Shown here: one piece after another, positions 1 to 64,000 of the stretch | Position numbering within the stretch: the stretch's first letter is position 1 | Layout: each line of letters begins with the position of its first letter | NCBI GenBank assembly: GCA_010015805.1 | Contig: ML978121.1 | Location: 1,240,001 to 1,304,000, forward strand | Direction: 5' to 3' | Source: Rhizodiscina lignyota | Taxonomy: Eukaryota | Length of the DNA: 64,000 bases | Translations under genes and position numbers: made by a program | The notes under the pieces: model-generated | Database searches by the model: none | Told to the model about the DNA's origin: nothing | Seen by the model: the letters and a program-made list of their open reading frames with translations, nothing else

Positions 1-103
1 TGTCCATAGCATCAAATCTCCTCACCTCTCGCGGGCTCGTTTATGTCCATCTCGATGACCTTCTACTTTGCAATACAAGAACATATCCTAACAGCATTGT
101 CAG

Positions 104-943
104 GGCCTCGTAGGACTCGTTATCCTCGGTACCAACGCCGAAGCCTTCCTGCTCACGCAATCCGAGCGCAAAGCCCTCATCTCGGCCGCTCGCAAAGCAT
201 GCGGTCCCACCTACCCCATCATGGCTGGCTGCGGCGGGCACAGCACAAAGCAGACCCTCGAGCTGCTCTCCGACGCGGCGGAAGCAGGCGCCGACTACGC
301 ACTGGTTCTGCCGCCTGCGTACTTTGGCAAGCAGACCACAACGCAGGTCGTTGAGCGCTTCTTCGACGAGGTGGCGAACCGCAGCCCACTACCGATTGTG
401 ATATATAACTTCCCGGGCGTATGCAATGGCGTGGATCTAGATTCAGATCAGATTGCCAGACTGGCGAAGAAACATCCGGGCAAGATTGTCGGCGTGAAGC
501 TGACATGTGGCGTAGTGGCGAAGATCACAAGGCTGTCGGCAGAGCTGCCCGCAGACACCTTCGCTACGTATGGCGGACAGTCTGACTTCCTGGTCGGCGG
601 GCTGGCAAGTGGTTCTGCGGGGTGTATCTGCGCGTTTGGGAATGCGTTCCCCAGAACAGTGGTTAAGATTTATGATCTGTGGAAGGCTGGGAAGCACGAT
701 GAGGCGCTGAAGCTGCACCACATTGCTGCTTTGGCGGAGAGGGGGACTAAGGGTGGAATCGCGACTGTGAAGTATGCTGCAAGCCTTTACAGCGCAGGGA
801 CAGGGAAGGGACAGGCCGGGATTGAGGGAGTTGAGAAGTTGTTACTACCAAGGCATCCGTACACTGAGCTTGGGGATGAGGCTAAGAAGACGCTAAGGAG
901 CATTATGGATCCGTGCTGGGAGGTTGAGAAGAGTCTGATGTGA
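104..943 (+). CDS. lga1: L-threo-3-deoxy-hexulosonate (2-keto-3-deoxy-L-galactonate) aldolase, DHDPS family; last exon only, 5' part lies outside the window
   Basis: Intron 3' end (CTAAC...CAG at 101-103) is followed in frame by GLVILGTNAEAFLLT, YNFPGVCNG and the Schiff-base Lys in VGVKLTC. Closely resembles fungal LGA1/GaaC of D-galacturonate catabolism. Confidence 0.88.
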   Translation, partial: GLVGLVILGTNAEAFLLTQSERKALISAARKACGPTYPIMAGCGGHSTKQTLELLSDAAEAGADYALVLPPAYFGKQTTTQVVERFFDEVANRSPLPIVIYNFPGVCNGVDLDSDQIARLAKKHPGKIVGVKLTCGVVAKITRLSAELPADTFATYGGQSDFLVGGLASGSAGCICAFGNAFPRTVVKIYDLWKAGKHDEALKLHHIAALAERGTKGGIATVKYAASLYSAGTGKGQAGIEGVEKLLLPRHPYTELGDEAKKTLRSIMDPCWEVEKSLM

Positions 944-1975
944 GAGGAGAAGAAAGGGAAGCAAAATAGCGTTTTATGAATATTCCCATGATTGGGTATC
1001 AGACGCTCATTAGAGCGGGTTGAAGACATAATTTGTGGCCAACACCGGGTCAGCACTCTTTATCAAGAGCAATGCATTTCCAGTAGAGTTATGGTGCGAC
1101 TGCTCCACTACTGGAATCTCATCACAATAGCATAGTAGATGTGATTTTCAAGAATCGAATCTCATTGAATGCTATCCACTAAGCTTATGCAAAAGGCGCA
1201 TGAAACCACCTTTGTGCGATCGTTCAGAAGATCCGACCACGCTCACGAGCTGCTACACCGCTCCTTACTCCCCAGCAAAAGTGACTATTTTTTTCTATAT
1301 TGTTTTTTCTTTTTGGATTTCCATTTTCTTTTTGCTTTTCACAATCCTATTCCCTCCTTGCGATACGCCGGTGGCGTTCGCAGCCCACTTTACTCCGTAA
1401 ATCCGCCTTGTCCTACAGGAGATCCGAGAGGTGTCGAAGGAACCCTGATTGGAACAAGTCGTACGTGTATACCGAAGTGAACAAAGAAGGGATCTAGTGA
1501 ATGCAGCCTTGCCAGCGCCTTGCCGATGCAGAGGGTATCATTCCACGTACGATCCTAATCCATGCCAACGCCGTGTACGTTCGAAAGCCGATAGGTGAGA
1601 CACGATAAGTGTCATGTGCACAAATGCAGTGCATTGGGTGATGAGAGGCGTACATTGTCGATCGTGTTCCTCAACAAATTGAATGGAGAACTCAATTTGG
1701 TTCCGTTCAGAAGACACAAGAATTAAAGGAAATGAAAGAGGTCAAGCAATTGGGGTATGTGAAAATCGGCAGGGTGGCAGATAGCACATGGGAAGCAAAG
1801 CAAATTAAGCCAGCTACTCGCCGGCGGGGGAAGATGGGAAAGAGGGCTATTACGGGGGTTCTGTGGTTAGTATTTTTCCAGCCCTGATAAGCTCTTGCAA
1901 TTGAAGAGCGTATCAAAGCATGTAGGTGGGGTTGTGCGTTCTGACTTGCACGGCGTGCCGACGAAGACTCGCTGC

Positions 1976-4900
1976 TTACAGATTCAGGATCTTTGTCGGG
2001 TCACCTAGGAACCAGCTGCGATACTGGACGATTTCCTTGGCAACGATGTCTGGATCTGTGGTGTTCGTTTCTCGCAGCCGCTTAAGGATCTCTTTGAGCC
2101 CGTCGGTCCACTTCTTCCGCTCTTCGTCGGTTCGTCCTGGGTTTTGTGTGCCAAGTTGGACGAGCATCATGTCATCTGTAAGGTTAGGATTGCGTAAGTC
2201 AGTTACAGAACATGGGGTGAAACATTGACAGACATGAAGGGGGGAAAGACTGGAGGATTGAGCGCGCGAAACATAAATGTGCAGGGAGAGACACGCGCAA
2301 GTATGTTCCAGAGTTGCTGGTGGACGCAAATCGTGATTTCGGCGCAGATAGTATAGACAAAATAGAAGCGGGAGATAAGAAATAGATATAGTCAGGGCCC
2401 CGAAAACGCACCAGTCAACTTCATATCCCGATAATGCTGGTACTTGCAACCCTTGTCGTTGCAGACACCATTGGCTGCTTCGAACGGACAAAGCTGCTTA
2501 TTCGAATCGATGTTGTGACTGTACGTCATGGATCGGAAGCCACCTTTTACATTCTCAGTAAATTGAGGATGATAGCGATAAGCTTTGAAGCTCATCAGAG
2601 GAGAGTCGTAGGGGCGATAATACCCTTCTGTGGCCGTTGGCGTGCGTTGCTCAGCTTCATCGTCCGCTGGACCAGCTTGGAGTTCTGGAGCAAGGTCATC
2701 AGCGAGAGGAGCTGTAGCAGAGTCCAGAACAGACGTTTCATTGTCCGCCATTGACTCATCACGAATCGCGATTCCAGAGCCAGAGCCAGAGTCTTGCAAG
2801 TCGCTGTCTGCAGATGGAGACTCATAAGGAGCTGGAGGCTCGTAATCTTCCTCCTCTTCCGCATCATCTTGGTCATCAGGAACCGCCACATCTGAGCCGA
2901 CTGGTAGGGCTGTAGCAACCATCTCCAGAGATTCGTCTGAGGGGTCTGGAGGCTCATAGTCATCCTCTCCGTCCATGGCAGCAACACCGTCGGAACTATC
3001 GCCAGACTCTTCATCGCCACTCGAAGTCAACTTCTGGGTGGTCATATCCTGCGCTTGCATCATGTCTAGCTCAACTGGGGTAGGTTCCGGTCCATGAGAC
3101 CCAAAGTTGGACTGAGCTGACTCCGCCGGTTGAGACTCGGCAATATTTCCATCCGACATAGGCACGTCCTCGTCAAGCTCCGCAATTGCAGGGATAGTCT
3201 GGGCACCCATGGGCAACTCAGTTGCAGCAATCGGTCCTTGGGATAGCACCTCCCCATCCTCTGACATCTCGTAGTCATCGGTTGCAGCCGTAGAGCCGAT
3301 ATTAGCTTGCGGGATGTCAGTCTGTTCTGCGGGCTCCGACGAATAAAAGTCTTCGGAGTCATCGTCGCCTTCCTGGGTCTCCGAGACTTGGCCTGTAATG
3401 GTCGCTGCAGGAACATCGCCGGCATCGGAATCTCCTTGATCTTGCTGATTGGCGTAGGCTGATACAGTGGCTGCCATTACAGGGCCAGGGCGTGCAGCAG
3501 ACTCGGTTTCCGTGTTCATCGGCCCATCTATTGAATCACGGTGTGCCCCCATGGTCTGTACTTCTGGTTCAGAGGCAAGTTTGCCCTCCGCTGTTGTTGG
3601 ATCATCAAATAGCTTATCTGCCGAACTATCATCGCTTGGGTCCTCGGTCGGCTGAACAGCGGAAAGAGGCTCCTGAAATTCGGTAGTATTCATGAGGTCT
3701 TCACCATCGGGCAACTGCTTCTGCTGGGCAGCGGATGTTGCCTCGGTTGTTCGTACGCCATCCGAAGGAAGTGTCAGCTCGTCTTCGACAGATTCAACAA
3801 AAGGAGAGGCATTGTCAGTAACTGCAGGCTTAGAACTCTGCAGAACTTCTTGCTCTTGTTGCTCTCTGATCTCGTCTCGGACGGCTTTCATCTCCTCATT
3901 GTCCATGCCTTCGGTATCGATACCCAGGTCTTCAAGTTCCTTTGCCAATGCCTCTTTCTCCACGAGACGCTGCTTATTTTCGGCTTCTAGAGCCTCCATC
4001 TCGCGTCGCAGAATCTCCATACGCGACATGTTGTTGGCAACTGCGGCATCAACTGTCTGTATATCTGATTCTCGCCCGAGCCTGTGCTCAACTGGCGACT
4101 CAGATCGAATGGACGAAGCAGACACATGTGTGGAATGAGAAGAGACTGAGTGTATTTCCATGGTGTCTGCTTGAGTTGGCAAAGACTCCAAGGCAGGTGT
4201 TACGGCCGTTGCTGCTGTTGCATCGGCTCTTGGCGCTCCCTTTGTAGATTCTGCGTCGATACTGTCCGATTTCTTGGATGGAGTCTGTGGTCTACTTTCG
4301 CCTGGCTTCTTCCTGGCTTCTTGCGCCCGGATCTTCGCCTTAAGCATAGCAATCTGGGCTTCCATTTGTGAAAGTTGACCTTTGGGAGGGGTGTTCACAC
4401 CAGCCGGGGTGTTAAATGTTGAGCTTCCCGTGCTAATGATACCTCGTGAAGGGAAATTGGTCAAGGGGCCAAGGTCACGAAGAGCCTTCTGTTTCGCACT
4501 TTGTTCATTGTTTGAAGTTGCAGCGTTTGCAGCGGTTGTGATGAGATCATCGACGTCGCCAACACTCACACCCCCATCATCACTCTCATCATCGCTAACT
4601 TCAATAATCATTTGCTCATCTTCAGCGTACGGATCATCCCCGAAGGTGGGTCGCTTGAATGGGCGCGGTGGGCTTGAGGAGCTGATATCATCAAAATCCG
4701 CGGCGACTGGCCGTTTTTTGGTCCGCGACTGGAAATTAGTTGGAGTTGAGGTGGTGGATGGTACTGGCTGAGCCGTTACGGACATAAACAACCCAGGTAT
4801 ACCGTTGGTTGGAGAGGCGGCAGGGATGAGTGGAGCAAGAGGTTGAGAGTCTGTTGGCACCGTGTTCGGAACCGGATCCTGGTCAAAGCCGAGATTTGGA

Positions 4901-6783
4901 GCTGAAAGATGAGCATTATCAGTCTGCCCCATCGGAGTTGGCTGAGAAGGCGCAGCTGCGGACCCTGGTGGTGCTGTTTGGTCAGGAGCTCTCTTGGCCT
5001 TTAGCTCGGCAAGCCTCTTTTGGAGAATTTCTGTCTGAAGTCTCTTCCTTGTCTCAACATCATCCTGTACTGTCGCCGGTGGAGCTTCGACAGGTTTAGG
5101 AGCAGACTTCTCCTCTGGGCTTGTGGAAGCTGCTCTGGCGCCAGCTTGAACAGTAGATGGATTCGATTCCAGAGCGACTCCTTGAGGCTGAGCAGGCGGT
5201 GTAGCAGAACTCGCGTTGCTCTTAGACGCAGGTTCTCCTGTCTTGGTTCCGACTTTCAGTTTGGCTGCTTTGAGTTTGGCAAGGTATTCTGCTCGGTTTG
5301 TCGGAGTGGGCTGAGAGTTATTTGACGCAGCTTTGGAGATGGGCTTATTGATAGCTGGAGAAGAAGGCTGGCCAGAGAGGAGGTTCGCAGCTGACTTTGG
5401 TTCCGCAGCTTTTGAAATAACACTCTGAGGTGGACGCGAAGAAGCAGCTGAGCTTTTAGCGGTAGTCTCCGCAAGGCCAGCGGAAGGTGCAGATGGCTTC
5501 GAAGGTCCTTTCTTAGCTGCCTTTGGAGCCGCGTTTTTGGCAGAAACCGAGGACTGTTCCTGGCCCATCGTGAACACCTCGTTCTGGTGCTGGGCTTCAG
5601 AATCAGACAGCTTAAGCTCCTTGTACAGGTTCGCGAGGGAAGCCCAGTCCGTGGTAGTGTTGAAGTAAAAAGTCTCGTCAACAAGATTCTTGAAGACGTA
5701 GCCGTAAAAGCTCAATAATGAAACAAACTTTCGGGCGTCTTCGTGCTGCTTAGACAGTGGTTGAGCTGCTTTGCTGCTTGCAGAGGAGGACCCCAAATCC
5801 GTGATGATTTGTTCAATCAGGCGGTTTGCCTCGGAGCTTTGAGAGATGCCTGCTGTCACTTGAGAGCTTTGTACAGCGTTCGGCGCCACAGCTGTGTTAC
5901 TCTGAGGAAGAGTTTGATTGACTGGTTTTGAAAGGGATCATCAGTCAAGGTCTTAGGACGTTGAAAGAAAAAAGATGCATCATGCTATCTCACCTTTTTG
6001 TACGCGTCCTTGTATAAGTTGTTGTGTTTCTGTTTGTTGACGAGAGTAGTTGGGTGGAGTGCGGGGTGAGGCGTGGTGAGTCGAGCGAAAGTTTTGAGTA
6101 GGCGCGCCAGGCGGCGAAGCGCGTGAGCGGTTTTGGGAGCCCGCCCGCCGAGGAGCAGGTGAATCATAAACTCGTGCTACAGATGATTAAGGCGTACGTC
6201 CTGTCAAAACGCCCAATAAAAGCTTACCAGATAAGGAGCCGCTCGATTCCACACGTCCATATGGAGGTCGGTAGCTATCAACAATGTTCCCAGGCATGTC
6301 CAAGTCGCCAGCAGCATCGGCCATGGGAACATCATAAGCAGAGCGACCTGCTGGTGATGCGGCCATATCCGTGTCACTCAGCTCTCCTTCTTCACGGTCT
6401 GACCGCGCAAGATCGGCGACTCTCCCTATATTGTTGCCGATATTGCTTCCTCCACGCGGTGTCACGCTCTCAGAAGGTGCGCTCAAAGGTCCTGGTGGAG
6501 GTTTGTTCGCGTTATGCTGAGGTGGAAGAGAAAGAGGCATGGGCGGGAATTGGTAGCCTGCGGCTTGAAGTTGTTGAAGGAGTGAAGCGATGTGACCAGC
6601 GTTGGGATCGGTCGAAGGTTGCAGAGGATTCATGGCAGGAAGCATCGAGTTCTGCTGGAACGCCCCCATGTTCTGGGTGTGAACTGCCTGTGAAGCAGTG
6701 TTGCTGCCTTCAGGCAAGTTCGACGAGGTGCTGTGCCCGTGCTGAGCAGAGGTTTGGAGGAACGGAACGCCGTAGTTAGCCAT
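1976..6783 (-). CDS. red1: Red1-like protein (MTREC/NURS scaffold) with C-terminal C3H1 zinc finger; exons 6783-6228, 6176-5994, 5921-2412, 2175-1976
   Basis: Four frame-compatible exons with GT-AG junctions. A long low-complexity/coiled-coil body is followed by YRPYDSPL..FKAYRYHP..TYSHNID..LCPFEAANGVCNDKGCKYQH, typical of fungal zf-C3H1/Red1 proteins. Confidence 0.75.
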
Positions 6784-7244
6784 CGTGGCTACTGCTTCCG
6801 AGTTGAGTAATGGCGTTATATAGATGAGATGAAATTTATCGATCTATACGGGCGTCACGCGGTACCACTATACGTGGATGTCCTCGAGTCAACTCGGGAG
6901 TCCAAGACATCGAGAAGGACGAGGTTTATACAGGATTTTCGCTCGAAATGCACTCCGTTTGTAGTGCCAATCCGGGTTGAATCGGCCCTTGCGCCGCGCC
7001 TGGAGAGATAAAGAGGCAGCTAAGATCTTGCTTCACGAGCATGCAGCCAGATAATAGCTGAGCAGGCAACTACAAAGAGATGGATGTGCAAAGGCAATGC
7101 GCGTGAAGGAGGTTGGGATGGCGCCGAACTCTTTCGATCTCTGTCGCTAAAGCGCCTCGAGCGCTAGAGCCTAAAGTGCGCAGCGAATGGGGGACCTGGA
7201 TGTCTTGGCACTTTGATCCCGTGACTGCGCGATCCCGGTAAGCA

Positions 7245-7253
7245 GTCACGTGA
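7245..7253. promoter_or_regulatory. GTCACGTGA E-box (Cbf1/bHLH-type site) in the divergent red1/myosin promoter
   Basis: Exact RTCACGTG match in the 690-bp divergent intergenic region. Motif match only. Confidence 0.3.
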
Positions 7254-7470
7254 TGAGTGTAAACAATCCCGCCCGCATCAACAATGGACAACGCGAGTAA
7301 CGACCAGTCGAAACGGCTCCTGCCTTCACGATCTTCGGACAACCGATTGTACATATGGCTTCAGTTTGGATGCGCTCATAATTCTCTTGCGACTTCACTG
7401 GATTTTACCCTTGGCTTTCAGATGATCTCGAAATCTCACAGTACCACGGCTCGGACTCCGCATAGCAACG

Positions 7471-10400
7471 ATGAGCGTACCAGCTCAGAACGGGCCCAAA
7501 TGGCGAAATAGCCCTTTCAATCGCAATGCATCAGTCAGTCCCTCTCCGACATCGTCCTCCGGGCATGCTCGAGCAAAGTCGACAATCGTGTCTTCGCCCA
7601 TGTCGCCGCTATCGCCCGCGAATGCCTCGCTCCATGCACGGAATCAATCATTCTCGCCGTTGGGCAATCTACAAAGCCTCACGAGACAGGATTCAACCCG
7701 GCTGCGATCCAACTCAAACAGAAGCAGCACAATTGCAGGAGGCACATTCACCCCGACATTTATTAAGACGGAAGCGGGGCAAACAGATACGGAGAGGGTG
7801 CGAGGCATAGAAGGAGAAAACGACTTCTCTGGAAAGAGATATATATGGCTGAAAGACCCAGACAATGCGTTTGTCAAAGGCTGGGTGGTAGAAGAGCGAG
7901 AAGGCGGTATGCTCTTGGTCCAATGCGATGATGAAACTCAACGCGAGGTTCAGGAAGAGAGCGTCGACAAAGTCAATCCGGCCAAATTCGACAAGGCCGA
8001 CGATATGGCCGAGTTAACGCATCTCAATGAACCTTCGGTGGTACACAACTTGCGCATGAGGTATCAAGCCGATCTGATCTACGTGAGTATTTGGTCGAGC
8101 TCGAATGATATTTGGACTGACTACAAACCAGACGTACTCCGGGCTGTTCCTGGTCACAGTGAATCCATATTGCCCCCTCCCAATCTACGGTCGAGACTAC
8201 ATCAACATGTACCGAGGGCGGAGCAGAGAGGATACGAAACCACATATCTTCGCAATGGCCGACGAAGCCTTTCGGAATTTGGTCGATGAAGGCCAAAATC
8301 AAAGCATCCTCGTCACTGGTGAATCGGGTGCTGGAAAGACCGAAAACACCAAGAAGGTCATCCAATACTTGGCAGCTGTCGCAACGTCTGATACGCCTCG
8401 AGCAGCCAAGTCAGTGCAAAAGCAAATATCAAACCTATCAGAGCAGATTCTACGCGCCAATCCAATTCTGGAGGCCTTTGGAAATGCGCAGACAGTCCGC
8501 AACAACAACTCTTCTCGTTTCGGTAAATTCATTCGAATAGAGTTTACACGCTCCGGGCAAATTGCTGGAGCGTATATTGACTGGTATCTGCTCGAGAAGT
8601 CACGTGTTGTTCACCTCAATTCGAACGAAAGGAATTACCACATCTTCTACCAACTCCTCCGTGGTGCGGATCGACGAATGAAAGACAGTTTCCTCTTAAC
8701 CGACAAGGATATTGAAGACTTTGAATACACCAGACAAGGCAATGACAGCATTACTGGAGTGTCGGATCGTGATGAATGGAACTCGCTCGTTGAAGCTTTT
8801 CATGTTATGAACTTCGACGACAAAGAGCAGAAGTCCATCCTCCGGACAATTGCTTCTGTTCTTCATTTAGGCAACATTTCGGTTATGAAGGAATCCCTCC
8901 GTGCTGACCAGGCCATGTTTGACTACGAAGCAGAACAACAATGCAAAGTGGTCTGCCAACTCCTTGGCATCCCTGCCGAAGCCTTCATGAAGGCATTGCT
9001 CCATCCACGCGTGAAAGCAGGCCATGAGTGGGTAGAGAAAGCGCAGACACCCGAGCAGGTGCGGCTATCCCTGGACGCACTCGCAAAAGGTATCTACGAG
9101 CGACAATTTGGCGATCTTGTGACGCGCATTAATCAACAACTTGATCGATCTAGCGGGGCCTCTGAAGATACGCATTTCATCGGCGTTCTAGACATTGCTG
9201 GTTTCGAGATCTTCGAAGACAACAGCTTCGAACAGCTGTGCATCAACTACACGAACGAAAAGCTCCAACAGTTCTTCAACCACCACATGTTTGTGCTCGA
9301 GCAAGAGGAGTATGCCCGAGAACAGATCCAATGGAATTTCATTGATTTCGGGAAGGACCTGCAACCGACGATTGATTTGATTGAATTGTCGAATCCAATT
9401 GGTATCTTCAGCTGCTTAGATGAGGACTCGGTCATGCCAAAAGCCACCGACAAGTCCTTCACAGAGAAACTCCATGGCCTTTGGGACCGCAAGACACCAA
9501 AGTACAGGCGGTCTCTGTTGCATAATGGATTTATGCTCACGCACTATGCGGCTGAAGTAGAATACAGCACTGAAGGCTGGCTCGAGAAGAACAAGGATCC
9601 GTTGAACGACAATGTGACGCGTCTCCTCGCAGCGTCTACCGACAAGCACTTTGCCGCTCTCTTTGCGGACTGCGCTGAGACGGACGATCTTGGTGCGACT
9701 CGCAGCCGAGTCAAGAAAGGCTTGTTCAGGACCGTTGCCCAACGTCACAAGGAGCAACTCTCTACGCTGATGGGCCAGCTACATTCGACACACCCTCACT
9801 TCGTCCGTTGTATATTGCCCAACCACAAGAAACGTCCGAAGCAGTTCCATGCGCCACTTGTTTTGGATCAGCTCCGTTGCAACGGTGTGCTTGAGGGAAT
9901 CCGCATCGCTCGTACGGGCTTCCCTAACCGTCTTCCCTTCGCTGAGTTTCGCTCGCGCTACGAAGTCTTATGTCCAGATATGCCCACGGGATACCTCGAA
10001 GGCCAAGTAGCGGCGAATATCATCTTGGAAAAGCTCAACATGGATCGTGCGATATACCGTGTTGGCCTCACGAAGGTGTTCTTCAGAGCAGGCGTCTTGG
10101 CTGAACTTGAAGAGCGGCGTGATGCTTTGATCAGCGAGATCATGGCTCGCTTTCAATCAATTGCTAGAGGATTCGTGCAACGGCGAATCGCGCACAAGCG
10201 GTTGTATAGAGCGGAAGCTACTCGGATTATCCAGCGCAACTTCCACGTGTATTTGGACCTACAAGCCAATCCATGGTGGAGATTGTTTGTTCGCATGAAG
10301 CCTCTACTCGGTGCAACACGGCAGGCGGCTGAGATGAAGAAACGCGACGATGCCCTCAGAGCAATGGAGGCAAAGGTTCAAGCGGAGGCTGAAGATCGAC

Positions 10401-13400
10401 AACGCGTTGAAGAGGAGCGCAGAAGAGCGGAAACCGAAATTCAGAAAATCCAGCAGACCTTGGAGAGCGAGCGAGCCCTGGCTTTAGACAAGGACGAGAT
10501 CTTCCGTCGCCTGCAGGAGCGTGAGGCAGAGCTTTCGGAGAAGCTGGCGGAGGCTATTGACGACCAAGAGAAGACCGAAGAGGAGCTTGATATCATGGTT
10601 CTTGCGAAGAAAAATGCGGATGATCACGCTGAAGTCTTGCGTAAAGAGTTGGAGCAGGCCGGCCAGATCATTGATCAGCTGGAAAGTGAGAAGAGAGATT
10701 TGGCGCAGCAAATCCAAGAGCTGGATCAGCAACTGGAGGACCTAGAGCATGCAAAGTCGCAGCGTACCGAGGCTGAGGAGCAACTGGAACAAGAAGTCAG
10801 GATGCTTACAAGCCAGGTCGCGTTGAAAGATCGCAAGGTCCATGATCTCGAAGCAAGGGTACTTAAGACCGACCAAGAACTCGACATCAAGCTTGCAGCC
10901 TCGAATAAGGAATTGAGTGCGTCAAAGGCTCAGATCAGACAGTTACTCGATGAGAACCGGCAGATCAGGCAACAACTTTCCGAAATTTCTTCAACGTCAA
11001 CAAGCTTCGAGGATCTCATCCGTCAGAAGGAGAGCGAGCTAGCCATCGTGAAGACCGACATCAAGAAGTATGAGTCTGATCGCAAACTCTTCGATTCCGA
11101 GAAGCGTACTTTAGCTTCGAAGCACGATACACTCCAAAGCCGACTTCGAGAAGTTCAGGGTGAGATGGAAGCCATCAAGTCCCAGAATACCAAGCTCCAG
11201 CGAGAAGCTGCGGATGCGAGACGAGCTCTAGAAGAACGCATCTCCGAAGCCCAAGGTCGGAAAATGCTAGAGCAGCAGATTGAAGAATTGAAAGGAGAGC
11301 TCTTCACTGTCCAGAAAGAGCTCAATCGCGAGCAGCAATCCAAAGCAGATCAACAGCTTCTAGGGGAGCATAAGCAAGAGCAGCTCAAGCGCGATTACGA
11401 GTCCCTCAATGAGTCCAAGATCACGATTGAGAAGGAGATGTACGCTCAGCAAGATATTCTTCGCCGTGCTACGGAAGCACGAAAGAATGCGGAAAATGAA
11501 CGCAAGGAGTACCAGGCTGAGCTTCGCGCGCTGAGGGAGAAGTTCGTGCAAGTGCAGGAAGAGAAGCTTGAAGCGCAGACTATTGCTGAGCGTAATGTCT
11601 CTAGGGCAGCGAATGAACGGTATACCGCTCTGCGAAAGGAACTCGATGCCAGAGACCAGCAGCTGAACGACATTGAGGCTGAGCGTAATCGCTTAGCGGA
11701 TCAAGTCCAGGGCTTGAGCAAGATGATGGCAGACTCTGACTCGTACAAGCTCCATCATGATAAAGATAAGGAGCGTCTTGAGCGAGAATTGGTCACCGTA
11801 AAGGGCAGATTGACAGCATCCGAGAACGACAACCGTGCACTGTTGAATAAGATCCAGCAGAAGAATCTGGACATTGCTCGATCGAACTCGAGGGCGGGAG
11901 ACAGCCAACGATCGCGCATTGCCCAGCTCACGACAGAGAAGTCCAAACTCGACGAAGAAAACAAGAAGCTGCTCAGACAGGTGCAAGACTCCCAGATCAC
12001 AATCACCTCACTTGAGAAGCAGAAGGAGAAGCTCGCTCTAAGCCTGGAAGACCTCAATCATGAGATGTCGAGAGAGCATAAGACAACGCGCAATGCCGAA
12101 GCTACTGCATCAACAGTAAATCTACAGCTGGCAGAAGTAAATCGGAAGCTGGAGACGGAGCGACAGCTACGCACCCAAGCGCAAACAAACTCAAAGACTA
12201 TTCAGTCGACACTGGATGACAGAGAAAGGGAGCTTGCAGAATGCCATGAGCAGCTTAGGCTTCTCTGCAAAGTTTTCGACCCTGAAGTACCAGAAGGTCC
12301 TCAAACTCCTTCTCCCTCACGGCCAGATATGTCCAAACATATCGACCTTGCGAAGCGTCTTGACGCGAAAGACCAAGCTCTAAGAGTTGCCAATGAGCGC
12401 TGTGTCCGTCTTGAAACCCAACTTGAAGACGCACGCAACCGACATTCCGATGAGATGTCCGAGCTCGACGCACGTCACAATAACTCCAGGCGCAACCTAC
12501 TGGAAGAGCTGAACCAAAGCCAGGTCAATACGCGACAGCAGTCTCCAATACCGTTCCGCGGCACCCCGAAAGAATTTGAAAACCGGAGGCCATTCTCTGG
12601 AGCAAACACGCCTCTAAATCAGCGCCATATCTCCAATGCCACAGACGATTCCGCCCGATCTGACCGCACAGTAGACACAATGACGCATGTGTCTCAAATG
12701 GACCAGCAGGCCGAGATCGATCTCTTGCAAAACCAGCTCCAGATGTCCAATATGCGCGTCAAGCACTTGGAGAATCAGGTTCGTCTATCTCCGAGCAAGC
12801 AAGAAAACGTGGATGATAGCCCTTCGGCTCGCCGCATGGAGAAGCTTGCTCGGGAGAACACACGCCTGCATCACATGCTAGATGACTCGACCAAGCAAAA
12901 CTCCGCTCTTCAGCGAGATCTGCAGACTGGTAACCTTAGCAAGCAGCAAATCTTAGCTACCGGCCACGACGAGCTATTCGACCTCATAACTTCGCAGGAA
13001 CAAAGCCGCAAGAAGCTCCAGGAAAGCCATAAGCACGCTATCACTGAGCTCGCCGAATCAAAGACCCATTTCGACGAGATCAGAACTGCTAAAGCCTCGG
13101 TAGAGGTGGAATTGCGAGACGCCAAGTCTGAGCTTCAGGATCTGCAGTACGAGCGCGAGCAAGAGAGCGCAAACCATGCGCAACTGTTGCAGGAATTCTC
13201 CGATTTGCAGATCAGACTTGATGGCGAGACGAGCAAATTGCTGGATGTCCAAGCGACCTTGAGTACCTACAGGTCTCGCGCGGATGAGTACTTCAGCAAG
13301 CTTGAGCAAGCTGAGATTGCCGTGCTGAAAGCGACCAGGGCAGAGCAATTTGCGAAGAGCCAGGCAAAGGAGGCAGAGGAACAGTGTGCAAGCATCATGG

Positions 13401-14817
13401 CAGAGCGCAAAACTATGGACGCGAGCCTTGAAGACTTGCAGCGCGCTACACAGCGCTACGAGGAGCGGATTGAAGATCTCTCTGCTGACTTGGACGGCGC
13501 GCTACAAGCAAAGAAGAGGCTTCAGAACGAACTGGAGGACTATCGCAGCCAGCGAGCCATGGACATCGAAGACAAGGAGACCAGCCACGAGCAAATGCGG
13601 AAGAAGTACCAGGGCGAGCTTGCCAGTGTGAGCAATGAACTTGAGCTCGAGCGGGAGAGCATTATCGTGGCCCGTGAGGAGAACAGCCGCCTCCGCGAAG
13701 AGATCGAGGAGCTGAGAGGTAAATGGGATGATGAAGTCATGAACAGCAGCACATGGTCCAAGGAGAAGAGCAGATTGGAAATGACCATGCAGGATCTGAT
13801 GCACTCCAGAGACGAAGCTGTCAATGCGCATAACGAGGCACAGAGCCGCGTAGTCGAGTTACTCAGCCAAGTCAGGAGTCTGAGAACATCCGTTGATGAC
13901 GTTGCTGGCGAAAGAGACGCGTTGGCAAGGGAGAAGAAGAGCTTGGAAGCGAGACTAGCAGAGGCTAGCGAGAAACTGGAAGGCCTAGCAAAATCCGAGT
14001 CACCCGCAATGCGCAGCGCCGCATCCAGGGACAAGGATGTGCTAGAGCTAAAGGCGAACCTCGCACAACAAGAAGACATTGCTGCTGCCGCCGTAGGCAA
14101 GATGAGAAGGGCGGAGGCGCTGGCGCAAGAGACGCAGAAGGATATTGCGAGCGAACGTGAAAACAATGTCCAGCTACACAAGGACAAAGCGGCGTTGGAA
14201 AAGCAAGTCAAGGACCTCCAGCTTCGACTAGTAGATCTAGAGACAAAGGGGTATTCTTCTGCAAGTCAAGACGTACGATTCCTGCATGGTCGGATTCAAG
14301 AGGTATATTCTCCACTACTACACTTATTTTCACGTGCTGATAGCTTATGAAACAGCTCGAAAAATCTCTTGAAGCCGCAGAGTCAGCTACCGCATCCACT
14401 GCCCGATCCACACGCGTTGTCGATCGTCAAATCGCGGACCTCAAATCGCAGATTGATCGACGAGAGAAGCAAAATTCGGCTCTATCAGACGATCTCTCAA
14501 AATCTCGTGACAAGATCCAAAATCTTCTCTCCACAATCGACGAGTTACAATCGTCCGACAGCACAGCACAGCTCACCGCTAAACGCGCAGAACGCGAGTT
14601 GCGTGAAGAGCGTGAGAACCGTCTTCGCGTTGAGCGAGAGCTGGAAGGCTGGAAGGGCCTTCGCCTCGAGCGCAGCAGCGTGCGGAATGGTGCAGCAGGT
14701 CAGCTTGGCGTCGGCAGTGATGCTGGCGATATTAGGAGCAGAAGAGGTAGTTCTATCGGGCTGGAGGGAGTCCCACACCGACAGCTTAGAAAAGTCAGTG
14801 GGCAGAGTTTTTTGTAG
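7471..14817 (+). CDS. myo2: Myosin type II heavy chain; exons 7471-8082, 8132-14302, 14356-14817
   Basis: N-terminal SH3-like region (NPAKFDKADDMAELTHLNEPSV), P-loop GESGAGKT, NNNSSRFGKF, DIAGFE, LRCNGVLEGIRI, IQ motif and a >1000-aa coiled-coil tail. Canonical introns at 8083-8131 and 14303-14355. Confidence 0.96.
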
Positions 14818-15047
14818 ATGACGTCGCCTTGGAAGAAAGAGGTCGGAAGAGGGGTAGGCTGGAGGTTCCCAAGGGCGACGGTAAACGTAATGGGAGAAGT
14901 ATTAGTAACGCGAGTCGTAGGAGCGCTGCATCCGTGAAGTCTGAGGCGTTCTTGTAGGGAGAGATCAGCAGCATGGGTTGGCGTAATTATTGGAGAGCTG
15001 TATTATAGCGTGCATTTTCCACATTATATCCAGATTGCGAATTAGCT

Positions 15048-17296
15048 TCATCCAAAGTTCAACAATGAGCCTCGTTCCCATTCCATGTTGTCGAGCCATT
15101 GCAGAAGGTCGGCATCTGTCGTTAAGGACGGCGGTAAACCAAAATTGAAACTATCAGGAGTTGGCAGAACGCCGGGTTCAGATGCTTGGATGCGAATGTC
15201 GGCCGGTGGTGCAGGAGCACTTGGTGACAGGATCTTATCCAGCACTCGTTTAAAGACCTTTCGTGCCTGCTCGCAGATCGCATAGGTGCCATCAGATGGA
15301 TCTATCGATGCGAGACACGACACAAAAACGCTAAGATTCTGTATTGTTTCAGAGCGCGAGATGGCATTAGACGAGGTTTGTCCAGGGCTATGCTCTTGCT
15401 TTAAGAGTTCGACCGCAAGGATTGCAGCGCTTCGTAGGCCATGGACAGCCAACTATTAACATGTTAGAATTTATTAAACATACTCTCATACTGAAAACTC
15501 ACTAAATCAGCATAATCCACTTGGAAGTCTCTCATCAAATCCCGTCGGACAGCGGCATTGACAACTTCTTGAAATATATTGCGCGCAATTTCAATCAGTC
15601 GATTGGTATCCGCTCCAGCTCGGCGAATGAGAACTCGTTGCAGGAGTAAATCATTGGTCATATGTTGCAACCTCGTGAAGAGAACACAGAGCTGCTCCAA
15701 TGGCGGCCTGCGAAGTCGCTCCGTATTTTCGACGGTCTGCTTCAGGGTCTCCGGAAAACTCTCGTAATGTGCCTTTGCGCGCTGTGATATGGCCTCGGCA
15801 CGAGGAAGGATGTCGTCAATCGTAAGGCTCAATGACATGTCTAGTATCTCTTCCCTCACGAGCGAATTAATGAACCATACCCTGGCCCATGTGGTCCTTC
15901 GAATCTCTCCGCTTCTGTTCCACCCGGACTCATCGAGACTTGCTATAGCAGCTTCAAGTTCAGCCCCTTCCGAGTACAATTGCTTCTCGCTGAGATCCAA
16001 GGGCATCTGTATCATGCAATAACGACTCAACAGACGAGGAGGCCGTCCAAGAAAAGTGCAGAGTCCTTTATCGTTGGCAAAAGCATACAAGAATGTCTTC
16101 TTCCGGATCTCAGCAAGGAAGAACGGTATCTTGGTGTCTGCTTTCTTCTCCTGATGGAGGCCCAAAGCGAGCACGGTGTTGAACAGCTCACCCGAGCGCT
16201 TCCAAACTAGAAAATCCGCGTCACCACGAATCGAGCAAGTCAGGACAAAGTTTTCGTAGACGAGCCACAGATAAAGGTCATGTAAAACATCTGACTCGTT
16301 GCAGAAATTTTGGCAGATCTCCGCAGCATCATTCATTGAACGACTCAAGTTCCCTCTGTCCATACCAATGTCCTTCAGCAAGTTGAAAATCGGGTCGGAT
16401 TGCGGCACCGTAGCTGCCATGAGGCCAACGAGAGCAAACAGGATCCCAACAACTTCCCATCGAAGCTGCGGCCCAGTACACATCGCTCCCCATCGGCGGG
16501 CCGTGGTCTTTCCATCGAATCTTAAAGGCCGTTGTGTGTTGCGCCACACCAGTTCCGATAGTTGCCGCATCTGCTGAGTGTTTCGCTCCACCAGCACGTC
16601 GCCGTGGAAAGACCATAATGCTTCGGTCCATTGATTTACCATTGGTTCGATGACTAGAATGCCCTGGGAGATGTCGAACCATCGTGCGATGAATCGTTCG
16701 TACGCCGGTAGGTGAGTAAGTAGGGAGAGGATCTCCACGCCCTTCTGTATCTTCTCATCTCCAATCACAATGGTGCACTCCGGGTCTTGATCCGTGTTGT
16801 CTATGCCGAGGCTGGCCTGATTTTCTGTGAAGATAGACCGGTAAGACGTGATTCCAAGGAAGCCGGGATTCCTGTGGACGCGAAATGAGGAGGTGGTTGA
16901 TGGTCGTTTCTCCTCTGAAGTACTTGCCGATACAGATGACAAGCTCGGAGTCGGCGGCGCAATACTCAAGTTAGCAGACTCCGAGTGCGGTGCTGCGGCA
17001 ACAGGCCTTGGGCCGTCCTTTGCAAACGATGTAGGCGGTTTCGGAATATTCGGTGATCTTGACACTTGCGATGATAACATTTCCTTGTTGCGAGTAAGCG
17101 GCGCTGGGTGGTACACGCATTGGTCGGCCTTCTTGCGATGAAGACACCTGCCGCAAGTGGGCATAAGATGGTCGCATCGAAGTTTCGATTTTCGACAAGG
17201 CTCGCAACTCTGAAGCTTTCCGTTTCGTCGATAATTCGGGTTTGTTCGGGCGGCAAAAGAAGCCATGGTATCCGGTGGAGCCTCCATCTTGAACAT
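15048..17296 (-). CDS. Zn(II)2Cys6 fungal transcription factor; exons 17296-15503, 15452-15048
   Basis: CEPCRKSKLRCDHLMPTCGRCLHRKKADQC binuclear cluster plus a middle-homology region (ALGLHQE..EIRKKTF..DKGLCTFLGRPP). 50-nt GT-AG intron. Confidence 0.92.
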
Positions 17297-18240
17297 TCAG
17301 ACAGCCCGAGCAGATGGTATACGAAATCAGACGAACGGAGTGGAATGCAAGAGAGAGACATCAACGCAAGCAAGCACACGAAAAGCATACGAAAGCATAC
17401 GAAATCGCCCTCCTGTCCGAACTCCGAAGTGTGACATTGAAATGTGCGGAGAAGATCCACGCGCCAAACATGCTAACCCTTTTAGGCAGGTGACTCGGAA
17501 CTTGACCACGGAACAGTGAAACACAGACAGCAGGAACGGCGGCTGTCGTTCTCCAGTTGCTGTTATTCTATATGCCAATTTTCACCGATATGCTTGAAAT
17601 TTATTACATTCTTTCCCACGGCGATACATGCGAAAGTCTCACTGTCTCCTTCAGGACACGTACGGCTATTAGCTTCAGCACAAATATCTCTTTGGTCGTC
17701 ATGGACTGTCTATCAAAATCAACGAATCTACTCAAAAGCCATTCTTCAATCCCTCTAACATTACATTAAGAGACCGGGAGCCAGAAGTGCAACCTAGATG
17801 CAGGCTCTATCTTATTAGAACACGATAGCTGGTTACTCTAGGAGAGCGAGATTATCTCTGAAAGCTTACTTCGGCATCCTTCGGAATACATATCATCATA
17901 CACTTAAACACTTTTGAAGGAGTAACGCAGTTTGTTGATTTCAAAGGCTACATATCTAAGCTGTTCAATGTATTGGAAGCCACAGCCAATCCATTTGTTA
18001 CCCTCGACGCAATTTGTGAGCCAGTTTCGAAGAGACTGTTAATGCATGTCAGTACAGTGTCGCGTTATTAGTATTGTCGACGAAACTCGAACCGTTCATG
18101 TACATCGAGTATCACTCGAAGAGGGTCCTCCATGGAAGACATCGTGCTCAGCGATGAAGAGGAAATGTTTTGCGAGAAGTGGTTGGTTATTTTCTAAAGT
18201 TGTGAACGAAATACGTGCCAAGGCTTCCGAATTCGGCGAG

Positions 18241-18275
18241 GTTTGTGTTGTGTTGTGTTGTGCTGTGCTGTGTTC
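18241..18275. repeat. Short (TGTGY)n pentanucleotide microsatellite
   Basis: tgtgttgtgttgtgttgtgctgtgctgtgtt read directly from the sequence. Confidence 0.7.
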
Positions 18276-18626
18276 ATCGTCGCGGGCAGTGTACACACCA
18301 GTCAAAGACTGAAATTGACCTCAGCCGCTTCACTCTCTCAAGGAGAAACCGAATGAAGACAATATAATATATCCACTTCTATTAATTCACAGGCTCCCGT
18401 GACGTTAACCGGTTCGAGAATATGTCTTCGATGATCCGTCCTTTGCTCGGGGTTGAAGATCAATACAGAGAGAAGTAAGGGAGATCATTCAAATAATACA
18501 ATGAGATCTAAGACTGATGGATGACCGCTTATGAGACAGGACAAAACATCCCAAAATACGTGCCGCAACTCCCACAAGTATGCTGATGCGACAGACTCCC
18601 GCATGCATAACCGTCTATGATGCGTA

Positions 18627-19632
18627 TTAGTACATTGCCGTAAACGCCCATTGGCCTAATCTCAAATTACCGATGCTATCTTTCGCAACCTTGTCCTCAA
18701 CCGCCTGTTCTATATCCTTATGCTCTTGTAGTAAAACCTCAAACTCCTCCTCCTTCCGCAGCTCCTTGTGTTTGCTGAGAGTCTCGATGACGATATCCCG
18801 CAATCCCATGTCGCTCTCTATGGTGGTAGTCAGAACGATATAAACCGCTTCTGCGAACCGTGGAGTGTTCCAGTGAAGGGTTGCCGCTTCTTTGAATTTC
18901 ATCAAGGCCGTTGCTTTCAATCCAGTCAAATCGTAATAGTCGCCCATCACATACATCTCAGCATGGGTCACTGGATCCGTCTCCGCCGTTTCCGGAACAG
19001 TGTCATCGATAAGGTCGGGCGTCCCCGCACGTTTACGGACACCTTGGTCCCAGTACGTTGTTCCATATGGATATTCAACGATCTGGCCTTTGTTGAGCTC
19101 AACGCGACATTTCTTTCCAAGTCGGATATCTGACAACTTCACGGGTTCGTGAGGCAGATAATCCAGCCGGTATATGTAATCGATCATATACTGCACGAGC
19201 AGAGGATAGTCATCGTACAGGATGTCGTCTGGAGCAAATGTGAGCTTAATTCGATGTTATCTCTACGCTGGTATTAACTCTTACTTTCGTCAGTCTTTAG
19301 TAAAATCTCGCCTGATGATCCTTCCTGCAGGTGGTTAGTCATCAGAGACAACGTGCGACTAACTTCCTCAGGCCGAACTGACTTTGAATCCTGGTTCACA
19401 GGCTTTTGAGAAGAATTCTGAGCGAGAGCAAAGGACAGCTTTGTGCACTCGATAAGTTCTGTCTGCGCATTTTATAATTAAATCGGTGTATCTAGACGAT
19501 GCGTAGAGCCTATTACGAGGTTCAGCGAAAAAAGAACTTCAAAAAGCACATGATGAATCCTTACCTCTCTAGTGCGCCTATCAGTTCTTTGTTCTGTTCC
19601 CGCAATAATCTCAGTGTTTCGTCTGGTTCCAT
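18627..19632 (-). CDS. BTB/POZ-domain protein; exons 19632-19565, 19509-19383, 19324-19285, 19228-18627
   Basis: Splicing three GT-AG introns gives MEPDET..LYASSRYTDLIIKCADRTYRVHKAVLCSRSEFFSKACEPGFKEGSSGEILL..MIDYIYRLDY..HAEMYVMGDYYDLTGLKATA, a classic fungal BTB pattern. Confidence 0.9.
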
Positions 19633-20040
19633 GCTCTGTGAATCTCGAGAAAGGAAGCACTGCAATGCAAAGGAACAAGACATTGGGTTCGGCACATTTT
19701 AGACATGCTTTGGAATAGGCACGGGTAACGTTGCTCGGGCTTTCGGTGGTTCCGGGTGATGACAAGATGTGGTGTACGGCGCGGCCGCTCGTAAAGAGTT
19801 GCATGAGAGTGGGCATATAAGAAACAGCATTGACCTTTTCGGCTTTCCAAGTGGATTAGGGGAACATGACAAGTCGCCGATGGACAGCGTCCGGCGGTTC
19901 ACGTCAGCCTCACGTGATGAGCCGAGAGTAACGAGATTTTTTGATTGGCGACCTCGAATACGAAGTAAGCATAAAAAATGATGACTCTGAGCTGCACGGA
20001 AAAATCGGAAGGACACGAGGAGCCTCCTGCGGGTATAATT

Positions 20041-21405
20041 CTAACGAAGCAAGGTCCAGAGTAAATATGCACAACCGAGTAATCCCCCCAGCACACCGAC
20101 TGCAATTCCGTTACCCTCACGTGTATATACTAGATAAGCAACGAATCCGACTATTATTTCGAAGCGCCGAGCGGACTGTCGGCGATACCTCCATTCAGGG
20201 TCAGGGTTGAAAGGCGGATGTTTCCGTATGTCATTATCAGCGACCTGCGGAACTCGGAGCTCGATGCGGACCGAAAGAGCGACCGGACGATGATCTGAAG
20301 TGAGCTGTAGAGGTAGAGCAGTGTACTGTTGCGGCTGCAAGAGTGCGGAAGGTAGATAGAGGATTCGATCGCACCAGCTAGGAAATCGATGTTTCGCCCA
20401 GTTCCAGCGATTGGGCTCACGATATTCCTCCAGGCCGAGGAGATTGGAGGCCGACGGTTCAGGGGCTCCTTCGGGATGCTCATACTTGTATGTTGGAGGA
20501 AAGGTTACTGGCATCTCCGAGAAGCCCTGCAGCGCTTCGCCATCTCTCATCACTTGAGACAACTGGTCCTTCTCGAAGAGCTTGGACATATGGTTCGGAT
20601 CTTCGCTGCTGGCATCCGGTTGGGGAAAGCTGAGATATGCGTCGGGACCGGGTGAAATGATACTTGTACGATAGTTGAGGTCTCCTGCGAAGAAGACGTG
20701 TCCGCGAGTGCTATAAAGCGGGCAGGGGCTGACCTCGCGTCCTCGCAAACGACTTTCAGGGACCAGCGGCTCCCTCTCGTCCGCGTCTTCAGACGAAGAG
20801 GTCCTAGTCCGGCCACGTTGGGCCTCTCCGTTATCTTCGTTTGCAAAGATGAGCCGTCGAACAATGTTCTTCCAGTCTTGGTTACGCCTCAGAAGCGCAT
20901 TCTCCATCGGCGCAAGGTGTGCGGCAACAAGCGTCAACTCCACCTCCTCGCTGCTTTCGTCGTCCTGCTTGTAACCCAGCCGGATGCCAACAGCACCTTT
21001 GTTTCCCATTTCCCAGAAGCCCACGCCTGTGCCAGCTGTTTGAATCCATTGTATACGCTCTGCGACTGGTTCTCTTGCAAACAGCATGATCGCGGTCATG
21101 CCCAAGTTCCTCGTAAGGATCTGCTTGTAGGTTGTGCCTCCGCCATCTCGGATTTTGGCAGCGATGTTCAGCGAAGCGACGAGTTGCTCGAAATAGGGCG
21201 TCAGGTAGGAGCCTCCAAGAAAGGAATATGAAATCGGCGCGATCTCCTGCAAGGAGAACATAACCATGTCCGGCAGTGGGACATCTTTAGGAAGGGCGCG
21301 GAAGACATGCGGGGCGAAGAGAGGCGGGTTGACAATCGCTCTGGCGCAGTTGAAGGTGAGGATGTACAGGTCGAGGAGCGGCGGGGGAGCTGAGTCGGGT
21401 GCCAT
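20041..21405 (-). CDS. Inositol polyphosphate 5-phosphatase with C-terminal membrane anchor (Inp54-like)
   Basis: Motifs LTFNC, LQEI, GNKGAV, AAHL, FAGDLNYR, FPPTYKY, PSWCDRIL and SDHRPV, plus a hydrophobic C-terminus. Single exon. Confidence 0.92.
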   Translation of the reverse strand: MAPDSAPPPLLDLYILTFNCARAIVNPPLFAPHVFRALPKDVPLPDMVMFSLQEIAPISYSFLGGSYLTPYFEQLVASLNIAAKIRDGGGTTYKQILTRNLGMTAIMLFAREPVAERIQWIQTAGTGVGFWEMGNKGAVGIRLGYKQDDESSEEVELTLVAAHLAPMENALLRRNQDWKNIVRRLIFANEDNGEAQRGRTRTSSSEDADEREPLVPESRLRGREVSPCPLYSTRGHVFFAGDLNYRTSIISPGPDAYLSFPQPDASSEDPNHMSKLFEKDQLSQVMRDGEALQGFSEMPVTFPPTYKYEHPEGAPEPSASNLLGLEEYREPNRWNWAKHRFPSWCDRILYLPSALLQPQQYTALPLQLTSDHRPVALSVRIELRVPQVADNDIRKHPPFNPDPEWRYRRQSARRFEIIVGFVAYLVYTREGNGIAVGVLGGLLGCAYLLWTLLR

Positions 21406-21874
21406 GCTCGCGCCCAGAGCTTAATTTAGTGAGGCGGGGAGGGGTTTGGTGGTGGTTTTACAGGTACGCAGTCGTGTTCCTGGCCTGGGCAGCGGCCCTT
21501 AGTCCAAGGGGACAGAGGTTCTAGCGGTGGTGACGCGCGCCCGGTGCTGGGCAGTGCGCGGGCAGGTGCGTTCGGCACACCTGCCCAGGATCATTGGCCG
21601 CCGCTCGGGACTCCACCGCCAAACGACGATCGTGACGTTGAGCTCAACAGCATCAGAAAGGAGAAACGTGCCAGCCTGACAAAGCAGCACGTTGGAGCTC
21701 CAGCCTGCTCCTGCGCTCCCGCGCCTCTTCGCCTGCCTCGCAAGCAAAATTCTACGCCCGCAGCTTTGGAAGTCGCACAGAGCTGAATGAGAGATTTGCA
21801 TCGCTATTTGAAGTGTCAATTGCACATTTTCTACGTGCATTGAGCTTCCTTCGAGCTCTTTCCACCCTACAAAA

Positions 21875-23100
21875 ATGTTTCAATCCAGAGTGCTCCGCAG
21901 CGCTTTTCAAGTCGTCCCGCGATGTGCCCCTCGAGCACGCTTCGCACCTCGACGACAACCTCAATTTACTCCAAGATCATTTTCCACCACTCCCTTTCGC
22001 CTAGAGAAGGATGAGAACGGTGAAGAACACGATTCTGCAACCACTGCTGGCCAGCCAGGCGAATCGGGCGACCATGAAGGCCAGTTTGCACGAACTGACG
22101 AGACCGTGAGGGTCGAGTATCCCGAGGAGGAGGACCTCCCTCGCTCTGCTCCCGTCCAAGGACGAGGAGGCAGGCTGCGCACTCTTGCCAGCTTCTCCCT
22201 CGAGGGTCGCGTAGGCGTGGTGACTGGTGGTGCGAGAGGCCTGGGCCTAGTAATGGCACAAGCTCTGGTTACGAGTGGCGCCGACGTTGCACTTGTGGAC
22301 ATGAACCGTTAGTATTGCTGCTACCATTTTCCTGTCGAACGGTATGACTAACTGTTGTGCGATTGACCACGAACAGGCGTAGAGGCAGTGCACTCAGCAG
22401 AGCAGCTGATCCAGAACTTCAGAAACGAGAACCCCGGAGTCAAGAGGCTCCCGAAAGTAACGGCGCATTTCTGCGATGTCTCGAGCCCGACGTCCGTTAA
22501 CGACTGCATTGCCGAAATCATCAAGACCCATGGCAAGATCGACAATCTTGTCACATCGGCCGGCTTCACCGAGAACTACAATGCCATCTCGTATCCATAC
22601 GATCGTATGCAGAAGCTCTGGTCCGTCAACGTTGACGGCACATATCTCTTTGCGGTTGGGGTGGCGAGGCATTTGTTGGAGCGCCAGAGCCCAGGAAGCA
22701 TCGTCTTCATTGGTAGCATGTCCGGTGCCATCGTCAATGTGCCGCAGCCACAGGCACCATATAACGCAGCGAAGGCGGCTGTTAGGCATTTGGCAGCATC
22801 ACTGGCCGTGGAGTGGGCGCATGCTGGTATTAGAGTGAACTGCATCTCTCCAGGTTACATGCTTACCGCCTTGTGAGTACCTCGATGTTGTTCTCTGCAA
22901 ATATCTAATGGAGATACAGGACCAAAAAGATCCTCGATGATAATCCGGACCTCAAGAAGCAGTGGACATCGCTCATTCCACAGGGCAAGATGGGCCGCCC
23001 AGAGGACCTTATGGGTGCCGTGACTTTCCTTGCGAGCGACGCCAGCTTGTACGTGACCGGGGCCGACCTTAGAGTGGATGGCGGATATACCAATACTTGA
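21875..23100 (+). CDS. Short-chain dehydrogenase, D-arabinitol 2-dehydrogenase-like, with Arg-rich mitochondrial-type presequence; exons 21875-22307, 22377-22872, 22920-23100
   Basis: TGGARGLG, SMSGAIVNVPQPQAPYNAAKAAV (YxxxK), RVNCISPGY and DGGYT. Both introns are canonical and in phase. Confidence 0.9.
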
Positions 23101-25330
23101 GCGTGGATGTTGAGAGCGTCTGAGCAATTCCTTCTAGATTCTTGGTGGATGCGATGGATTTAATAGTGGTTTGTGGTGCAAGGCTCCTTAAATTCCCGAT
23201 AGAAATGCAGTAACGTCATCCTTTCTGGTATTATCATATCGCATCCGGGCCACTACCTTAATGTGGAAACACAACGTGAAAGGTGCAGATGTGCCAAATG
23301 TGTGCTTGGAGGAGCAGGATGTTAAATCTCCCCGTCGTTCGGCTACTCCATTTACCCACCCTCAACCATCGCCGATTGAGCATTCTCCCATTTAAGACCG
23401 TTAGCGCACTACCCTGAACGTTAATCACGGCATCCTTCGTTAAACTTCTTATTTCCATGACTAGAGATTTCATGCAGAACCTGAAGACTGACTGAATACT
23501 ATGAGTGAACTTGGGGTTTGGCATGTGGGAGTGCGCCTACCTCATGTGGACATCAAACCTCCGGCTGAAAATCATCGATGCGCTGGCTGAAGAGATGAAG
23601 TCATTGAATTTTCCCTTTCACTTCCTCGATCAAGTGTGCCATCGACACGTGTCCGCTCTTTCTATGGCACCGTCTGAAATTATGAGACCACTTTTTATGC
23701 ATTTTAGAGTTTTATTGCTTAGTTCGGAGGGTTTAAAGAGTCTCTCCTCCCGCTCAAACTGTGCGTTAGTTATGCGTTTAAACACGAGAGAAGCCACCTG
23801 CGCGCCAGCTCTCCACTGCATCGATCTTGAGTTGAATTGGAGGAAGGCGTACTTACTCCTTCTCGGCTCAACTACCTGAGGGTGATGTTGAGCACAGCTC
23901 TACCTTCTTGGCTGTCCTCGTCATTAAATAGTTACAGCAAGCCGAGCAGGTGTCGCGTCTTATAAGTATGCCCGACCTTATATGTTCATCTTATGCTCTG
24001 ATACTCTTCCCCTTTCATCTACATTAAGTCACAACAATCCAACAGATCGGCACTTACATCCGCGCATCGTTCGACTGCAATATCTGGACATCGCGACTAC
24101 TGCTCCTTACAAAGGGTCAAGGAGTTGACTACGGAGTTGAGTCACCTCTCATTACGACTCCCCGGACGGCAGACTACCGCTCCCTGAACTACAAGAAGGC
24201 AATCAAACCATCGAGTCTAACATGGGCCAATCTCCGAGTAGCAGCGAATCTTCGTATCTGACGGCGCCAAACCCATTCGCCCCAGCTGCACGCGCTTCGT
24301 TAATCGAAGATGCTGTCTACTGGTGGCGACGTAGAAAAGATCGCTGGATATAATGCGGCGAAGGCACATGGCTACGGCCATCGAGACAAGAGTGGGGATA
24401 TCAGCTAATAGATGCAACTACAAGAGTTCTGGATCTGCCATCTCGACCGGAGTCTGATGATACTCGGCAGTCGTTCTACGAGATCTCCGACAAAATGTTT
24501 GTGGAGACTCCCCCAACAATCCAAACATTCGGTACCGAATGTTGTGCTCGCACACTCGGCAACTTGCACACTTTGCCAATTGCAAAGAGTGGCACAAACA
24601 CTTACACAGTCCGGAAATGCAGTATCGGCGAATCTCGAGACCATGGACGGTCGTCGCGTCCTTACTGTAGCGGTGCATGGCGAAACCGACGGTTACTTCT
24701 CCATGGAAGGTGCGACTTCAAGCTATAATAATTTTCGGGTGCCGTAGAGAAGAGCGAAACTGCGTCAGCAAGAGCGTCTGAAGAGGTTGTGGAGAGGCGA
24801 CAAAGCCGGCGGATGAGGCGTCACGCGAGCAATCCCAGAGCTAATCAGCAACTTCTGTCAGAGTAGAGCTCGATCCCCCAATTGAACTGCTATTGTTGAA
24901 CACAGCACTGTAACTGCTCGTACAATTGGGATGAGCAAACCCTGCTTGAAGTCAAACTTACTGGAATATTTCGGTGCGCTCATGAACAGATGGATATCAA
25001 TTTCGAGACGTACTGGATCGTCTGTATGAATCGACAGAGTGTCAAGAAATGCCAGAGCAATGTCTACAACAGAATCGCAGGGACACTCTCTCAGTCGAAG
25101 AAGAAGAGTAGTTCTCACGATTCTCTTAGTTAGCTACGAGCTACGTCAGGGAGAGGGATTCAAAAAGATGAGAATGATGATGACGTCTGTAGAAAAGTGG
25201 AGCGTGATGATGTTCCACAACGAAGTTACACAGGTACATGAAAAGCTTTCTCCGGAGAAATTTTAGATGTTACTTTGACATCCGTCTGCTTTGGAAACAG
25301 TTCGCATGGGTTTGAACCTTGTCCCTGACT

Positions 25331-25363
25331 GCCACGAGGTGAACCACGAGGTAAACCACGAGG
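25331..25363. repeat. 12-bp tandem repeat (CCACGAGGTRAA), about 2.7 copies
   Basis: ccacgaggtgaaccacgaggtaaaccacgagg. An 11-bp tandem (CCTTCTGGAAG x2.5) also occurs at about 25451-25478. Confidence 0.6.
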
Positions 25364-27616
25364 AGACAATCTTACCTTCTCTTTAAGGGTTGATGGAGGA
25401 TGTTGCGCATCTCAGGCTGAATATCATAAGCAACGTGCATGTTCTTGAAACCTTCTGGAAGCCTTCTGGAAGCCTTCCCAAAAGAGATCATGATAGACCC
25501 CTGACGGAGCTCGTACCTGTCGATCCAGTGCTCAAGTCCTCTCACAAGCAAGGGTGGTGGAAGGCGTGGAAGGCCTGCCCTTCATTGACTCCTGAAGGAA
25601 TATCAGGACGCGGCCGAATCCTTTGTCATTGATGGTGTGACATTCGCGCTGAACTGCGAGGAAGAAGTTTCCCGCCTCTTCCTGGTTTCCAACGTCCAAC
25701 TGTCCTTTAATTCTCGCTGAAATTGGGACTTCATCTCCAAGCCGTCCGTGGGAGCTGCGATCAGTGATCACGTTGGGCCAATGCCGGGCTGTCGTCTCCT
25801 GCCGATCAGTAACCCAATACTGCAATCTTCTCGAAGCCTTCCACGCCTGTGCGTCTCGAGCGATAGGGCTGACAGAGCACACATCAATCATGAGAGAACC
25901 AGGTGATTCGTGCATCAAGATGGGGGTGGAAAGCCTTCGCCAGCTTCCGAGCACCAGGGGACAACCACAAGGTAGCGAGTAGCGAGATCCGCTCCGCCCG
26001 TTTCCGAGCTTGCCGTTGGCCCGTTGTCCGACTTGTGGTCGGAACTGAAACAAACGCGAACGAGTACGACGGGCTGGAAGGCCTTAGCGCCGGTTGCTGA
26101 GAACTTCGTCAGCGCATGCGCGGTCTTTTGTGGAGTAGGCAAGGAGAATTAATTTCGCGTGAGTCACTTAAAGGCATCAAATTTGTACGGCGACACTGCG
26201 GTCTCTTGTCGGAAGTGCTCAAGACCAGAAGGGAAAAGCATTGAACGGCTCTTTATCGCGTGCCTAGCATTTGCCATTGGGAGATGTGGTTGAGATCGTA
26301 GCGGCATGATTGGTGCGATGCCCACGACGCTGGAGACATTGACAATATCGCGTAGCCGGTGCTTTGAGCCGCCGAAGAAGAACGAGATAGGCCCGAAAAT
26401 TCTCGGTCAAGCGCGAGAGCCCTGAAGATTGTTGGAGTATGTTAGCATGTCAAAGTTGTCGCTGATCGGGCGGCGAAGTGGTGGTCCCTGTCGGGCAAAG
26501 GTGCATCGTGAGGCCACGAGACGGAGGGTTGGTGGTATGCTGCTCCATACATGGACGGAGTAGACAGCGCAGGGCCTTTCGGTGACATGTTCCGGGAAGG
26601 GGGATATCCAACTCAGCGTTAGGCATCAGACGAAAGGGCACGACTTGGTACGTTGACCCTGCAATCGGCCTTGGAGTTGTCGATTTGTTTCCGGAGTCAC
26701 TTGTGCGTGCATAGCTCTGGGGCAGGGCAGATGACGACGTCGCTGAATGTCGCGCAAAGCGCGATCCTTGCGTAACGGCGTCAGAATTAACTCCAAGCAC
26801 GCAGTGAGAGAGGGCAAAGCCACCACCCGTATTCGTCCATGCCCGGGGGGATTGGGCGCGCGCTCTGGAGGGGTTCTGCCTCGTCCGGTGCCCTCTGCAA
26901 GCAGTCTGCAAGTTGTCGGGCTTCCACATTCAGCGACTGACCAGCCTGCAGCCTGCTTATGCAGGACGCAACGTAGCGGTCATGGCGAAGTTCACGAGGC
27001 TCGTGTCCTGGACGCTGATGACGCACCGCGGAGGGAATGGACGACTGCTTGCCATGCTATCCGAGCCAATCGCGAGCGGGCATGCGACTTGCAGCGCGCA
27101 CCCTGGCCTGCGTTGCGTCGAACGAAGCTCGGATAATGGATGACGCTTTCTATATAAACATTCACACAGCCTCGCTCCCTACATTCGTTAGTCCCTCGAT
27201 AGCACACACGCAAACAAGTATAAGACGGGCCCTATCAACACTCGACTCGGCCAATCTCCATACTTGTGTTTCGAATCGCCTAGCGCCGTCTCAGCAGGCA
27301 TTCTTGGACCGTCGCCGTGGGCCGCAACGATCCCTTCTCATTTGGGCATCACTATTTCACTCTCGACCGCCCCATCCCTGAGCGAATCCTATCAGACATC
27401 GCGTCGCATCGACTATTTACTGCACAATCGTGGGCGGAGCATCGCATAAACAGGATCTCACCGCATCGCACGCCCGTCTGATAAATTCTCGACATCTCCC
27501 CAAGCCTCCCGCCAGACTCAAACGCTTCCTCACTCCTCACCAGAGCGCCATCCGAAGCCAAAAGACTGCTTCCTCAACGCTCGTCTTTCACCTCCAAAGA
27601 TCATCTCCAATCCAAA

Positions 27617-27832
27617 ATGTTCTCTTGCGTCAACTACGAGCGCGGCTGCCGAGGCCGAGCCAACCAAGTCAATGGCCGATGCGAAAGCTGCATCGTCCTC
27701 AACCTCACTCCATATCGAGCGGGAAGTGCATCTTCAACGTCATCCGCCAACTCCAATTCATCATACTCGGCCATGACCTCGTCATTCGCGTCATTATCTC
27801 AAATACGGCAGACGTCGACGTCCGGAAAATGA
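27617..27832 (+). CDS. Small 71-aa protein with N-terminal Cys4 motif and Ser-rich tail
   Basis: Good start context (ccaaaATG), pyrimidine-rich leader, TATATAAA at 27151, and MFSCxNYERGCRGR..GRCxxC. Confidence 0.6.
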   Translation: MFSCVNYERGCRGRANQVNGRCESCIVLNLTPYRAGSASSTSSANSNSSYSAMTSSFASLSQIRQTSTSGK

Positions 27833-29668
27833 GCTCGACTGCTCGAATTACCGACATCTTCGGATCACGAACTTTTGAGATGGATTTCACGACAGCAATG
27901 ATTGAATGGTATTGGCACTTAGCGACGGCGTTGGATGGTCCTTCATCTGTCTCACCACTGGGACTGGCTACCTCATGTAGAATAGGTCATGCTAGCATAC
28001 AAGAAGCATGAACTGAGGCGTTTAAAATTTGGATGGCGATTCGACTTTGCTCGACTTCATCGCTGTATGATACGATTGTTCACAACAATGGTGGTACTTT
28101 GGCGCTGGCGCTCGTGGGAATATCGCACAGCAAGCTCGGCACGTCACCGACCTTGCATGTATCACCATTACGGAATACGTCTTTAGAGAAAAGAATTACA
28201 CTTGCATTATTATTCATGCTTGCATTATCATTCATGCCTCCTACGGTCAACTTCCCAACAAACAGCATTTCACCTGCATCTTCACCCCGGCGCCCCACCG
28301 GTCTCTTATTCGCACGAAGCTGACCGGTGCTGCCTCCGGATCGTGAGTTTTGGGTCGAATCGCTGCAAGTAGATGCCCTAAACCTCTCAGTGTGGGCCCC
28401 GTGACCTCCTCGTCCCCTGAAACGCAAGTGACTTGGATAGAGCCTATAGCATTCACACTACATATCTCATCCAGTTCCCAGGTTCCTCAACGGCCCCTGT
28501 CAACCTGTCTCGCGCTGTCCAATCTCTTCGTCAGAACACCATTTCTTCAGCCGCATCTCCGCCACCAGCAGCAGGAAATTCGGCAGTCAACCTTTGCCCC
28601 TCTCTCTCCTTGCCGGCGGTAGCAATTATGCGCTACAATATTGGCTGCCCGGTCACCCACTACTGCTGCAGAGCCGGCGGGAAGTTGGAACAACCAAAAC
28701 TCTCGATCCCGCGGCAAACCGCCGATCGATCAACGCGACGATGTGACGGGCCACCACCAGGGCAGCGCGCGCCGGGAATGGCTGAATGGGCATGCGTGAT
28801 GACCGCCGGCGGCAGCGATGACGGTCAGGAAATGTGATTTCGGCGCTTTGCCAGGGCATTCACCAGTGAGCTAGGTTTGCGCGATGGGAAAGTGACAGAC
28901 ATGGGGTCGCGGCCGGCATGGGCAAGCGGGATGGGGAACGCTAAGTCGCTAATTGATGGCTCTGCAGACGCGCTAGCGGCATGGGAGATGCAGAATCGCA
29001 TCAAATGAGGGCGAGAACAAGAGATCGACATTTATGACGACTGCTTTGCGCGGAATCCAGTATTACCTTAGCACCGGACGGGAGTGATAAAGCTGATTAG
29101 GGTTACAGGTGGGAGAGCAGAGAGGACTGTGGAGACGTGCCTTGCTGTATTCGATCTTGATCGACGATGCAAGCACTGCAAGCGGAGCATCTGAAGCCGA
29201 ATATTGCAGTAGCTCGAGGTATTTGAAGCTGCATGCAGGAGTGATACATACAGCTGTAGGAGACACCAGGGCAATTCAGTGTCACGAGAACGAGCTCCTC
29301 CTACGATGGGAGGGTGACACTTCGACAGGGGCCAATGCTGACATCTGAAGTTCGAATAGCTCTGAGGTGCTCACGCATGGTCTTTAAAAGGCCTGTTACC
29401 GCGGATTAAATATATACGGTAGCCTACTGCTATCCACAAAAATCTCACGGGGCGTGTAAAATCGACGAGATGAGCTTTCAGCGGCCGAGGCATGCCGCGC
29501 GCATCTGGCGCTCGATGGGGTTCAGCACACCTCGTAACTGCCCTTGACGAACGTCACGGTAAGTATCCGCAAGCGAGAACCTCCATTTTCAGCTGAAACG
29601 AGAAAATTCTTTCCCTCAAGACTCCATTTTGTTTCTGCGTTGCGTTATTTCTCTTCAAGTCCCTCAAA

Positions 29669-30653
29669 ATGACCGATTCCGAATCACCTCCGTCCGGCAT
29701 CAAAAGCGCTCCGGGGCCATGGCTCAACCTCCCCGTGACAACGTACATGTTTTCATTTTGGTCTAGCCCACCTCTCCTTGACCATGCCTACGCTCCCCTC
29801 GAAGCAGCATCCTCATGTGCGGATCCGAAAGAATCCGGCGCCTTTAGAGGCGGTGTCAGCCTCATCGAGATCGTGCGGTACCACGACACGCCCGTGGGAC
29901 CGTACGACGAGCTCGCCATCGTCCCCGGCTCCTTCGACGTTACTGTCCTGGAAAGCAAGGGCAAAAAGATGAAACAAATGCCCAGGCACGTACCTTTCTC
30001 TTAATCTGATCGCCAACTTGCGGGACGATGGAGCTTGACGACTGGACAGATGTACGCGCATATACGTCAGCCAGAACGACACCTGCTGGAACGGCCGTCA
30101 CAACTGGAACATCCCAAAGCACCTCGCCAAGTTCTCGTACTCCACAGATCCCAAGACTTCGACTCTCAGCGTCAAAGTCTCTGCCCCAGATGCAGACGCC
30201 AAGCCGTTCTTCTCTGTAGACCTGTCAATGGTCAGATACCTGCCGTCTTTCCCATTTTCGACGAACATTGCCAAGTACTTCGGCGTCGAAATGTGCATGG
30301 CACAGCCGCCGTTGCCGTCCGGTGTGAAGTCCCCAAAGTTGCTCCGATCAGATGAGGATCCCACTCCGTTGTGCGGGACGTCAGAGTGGCGCTTTGCAAT
30401 CCCGGAGGTTTGGGGAAAGGCGAGCCTGTGCTGGGTCAATCAGACCGTGCCTTCGAAGCAGACACCGAATTCAGCGGGACAGACCTCCGATGGTGCCGAA
30501 GCGAATGAAACGGACAGGCTATTACCGCAGACCGATTCCGAAAACAGCGGAGTCGGGTGGCCATCGTATCGCCCGTGGCCTGTGGGACTATGGATTGAGG
30601 AAGGAAAGATCAACTTCCAGGATGCGCATGTAGATGGACTCAAAGCAAAATGA
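29669..30653 (+). CDS. Acetoacetate-decarboxylase-like fold protein; exons 29669-29985, 30050-30653 (GC-AG intron)
   Basis: APGPW, IVRYHDTPVGPYDEL and, after splicing, RCTRIYVSQ..NGRHNWNIPKHLAKF. The PK motif is typical of ADC-like proteins. Confidence 0.8.
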
Positions 30654-30957
30654 AAAGGTGTATTCTTAACTCCAATTGTATGCACTAAGAAACTGAGCTT
30701 AATAAGGGCTTGCAGAGATTAAGGAGCCTTAATGACTTAACCGTTAAGTATGGTGAAGTATATACAGTGCGTATTTGCAATATTTACAATCCGCCCACCC
30801 ATGTCTCGATAGCGACCGTCACTGCTAAAGGAATCAAGAGACGGAAGAACAGTCGAAGAATATTTACAAGTAAAGACAAAGGCTCCGACGCCTCCACCAT
30901 GTAGAGTCATTCCGATCCTCCATCGATCGGGTGCTGTGTCCTGAACCATCAGTCTCT

Positions 30958-32886
30958 TCAGACTTTCGACTCAATGGTCTGAGCACCGAATGGGGACTTG
31001 CTAGACTCAAACGAGATGCTAGCAACCCTCGAATCTGGATCAATAGCACCTTCGCTGGTACCGACGTGAGATTCGCGGTACGCATCAAGTTCCTTGCCCT
31101 TGAACAGGTTGAGGTAGATCGGAAAGCTCCACGCGATAATGAAGAAGCTTAGAGGAACCACCATCGCAATTCTCGTACCCGTTTTATCGGCAACATTTCC
31201 CAAAATCGCGGGTATGACTGCGCCCCCGCAGACTGAAGAGACAAGGAACGATGCACCGCGCTTGGTGTGCCGGCCAAGACCACGCAGGGAGAGGGTGAAG
31301 ATCGTAGGGAAGACGCACGACTCGAAGAAGAGCACGAGCATCAGCATTGAGAGACCGCCCCAGTTCGCCTTAGTGCCGTGGCCGCTGTCAACAGCGATTG
31401 CGAGGATAATGAAGACCATGATCAGGGTTTGGTAGAGAAGGAGGATCCAGCGGGGTTTGGTGAAGTACATCAGGCCCGCAGCGGAGAAGCGACCAATGGC
31501 GAACAGTCCTTGGGCGATAGCGTAGTAGTTTGCTCCTTGATGTTGGGCAGTGATGGTCGGGAGATCCGGTCTGGCCTGCACATAATAGTTGATGAAGTAG
31601 CCCGCGATTGCGACTTGGGCCCCGACGTACGAGAATTGCGCGGCGACACCCCAGAAGAGCGTGTGCTGCTTGCTGAGTGGCTTGTCCTCGTAGCCTGTGG
31701 AGGCTGTCGTCATCTCCGCCTGGTCAGCCATATCGGCGTCCGTGATTTCAGGAATAGGCGCAAAGTAGAAGACGACCGCCAGAAGTGCAACGAAAGCAGC
31801 AATGCCAAGATACACCCATTGTACGCTCTCGAGAGATTTCCCATCAGCGCCAATATGGACAAAGATGACCTGGGACGCAAGGACGGGGGCAACGACGGAA
31901 CCGACAGCCTGGAAGCTTTTGAATAGTTAGCACCGTATGTCTGTACGAGTAACAAAAGAGCTAGTTTCCCGCGAGCGAACTGTGTACAGGGCCACTCTAT
32001 TAAAGTCTCCTTCAGCACTTCCAAGAGGCTTCCGCATGTTCGTGAGTCTATATTCGAGCTCGTCAGGAAGTAGCTTGCTAGGTCTGCCTTCGCGGGTTTG
32101 CTGCTCGTTGTCGCAGTAAAGAGATGCCGGTGCAGGTCTCATACGCCAACGAGAAAACAACTCCTTCGTAAAACTGAGAGAGAAAGGAACTCACCTTTGC
32201 GATAGTTCGAGTCGGAATTCGGACCACTTTGGAGGTCCGCAGACCGCAATATACGGGTTGGCGCTGGTCTCCAAAGTGCTCAATCCCGAGCCGACAATAA
32301 ACATCGACCCACAGAAGCCGCCAAAGGATCTCTTGACAGCACTTGGCCAGAACATGAGAGCTCCAACGCAGTATATGGATAATCCAAGCATAAACGTGTA
32401 GCGGTAACCAAATCTGCGGACGAACCAGCCGGAGTAGGTTAACGGACCGATAAAATAAGCGCCGAAATAAGCACTGTAACTTGTTAGCAGCTGTTTTGAT
32501 GATGTCAGGGGTGCGAGAGACTTGCCCTTGCAAGCCAGAGGATTGGCCTTGAGTGATATTGAGTGCTACCTGAAACCTGCGCACCAGACTTGTAAGCATC
32601 ATATAGGAGCACTTGGAGGGGTGTGGTTAGCAAACCTTGAATTTAGGACATCAAGGAGTCCGTAGGCAAACCCCCACAAGAAGAAGAGAAGCGTTACGAG
32701 AGAAACCGGAATGATTGATTGACGAGTGGTGATCTGCGAAGCTCCGGTAACGAGCTTGTCAGAGACGCTCTTTCTTTTGCTCTTCTGCTCCATCGCCTCA
32801 ACGGCTGATGGGCGGCGGCCTTGTTGATGATGAATATCATCGAGTGAAGGCTCCTGCTCGCCTCCGAGGCCGAACTTGAATACCAT
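30958..32886 (-). CDS. MFS fucose:H+ symporter (FucP/GluP) family sugar transporter; exons 32886-32636, 32576-32526, 32473-32195, 31915-30958
   Basis: LFFLWGFAYGLLDVLN, AYFGAYF, GLSTLETSANPY, AQFSYVGAQV and FESCVFPTIF, with multiple TM helices. Intron 2 is GC-AG. Confidence 0.93.
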
Positions 32887-34153
32887 GATGGAGGGGTGGC
32901 TGGTAAAGTTCGAAGATGGGTGTTAATAAAATGATAGTAGATCGGAATACTCGAGCGAGCGCGAGGCAGAAGAAACTGGTGATGATATTCATAGAGACGG
33001 AAGTTCATGGCATATTATATATCTTCAGACCCGGAGTCGATATACGCCTCGTCCCAGCACTTACCATCGTCCCCACACCCAGGAGCTGAGATCCAGACCG
33101 CATGCGCGACACGCTTCGCATTGGCAAATGACAACATGCTGAAATCCAGTCTCTCCTCTCCCGCGTCTAGGATGTGTTGTGGAGGTCGAACACGTACGTT
33201 CTTTGGTTGGAGCGCACGACACAAGCTCAGACGGTGCCGGACCGAGTGGCGGGAGCGAGACGCATCCCAACATGGCGCTTGACTATGCTTTCAGATTTAC
33301 AAGGGGAACTCCCGTGGGCACGAGACATGATGTTCGGAGCGAAGTCCAGCGTCAGTAGTTGGAGTTTTGGATGATGCCGTGTAAACATTTTGCAGAAGAC
33401 GGGCCGACACTTCTCAACTGCTGCTTCTAGCGCACTTCTAGCGTGTTTCTATGCAGATGCCCCGCGCCCTCGACTCCGAGGGAGGTCATTTCCGCAGCTC
33501 CATTCCTCAACCCACCTTAATGTCGGTCCGGCATTGCCATTTCGGAATCCGGCCTTTCTACCGAGAGGCTCTCAGCCGTTAACTGCTGTGCTTCTCGTGG
33601 GATAGTTTTCTTCAGATGCACCGAAAGGACTAAGGAGACATGTGGCGACCAATTCCGACGCATCTGAAGGAATAGAGAGAATGTTGCATAACTCGGCGCC
33701 CCGAACGAATGTAGCAGCCGTCCAGTCTCGTGTATCAGAATTTCAGGCGAAATCAGGCGAAACTTCCTAACAATTGGAAACAATCTACATTCGGAGTATG
33801 GCGGCAAACATTTTCTTCAGTTCCAGAGACACTTGATTCCTGCTCTGCCTCCTGGGATTGAGTGGATTGCGCTACCTTCAAATAAAGTCCTGTAGCTCTT
33901 CCATTACCTTTGGGGACGTGCAAAGTTGCAGCTTCCTGCGAACCATGAAATGATTCCTAAATTTTTGGATAAATATTAAATTAAAAAGGTTGATGATTTG
34001 ATTTTTCTAGTATTTGTAGCCGATTTAAATTTATTTTCAAAATTTAACTAATATATAATAATAGGGATTTCCAGCTCTCTGGTTTTCTCAGGATGCCACA
34101 GTGGGTGAGTTTCTCCATCTCAGCCCAAAATTTACTCGCACTAACCCTCAAAC

Positions 34154-34241
34154 AGACCTGTGGCGCAATGGTAGCGCGTCTGATTCCAGGCATTGGAATG
34201 CTGCTTCCAGAAGGTTATCCGTTCAAATCGGGTCAGGTTCA
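34154..34241 (+). tRNA. tRNA-Trp(CCA) with 16-nt canonical intron (34190-34205); the true 5' end may be G34103-G34104 joined across a spliceosomal-type intron
   Basis: A-box TGGCGCAATGG, D-stem GCGC/GCGC, anticodon CCA at 34186-34188, intron containing TGGAA complementary to the anticodon loop, T-arm ATCCG-TTCAAAT-CGGGT, acceptor 3' strand CAGGTTC-A, and an oligo-T terminator at about 34256-34265. Confidence 0.85.
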
Positions 34242-34255
34242 ATTCCTGATGAAAA

Positions 34256-34265
34256 TTTTTTTTTT
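34256..34265 (+). terminator. Pol III oligo(T) terminator of tRNA-Trp
   Basis: T run about 15 nt downstream of the discriminator base. Confidence 0.65.
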
Positions 34266-34486
34266 CCATCTTTCTTTTTGCCTGCGCAACGAGCACAAAC
34301 CTCATCTCAGTCTACAGGGGACTTTTCGATCGTCCCGTTCAATTTTGCTGGACGGCTGACATCCAAATTTGTGCGCCCGAAGGCCAATATCTACATACGT
34401 GGACGGGAATAACACATATCACTGTCGCTGCCACGGTTCAAAGCGCAGCACTACCGCTTCGTCAAGACGCGAACAGGATTTTTCTA

Positions 34487-34502
34487 ATATATATATATAT
34501 AT
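34487..34502. repeat. (AT)n microsatellite
   Basis: atatatatatatatat read directly. Confidence 0.7.
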
Positions 34503-34666
34503 GGGAAGCTAACGTGAGGTTATCAAACAAATGGGACATGTGTAGCAGTTTTAGTTCGGCCACTACCTGGAACATCGGAGCTCAAACGTTCAACCCCTCT
34601 CGAATTGGCTCATCTTTGACATGCAACCTAGCACAAACATTTAAAAACTGATTGGAATACGCCATA

Positions 34667-37140
34667 TTAGTCGTCGTCGTCACCACGCTCATCAAAGTCA
34701 TCCACTCTGATGCCCTCCCTGAGCGCCTTCTTACTCTCGTCCGCCTGATGGAGTGTTCTCAGGTACTTCTTGAAAGCATTCGACATTCGTACGATTGACT
34801 TAATGTGCGTATCCTTCAGACGTATACGGCCCTCCGAGTCATGGTCATTCTCAACTTCAGCGAGAGCAACAGCAGTTTGGAAAGCTGCATTCTGCGTCAG
34901 CGCATATACGCATGGCCCGATCATTCGCGGCATAACATACCATTTCGAATTTCTCTTCCATTCCAGTGCAACCCCTTCATCTCTCTTGAATCCGTCGCAT
35001 ATTCTTTCGTTGCGATTGGTATTCTCATCGTGTCTTCCCTCTCCTGCTCCAATTTGCGGAAGAACGTATTCCAGACCTCACGTCTATCACTGTCCGTAAA
35101 CTCCGGATAGTGGATACTGACATGTATTCGACTGATAAAAGCCTCGTCAAACGTCCCCACTCGGTTCGTTGTGAGAAAGAGGATTCCGTTATAGTACTCT
35201 AGCGCCTTTGAGGGGGTTAGCTTGACTTTCCCTTCTCTGCTTTTATGTTTGTTAATACTGACCCTTAGGAAGCCGGCAACAAGGTTGTTTCGAGACAGGT
35301 CTTGCGTAATCCGCTGTTCCATATATATGTCAGCTTCATCAATGAGTAGGATGGCACCCCAGTGCTTGGCCAGTTTAAACCAGTAGCGGAGCTTTGTTTC
35401 GACTTCGGTTGGATCCGTTCCGATATCCGTGCAAGTTAAAGAAAGAAGTGGTCGCTGCGTATACTCGGAGATGCATTCCGCTGTGTAAGTCTTTCCAACA
35501 CCCGGTTTGCCGTGCAGCAAGAATATCATCCCTTCTCCCTTTCCCTGAACCGAATCGGCGGACCAAAGATCATGCGACGAGCCACCGTCCGTCGCCGTAT
35601 CTACACGCGTGTACTTGCGTGCGAGACTTTTTATCAGATCTCTTGTCTCCTTCTGGATTACGAGGTCATCAATCATGGAAACCTTGAATTTCGGCTCGGA
35701 AAAGTACCCCACGTCCAGCCTTTGCCACGATCGAATTTTCAAGACGAACCCAATGATGGAACGAGTGCAGAGGAAATATTGGTGCGGTGTCAATTGTTTG
35801 ACATTGACTGGATTGATCCTGGCATATCCGGCGAATGGAGACCTCTTTGTCTTACTGTTGAGAGCCACACATCTCTCGCAAGAACATCCTGGTATTCCGC
35901 CAGCATTTCGCTCTCCTAGGTCAACAACAGGAGGAGGAGCAGGAGGCATCGAAGGAGCTGCGCCAGGAAATGACCCCATAGAATTTGGTGATTGAGTTGT
36001 TTGGTAAGATTCCGTGTCGATCATGACAAGATCCACGTACTTCCTCCTTGGGAAGGAGAGTGTCAGCCCATCGTACCACATGCACTGTCTCTCTGTGAGG
36101 CGGTAATACAACTGGCCCCTTTCTTCTAGCTTCTTGCGGTACGCGTCGTGGTTCATCTTCTCTCCGTGCACATCCTCACGGAGATATTCGCACGGAAAGA
36201 TGTCAAGAGACGAGATCTCCTTCTCACCTTCAAACGGAAGGATTTGCGCATACCGGAGCTGTGGCTGGAGGTATTGTCCGTCATATTCCAGATTCCAAAG
36301 GCACAGGTCGATGCTGTATGCGTTTGCAGTTACACTCTGTACTACATACGGGTCCCAAAGAGCAGCGCTTGTTCGGTCGTAATAGACATCAGTGCCTGGT
36401 TTGAACAGTGTCCAAAGGAGATCAAATGTGCAGACTGGTCGCTCGCGTTGATGCCTCTCGTACTCCTTCGCAAGCGCGTCCTTGTGGTGCGCCTTGACGA
36501 AGTCCAAAACGATACCAACGTGATCATGAACATCCTCAAGTCCTTTACAGTCCTTGACGCTTTCGTGACGGTCTTCGGGGTGGAAAATTCCTCTGTGCTT
36601 CTCCAACTCGTCAAGATGAAACACAATTGGCGCATACGGCTCCGCTAAAGTGACCGAAGAGCCTTCATAGTCACTTCCAGGATAGTAGTCTGTCACCGAG
36701 CGGAGGGCGTTTAGGACTGCTGGCGAGTGGATCTCGATATACGATGACCCTTTCGAATGAGTTGGGGGTGGCTGTGGAGATGTGTATGGCAGATTTGATA
36801 ATGTCTTGATTACCCGCTTTACTTCTAGAACTGGACGGTCTTTCGGAGGCGGTGGCTCGGTGTTGAGATCATCCGTATCACGCGTGTAGACGACTTGCTC
36901 CGTATGAAGGTTGCGATATTCGATTTTGTGCCATACCTTCTTCGGTGGGCCCTCAATAGAATGTTCTTCATCCTCTCCAGAATTCGGAACATGCTCGAAC
37001 TCAATCGACTCCCTCAATGTTTCAGAGGGGCTCGCATAGAAGCCCTTTTTCTCCGCGAGATATTTGTCAGTTCGAAGCGGTACGTCAAGGCCGCCTTCGA
37101 ACGACAGGTCTGAGTATTCGGTCGGCAGTTCTGGAGGCAT
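34667..37140 (-). CDS. Fungal single-ring AAA+ ATPase with long N-terminal extension; exons 37140-35263, 35205-34941, 34884-34667 (start uncertain)
   Basis: Walker A LLHGKPGVGKT, Walker B ILLIDEAD, sensor-1 LTTNR, Arg-finger region FDEAFISRIH and lid WNGREIRNAFQTA. Introns at 35206-35262 and 34885-34940. Confidence 0.9.
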
Positions 37141-37543
37141 TGCTACACCGAGGCGCAGCACAATGCCACTGGTGTTACGCCGTAGAAGCTCCTATCGTCA
37201 CCTGGAACACTTCTGGACGAGAGCTCTCAGGTTCGAAAGTGGCGATCTGTCCGCAACGACATCGCAAGAACTCTCGTGCTGCTTCGCTCATCGATTGTTA
37301 AGATGAGACCACGCCCAGAGCTGAAATTGCGAAGCTCCGAGTTGACTGACATGCGGCGACAGGATTCAGCTCCTTGCATTTGTGGCTGGACGATTTCCAG
37401 TTCATTGGACCGCGGCAACAGGGCCTTTTGCTTTTCCCGAGTGGCTGAGCCAGACCTTCTAAGGACGCTAAAATCTCCTTGGAGTTCGAATGCTGCATGA
37501 TATTATAAGCAGAGATCCAAATTCATTACAATGGAGCGTCGGG

Positions 37544-40026
37544 ATGGCCTGCGATACCGACAAGATCAAGGACATGGTCCGGACTTTCTCCTTCGAACTA
37601 GAAGAAGAGCTGGAGCGCAATGGCCAGCCATCAGACGCGTTGTCGAACGCAGTGGTGCAAGATAGGAAGCGAGAGGATAGGCAGCATGAGGTTCAAGAGT
37701 GGCGCAAATATTTTGAGTCACTGCCGGTGTCAGAGTGAGTGCCTAGCAATCGTATGGCAGCGCCTCATCGCGGTGAGCTAATGGTGACCCTCTTTAGCGA
37801 CGACGAGATCGCGAAGCTTGACCATGAAGGCAACATCCTCTCAGCAGCATGGGCGGAATTCCACGCGTCTCTTCCGACGAAGCAGAGAGTAGAGCTCTCA
37901 CACCGAGCGCAAAACTGGACAGATGTGATCGCGGTCGTGCAAAATGCAGAATCCGAATGGAAGGCGAAGAAACAGGAGGGTGCATTTGGGCGTGCAAAAC
38001 GAACCTTCAATCAGGTGTGCAGCACCATACACAGGCACTCAACTATGCTAGAAGTTTTACCGTCGAGCAGCGAGTATGTGAGTTATCAACGCCTTCCTAT
38101 GAACCTCTAAGGAACTATTCCGGTGTTTTCGCGAAATCCAAAAAGCAGCATAGCGCGCTTGAACCATGATAGAAGTATAGGTTCAGGAAGCACAGGAGTC
38201 ATCTTTACACTCTCCGGAACATTGCTTCGCTGACACGTCACTCGCCCTTTAGGTCTCAATCTTTTGTGGCACACTACAGACCATAATCAAGGTACACAGC
38301 CCCGAGGCGTCCGTTATGAGGCGTGAGGCAGTAGGTAGCCACATGACAAGGCTAATGTGAACTAATAGGCATCAGTCAACTACCAAAAAATAGCAGAAGG
38401 GCTGTCTAAAGCTTTGCTTGAAATTAATGACATCGTCGCCGCCGTCAACAAAGAAACGCTCATCTATCCGACAACCGCAATGCAGCATGTCGTTGCAAAT
38501 TTGTACGCACATATTTTCTTGTTTCTGAAAGAGGTCATGGCTTGGTATACGAAGAGAAGCCACCATCGACTACTCTCCAGTTTCCGCGAAGATTTCTACG
38601 AACACTTTGAGGACCACATTCGGATAATTCGCGAAATCTCCTGGTCCATCAACCGAGAGGCGCAAGCGTCATCTATGGCAGAAGGCCGCTACACAAGGCT
38701 TATGGTTGAAGATCTTGCCCAGATGCTCTCCAGTATCATTGGATCAGAAGGACGGAGAAGAGAGGAGGCACAGGCTCGATTTGAAAGAGCAAAGGCGTCA
38801 CGACAGCTACTCCAAGAAGGCGAGAGGACGGATTATCTGAAGCAAGAGCGCAATTACATCCTTGACCAATTCAAGCAGATCATGTCAGAGGAGCAACTTG
38901 GCGTGGCGGCAACTGGAATGCTCCGACAGCAGGCACAGACATATATCCAGAACGGTAGCGGAGGTGGTGATGCTACTGTCACGGCGAAGACAATTGGAGC
39001 AGGAACGAGAGAATCTTTAGCCAACATTGGTTCTAGCCTCGACAGTCAACGAAGACCATCCGGGCCTCAATCGAGGGAGGAAATTGAATTCATTTCCCGA
39101 GCGCTGGAAGACCTTTTCAGTCGCGCTGATATTAGAATCCGCAAGGAATCGGAAACGGAACCGGTGAGTGATATGATTATACGCTGTGTCTGAAACCTGC
39201 TAATATTCTTCACCTATCCTAGGTTTTCTTTGCGGACAACGAAATTGTCTCTACGCTAAAGGATTGGACTACTGATGCGTCCGGGGCGATTCTCTGCATC
39301 TCTGGCCCAAACGAAGTCGCAAGGCCTTCGTCGACATCGCTACTCGCTTCCCAGTATGCAGCTTATGCTGAACAGGCTGGTGTCCCTGTCATATCGCATT
39401 TCTGCAGCTTACCAAGGAAGTCCTCCCAGTCGTCCATCACACTCGAAATGATTTCGCTGGCCTCCCTGCTGTGCTCTTTGATTCGGCAGTTAGTGGAACT
39501 GTTGCCACTGGAGCTGCCACCTAACAGCCCTCGACTTGACAGCGACCGATTCGCTCGATTGAATGGCACCGTCGAATCCCTTTCAGATGCGATGAGTCTT
39601 CTCCAAGACCTGATCTCGGTTGCACCACCTCTCTTACTCTTCATAATCGACGGAATCCAGTGGCTCGATGACAAGACGACCGAGAAACACATTCGAGCCC
39701 TTGTCTCTTTGCTTCGTAAATGTTCATCTCCCACAGCTGGACAAAGCTCCCTTGTGAATACCGCGCCTCCATCTACCCAAACTATCAAGGTACTTTTCAC
39801 GACATCCGGAAAATCGAGGGCACTCATCCCAATTCTGGAGCGGCACGAGCTCCTACTTGCGGATAGGATCAGCAACGCCCGGACACCAGGGCGTGCATCT
39901 CCAGGCAGGATACCATTGTCTCCCTTCACGCCGCCTCGTCCGGGTGCTGGTCGGAGAACGTCTTCAAGCCCGTTGGCGAGCAAAGGACAACTATCAGGGG
40001 ATGACAATGCAGACTTGAACGAATAG
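37544..40026 (+). CDS. NLR-like protein: helical N-terminal domain plus degenerate NACHT/STAND-like domain, no C-terminal repeats; exons 37544-37734, 37798-38077, 38253-38291, 38369-39163, 39223-40026
   Basis: Five in-phase exons with canonical junctions. LEVLPSSSEYVSIFCGTLQTIIKAS..VANLYAHIFLFLKEVMAWY resembles N-terminal domains of fungal NACHT proteins. The C-terminal ILCISGP, VISHFC, SLIRQL, LLFIIDGIQWLD and IKVLFTT follow NACHT motif order but lack GKS/T. Confidence 0.72.
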
Positions 40027-40103
40027 ACCATTCACGCAAGGTTTCAAGACTAAGTATCTTGATTCGTAACTCTCTTGATATGAGTACGTGCGTGTGTAGT
40101 CCG

Positions 40104-41066
40104 TCACTCTCTGAAACTGACTATCTTGCCAAAGGTATCGCTCTTACCCCAGATGCCGTGGCGAAGACAGCTCAACTGCAAAATTTGCGAGTGATCGACA
40201 AAAACGTTGACATCTACGCCAAACTCCCTTACGTACCAATTAAAGACATCTGGATCAGCGGCTTCGAACATGACCTTCTCAGGCGGCAGCTCTTTCATGA
40301 TGGTGCTGACGACATCAGTCCTCCAACTCTTCACGTTTTCGGTGATCCCCTCCGATTCTATCATGATGCGCTCGACACCCGCATCAATGAAACGCTTGGC
40401 CAGGTTGACCAGTTTGGATGGGTCACTGGTGCCAATTGACTCCAGATCTGTTGCTGCGGTATCCCCTCCCGCGCCGAACTGGATGCCGAGCTCTGGTTTT
40501 GCTTTCAGATTGTGGGCGTGCACTTTGTCCACGATGCGCAGCCAATCGTCGGGGGGTAAACTCAAAAAGCCAGACGATATTTCGATTACATCGAAGCCGA
40601 GGTCCTTGCACTTCCTCAGATACTTCTCCATCACAGCCGGTGCATCGGCATGCGTCAAGAGATGCTCGGCCCAGCCGCCTGTGCTGACGTATACGCCGTG
40701 CTCGTGCGCAAGGTCTATCATCTCTCGTAATTTTGGTTCTGGAATTAGGGAGAAGGAACCCCCGGCGAACTTGAGCCCATCAACATAATGGCCCATAGTT
40801 TCGAGTATGTCGGACAGATAGCGAGGCCCCATGGCAGAGTAGTAGGGTCCCCGAATCTCTGTCACTGCAGTCGAACGAGGTTTGGCAGGAAGCGGATTAT
40901 GCCGTGCAAAGCCAAATCCATCGTTCTTGTCGAGCAGCAGAGGCTGAGCGGATTTGTTTTGGGTGAGAGTAGTAGCAAAAGTGCGGAGAGGAGAAACGCT
41001 TGAAAATCGTGGAGAAATAGCTGAAGCTGCAAATTGCGAGACTGGGCGACTTGCTGTGCGGAGCAT
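40104..41066 (-). CDS. Phosphosulfolactate synthase (ComA)/Hsa32-like TIM-barrel protein with mitochondrial-type presequence
   Basis: KPRSTAVTEIRGPYY, VDGLKFAGGS, GFDVIEISSG, IMIESEG, VMFEA, FGVDVNVFVD and LRHGIWG. Intronless. Confidence 0.88.
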   Translation of the reverse strand: MLRTASRPVSQFAASAISPRFSSVSPLRTFATTLTQNKSAQPLLLDKNDGFGFARHNPLPAKPRSTAVTEIRGPYYSAMGPRYLSDILETMGHYVDGLKFAGGSFSLIPEPKLREMIDLAHEHGVYVSTGGWAEHLLTHADAPAVMEKYLRKCKDLGFDVIEISSGFLSLPPDDWLRIVDKVHAHNLKAKPELGIQFGAGGDTAATDLESIGTSDPSKLVNLAKRFIDAGVERIMIESEGITENVKSWRTDVVSTIMKELPPEKVMFEAADPDVFNWYVREFGVDVNVFVDHSQILQLSCLRHGIWGKSDTFGKIVSFRE

Positions 41067-42028
41067 CTTGTGCTAATGTACGTAGAGCAATCGTTTAGTT
41101 AGAGAAATTATCAACAGGAAGACTTGAATGGTATTTAGCATGCGTGTGTCTGAAGTGGCCTTATATGACGTTATAGTTCAGCTGTTCGTCGATATGATGT
41201 GGCTATGATGTTCAAGGTCGCCAGAACGGGTGATGATTGGCCCAAGCCAGCGATCGGAGTCTGCCTTTGGGCAACGTGCTTTCGCACAAGGATTAAGACC
41301 TGATTACCGACCGGAACCCTGTGAAGATTAGCGAGCACGCGTGACAGTGTCCCAGCGTTCCCCGTCTGAACTCTGAAGCATCGGCGTTCTGTGATGCGTT
41401 TCAAAAAATAGGCCGCGGACGCTACTCCATAGCGCCCTGGACCCCGGCCAGCGGTCCTGCAGGAGCCTTGTCAAACTTAAATTACGCGACATCGCATCAG
41501 CGTTCGCGACGGAAATGTTCGACATGTTCTCCCTTACACTCTCTCTGGAGCATCAGTCGCCAGTCGTATGCGCAGAGAAGAAACAAACGGCCAACTTGTG
41601 CGCAGTACAGGAAGAGTTACAAGAGCCGACTCCGAGCTGAGACTCGAGCCTCGAGAGGCCTTTTGTCCCCCATCCGTGGCGTCCGTGTTGGGCCGCGTTC
41701 GTTAAAAGGGGTGACCGTAGGATTTGCCGAAATGAAATGAGTGTGGGTGGCGGTCCCATAGGCGCCCAATGATGATCAGCAACCTGCGGAAGGGCATCGC
41801 AGATTCAAAAATTACATCTCTACAAGGCTGAGCTGACGACGGGAGGGGAAAATGGGGGGACTGCTTTCTCCGCGAAGAGGTAAAGTAGGTGGCATTTCCA
41901 ATTCTTTCTAGTGTCGCCTAGCCTTCATTTCATCTTCCTTTCCGCCTCATGGAGGATCATTGTCGATACTTTCGCGTCTGATAACGCGTATCTTCACGCC
42001 TTGCGGATGAGCGCGCCGCGTCGTACTC

Positions 42029-45000
42029 ATGGCTGAGCCGGCCACCGAAGGCCACCAGCAGTCCAGCTCGGTCGACATCCCCGCGTCTCAACTGGCCCCG
42101 ATTCTGCGCGCAATACTGCAGCATAACGACCAAATTGTCGAGCAGAACCAGGCCATTCTTCAACTGCTCAACTACCATGTGCGATCTTTACCGAATAGCA
42201 ACGGCCGATCTGCGACAGGCGCGATCCAGTCGCATTCACACACAGGCACCTCCACATCTCCAGCTCCGGTATCTCCAAGATCCTCAGGCTCTGTGACTCA
42301 GGTTCAGTCAACCCAGGGAGATCGCAGACATGAACACCACCGGCAGTCGATGTGGGATGGTATTCTCACCGTTGAATCAAAACTATCTGGGAGTTTTGTG
42401 AAGGACTACCACGAGTGGAAGCGACCGCCGGCCATCCGGGACGTTTTCCTGGGGAAGAATGAGTGGACGTCAAAATCTTACCATTATGCATTTCCCGATC
42501 TCGTCGACTTCTTGAAGAGAAATGACCTCGTAAAAAAGTGTCACTCGCAGGTCTCAGTCAGGGATTTCGTCAGCTCCAGCGGTGGTCCAACATCTTCAGC
42601 ATACAACGAGGCAAGACCGCGCGTTGGCGTCATTCGCGGGAAGAGCATGCCTGTGAAGTCGGCTGGAGGCCATCGAACCATTCGAAGTGTCAATGCTGAG
42701 GATCCTTTCGGCTGTAAAATTCTTTGGGATGCTTTGGACGGATGTCCTTGTCACAATCCTGGCCAAACAGCTCCAGTGCAATCGGACTCCGAACCATGTC
42801 TTTGCATGCGATCTATCAATATACTCGACGTCTCACCCAAAGTTCTCAATTGTTTACTGGCCTCAACTCCGCGGGTTGATCTCAGCTACATGGCAGCCTT
42901 CGTACAGCGCCATCTCGGATCTTCAAATTGGGGCAAAGCTACTCCTCTGCGATACGGGGACACGATGAGCTCTTATACTCTGGAGTATCACTTCTCGTTC
43001 TATTATGTGACGCCGAAGTATTTCGACACCGGCTCGGTGCGGCCCGATCTTCGCAACCAGCGCAAGTCTGCTGCATTCGGCAACGAACTTGCAACGCGCT
43101 CCCGTTACATCCATGAGGAGTCTCTGTCATTCTTGTACATCGGCCATTTCAAAGACGTTTCCACCTCTGTGCAGCTGGCTGAATCCTATTTCAAATACGA
43201 TCCCTACCATACTACGGATGTCGGGTCGTCGGAATCGTCACTCTTTCGACCCCTGAATCCAAACGAGCCACCAGCGATGTTGATGCTCTCTTGGATATCG
43301 GTTGCACTTCATCACGTACTGTGGCGGTGGCAGAGCGCGATCGATGCGGTGCAAGCAGAAATCAAGTCATCCCGACAGATTGTATTCATGGACGACCGCA
43401 ATGACCTTATGGCTGATGACCCCCAATTTACATTGTCCAAAACTTATTTTTGGGCACTTCAAGCTTACAAACTCTTCGAGGAAACTATTTCCGAGACGGT
43501 AACGACATGGAGGCGGTTTCAAGACGAATCTCTTCCCGTACTCCGCGACAATCGAGTTCCATCTGAGGAATGGAAGAAGGCTGTGCAGGATATCAACGAT
43601 GCGGTATCGGAGCTTGAATCGAAGACTCGAGCCATAAGGAAACGCGCCGAAGAAGTCAGAGATCTCCGTAAAGGCCTCATCTCAGCTTCTGCTCTCTTTG
43701 ACAGCAGAATATCTGTTCGCCAAGGGGAGAACATTCGACTCCTCACATACATAACCCTTCTCTTCCTCCCGCTATCCTTCGCAACGAGCATCTTTGGTAT
43801 GCAGATTATTGGCAACAGCACTAGTACCGTACATATTTTCGCAGCTGTTCTTCCGGCCATTACCGTCGTCACAGCGCTGTTCGTGTTCAACTTGCACAAC
43901 GTTGTCAATGCATGGGAACTGTTCACAGACTATATATCATCTTGGCTGCGCAGCAGTATGAAAGAGCATCGGCGAGGTGACTGGCAGCGTACAGCGATAG
44001 CATTGCACGAAGACATGAATGCATCAAAAGCTCCAGTCCGAAAAGCTCAAAAAAGGTCCTCAGCTTGGGTTTACTTGGTGTTCATCATCGAAGCATTAAT
44101 TGTTTCGCTCCCCGTTGGTGAACTCTCCAATGCAGCGTCTCTCTTTCGACGCATGGCCAGCAGCGAAGCAGCTGCAGCTCCAGAAGGACCGGAAGACGGT
44201 GACGACATCCGCAGCATAGATCCACACGTTTTTGAGAAGATCAACGAATCTCTCGCTGAAGAGCGTAAACGGCAGCGGCAGAAGCGCAGAGAGAAGATTG
44301 GACCCGTTCTCCTAGCCTTGGAAGATATTTGGCATGCACTGCCTGCGACATTCCGCTGGATCGGGACTGGGACCATCGATATCATTCGTGCACTTCTTCT
44401 TCCTCTTTGGGTCATCGTCGTTATGTTCGAATACTTAATACTCTCCCTCATACTCCTTATTGCGTCCGTATTCCGAAGTCGACCGGATGACGAATCAGTG
44501 CGCTCTCTATCAAATACACAGAAGCGGTCCAAAGAGCCATCCTGCTTCCGTCGCGCATTCCTCATTCTTGGGCTTGACACAGTCTTTCCAGCTCGTCCGA
44601 AGGCGATTCGTCCCAGCTCAACAGAGTCTTCCGCCCGAAGGAATTTCTCGCAAGCGGCAACACAGATGACGCTGCGACCGGAGAAATCCAGCAACCAGCA
44701 CGAAACAACAGTAGTAGCAGCAGCAAGTCCCCCACCAGCAGAAAGACCTCCACTACCTCCTCTCATCCCTCGTTCTCCAATTTCGCCGAATTTCAACAAT
44801 CGACCAGACACTTTAATATCGGATCTATCATACAGTAATGACCATTCGCGAGACACGATTGATTTCATAGAGCAAATGTCTCGCGCCGGCACTCGTCCAT
44901 CCACGCCTCGAACACCAGCCGCAGTGCCGAGTGAAGTGCCACAATCACCCAGACCTGGCACGCGGCATACGGCACATACAGCTCGTACCGTCGACACAGC

Positions 45001-45295
45001 AGCAACAGACGCGTCTCTGTCCAGGCCGGGAACAGCTCATACGGATGTCATCAGTCCCTTACCGGAGATGATTGCACGAGCAGAACCACTGAAGAGGATG
45101 TCAGCACGTCCTGTGGCGTCCCTCGCTGAAAGCTCCACCGCCCAGAGGGACTTCGCCCAGAGGGACTTGAGAATATCTGCTATGGGGCAGAAACCCAAGA
45201 CGGTAGCAGCAGAGAAGCAGTCCCAAAGGAAGAGTCACATACCCGTCGTGGAAGTGCTGGAGCTGGACAGGCCGCCGACTCCGCCACCCAAATAA
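42029..45295 (+). CDS. CorA-like Mg2+/metal transporter domain protein with long N- and C-terminal extensions
   Basis: 1088-aa ORF. A helical stalk is followed by ENIRLLTYITLLFLPLSFATSIFGMQ and a second TM helix, then further hydrophobic segments and a Pro/Ser-rich tail. Confidence 0.82.
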   Translation: MAEPATEGHQQSSSVDIPASQLAPILRAILQHNDQIVEQNQAILQLLNYHVRSLPNSNGRSATGAIQSHSHTGTSTSPAPVSPRSSGSVTQVQSTQGDRRHEHHRQSMWDGILTVESKLSGSFVKDYHEWKRPPAIRDVFLGKNEWTSKSYHYAFPDLVDFLKRNDLVKKCHSQVSVRDFVSSSGGPTSSAYNEARPRVGVIRGKSMPVKSAGGHRTIRSVNAEDPFGCKILWDALDGCPCHNPGQTAPVQSDSEPCLCMRSINILDVSPKVLNCLLASTPRVDLSYMAAFVQRHLGSSNWGKATPLRYGDTMSSYTLEYHFSFYYVTPKYFDTGSVRPDLRNQRKSAAFGNELATRSRYIHEESLSFLYIGHFKDVSTSVQLAESYFKYDPYHTTDVGSSESSLFRPLNPNEPPAMLMLSWISVALHHVLWRWQSAIDAVQAEIKSSRQIVFMDDRNDLMADDPQFTLSKTYFWALQAYKLFEETISETVTTWRRFQDESLPVLRDNRVPSEEWKKAVQDINDAVSELESKTRAIRKRAEEVRDLRKGLISASALFDSRISVRQGENIRLLTYITLLFLPLSFATSIFGMQIIGNSTSTVHIFAAVLPAITVVTALFVFNLHNVVNAWELFTDYISSWLRSSMKEHRRGDWQRTAIALHEDMNASKAPVRKAQKRSSAWVYLVFIIEALIVSLPVGELSNAASLFRRMASSEAAAAPEGPEDGDDIRSIDPHVFEKINESLAEERKRQRQKRREKIGPVLLALEDIWHALPATFRWIGTGTIDIIRALLLPLWVIVVMFEYLILSLILLIASVFRSRPDDESVRSLSNTQKRSKEPSCFRRAFLILGLDTVFPARPKAIRPSSTESSARRNFSQAATQMTLRPEKSSNQHETTVVAAASPPPAERPPLPPLIPRSPISPNFNNRPDTLISDLSYSNDHSRDTIDFIEQMSRAGTRPSTPRTPAAVPSEVPQSPRPGTRHTAHTARTVDTAATDASLSRPGTAHTDVISPLPEMIARAEPLKRMSARPVASLAESSTAQRDFAQRDLRISAMGQKPKTVAAEKQSQRKSHIPVVEVLELDRPPTPPPK

Positions 45296-45666
45296 AGGGT
45301 GGTAGGTTCGTCAAGACGAAGGAATATTGTATGAACTGATGGTATAATGTTTGAATCTGTGAATACCTATGTTATTTTCATGTACATATTTACTGCTACG
45401 AAATTCTCGAATATATTAGATGACATCGCCATTTGGCTTCCCCGGCGTGATTTTCTTTTTTCGCGATTGTATCAATATGCTAACATCCAACCGAGAATTC
45501 ATAAAGCTCGAAGCGAAGTGGTATCTCATGTTTCCCAAAACCAAAATTACCGAAAAGGATCAACCTCTCAGCACCTAGCCTCATTACACTCCATTTCGTC
45601 CTCCATCCCAACATTACTCATTCAAATGTTAATCCTTATTGTGTCTGGACCTGGAGTAAAAGTCCC

Positions 45667-48600
45667 TCACGCAAACTCAACCGCCGATTCGTACTGACTC
45701 TCCTCATTAATGTAAGAGTAAAAGTCAGTCGACTCCTCTGCATCCGCATCCCAAGCTTCATCCTCCACTTCTCCTTCTTCATCATCAACAACGTCAGGTT
45801 CGTTCGGAGCCGCGACCAATCCGCCAATGCTTACACGTCCGCCGACTCTCTCTTCAAGTTTAGTAGGGTTCAGCTTCCGCGGCTTCATTCCAGCCCACAT
45901 ATCCCTTGTGACTAATCGGACGCCATCATTGCCCCACCGGCCACCGACTGCGAGGGCCTTAAGATGTGCAAGCTCTCTTCCTGCCACGTGGAATACCATA
46001 GTATACTTATGCCAGAACTTGACGTACAAAGCTGACGCCTTCAGCAACAACCATGAGGTCAGTGCCCCTTTCACGACCTCGGTGTTGTAACGTTTGACGA
46101 CCTCGGGAGAGTGATTCGACGGCTCGAAAGACAAGTACCTTTGATGAACGTCTTCGAGCGTGGCATTGTAGGTGTCGGCGTCTAGGCCGTCCGTATTGAC
46201 CGCAAGCCGTACACTCCACTCTTTGCGCCACTCACGCACCTCTGCCTCGAGTATTTTGAGCTCTCTCAGTTCGTCATCTCTGGTGTTCGAAATTTGGTTC
46301 TCGAAGACGTACGTCAGGTCGGGGTCTGGCCCTCGCGGATCCGGATCCGGACGTGGCAAGCCAAGCAGAGTTTGCAAGAGTTTCAAGGTTTCCAATACGT
46401 GCGGCTTGATTGTGTCGAAATACAAGATGTCCATAAACTGTGTACGTGGCATGTGCGCAGGTCGGTTTCTGAATGCGCTTTTCTCGGGGCTCTTTAACTC
46501 GTCAGCTCCTTTCTTGCCGGTGTACATTTCTTCATAATCCCACTCCATCTCTATCTGGTAATCGGGTTTGGGATACTTCCGAGATCCGCCGACGCTTTTC
46601 AGAAAGGAGCTGTACTTGTAATTGTCATAGAGATATCCGTTCTTCGCCGAATCGATCAACAAATCGTGGAGATCGGCAACTCTTTCGACTTCCGGAGCGA
46701 CAATGCTATCCTTCCAATATGATAGGGTTGTGAAAAAATTAGTGACCAGGCCAAGGAAACTTGGCTTTGATGCAAAACGAAAACTTTCATTGAGAAACCG
46801 GTCGATCTCCGATGAGTCGTCACTCGCATGATGGGTATCCATAACATCACAGATGCGCCGTCGATCAACTTGTATACCGAAATCGTCAACGTTCGGAGAC
46901 CCAAGTGGAGCAGGTGCATTTTTGAAAGGTCCAGTGAGGTCTGGATCCCAGCAGACCCAAAATGTATCACCATCGTAGTCTCCTCCCTGAAGTTTTGCTG
47001 CAGACGGGAAGTTTCCAGTCGTAGGAAAGACGATCACATCGCGGAGATGGCTCAGCTCGAGCTTGAAAACGGCTTTGTATTTCTGAATATCCGACCGTCT
47101 CAATGCTGGATGCCGAGCGATGAGGACTTCGACATTGTGGAGGAAGTTGTAACTGTCTCCGGAGATCTTGTCCTTGAATGTTTCAGAGAAACCAACGTGT
47201 ATCTCACCAGGCTTCAAAATGCTCTGAGATGGGTCTGCAATACCCAATAAGTTGCAAGATCGTCCAATGGGAAACCGTAAATTTTTCATCATCCGCGAGT
47301 AGTAACGTGCAATGAGTCTCTGTGTCACACTACCCAGAAAGGGGTTTGAGCGCGGTGAGAAGCCAGATTCCAATAGAACCACAATTTTCTCCAATAGAGG
47401 CAGAGGTAAGCTTGCTTGCCATCGCATTGGACGGTCTCGATCAAGTTCTTCGAGATTTCCATGGACTTCGGAAAGCCAGTGTCGAAACTCAATCGAGTCT
47501 TCCATGACGCTGAGAACCTTTTCTCTGTCTCTGTCCAGCTGTGATGCTATATGGGTCATGATTGTTTGCTCTGGGATTCCGCGGTCAAGAAGAATAGGGA
47601 AAAATGATATATGAAGGCTCGAAGGAATAGGTGAGCGTGAATCCTTAAGAACTTCAAAAGTCAAGCGATTTGGGTCGAAATCCATCCTGTGCGGAAGGTC
47701 TGCGTCGTGGAAATCAAACTTCAACTGACTATTGTTGATTTCAATCCAGATGCTGTTGTGATCAGGATCTCGGCTGTCTGACTCTGCGCTCCGCATCCAG
47801 ACGCCTTTGGCCCCTCCCATGCGAGCTTGAAATGCGCTTGGAATTGGACCAGATCCGCCTAATGCGTCCCAAACTGCTCGCGCAGCACCAAGCGAGATGC
47901 GAGCGCAACCATCGTTCATGACCTGTTTCTCCCCACTCCCGCTATTGCTCCAATCGAGTGATGTATCATTGAAGGTCTGGTCTTCGGGCGTGTCGTCAGC
48001 GAGAATATCTGGAACAAGCTTTATCTGGTCAGGCCTGAACACAATAGTAGGGACTGTTTTCGATAATCCCAGGTCAAGCCTCGAATAGGCCTTGCAGAAC
48101 GTTTGGTGAGAATTTTTGTCAAGCGGTATGAACCACTCGATGAGATCGGCAATCGTGGCACTGGGCTTCGACGAGTATCCACCAGCTCTGTATGGACGTT
48201 GAGTTGAATTCTTCTTCATAATATCACATCCATCCGTTGCGAACAAGACGACGCGCTGGCCAAATTCATCTTTGAGTCTGTATAGGCTCCTCTCTTTCTT
48301 TTTCGCGGCGACATGAAAGGCACGCCACGTTCTCCCAAGGAAGGATTTCTCAACCATCAGCCACTCCAGGAGCCTCTTTTCCAAATTTTCATTTTGCCCT
48401 TTCAGTAAAGCTCGTGTCTGTCCCTTTGCCTGGGTTGCTGCAGGGATTTCCAGATAAAGAAATCTATCGGCTCCAAAAGCGCGCTGAAACCTGCAAGATT
48501 TTGGACCCAACTCCAGTGGTTCAAGATGGAGCTTAAACAGAGGATCAGACCTCTTTTCATTCCATGAAAGTTGGGCTTTGAGATTAATGTTGCGAAAGTC

Positions 48601-50236
48601 TCTCGTTGCGGCATCCCAGGCTTTTGATAAGCCTTTTGGAGGGAGTTTCAGATTTGGCATCCGAGGGTGATTCAAGAGGAAGGACCAAAAGGCATCATAT
48701 GATGCGTAAGTTTCCGTGTGTGGAGGAAGAATATCGGATACCTGCAGATCGTTCTCCAATGCGACTCGAGTGCACTCCCACAGCAGTCGAAATGGCACAT
48801 CTGTTGAAAGCGCTCCAGCATCATCCGCGAATAGGCCCTTTTTAGGGATGTCACGTACTTGGTAAGTTTCCATCCCAACATTCGTCGCGGACAAGGGAGG
48901 TTGTCCATCAGCATATTGGCCCGCTGCCGTAACCAGGTCAGAATCCGCCAGAGACGTAGAAGCGGAACTATCAAAGATTTGCGGAGGGCTAACATCGGGC
49001 ACAGTGATGTCAGTGTTAAATGAAGTATTGCCCTGTCGATCTGAACTTTCCGGTATTGTGCTTTCAAATGACGGCATACCAGAGGTTGGAGCTGAAGGCA
49101 TAGACGAATCAAACGAGGGTTGTGCTGGTGGGGGCATCATCTCAGCCGACGCGCTGCGGGCATTAGTTTCCGCAATCGGGGCCTGATGTACTGCTGAATC
49201 GGCAGATTGCCGGCCACTCGACGTTCGCGTGTATTTGGGGGAGAGTGTTCTGCCCGGAGGTGGTATTTCCTGTGATCTCTTCCTGTTGTGTGCCCCTCTT
49301 GAAGAAAGACGGTTCGAATGGCTGTGAGATCCATTGCTCAATCGTCCCACTGAGCTTGAACTAAATGCAGAATATTCAGCGAGTCTTTCCATAGAGTCGG
49401 TATCAATGGAAACTCTTGTTGGAGACTGAGGAGGCGTTGCGAAGTCATCCATATCTTCGGAGTCCGACATGACCGACGGCTTCTGAGGATCACTGTCATT
49501 CCTTGCAGAGAGCGCGTCGCTGCCATCTGCAGTAAGATAAGTACGATGTACGTCTCAGGCGTGCCATGCAGAATGTGATTGCTTTGAACATGCAGGGGAT
49601 GAGAACCGCTGGATGATACTGGAATAACATTCCAGTTGCTCTGCAAAAACACGTAATATCGTAATTCCTTTTGATAAACTCGAGAGATCAAAGCCGATGT
49701 GAAGATTCACACTTACTAGACAAACGGTATGAAGATGCACTTGCAAGCTCCGACAGGTCCCTGCTATTGACTTCTTGATGGTGCACATCAACGGCTTGAA
49801 CGGACTCGCGCAGCCTTGAGGTCAAAGAAGTCACGCTCAAAGACGTCGTTGGCACATCCCATAAATTCGCATGGGTCAGCGGCGCTCCATTACGCTCCAC
49901 ATACGCCCTCCCCGTCTCCGCTTCGAGCAAACGCCGGAGCAGAGTAACTTTCTCAGGCCTGGCACTGCCGGAAAAGACCCGCTGAGAAAAGTCGCTTAGA
50001 AGAGCCTCCAGACGGTCGTGCTTCTGATAAAACAGAAATTGGATTTGCAGACGGCACCATTCTGGCTCTGTACCTTTATTTTTGGCTGGGGACCAGTCAT
50101 CTGCTGGAATCGGAAGATCTAGATCAAAATCGATGTTTAGGGATCGGTAAAGGTTGGTGAGTTCTTTCCCGTCTCGTTTGCGCCTTGGAGTATTTGGCAG
50201 CGGAGCTGTAACTGGGACTTCCATCGTCCTACTCAT
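45667..50236 (-). CDS. qde-1: RNA-dependent RNA polymerase, QDE-1 (quelling) type; exons 50236-49717, 49526-45667
   Basis: MNDGCARIS, PSAFQARMGGAKGVW, VLIARHPA..SDIQ and catalytic LQGGDYDGDTFWVCWDP match Neurospora QDE-1 motifs. A 190-nt phase-1 GT-AG intron joins the upstream ORF. Confidence 0.9.
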
Positions 50237-50892
50237 CTTTGGGCATGACAATGGTAACAATGTGAAGATAAGATGAGGAATTGAAAAGCAAGTAAGCGCT
50301 CGTTTGCATCAAGTGAAGCGATCAATTCCAAGATTCACTGAGTCAAGGCTTCGGAGCAAGGCTCCTCTGCCTGAGGCAGAAAAGAGAATGTGCCTGAGGA
50401 TCTTTGGATATGCAGGGTCGGAGAGACGTTGACAAGGCTGCAAGTGGAGTTGGACGAAACATGGAACGCTATCGCGCGCCGGGCCGACACGAGATCACGT
50501 GCGCATAATTAGGTTGCGGCTAACTATATGAAGCTAGCTACGGGCTGAGGTACGAATACCAATTACGAGCGTCGTCGAGAGGTGCCCCGGAGTGTCGCGT
50601 GCCACTAGTAGATCGGACCAACCACGACCAGCATATAAGTGGCTGTGATACGCTCATTATTGCGATCGTCTTCCCTGAACATGACGACTGCAATTGTGGA
50701 ACTCTACTTAAAAACCTCCTCGCTCACTATACTTGCAGCATCTCCTTCTTAGTACTCCACACATCTACACAATCCCTTTGTCGTACACCCAGCCGCTACG
50801 AATCATCAGACGAAGCAGGACTGGACCCATTCCAATCCCATTGAGGCCCATACGTATTCCGTGGCGGATATAATACCTCACATTCCTGCAAC

Positions 50893-51321
50893 ATGGCGGG
50901 TGTCATTATCGCCTGTACTGCAGTTTTAAGCCAACGCATGCGCGATAAGCGAAACGAAAAGAAGGCCCGAGAAGCACAATCACCAGCTGGCCTCGACGCG
51001 CAAATCGCTTCAAAGCAACGCCGATGCCCACGTCAAAACCGCAGCAAGTGGCGTCGACCGTCGTCTTTAGACCAATCGAGTCTACACCAAACGTCACACG
51101 AGCCGCCGCCTTCGTACGACGATGCAATCAAGGATATAATTAGGGGGACTGCACTGGACCCAGAGAGGCAGTATACAAATACAAGCACGGGCACGAGCGG
51201 TGGGCCTGAGAGGCAAACCACGACAAGCGGACTGGAGAGTGAAGCGAGGAGACGGAGCAATGCGGTGCCGCTGGAGGGTGACGCGATGATTGAGACGAGA
51301 GATATGGCGGTAGCTTCGTAG
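50893..51321 (+). CDS. Hypothetical 142-aa protein with short hydrophobic N-terminus, basic stretch and PPPSY (PY) motif
   Basis: caacATGG start context, single ORF between qde-1 and ALDH, EPPPSYDDAI. Confidence 0.55.
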   Translation: MAGVIIACTAVLSQRMRDKRNEKKAREAQSPAGLDAQIASKQRRCPRQNRSKWRRPSSLDQSSLHQTSHEPPPSYDDAIKDIIRGTALDPERQYTNTSTGTSGGPERQTTTSGLESEARRRSNAVPLEGDAMIETRDMAVAS

Positions 51322-51514
51322 GACAAGTAAGGAAGATCGTGGAGAATGATCGGTTCATCTTTATTCGGTGTCTGGGCCTTACTTTTCTATAAACTACATA
51401 TGCGGTATGTTCTTGTAATTATTATATGCCCAATTGAAGATCTTTCATCCTTGAGTACACCGCAGTCCCACAAGAGAGCGCTTGATTTCATACATTCGCT
51501 TTTGGGTTCATGAT

Positions 51515-53185
51515 CTACGGAGCGTTGATGCTGTAACTTTGGTTAGTACCATTCTCGCATGATGCTCAAGCGGACTCACTTGATATGGATAGTCTTGAAC
51601 TGAAGGTAATCGTTGATACCCTCTGGCCCACCCTCACGGCCATATCCTGACTGTTTAAAGCCACCAAAGCCAGTGTCGACGGTAGGGAAGAAGAAGTCAT
51701 TGACTGCAACAGTGCCGGCTTCGATCTGGCGAGTAACACGGAGTGCCCGGCTGATATTCTTAGTAAAGACGCACGCAGACAAGCCAAAGATGGTATCGTT
51801 TGCCATCTCGATGGCCTCCTCCTCAGTCTTGAACGTTTGCACGGTCGCGACAGGACCGAAGACCTCCTCACGAACAATCTTCGCGTCTGACGGCGTGTTC
51901 TTGAAGATGGTCGGCTCGATAAAGTTGCCCTTGTCGCCCTTGCGCGTACCTCCAGTCACCAATTGTCCGTCCTTCTTTCCAGACTCAATGTAGCTCATGA
52001 CCCGGTCGAACTGCGCCTTGTCTGCGACGGGGCCAACCATCGTGTTCTTGTTCATCGGATCGCCGATAGCTCCGCTCGCACTGGCTCCTTCGAGAGCTCC
52101 TTTGAGCGCTCCAATAAACTGGTCGGCGATTCCCTCCTGGACGAAAATGCGAGACGCCATCTGACGTAATATATTATTAGGCACCTAGAACTTCGAATGC
52201 TTCCACGGATGAGGTAACTTACAGCGCAAACTTGGCCAGTATTCACCAAAACGCCCTGAGCGGACCTTGTCATAGATCAGCCGTACGCAGATGACATCAA
52301 GTTCCGAGAGCTTACTTGGTTACAGCAGTCTCCAAATCTGCATCGTCAAAGATGATCGAGGGTGACTTTCCTCCAAGCTCCAACGAGACACGCTTCAAAT
52401 TGCTCTTTGCCGCTGCCTCTTGGATACGACGTCCGGTAGCAGTGCTGCCAGTGAAACCGATCTGTCGAATCTCCATATGGGACGCAAGGAGTGCGCCTGT
52501 CTTACCGGCACCGTTCACAATGTTGATGACACCTGGTGGGAATCCAGCTTCTTTGATGAGAGGGCCAAGGGCGAGTAGTCCCAGGGGTGATTTTTCCGAT
52601 GGTTTGTAGATAAACGTGTTGCCAGCCGCAAGCGCTGGAGCCACCTTCCAACCAAACAAGAGGTACGACGCATTCCATGCACCGATTCCAGAGCAAACTC
52701 CAATGGGTTCGCGCTGAGAGATCTTGTACTTCCCATCCTCGCCGGGATAGCTTGTCTCTCCAAGAAGCTTATCGGCCCAGCCAGCATAATAAGTCAAGAG
52801 GTCGGCACATGCATGCGAGCCCAGCGTCTGCGTAGAGACGGCTGAGCCCATTGCGAGACTTTCCAGCTTCCCAAGATCTTCCGCCTTCTGTCTCACTAGG
52901 TCGGCAAACTTGAACAGGATTTTTGCGCGCGACGTGGGTCCCATCTTTCCCCAAGGGCCCTTGAAGGCCGCCTTAGCAGCAGCAACAGCGGCATCGATGT
53001 CTGCTTCACCGGCGGAATGGATCTTGTCCGAGACCAAGGTATCATCGGTCGGATTGTACAGAGTCAAAAACTCGCCGGATTTTGCGTCAACGTACTACAA
53101 TTGATGTGAGCATCCATTGGCTGAAGAGAATAACGGGCAGAACTACCTCATTGTTAATGAAGAGTTGTGTCTCGAACGACGCCAT
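51515..53185 (-). CDS. NAD(P)+-dependent aldehyde dehydrogenase; exons 53185-53147, 53094-52316, 52265-52223, 52160-51580, 51530-51515
   Basis: LFINNEYV, KPSEKSP, FTGSTATG, catalytic Glu in LELGGKSP, catalytic Cys in GQVC, EEVFGPV and FGGFKQSGYGREGG. Four canonical introns. Confidence 0.95.
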
Positions 53186-54563
53186 CTTGGTAAGTATTTT
53201 GTCGCCCTGATTCTCCACAAGTTGAACTGAACGGAAACGAAAGAGGGTAGAAGTAGCTCAAAGAGAGTAAAGGTAGCTCGGTGCGGCAAGAAGTAAGACC
53301 CTTGGGAGCAACATTGAAAGCATTAGGTGGAGTTCAATGCCCATTTATCTGACTTTCTCCGCTTACTTCCACATCAGCCTCGTGTAGATAGCGGAATGAT
53401 TTCCACATCTGATAGTGTATGGGGCACAGAAGGCGATTTCGTGGATACTCAGAATTTAGTCAGTGATAAATAGTACAACCGTGCGCATCGTAAAGAAACC
53501 AAACATCTTGGCTCCATGTGGAATCCTGCAGCTACTGGAACAGAAACTAGTCCAAAACCTGATAAAACATGTTACCTCCACAAATAATGAATACATCTGG
53601 AGATGGAGAGGTCATTCCGGTACGGAAACTATGAAGCTAAGGTTATTGAGCTAGTAGATATAATAGAGAGCAAATAACTACTGCCTTGCTAACTATAAGA
53701 AGTACTATTAACCGACTTCAAACGCACAAGACATATGAACTGTTCGGAAATATTCCGATGCTGCACCAACCATCTCTCAAGCGCTGTCGTCTGGAACGAA
53801 CCACGGCCCCATAGTGGGACATTTGGATACACGGTGCCGCCGTGGCGGCCACGGCGATTCAATTGGAGTCTTGGAGATTAGGATTACTCGCGCGAAAAGG
53901 ACTGACGTGAGATTCAAGAAACAACACAGAACGCAGTTAAATCCCGTCTTGGTGCGGCCGCAGGATCGCTGAGAGTTGGGCAATTGAGGCGAACGGAGGC
54001 ATGTGTTTGGAGCACTCTGTGCGTGTTTGATGCCAGGGATGGAAGTGAGAAACATGTACGAATGTAGTAGAGCAATTGCCCACTTACATAGGTTGGAGTA
54101 AGCCGGGGTGCCGTGGATGCCCATCGCGTAGGTTACACCTCTCAGCAGCAAAAGGTCAGATTTCCACAATCTGATCTGCTCCGTTACACCCTTTGCAGCT
54201 CCCCACGACCAGGCACTTATTCAGCAATTAGGCTTATTCAGCAATTATGTACTCCGTACCGGCCTTTGTGCTTAAGTTCTGTCGGTCAAAGTGACATAAG
54301 GTAAGGCCTTTGCCTGAGTGAGATTCGTAGGTAATCGAAGAGCGCCAAGCTCTCGGTTAGGTAAGTTCAGCGTCAAAGCCGAGAATTAGCCAGAATACCG
54401 AATTAATCCACACTTCATCCTCCGAACCTGACAGGCCGCTGGGCCAAACAAGCGATCAGTTGCCATCATAACTTCTCCACGCATAATGTAATACGCTTTC
54501 TGCATTGCGCTTTTCGAGCGCTTCACCTCGCCATTGGCGACATCCTTGGAGTGTCTGTTTCTC

Positions 54564-55856
54564 ATGGCCGGAATAACGAAGCATCTACAAGCGGTCCGGC
54601 GCGTTCGTATCCCATACTTTCGTATATGGTACTCCTCGACATATACCGTTCTCTTCGCTGCCACCGTAGTCTTCCTAGCGGCCACGCCCGCGGACCTCAT
54701 CTACCAGTCCATCCGCAATGACCAGATTCCCAACATCTTTGCTGTAGGCGGAACGACGCTCGTCACAGCACTACTTGCTCTCCTCGTGTACTCGACAAGA
54801 CTCTACACCAATCGAAGCGTCCTTGCGGCAATTCCGAAGCCCTTCATACCGATCGGCCATGGAGAGATCGGTCACAATGTACGGAAGCTGATAGTGCGCG
54901 AATTGCAAAGGAGCGCGTTGGTCGCATGGGATTCGAGACCACGAGATACGCGGAACGAACTTCAAAACGATGGGGATGAATTGGTACGTTGGACAACGGA
55001 GCGCATACATCAGACTGCGAGGCGGCATAGTCATATCCACGATGCGATTATCATACCTATATCTACGTTAAATCCACCATGGGGAAGGATTGGTCACGCT
55101 GGATGGTCATCACCGGCCTCGAACGACCTTCCAGACCTTCAATTCTCCTCCGTCATACGGGAGTTGCCCAATCTCATTGAGGCAAAAGCTGTGTCTCTGG
55201 CACCTCCCGATCCAACATTTGCACCAACAGCGGCACAACAGAGCGCAGGTATAGCGCCGATCCCAGACGAACGAGTCGTTGAACTTCTCCGACGGCCGCT
55301 CGGACTGGGTTTGAGGGAATATCTGGCTCGACTTGCAAATTTCAACCTAATCAATCCGCCCTCCCTGGGCGGTTCATTTCTCAAGCAATACGAATACGCG
55401 CGATTCTCAACCGAAGCGCTTTCCGAAGCGCAATTTAGACAACTAATGGCTACATTCGCCGAAGTACTTGCGAGCATGACTGAACTTGACCCGGTTATAC
55501 TCGTTGACATTCTCCAAGCTCAGGGCGCATTCGATTCGGACTCGTCCAGCTTCGCGCCTTCGACATCCACTTCAGGGTCAGGAAGCAGCGACACTGGTTC
55601 TGTTAGACGATATCAAACCCCTGGCCCTTCATCGTCCGGGGTGCGTAGTCCGAGCATGGTTACAGCTCGCACTGCGCCGTCGCGAATACGTCGAGCTAGT
55701 GAGCGCACAAAAACAATGGTGAGCGCGCAATCGCATGTATCGGATGATTCATTCACCAGGACCCGACTCGAGCAGGATGAAGAGAATGATGGCGATGAAG
55801 AGTCTTTACGATCAACCCAATCAGTCATGAGGCACCACTCTACCGCCTCCGATTGA
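54564..55856 (+). CDS. dlt1: Dlt1 (defect at low temperature 1)-family membrane protein
   Basis: Two N-terminal TM helices, RLYTNRSVLAAIPK, WGRIGHAGWSSP, ELPNLIEAKAVSLAP and YEYARFS, with a Ser-rich tail. Confidence 0.75.
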   Translation: MAGITKHLQAVRRVRIPYFRIWYSSTYTVLFAATVVFLAATPADLIYQSIRNDQIPNIFAVGGTTLVTALLALLVYSTRLYTNRSVLAAIPKPFIPIGHGEIGHNVRKLIVRELQRSALVAWDSRPRDTRNELQNDGDELVRWTTERIHQTARRHSHIHDAIIIPISTLNPPWGRIGHAGWSSPASNDLPDLQFSSVIRELPNLIEAKAVSLAPPDPTFAPTAAQQSAGIAPIPDERVVELLRRPLGLGLREYLARLANFNLINPPSLGGSFLKQYEYARFSTEALSEAQFRQLMATFAEVLASMTELDPVILVDILQAQGAFDSDSSSFAPSTSTSGSGSSDTGSVRRYQTPGPSSSGVRSPSMVTARTAPSRIRRASERTKTMVSAQSHVSDDSFTRTRLEQDEENDGDEESLRSTQSVMRHHSTASD

Positions 55857-56124
55857 GTTCCCGTACGACATTGCATGCGTTATTACATTGTTAATAGACT
55901 TGGACAACCTCAGCCACAAGTGGGATATGAAAGCTTTCGTCGCGCTTCCCGCTTCAAAGCGCTCTAATGTCTAGTAACCAAGCAAAAAATAGCTAATGCT
56001 AAAACGCCATGTGCGACATGCAGATCGTGTTTTCATATACGCTTCCAAATTTTGCAAGCCATTTCAACAAGTCATTATTAACACGCCTTCCTCGCTCACA
56101 GCCCGATTCTTGTCTGTATCCGGT

Positions 56125-57281
56125 TTACCAGCTTACCAGTCCCTTACATCTGTCAAATCCTCCTCTCAGCTGCCTCTCGGGCTTGACCAGCTTTCCTTGT
56201 AGGATGGTATATCTCACAATGTTTTCACAGTCCTCTGGCCGCACTCTGGCCAGCCATATGCATTGCGCTGCTTCCTTGTTCACCTCCTCAGCTTTACTTT
56301 CTTGTCCATTAGTACCATTAGACTCCTCTTCGCCGTCTTCTTTGGCGCCCTCCTCGACCTCGGCGACGCTACCATTCATCGCAGGCCCTGCCCCTGCAGC
56401 ACCTTCGCGTCTGTATATTATGACGTTCGCAGAGAATTTATGTCCGCCAACATGGCTGATGAAGTATATTCCCACGCCGCCTGGTCGCTCATCATGCAGG
56501 TCGCGATATAAGCCCAGCGGTCGCAGGTGACGTTCGAATTCTCGCCGAAGGAGTGGCGCAGACTGCCCACAGCGTGCGTCGCGGGTTTTCTGACTGCACA
56601 GAAGAATGAGGTAGTTGTGGGGACAGGGACGACTCGTTAAGCCGGAAGAGATGGATGTTGGAAGGGCCGGCGTGAGAGGAGGAGTAGTGAGCGAGGAGAA
56701 GGGCGTAGCGGGATGTGGGAGCGGCGTAGTGTTGGTCGAGGAAGTGTTGATGAAGTGCGATATGAGATCCGGGACGGTTTTAGGTGTAACGTGGTCTATT
56801 ATGGTGAAGGATGGGAGGAGCAGGACTGAGGTATGGTCGCCGTGATCAGGAATGGGCATGTTGGAGGCGGAGAGTTTGAGTTTCTGGAGGTCGTATGAGC
56901 AGTTTGAGTTGACGCTGCGACAGCAATACCTACCCCATTCGAGATATTCCCCCTAAACTTATCAACTGCCTCCATGATACTGCCCTTCTCGTCGGCAACA
57001 TCTCTCACCCAATCGGTCTTTCCAGTCGCAACGACCAGATGTGTGCTCCATCCATCCACGCGACCATACAAGTGCTCACTCTCGTCAATGCTGAATTTAT
57101 TCGGGTACTTGATCGTACAGCTCGCGCAATCGTGCAAACAATCGTCACCGTCCACTACCGCGTTCGTCTTTGGGAAAAGCGCACCCTCCTGCGCCTTGCT
57201 GAACCCATTGTCCCTCGAGAGGTCAGTAGACGAGCCGGTGGGCGTGAGCCTGGCAAGCACAGATTTGAAGGTGAGCGCCAT
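56125..57281 (-). CDS. Sucrase/ferredoxin-like thioredoxin-fold [2Fe-2S] protein (Apd1/Aim32 family); exons 57281-56934, 56883-56125
   Basis: TGKTDW, C-X8-C (CSQKTRDARC) and HVGGH bis-His motif, and WLARVRPE. 50-nt intron. Confidence 0.9.
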
Positions 57282-58189
57282 TTTCTTCGAACGCAGAGCA
57301 AAACCGGCTGGATGTTGGGATTGAGGAGCAGACGAGCTCGTGACAGCTGCAGGATTCACGTCATTCTTATTCCGGGACGCGTCCATCTCAATTTCCAGGG
57401 AATGGGCCGAAAGGGCCGCCGATGGGATTTGTGAGAGGGCGCGGAAGAGATGCGCGGCAGGGAGTGATTCGGCACGCGCGCCGGCAGTCGGTCTAATCTG
57501 ATTGATAACTTAATTTCAGCGTCTGCCTGCCTCGCGGCTTGGTTAAGTCCGACGCGTGAGAGGCTGACTGGACAAATGTGATACAAAGAACGTGTAGATG
57601 CCAGAACAGATCTTGGGCTACGCAAGCCTTTTAAACCGTTGTTTTGGAATCGTTGAGGCTGATTGCCATGCCTATTCACCTCCCATTGCGTGGCCTTGAG
57701 GCAGCTCAGGTCGGCGATAGGTGCAAACGCCGACAGACCTCAGGCAGCGGTCGGTAAATTTTCTTACCTAGGGCCAGCAGGAATGTGTCTCACAATGGCC
57801 ATGTTGGATCCGAGAAGGCAGGAATCATGCTACACGCAAGCTGACTGTCTAACCGCTCCGCTTCGGGAGATCTCCCTGCTGGTCGAGTCTGGAGCTGGTC
57901 AACGATATACACAGTGGGTAAACTGAACCACATTTGCTCGCATGGAAGGCATACATTGTGCAGTTGTCGTTCGATGGACAAGGACATATATAATCATCCT
58001 TAACATCAAGAGTCTGAATGGTCCTCTTTCATGAAAACAGCGGTACACTAACGCCATGACCACACCGTTGATTTCCATCTACGTTCCTCACAGTTGGAGC
58101 ACACCTCTTCCATCTGGTATCTGCGACACTCTCCGTTATGAAACTCCATTTCATCCAATTTCACAATCATACATTAAAATTCGGTTCAA

Positions 58190-59107
58190 ATGAAAGTCAA
58201 AACTCGTTTTCTCATTCTCTCAGACACGCACGACGAATACGATGAGCTCCAGAGTCTGCCCAAAGCAGATGTTCTCTTGCACTGCGGTGACCTAACTCAG
58301 ACCGGTAGCCTGTCGAGCTATCAAAGAGTCATCGATATGATGAAGCAGGTCCCAGCAGAGCTCAAGCTTATCATCGCTGGCGACCAGGATATCTCTTTGG
58401 ATGCCGAATGGTGGAAGCGGAACCTTATCGAGGACGAAGACGACCCTGAAGAGTCGCGAAAAGCTCTTGGCCTGTTTACAGACAAAAGCGCACTTGGAGC
58501 TGGCATTCGTTACCTTGAGGAGGGCATCCACAAGTTCGTCCTCAGCACTGGAGCTACATTCACACTTTACGCATCCTCATACACGCCTGAGTCCGATGGC
58601 TACGCTTTTACCTACGCTCACAACGAGGATCGTTTCAACCGCCCGCCAACCCTCTCTCCAGGTGTCCAGTCATTCGCAACAAATCCAATTCCGAAAGGGG
58701 TCGACATCGTGATGACACACGGACCGCCACGCATTGAAGACGGCTCCTACACTCTCGACCTCAATCGGGAAAGCGAGGCTTGTGGTTGCCCTTACCTGTT
58801 CCGGGCTATCAAACGGGTGAAGCCACTCCTGCATTGTTTCGGTCACGTTCACGAAGGCCGTGGTATCCAGAAAATCAATTGGGATCTGCCAGAGCAGACG
58901 GTAGAGACGATAACCCCGAGTTTGTTCGTGAACAAGGGTAACAATCTCTTGGGTGTTGGAACCACCTCTAGCACGGCAACGCCGTTCAAGCCAGACTATC
59001 AAACGCTGCTTGTCAATGCGGCCGTGAGTCCAGGCGATGGAGAGGATCATGCGGCCTGGTTGGTTGATTTGGATCTAGATGTTGTAACTCGGACCTCCAT
59101 GCTGTAG
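58190..59107 (+). CDS. Calcineurin-like metallophosphoesterase (MPPED type)
   Basis: SDTH, HCGDLT, MTHGPP, GC..L, HCFGHVHE and LVNAA. Motif III is altered (GDQD). Confidence 0.88.
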   Translation: MKVKTRFLILSDTHDEYDELQSLPKADVLLHCGDLTQTGSLSSYQRVIDMMKQVPAELKLIIAGDQDISLDAEWWKRNLIEDEDDPEESRKALGLFTDKSALGAGIRYLEEGIHKFVLSTGATFTLYASSYTPESDGYAFTYAHNEDRFNRPPTLSPGVQSFATNPIPKGVDIVMTHGPPRIEDGSYTLDLNRESEACGCPYLFRAIKRVKPLLHCFGHVHEGRGIQKINWDLPEQTVETITPSLFVNKGNNLLGVGTTSSTATPFKPDYQTLLVNAAVSPGDGEDHAAWLVDLDLDVVTRTSML

Positions 59108-60424
59108 AGTATATGAGGAATTTCTATTGTGGTTTTCCTGTCCTTCGAAGCATCAAGGAAGCATTTGCTATTCAGCAGCCCGGAAATTGCACAGTACCAG
59201 AATATCCTGGTGTTTCATTTCTTTTGCAGGATGTTTTTGTTTTCGTTGTATTGGTACGCACCACAGTATGGTCCTGCCAGGACGTTCAAGCCGTATTTGG
59301 CAGGGTATTAACCTGGTTAGGCTCGGAGAAGGGTGGTCAGATTCCATACAGGGACCACAGGGGTGCAGATCTGATGATTTTATTCCATCGGCAAATTAGA
59401 AGCTTTACTGCTCTATTTCATACCAAACATTACCGTAATTTTTTTCTCCATATTTGGTTGTTGCGTCTTTGCTTCTATTTCTGGTGTTGCGGCTGCCGCC
59501 GATCATTTCCATTGGCAAAGAGAGCCACGCGAGATCTTCAACCATCGCCACTCCACTGACGTTCCTTCTTATTTCTACTTTCGCACTTCGTCCTGCACCC
59601 TATCGTCACGCACTGCAGGCTACAAGCTTTTGTTACAGGCTGGCGAGAATGTATTAGATCTCGCCCTCTTCCGCCTCTTCACCTTTGTGGTATGGTAATA
59701 GTCAAGGGTCATGGATCAGTTCCTTACAGATTGCGGCTCAATTACTCTCCTGCAAATGCATCGTTGATTTGCTCAAGCTTAATAAAGCACCTTAATCCAC
59801 TGTGGCAATGGGACTTCACGCGTTTCCTTTCTCTGGCTTAGCCCGACATGCAACCGAGCTTGTGTGAACGTCACTCAGGTACATCAACTAATGGACGAAT
59901 CCATCACCTCTAGAGCATACTGTATTACTCTCTCAATTTCCGATTTATGTGAATCGAGTTGTGGACTTTGTGCTTCCTGATAGGTCATTCAGACATGTAC
60001 GCGGTTTTCCAGCTCCGCTTCCTCCCCGAGAATAGAACCCAATGCCTGCAGCAACTTTCCCAGCTGCCTATGATGTTACTGATTTCCAGATACAAGGGCC
60101 CGACCCTGGCAAGGCTTCAATCTTGAAGATATCACAGCCTTGCCTAACGGTCCACAAGTTACACAAGCCACGAAATGCAACTTCACGATCGGGTAATAGG
60201 CCTTCAGCTTCACCACATTGTCCACGCTGCTTACATTGGCAACTCCGGCTACATCTATTAAGGGAGAGAGGATGGAGAATATAAATATGCCTGCATATCT
60301 CACTTCATGTCCTCCTCCCAACAGCAAAGCAATCACTAGCATTTGAGCATTACCGCCTTCTTCAAAAGCTCTCTTCTCTCAACTATTCAGAACTTGTCAG
60401 GTGTTATTATCTACGATATTCAAA

Positions 60425-60853
60425 ATGCAATTCTCCGTCTTCTCTTTCGCCGCACTTCTTGCAGCAAGCTCCGTGCTCGCTATTCCAGCTGCATCTGCCA
60501 CTTCGAGCACTCCCGCGACCGTACAGTCAGCCCCAGCTACCAACCTGACCGCCGAGCTCGAAACCGACGTCGCCAAAGGAGCACAATCTTGCAAGGCAGT
60601 AGACTTCCTCACCGAGGTCACCTACAACGTCCACATTGGCGAGCCGTTCAAGCAGTCGCACTGCAGTGACACCAAGAAGAAGCTGAACGCCGCCAACATC
60701 ATTGGCTCGAACGCCGGTTTTGGCTGCCACAAGACGAGGAAGCATCATATGTTTATCACCTTCGAGACTGGACGCGGCCACGGGGGCAAGATCAACAAGA
60801 TCTTTGACAATGAGTTCCCGGAGGTGAACGGGTTCAACTGCCCAAACTTTTAG
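60425..60853 (+). CDS. Small secreted protein with 4 Cys (effector-like)
   Basis: TATAAATA at about 60280, caaaATG, signal peptide MQFSVFSFAALLAASSVLA, a Thr/Ala-rich spacer, four Cys, and C-ending codon bias. Confidence 0.8.
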   Translation: MQFSVFSFAALLAASSVLAIPAASATSSTPATVQSAPATNLTAELETDVAKGAQSCKAVDFLTEVTYNVHIGEPFKQSHCSDTKKKLNAANIIGSNAGFGCHKTRKHHMFITFETGRGHGGKINKIFDNEFPEVNGFNCPNF

Positions 60854-61859
60854 AGAAGTCAGGGGTGGTTGGTATTTGGGGAAACCGGTTGGGAGATGTT
60901 CATGGGGAGAAGCAGAGAGTCAAGGCAACAGATTGATTGGAGTTTGAGCTATTTGTCACTTGGGATCGTGGATTTGTGTTTTTATTCGTAGTCACTCGTT
61001 TAACCATTTATAGTCGACAAAAACCATATTCAGGCATAACAAGTTCAACGCATTGATAGACACATCACTGCAAAAACAATATTCTGGGCATAAGGTGACT
61101 TGGACAAAAATTCGATACGATGGCCCATCGATACACTATAAACAAATCCGCGCCTGCTCCTTGGCTCCTCACTTTCCTGTGCTATATTTGGACTAGCCTC
61201 CCGATCCCCCTTTTCCCTCTGGAGTCGGCAAAAAACCTCTGTGCAATCTATCAACGACGAGCGCCGAAGAAGCATAAATATGAAGCAGCTTCGGTTGGTG
61301 TTCAAGATCGCATAGATGTAAGTTTCCTGAGGTTCTGATCTCCATCTTTGACGTAGCGCCAAGTTTGCGGAGAGAAAATCTTTCATCTACATGACCGCCA
61401 GAAAACGTTGTGTACAGGAACAGCGAACACCGCAAAACCACGTCGCAAGAGTGGCAAGGTAGATATGCTTGCTGCTGCGATGAGAATGCTTACCCTGCTC
61501 ACACAGGATGCAGTATTCAATGAAAGACCCTTAGAGGCGTGCAATGCATTTCAAAAGGTTGAGCTGAGAGTGATGTAATATGTCGAACCTTGGCAGCCAT
61601 ATGTGGGAAAGAGAAGGCTCATCGTGCGGAGATCATTTGTATCTGTGTAACGACAAACGCCCTCTCAGATTGATATCTGAAACTGTCGGAATAACTTCCG
61701 TAAGCCCCGCAAGCCAACAATAGACATGTTGCAAGGCTATCAGGAGGTGAACAGTCCTCACGCGCAGACGCCGGTGAAGGGCAATGCAATACAAAACTCC
61801 CTGGGCAGCCACAATTCACGATCGATACCTCGAAACCCAATCTGCCGTATCATCACTCA

Positions 61860-63460
61860 ATGGCAAATTACTCTGTCTTGAATTTTCCCTTCTGCTTCAG
61901 AGGAAGTAGCTACGTTGCAGGATGTATACCACCGCCGTCGTCGTTCAACCCTTATAATGTCTCAAACATCACCGATTTCAAGATTGAGATGCTCCAAGAG
62001 ATTGTCTCCAACCCGGCATTTGGAATCGGCTTTGGCATCTGCGATTATGCTGGCGATATCCTACCGAAGACTTTTCAGGAAATCAACGATGCTTGGGCAG
62101 ACCCTTGGCATCTCAATGTCGGATCACTTTCGTTGCAGGCTCTCACAAACAGAACATTCCCGTATCCGCTTAATGAGTCAACCAAAGATCAGGCCGTAGG
62201 ATGGTGGTGGAATGGCGTCAACAATAGTTTTGCAGGTGTCCAGGACTTTATCTCTGCCGTCGAGGACGATTGCAGAGAGCTCATCTGTCACACGTCCAGA
62301 AGTAGTATTGGTGACCCCGACATATCGGGTATTGGGGTAAGTTGAATCTCTGAGCCGGAGAGAGATAGTCGTCGATGCGCTGACCTATATACATTGTCTA
62401 GATGCTCTGGGCAACTCTCGAGCTCATAGTTCTTGCCCTGTTATCTGCATTCCCCGCAATCCTGTACTGGTGTTCTCGTCGCAAGACTGAGAACAAGCCA
62501 CAGACTTCCGAATCCTCAACTGAAAAGAATGCCGACCACAATGTTGACCGTGGAGATAATGAGGGTCCCATAGTCGCAATTCTTGACGACTTATTCCCCG
62601 CCGTGATCGTTTTTACGTTCTCTGTTCTCCTCGCTGCAGTAGTGCTGCGCTTTCAGAACGAGCTTACGCTGATATTCGATCTCCTGATGGCCGAGATACT
62701 GAGCCTCATCAGTAGCACAGCCATGGTCATGATAGCCTCGTCATGGGCCATCTCTTTCTGGGCCGAAGGGAGACTTCGATTCTTCACGACCGTGGGATTC
62801 GTTGTGAATAGCCTCCTGACGATCACCCTTTTTGCCGCCGACTTTTGGTACCAAGACTCATCGTCCGCACTGGCATTAACTGGTTGGCCAATCGAGCGCC
62901 GGTGCCTATATCAGATTATCGGAGACAATGATCCAAACAACCTGGGCGGGAAGAGAACGTCTCTCCCAGCTTGCTTTGCTCTCTGGTGTGCTGCATTGCT
63001 AGTGTGCCTACTACGTTTGTTTCTGATGCGGCAAAAGAAGATCGTGGGAGATGAGCGCAAGGAAAAGCGGCATCTAGCGACAGTTTACGCCCTGGGGTTG
63101 ATACAAATTGCGCTGACCCTCGCGGTTCTCATCTGGCTACAGGTACTCTTCTGGGTCACTTGGACGCAGATGAGAAAGAGCTTCGGCAAAGTCTTCATCA
63201 ATACCGAAGAGAGCTGGGGATTCGGCCAGTTTCTCGCCTTGGCCACTTGGCTTCCTTCAATTCTACAGCTCTTCGAAGAGGCGTGGAGTAAGTACTCGGG
63301 GAAATGTCGCAGGCGAGACGTGAGTGGCAGTACGAAGAGCATGCGAACAAGCAGATTGCCAGCACCTTGGACTGCGATTAGATCTGGAGACAAGGAGGAC
63401 TACAAGCCTCAACAACGCTATCAGCAGTCTAAGGCTAATGGTGGTGAGCATGGCGGATGA
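61860..63460 (+). CDS. Uncharacterised fungal multipass membrane protein; exons 61860-62336, 62402-63460 (3' end uncertain)
   Basis: Cys- and N-glycosylation-site-rich N-terminal domain ending GDPDISGIG, canonical intron 62337-62401, about 7 hydrophobic segments and a terminal WGFGQ motif. Confidence 0.75.
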
Positions 63461-64000
63461 AATGAAGTACTGCAGTAGGTGAATTGATGACCCTTTCATT
63501 ACTTTACCTGAATTATATGTGCAGCAGTCTTATGATTAAAGTCTTCGTTCTTTATGCGAGCGATTCCCCCGCGATATCACGGCCGAATGGCGAGGGAGAG
63601 TATCTAATAGTCGAGACCTGTTTCTCTGGCGGTGTCGAACGCCAGACAGTCAATTTGGGTTGAGGAAGGTCTTGATATTGTTCTGGTATAGCTGTTTCGG
63701 GGTCTGTATAAGCCAGATAATTATACTAAATCTGCAACTTTGTGCAATCAAAGTTTCACACACCTCCAAGCTTGAGCCGCTCCAGCTGCATGCAGAACAT
63801 TTCATGTAGGGGTATATGCGCGACAGCTGTGAAATCGTTTGCCTTGTCATCCCTAAAACTGGAAATCACTTGAGGTGAGATACTGCACATCATCGTCGGA
63901 TTTACGTTGGCATTACATCTACTCTGATCTGGCATCGCAAGTATATCGTGCCTGACAAGCACATACGACCTCTCTTCACATCCGCAGTGCTTCTGCCTCG

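What the first reader, a model, noticed from the sequence alone, without database searches (positions are those of the whole stretch)
34093..34265. tRNA-Trp gene apparently split in its acceptor stem by a spliceosomal-type intron, whose removal repairs the 1-72 pair
Seen: read contiguously, the tRNA starts A34154-GACCTG against 3' CAGGTTC, which gives an A1:C72 mismatch. Those first two bases (AG, 34154-34155) are also the 3' splice site of a consensus U2-type intron. It has donor GTGAGT (34105-34110), a pyrimidine tract, branch site ACTAAC (34140-34145) and CAG ten nt later, and at 51 nt it matches the roughly 49-65 nt mRNA introns in this window. The bases just before the donor are GG (34103-34104). 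Splicing yields GG|ACCTG, restoring a full 7-bp acceptor stem (G1-C72, G2-U71, A3-U70). Established: spliceosomal introns occur in some fungal ncRNAs (U6 snRNA of S. pombe and Rhodotorula, rRNA of some ascomycetes), while nuclear tRNA introns are cut by the tRNA splicing endonuclease. Inference: this pre-tRNA may need two splicing machineries, the spliceosome for the intron at 2/3 and the endonuclease for the intron at 37/38. I am not aware of this being described for tRNA.
Basis: partly seen in the sequence, partly recalled or inferred. Interest (0 to 1): 0.92.

Follow-up and report, generated by a model that had tools for sequence, protein, structure and literature searches.

The report
Tryptophan tRNA gene abutting intron-like motif
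A fungal tryptophan tRNA gene with a mispaired first base sits directly after a sequence that looks exactly like a short mRNA-type intron, but nothing available shows that this sequence is ever spliced, so an ordinary tRNA gene with a chance neighbour remains the likelier reading.

Summary
There is a tRNA-Trp(CCA) gene at 34154-34241 (Rfam 44.2 bits) with an A1:C72 mismatch. A 51-nt unit, GTGAGT...ACTAAC...CAG (34105-34155), ends on tRNA bases 1-2 and is preceded by GG. The unit is rare by chance: 2 strict units in the window against 0.07 per shuffle, and about 1e-5 given a fixed YAG.

The interpretation, spliceosomal repair of the acceptor stem, could not be tested. No genome is held, no RNA run is listed, and no fungal relative could be fetched.

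New points count against it:
- A second A:C mismatch (A31:C39) would not be repaired by the proposed splice.
- The donor lies 56 nt upstream of the A box, so a normally placed Pol III start would fall inside the 'intron'.
- RNase P should cut the unspliced precursor anyway.
- A standard AT-rich element, a CAA motif and a T10 terminator fit an ordinary Pol III gene.

My odds:
- Ordinary Pol III tRNA-Trp gene, working or weakened, with a fortuitous neighbour: about 0.75.
- Real Pol II intron that overlaps the gene: about 0.13.
- Spliceosome-repaired tRNA: about 0.07.

The question is cheap to settle at the bench and would be remarkable if the repair reading were true.

The parts
34154..34241 (+). 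Nuclear-type tRNA-Trp(CCA) gene, 88 nt including its own intron
   Evidence: Rfam RF00005, 44.2 bits against a gathering score of 29, model positions 1-71 of 71. ARAGORN finds it at the same coordinates. The D arm and variable loop match the eukaryotic tRNA-Trp genes fetched.
34154..34189 (+). tRNA 5' exon (positions 1-37). A1 (34154) faces C72 (34240). A31 (34183) faces C39 (34207). The anticodon CCA is at 34186-34188. An A-box-like TGGCGCAATGG is at 34161-34171.
   Evidence: Read. The non-standard pairs are marked in the Rfam alignment. The A-box consensus is recalled.
34190..34205 (+). Canonical tRNA intron after position 37 (16 nt). Its UGGAA (34194-34198) pairs with UUCCA of the anticodon loop.
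   Evidence: Rfam inserts 21 nt in the anticodon loop. The pairing is read. The boundaries are inferred from the canonical 37/38 position and are not shown.
34206..34241 (+). tRNA 3' exon (positions 38-73). A B-box-like GTTCAAATC is at 34221-34229. The acceptor 3' strand CAGGTTC is at 34234-34240. The discriminator is A34241.
   Evidence: The B-box consensus is recalled.
34256..34265 (+). Run of 10 T, 15 nt after the discriminator. It looks like a Pol III terminator.
   Evidence: Read. It is also the tail of the terminator-like site.
34105..34155 (+). Intron-like unit of 51 nt. Donor GTGAGT is at 34105-34110, ACTAAC at 34140-34145 and CAG at 34153-34155. Its last two bases are tRNA positions 1-2.
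   Evidence: Excision has not been shown.
34103..34104 (+). GG before the donor. It would become tRNA positions 1-2 if the unit were spliced out.
   Evidence: and the in-silico removal.
34127..34134 (+). AAAATTTA, 27 to 20 nt before tRNA base 1, followed by CAAAC at 34149-34153. Both lie inside the 'intron'. Together they look like the ordinary upstream make-up of a Pol III tRNA gene.
Evidence: Read. PMC11547032 passages say that TATA-like motifs occur upstream of tRNA genes.
34052..34058 (+). TATATAA in an AT-rich stretch, 47 nt before the donor. It is the only obvious element that could start a transcript upstream of the donor, by Pol II or Pol III.
   Evidence: Read. Its function has not been tested.
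34093..34359 (+). ATG-started frame that stays open through the 'intron', the tRNA and beyond. It is part of a 103-codon stop-free frame at 34048-34359. It has no family and no homologue.
   Evidence: ORF list; 0 Pfam families; no relatives.

Best explanation
This is an ordinary nuclear, Pol III-transcribed tRNA-Trp(CCA) gene of a filamentous-fungus-like genome. It has the usual endonuclease-type intron after position 37, internal A and B boxes and a T10 terminator.

Its genomic sequence really carries two helix-end A:C mismatches, at 1:72 and 31:39. The simplest account is transitions in a gene copy that either tolerates them or is a weakened or decaying copy. I rate these two options about even.

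The consensus intron-like unit that ends on tRNA bases 1-2 is not part of tRNA maturation. Transcription starts a few bases before A34154, inside the 'intron', and RNase P makes an A-started tRNA.

Shown: the gene, its parts, the mismatches, and the presence and rarity of the unit. Inferred: the start site, the lack of splicing and the functional state.
For: - It is a complete tRNA. Rfam scores it 44.2 bits over model positions 1-71. U33, CCA, A73, the T loop and the A/B-box-like sequences are read. The anticodon-intron pairing typical of eukaryotic pre-tRNAs is present.
- A T10 run follows the gene by 15 nt.
- An AT-rich element sits at -27 to -20 and CAAAC at -5 to -1. Both lie inside the 'intron', where a normal tRNA gene has its upstream promoter context (consensus recalled).
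- The second A:C mismatch, 31:39, shows that mispaired helix ends in this gene do not all have a splice-based remedy.
- The same CCAGA 3' strand opposite UCUGA occurs in an unrelated eukaryote-type tRNA-Trp-like gene, L004.
- The donor is 56 nt upstream of the A box. In recalled knowledge, TFIIIC-directed starts lie roughly 10-20 nt upstream of it. PMC4490372 passages give only the general rule that A/B-box binding places TFIIIB upstream of the start.
- No spliceosomal intron in a tRNA gene turned up in three literature searches (listings, plus passages of PMC12530127 and PMC10275265).
- The loose form of the motif is common by chance: 12 observed against 11.83 expected.
Against: - The unit is not loose. 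It is a perfect GTGAGT / ACTAAC / CAG with 11 nt from branch A to the 3' G, and its 51-nt length is typical for the window.
- Such strict units are expected 0.07 times per shuffled window, and 2 were observed.
- Given a fixed YAG, the chance of a strict unit is about 1e-5 to 3e-5, and lower still with a repairing dinucleotide.
- Under this reading, its exact register, the GG before the donor and the TATATAA 47 nt upstream are unexplained coincidences. They are excused only by the very large number of windows and possible 'stories' the first stage looked at.
- The first base pair is reported as an identity element for TrpRS (PMC9976931 passages: discriminator, anticodon and first pair; G1-C72 named for A. 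pernix). An A1:C72 tRNA-Trp should therefore be a poorer substrate.
- One 92,098-nt de Bruijn contig runs through the gene unbroken. This hints that no second copy shares 31-mers with it, so it might be the only gene of its sequence. That is my inference, and the contig may come from the source sample.
Confidence: 0.75

Rival explanations
1. Split tRNA. A transcript starts upstream of 34103, for example about 30 nt after TATATAA (34052-34058). The spliceosome removes 34105-34155. RNase P then cuts before G34103, giving a tRNA-Trp that starts GGACCUG with G1-C72. The tRNA endonuclease removes the 37/38 intron separately.
For: - The splice signals are perfect, the length is typical, and GG stands before the donor.
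- The arrangement is rare by chance.
- In-silico removal restores a 7-bp stem.
- No run of 5 or more T lies between 34087 and the tRNA, so Pol III could read through.
- mRNA-type introns do exist in a Pol III gene (S. pombe U6) and in other snRNA genes (titles in the reference list of PMC5855946).
- The first pair matters for TrpRS (PMC9976931 passages).
Against: - There is no expression or comparative evidence of any kind.
- The donor lies 56 nt upstream of the A box, so the usual TFIIIC-placed start would lack it (recalled geometry).
- In S. pombe U6 the intron lies inside the RNA and even carries the B box (title of Frendewey 1990), so the promoter geometry there is untouched. Here it would be broken.
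- RNase P can cut the unspliced precursor at once, which separates the 5' splice site from the body.
- The A31:C39 mismatch stays.
- After splicing, T34102 can pair with A73, giving 8 pairs and blurring the RNase P site.
- The intact A and B boxes would in any case produce the A1 form.
Confidence: 0.07
2. The unit is a real spliceosomal intron of an unannotated Pol II transcript, either a short ORF mRNA starting at ATG 34093 or a non-coding RNA. This transcript starts after the TATATAA and runs through the tRNA gene. The overlap with the tRNA's first two bases is positional coincidence, and the bulk of the tRNA still comes from Pol III. A trace of G1 tRNA could be released from the spliced RNA by RNase P and RNase Z.
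For: - The signal quality is the same as for the split-tRNA reading.
- TATATAA lies 47 nt before the donor. ATG at 34093 has A at -3. The frame stays open for 75 codons after in-silico splicing and for 103 codons unspliced.
- Two + frames are open for more than 100 codons here.
Against: - The ORF has no Pfam family.
- It has no relative among proteins of 33-105 aa (1 candidate, none scored).
- It has no relative in the 1.84-billion representative library (3 hits at E 2e-4 to 7e-4, none a relative; the one examined, P0004, is an unrelated tandem repeat).
- There is no downstream + strand gene for which this could be a 5' UTR intron, because the next gene is on the minus strand.
- The exact register with the tRNA and the GG remain a coincidence.
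Confidence: 0.13
3. The mismatches are repaired at the RNA level by another route. One option is C-to-U editing of C72 and C39, which would make A-U pairs. The other is 5'-end repair by a 3'-5' polymerase of the Thg1-like kind.
For: Both mismatches are A:C, so one chemistry (C to U) would mend both. Acceptor-stem editing and 5' repair are known for organellar tRNAs (recalled).
Against: I know of no such editing for fungal cytosolic tRNAs (recall; no search was made for it). Nothing in the window bears on it. The A:C pairs sit at helix ends, where mismatches are the least harmful.
Confidence: 0.02

Closest known systems
Ordinary eukaryotic intron-containing tRNA-Trp(CCA) genes (Pol III type 2 promoter, endonuclease-type intron at 37/38)
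   Same: It shares the cloverleaf, CCA anticodon, A73, the D arm GCGCAAYGGUAGCGC and the AGGUU variable loop with the tRNA-Trp genes fetched. It also has a canonical intron position with anticodon-intron pairing, A/B boxes and a T-run terminator.
   Different: It has A1:C72 instead of G1-C72 and A31:C39 instead of A31-U39. A consensus spliceosomal-type unit ends on bases 1-2.
mRNA-type (spliceosomal) introns in snRNA genes: S. pombe U6 (Pol III), Rhodotorula hasegawae U2, U1, U5
   Same: A spliceosomal intron would interrupt a small structured non-coding RNA. In the U6 case that RNA is a Pol III transcript. I saw only titles in the reference list of PMC5855946. The rest is recalled.
   Different: Those introns lie inside the mature RNA, downstream of the start and A box, and in Schizosaccharomyces U6 they even hold the B box. 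They are thought to arise because snRNAs sit in the spliceosome (recalled). Here the unit would lie between the start site and the A box of a tRNA gene, and its excision has not been shown.
Non-canonical, split and permuted tRNA genes processed by the tRNA splicing endonuclease (archaea, Cyanidioschyzon, nucleomorphs)
   Same: These are tRNA genes interrupted at places other than 37/38, including the acceptor stem (abstracts of PMC3978253, PMC4090602 and PMC4033280).
   Different: They depend on a bulge-helix-bulge fold. The fold of 34088-34255 shows no such motif around 34104/34156 and is no more stable than shuffles (z = -0.40). The signals here are GT..CTAAC..AG instead.
tRNA acceptor-stem repair by editing (organellar C-to-U editing; 5' editing by Thg1-like proteins in protist and chytrid mitochondria)
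   Same: A genomically mispaired first acceptor pair would be mended after transcription (recalled).
   Different: Those systems are organellar and use no intron. Nothing here points to them.

Membership tests
tRNA (Rfam RF00005), isotype Trp(CCA), eukaryotic nuclear | Covariance-model score at or above the gathering score over the whole model | tested here: met
   44.2 bits against 29, model positions 1-71 of 71, E = 3.9e-06.
tRNA (Rfam RF00005), isotype Trp(CCA), eukaryotic nuclear | U33 followed by anticodon CCA in a 7-nt loop once the 37/38 intron is removed | tested here: met
   UU-CCA-G|intron|U is read. ARAGORN's Leu(CAG) alternative needs C at position 33.
tRNA (Rfam RF00005), isotype Trp(CCA), eukaryotic nuclear | Eukaryotic Trp identity set: A73 and a G1-C72 first pair | tested here: not met
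   A73 is present (34241), but the genomic first pair is A34154:C34240. The identity elements come from PMC9976931 passages. The gene is still a tRNA-Trp by fold and anticodon. This feature bears on how well it is charged, not on what it is.
tRNA (Rfam RF00005), isotype Trp(CCA), eukaryotic nuclear | Pol III gene signals: A box, B box, downstream T run | tested here: met
   TGGCGCAATGG at 34161-34171, GTTCAAATC at 34221-34229 and T10 at 34256-34265. The consensus sequences are recalled.
U2-type spliceosomal intron | 5' GTRAGT, branch CTRAY, 3' YAG, at the spacing and length used locally | tested here: met
   GTGAGT, ACTAAC, 11 nt to the G of CAG, 51 nt in all. Local candidates are 47-83 nt.
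U2-type spliceosomal intron | Excision seen in RNA (junction reads, lariat) | not testable with these tools
   There was no RNA data to lay on the stretch. The one run laid is DNA-like contigs.
U2-type spliceosomal intron | Lies in a transcript that includes the 5' splice site | not testable with these tools
   No start-site data are available. By sequence, a normal Pol III start would lie downstream of the donor (geometry recalled).
U2-type spliceosomal intron | Signals conserved at orthologous loci | not testable with these tools
   No fungal relative could be fetched.
mRNA-type intron in a Pol III ncRNA gene (S. pombe U6 type) | Intron lies inside the mature RNA without disturbing the distance from start site to A box | tested here: not met
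   The unit lies upstream of the A box, with the donor at 34105 and the A box at 34161. All but 2 nt of 'exon 1' would be leader.
Endonuclease-type non-canonical tRNA intron (BHB) | Bulge-helix-bulge around both cut sites | tested here: not met
   The minimum-energy and centroid folds of 34088-34255 show no such motif at 34104/34156 (z = -0.40). This is a single-sequence fold only.

The most novel reading that the evidence does not exclude
A nuclear tRNA gene whose first two bases are supplied by spliceosomal splicing. A transcript that starts after the TATATAA at 34052 is spliced from 34104 to 34156, which turns an A1:C72 gene into a G1-C72 tRNA-Trp. Maturation of this tRNA would then need the spliceosome for the 2/3 intron and the tRNA endonuclease for the 37/38 intron. 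This would be the first spliceosomal intron in any tRNA gene.
Probability: 0.07. Interest if true: 0.92.

Novelty: new member of a known kind. Interest (0 to 1): 0.35.

Why it matters
If the unit were spliced into the tRNA, it would be the first tRNA that depends on the spliceosome. It would also be a second class of Pol III-type RNA with an mRNA-type intron. Standard tRNA finders would be shown to misread such genes as mismatched or as pseudogenes.

If it is not spliced, the locus is a useful warning. A perfect consensus intron can stand next to a tRNA gene by accident, and 'repair' stories need RNA evidence.

Either way the question is cheap to settle. One RT-PCR and one tRNA 5'-end read in the source strain would do, together with a tRNA scan of its genome.

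Tried and rejected
- Whole genome: none is held. I could not count tRNA-Trp genes or scan other tRNA genes for abutting units.
- Sequencing runs: 1 run was listed, X1, of unknown kind and kept as contigs. No RNA holder was listed.
- Laying X1 at 80% likeness: 1 of 15,746 records was laid. It is a 92,098-nt contig identical over 34040-34330 and may be the window's own source. No paralogue was laid, but contigs show presence, not absence. I use the unbroken contig only as a weak hint that no copy shares 31-mers.
- Relatives by DNA pattern:
  - The metagenome scan gave 3 loci, all intron-less tRNA-Trp genes with GACCCTG or GGCCCTG 5' ends. They are not fungal relatives.
  - The prokaryote-genome scan gave 2 loci, eukaryote-type tRNA-Trp genes in MAG contigs.
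  - The viral scan gave 0.
- Relatives through spurious ORFs that read across the tRNA:
  - The word-index search gave 1 candidate, and none scored.
  - The full HMMER search gave 3 hits at E 2e-4 to 7e-4. The one I aligned (P0004) is an unrelated tandem repeat. The other two were not examined.
- Other RNA families at 33700-34700: only the tRNA and a 13.5-bit chance match to a Tetrahymena snoRNA model.
- Local repeats or a duplication origin of the unit: only 14-20-nt chance-size repeats.
- Earlier findings of the scan: nothing on this genome or this sequence. Nothing of this kind was found by words, which returned archaeal and phage tRNA-Trp cases only.
- Paper search for a 24-nt stretch of the tRNA: 0 papers.
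- ARAGORN's tRNA-Leu(CAG) reading was rejected. It needs C33, its stem has two G.U pairs built from the anticodon-intron helix, and the D arm is of Trp type.
- RIP-type mutation as the source of both A:C pairs was considered and dropped. The fetched tRNA-Trp genes have A31-U39, so 31:39 here is more simply a T-to-C change at position 39, which is not the RIP direction. No duplicate was seen.
Full report
**What is there**

The window holds one tRNA gene, at 34154-34241 on the + strand. ARAGORN finds 1 gene. Rfam finds 1 match at gathering score in 64 kb, RF00005 at 44.2 bits against 29.

Read against the sequence, it is a tRNA-Trp:
- Acceptor 5' strand AGACCUG, then U8 and G9.
- D arm GCGC-AAUGGUA-GCGC.
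- Anticodon stem UCUGA and loop UU-CCA-G.
- A 16-nt insert at the canonical 37/38 place (34190-34205), then U38.
- Anticodon 3' strand CCAGA and variable loop AGGUU.
- T arm AUCCG-UUCAAAU-CGGGU.
- Acceptor 3' strand CAGGUUC and discriminator A.

The insert carries UGGAA, which pairs with UUCCA of the anticodon loop. This is the usual anticodon-intron helix of eukaryotic pre-tRNAs. The same helix makes ARAGORN mis-draw the gene as a long-arm tRNA-Leu(CAG) with C at position 33.

The D arm and variable loop match the eukaryotic tRNA-Trp genes I fetched. A run of 10 T follows 15 nt after the gene.

The neighbours are:
- A minus-strand transporter-like ORF (no Pfam hit for the fragment tested).
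- A minus-strand AAA ATPase with DUF7025 and a 'fungal AAA+ ATPase lid' domain.
- A DUF7708 protein.

Together with many short GT..AG candidate introns, this points to a filamentous fungus. The only run that holds the stretch has 34.2 Mb of contigs.

A34154 faces C34240, so the first pair is A:C. G2.U71 and A3-U70 follow. Directly upstream lie GG (34103-34104), GTGAGT (34105-34110), a pyrimidine-rich stretch, ACTAAC (34140-34145) and CAG (34153-34155). This is a 51-nt unit whose final AG is tRNA bases 1-2. Removing it by coordinates gives GG+ACCUG and a 7-bp stem.

**How unlikely is it by chance?**

A loose intron pattern is uninformative: 12 in the window against 11.83 in shuffles. The strict pattern is rare: 2 observed against 0.07 expected. 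The other strict unit, at 51579-51531 on the minus strand, is probably a real intron.

With the 3' YAG fixed, a Markov model puts a strict unit upstream in 1.3e-5 to 2.5e-5 of draws. With a repairing dinucleotide it puts it in 0 to 5e-6 of draws, which is 0 and 2 of 400,000. Loose units appear in about 1e-2 and 1e-3 to 2e-3 of draws.

So chance is a poor explanation for a single pre-chosen gene. It is a tolerable one only because the first stage read a very large number of windows and could have told many kinds of 'repair' story.

**What I found beyond the finding**

1. The Rfam alignment marks a second non-standard pair, A31:C39 (34183/34207). No shift of the tRNA-intron borders removes it. 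The proposed splice does not touch it. The gene therefore either lives with A:C pairs at helix ends or is accumulating damage. The same CCAGA strand opposite UCUGA occurs in an unrelated eukaryote-type tRNA-Trp-like gene, L004. That gene also has C33 and may itself be defective.

2. The A-box-like sequence starts at 34161, so the donor lies 56 nt upstream of it. From what I recall of Pol III type 2 promoters, TFIIIC bound to the A and B boxes places TFIIIB so that transcription begins roughly 10-20 nt upstream of the A box. The general rule is in PMC4490372 (passages). Such a start would fall at about 34140-34152, inside the 'intron' and without the 5' splice site. That stretch has an AT-rich AAAATTTA at -27 to -20 and CAAAC at -5 to -1. 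This is the ordinary look of a tRNA gene's upstream region. PMC11547032 passages report TATA-like motifs upstream of tRNA genes, strongest in S. pombe and Arabidopsis.

3. The unspliced precursor folds into a full tRNA, so RNase P can cut it at once and remove the 5' splice site and branch site from the body.

4. After in-silico splicing, T34102 can pair with A73, which would blur the RNase P site.

Two points favour an upstream start. A TATATAA stands at 34052-34058, 47 nt before the donor. No run of 5 or more T lies between about 34087 and the tRNA.

**What could not be done**

- No genome is held.
- One run was listed and no RNA run.
- The run laid is a single identical contig, possibly the source itself.
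- Scans of metagenome, prokaryote-genome and viral collections gave 3, 2 and 0 loci, none from a fungal relative.
- Two attempts to reach relatives through spurious ORFs across the tRNA gave nothing.

So paralogues, orthologues, junction reads and the mature 5' end are all unseen.

There is one hint. A 92,098-nt de Bruijn contig runs through the gene unbroken. As I recall how such contigs are built (k = 31), that would not happen if another locus shared a 31-mer with it. This gene is therefore either the only tRNA-Trp gene or a copy diverged from the others. I cannot tell which, and the two cases pull in opposite directions.

**Comparison with what is known**

Searches for a spliceosomal intron in a tRNA gene found none:
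- 8 papers.
- 49 papers, 15 listed.
- 1 paper.
I read listings and abstracts only. I also read passages of PMC12530127 and PMC10275265, which describe spliceosomal introns as a feature of Pol II transcripts and tRNA introns as endonuclease-cut.

mRNA-type introns are on record for S. pombe U6 and for Rhodotorula U2, U1 and U5 (titles in the reference list of PMC5855946). Those lie inside the RNA, and in Schizosaccharomyces U6 the intron even carries the B box, so promoter geometry is kept. Here it would be broken.

Endonuclease-type introns at odd positions need a bulge-helix-bulge, which the fold does not show.

The first acceptor pair and A73 are reported identity elements for TrpRS (PMC9976931 passages). 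A1:C72 should therefore cost charging efficiency. That makes the 'repair' attractive but does not show that it happens.

**Verdict**

My odds:
- About 0.75 for an ordinary Pol III tRNA-Trp gene, working or weakened, with a fortuitous intron-like neighbour.
- About 0.13 for a real intron of an overlapping Pol II transcript. Its ORF has no family and no relatives.
- About 0.07 for the spliceosome-repaired tRNA.
- About 0.02 for another RNA-level repair.

The tests that would settle it are simple: an RT-PCR across 34104|34156, the 5' base of mature tRNA-Trp, a tRNA scan of the full assembly, and the orthologous locus in relatives.

Noticed in passing
window 34183 / 34207: There is a second A:C mismatch in the same tRNA, at pair 31:39, the loop-proximal end of the anticodon stem.
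   Followed up: partly
window 34048-34359 and 34065-34412 (+): Two of the three + frames stay free of stop codons for 103 and 115 codons across the intron-like unit, the tRNA and its trailer. Neither has a Pfam family, and the first has no relatives. The cause is unknown and may be compositional.
   Followed up: partly
window 34154-34241: ARAGORN, with or without its intron option, calls this gene tRNA-Leu(CAG) with a long variable arm. It folds the anticodon-intron helix as the anticodon stem. Short-intron fungal tRNA-Trp genes may be mis-typed this way in automatic annotation.
   Followed up: yes
L004 (JAAEPJ010000277.1, 1-461) and L005 (JAIXRC010000013.1, 383-1205): Contigs filed under bacterial MAGs carry eukaryote-type tRNA-Trp(CCA) genes, so they are probably eukaryotic contamination of the bins. 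L004's copy has C33 and the same A31:C39 as the window's gene.
   Followed up: no
P0004 (559 aa): This predicted protein is made of about ten tandem copies of a unit of about 60 residues (TCSLQVARLAGGGRMLHLHRYVF...). It weakly resembles the in-frame translation of the tRNA. It may be a translated tandem repeat of a tRNA-derived element.
   Followed up: no
window 34921-37191 (-) and 38369-39190 (+): A fungal AAA ATPase (DUF7025 + AAA + AAA_lid_13) lies next to a DUF7708 protein. This gene neighbourhood is typical of filamentous ascomycetes (recalled).
   Followed up: no
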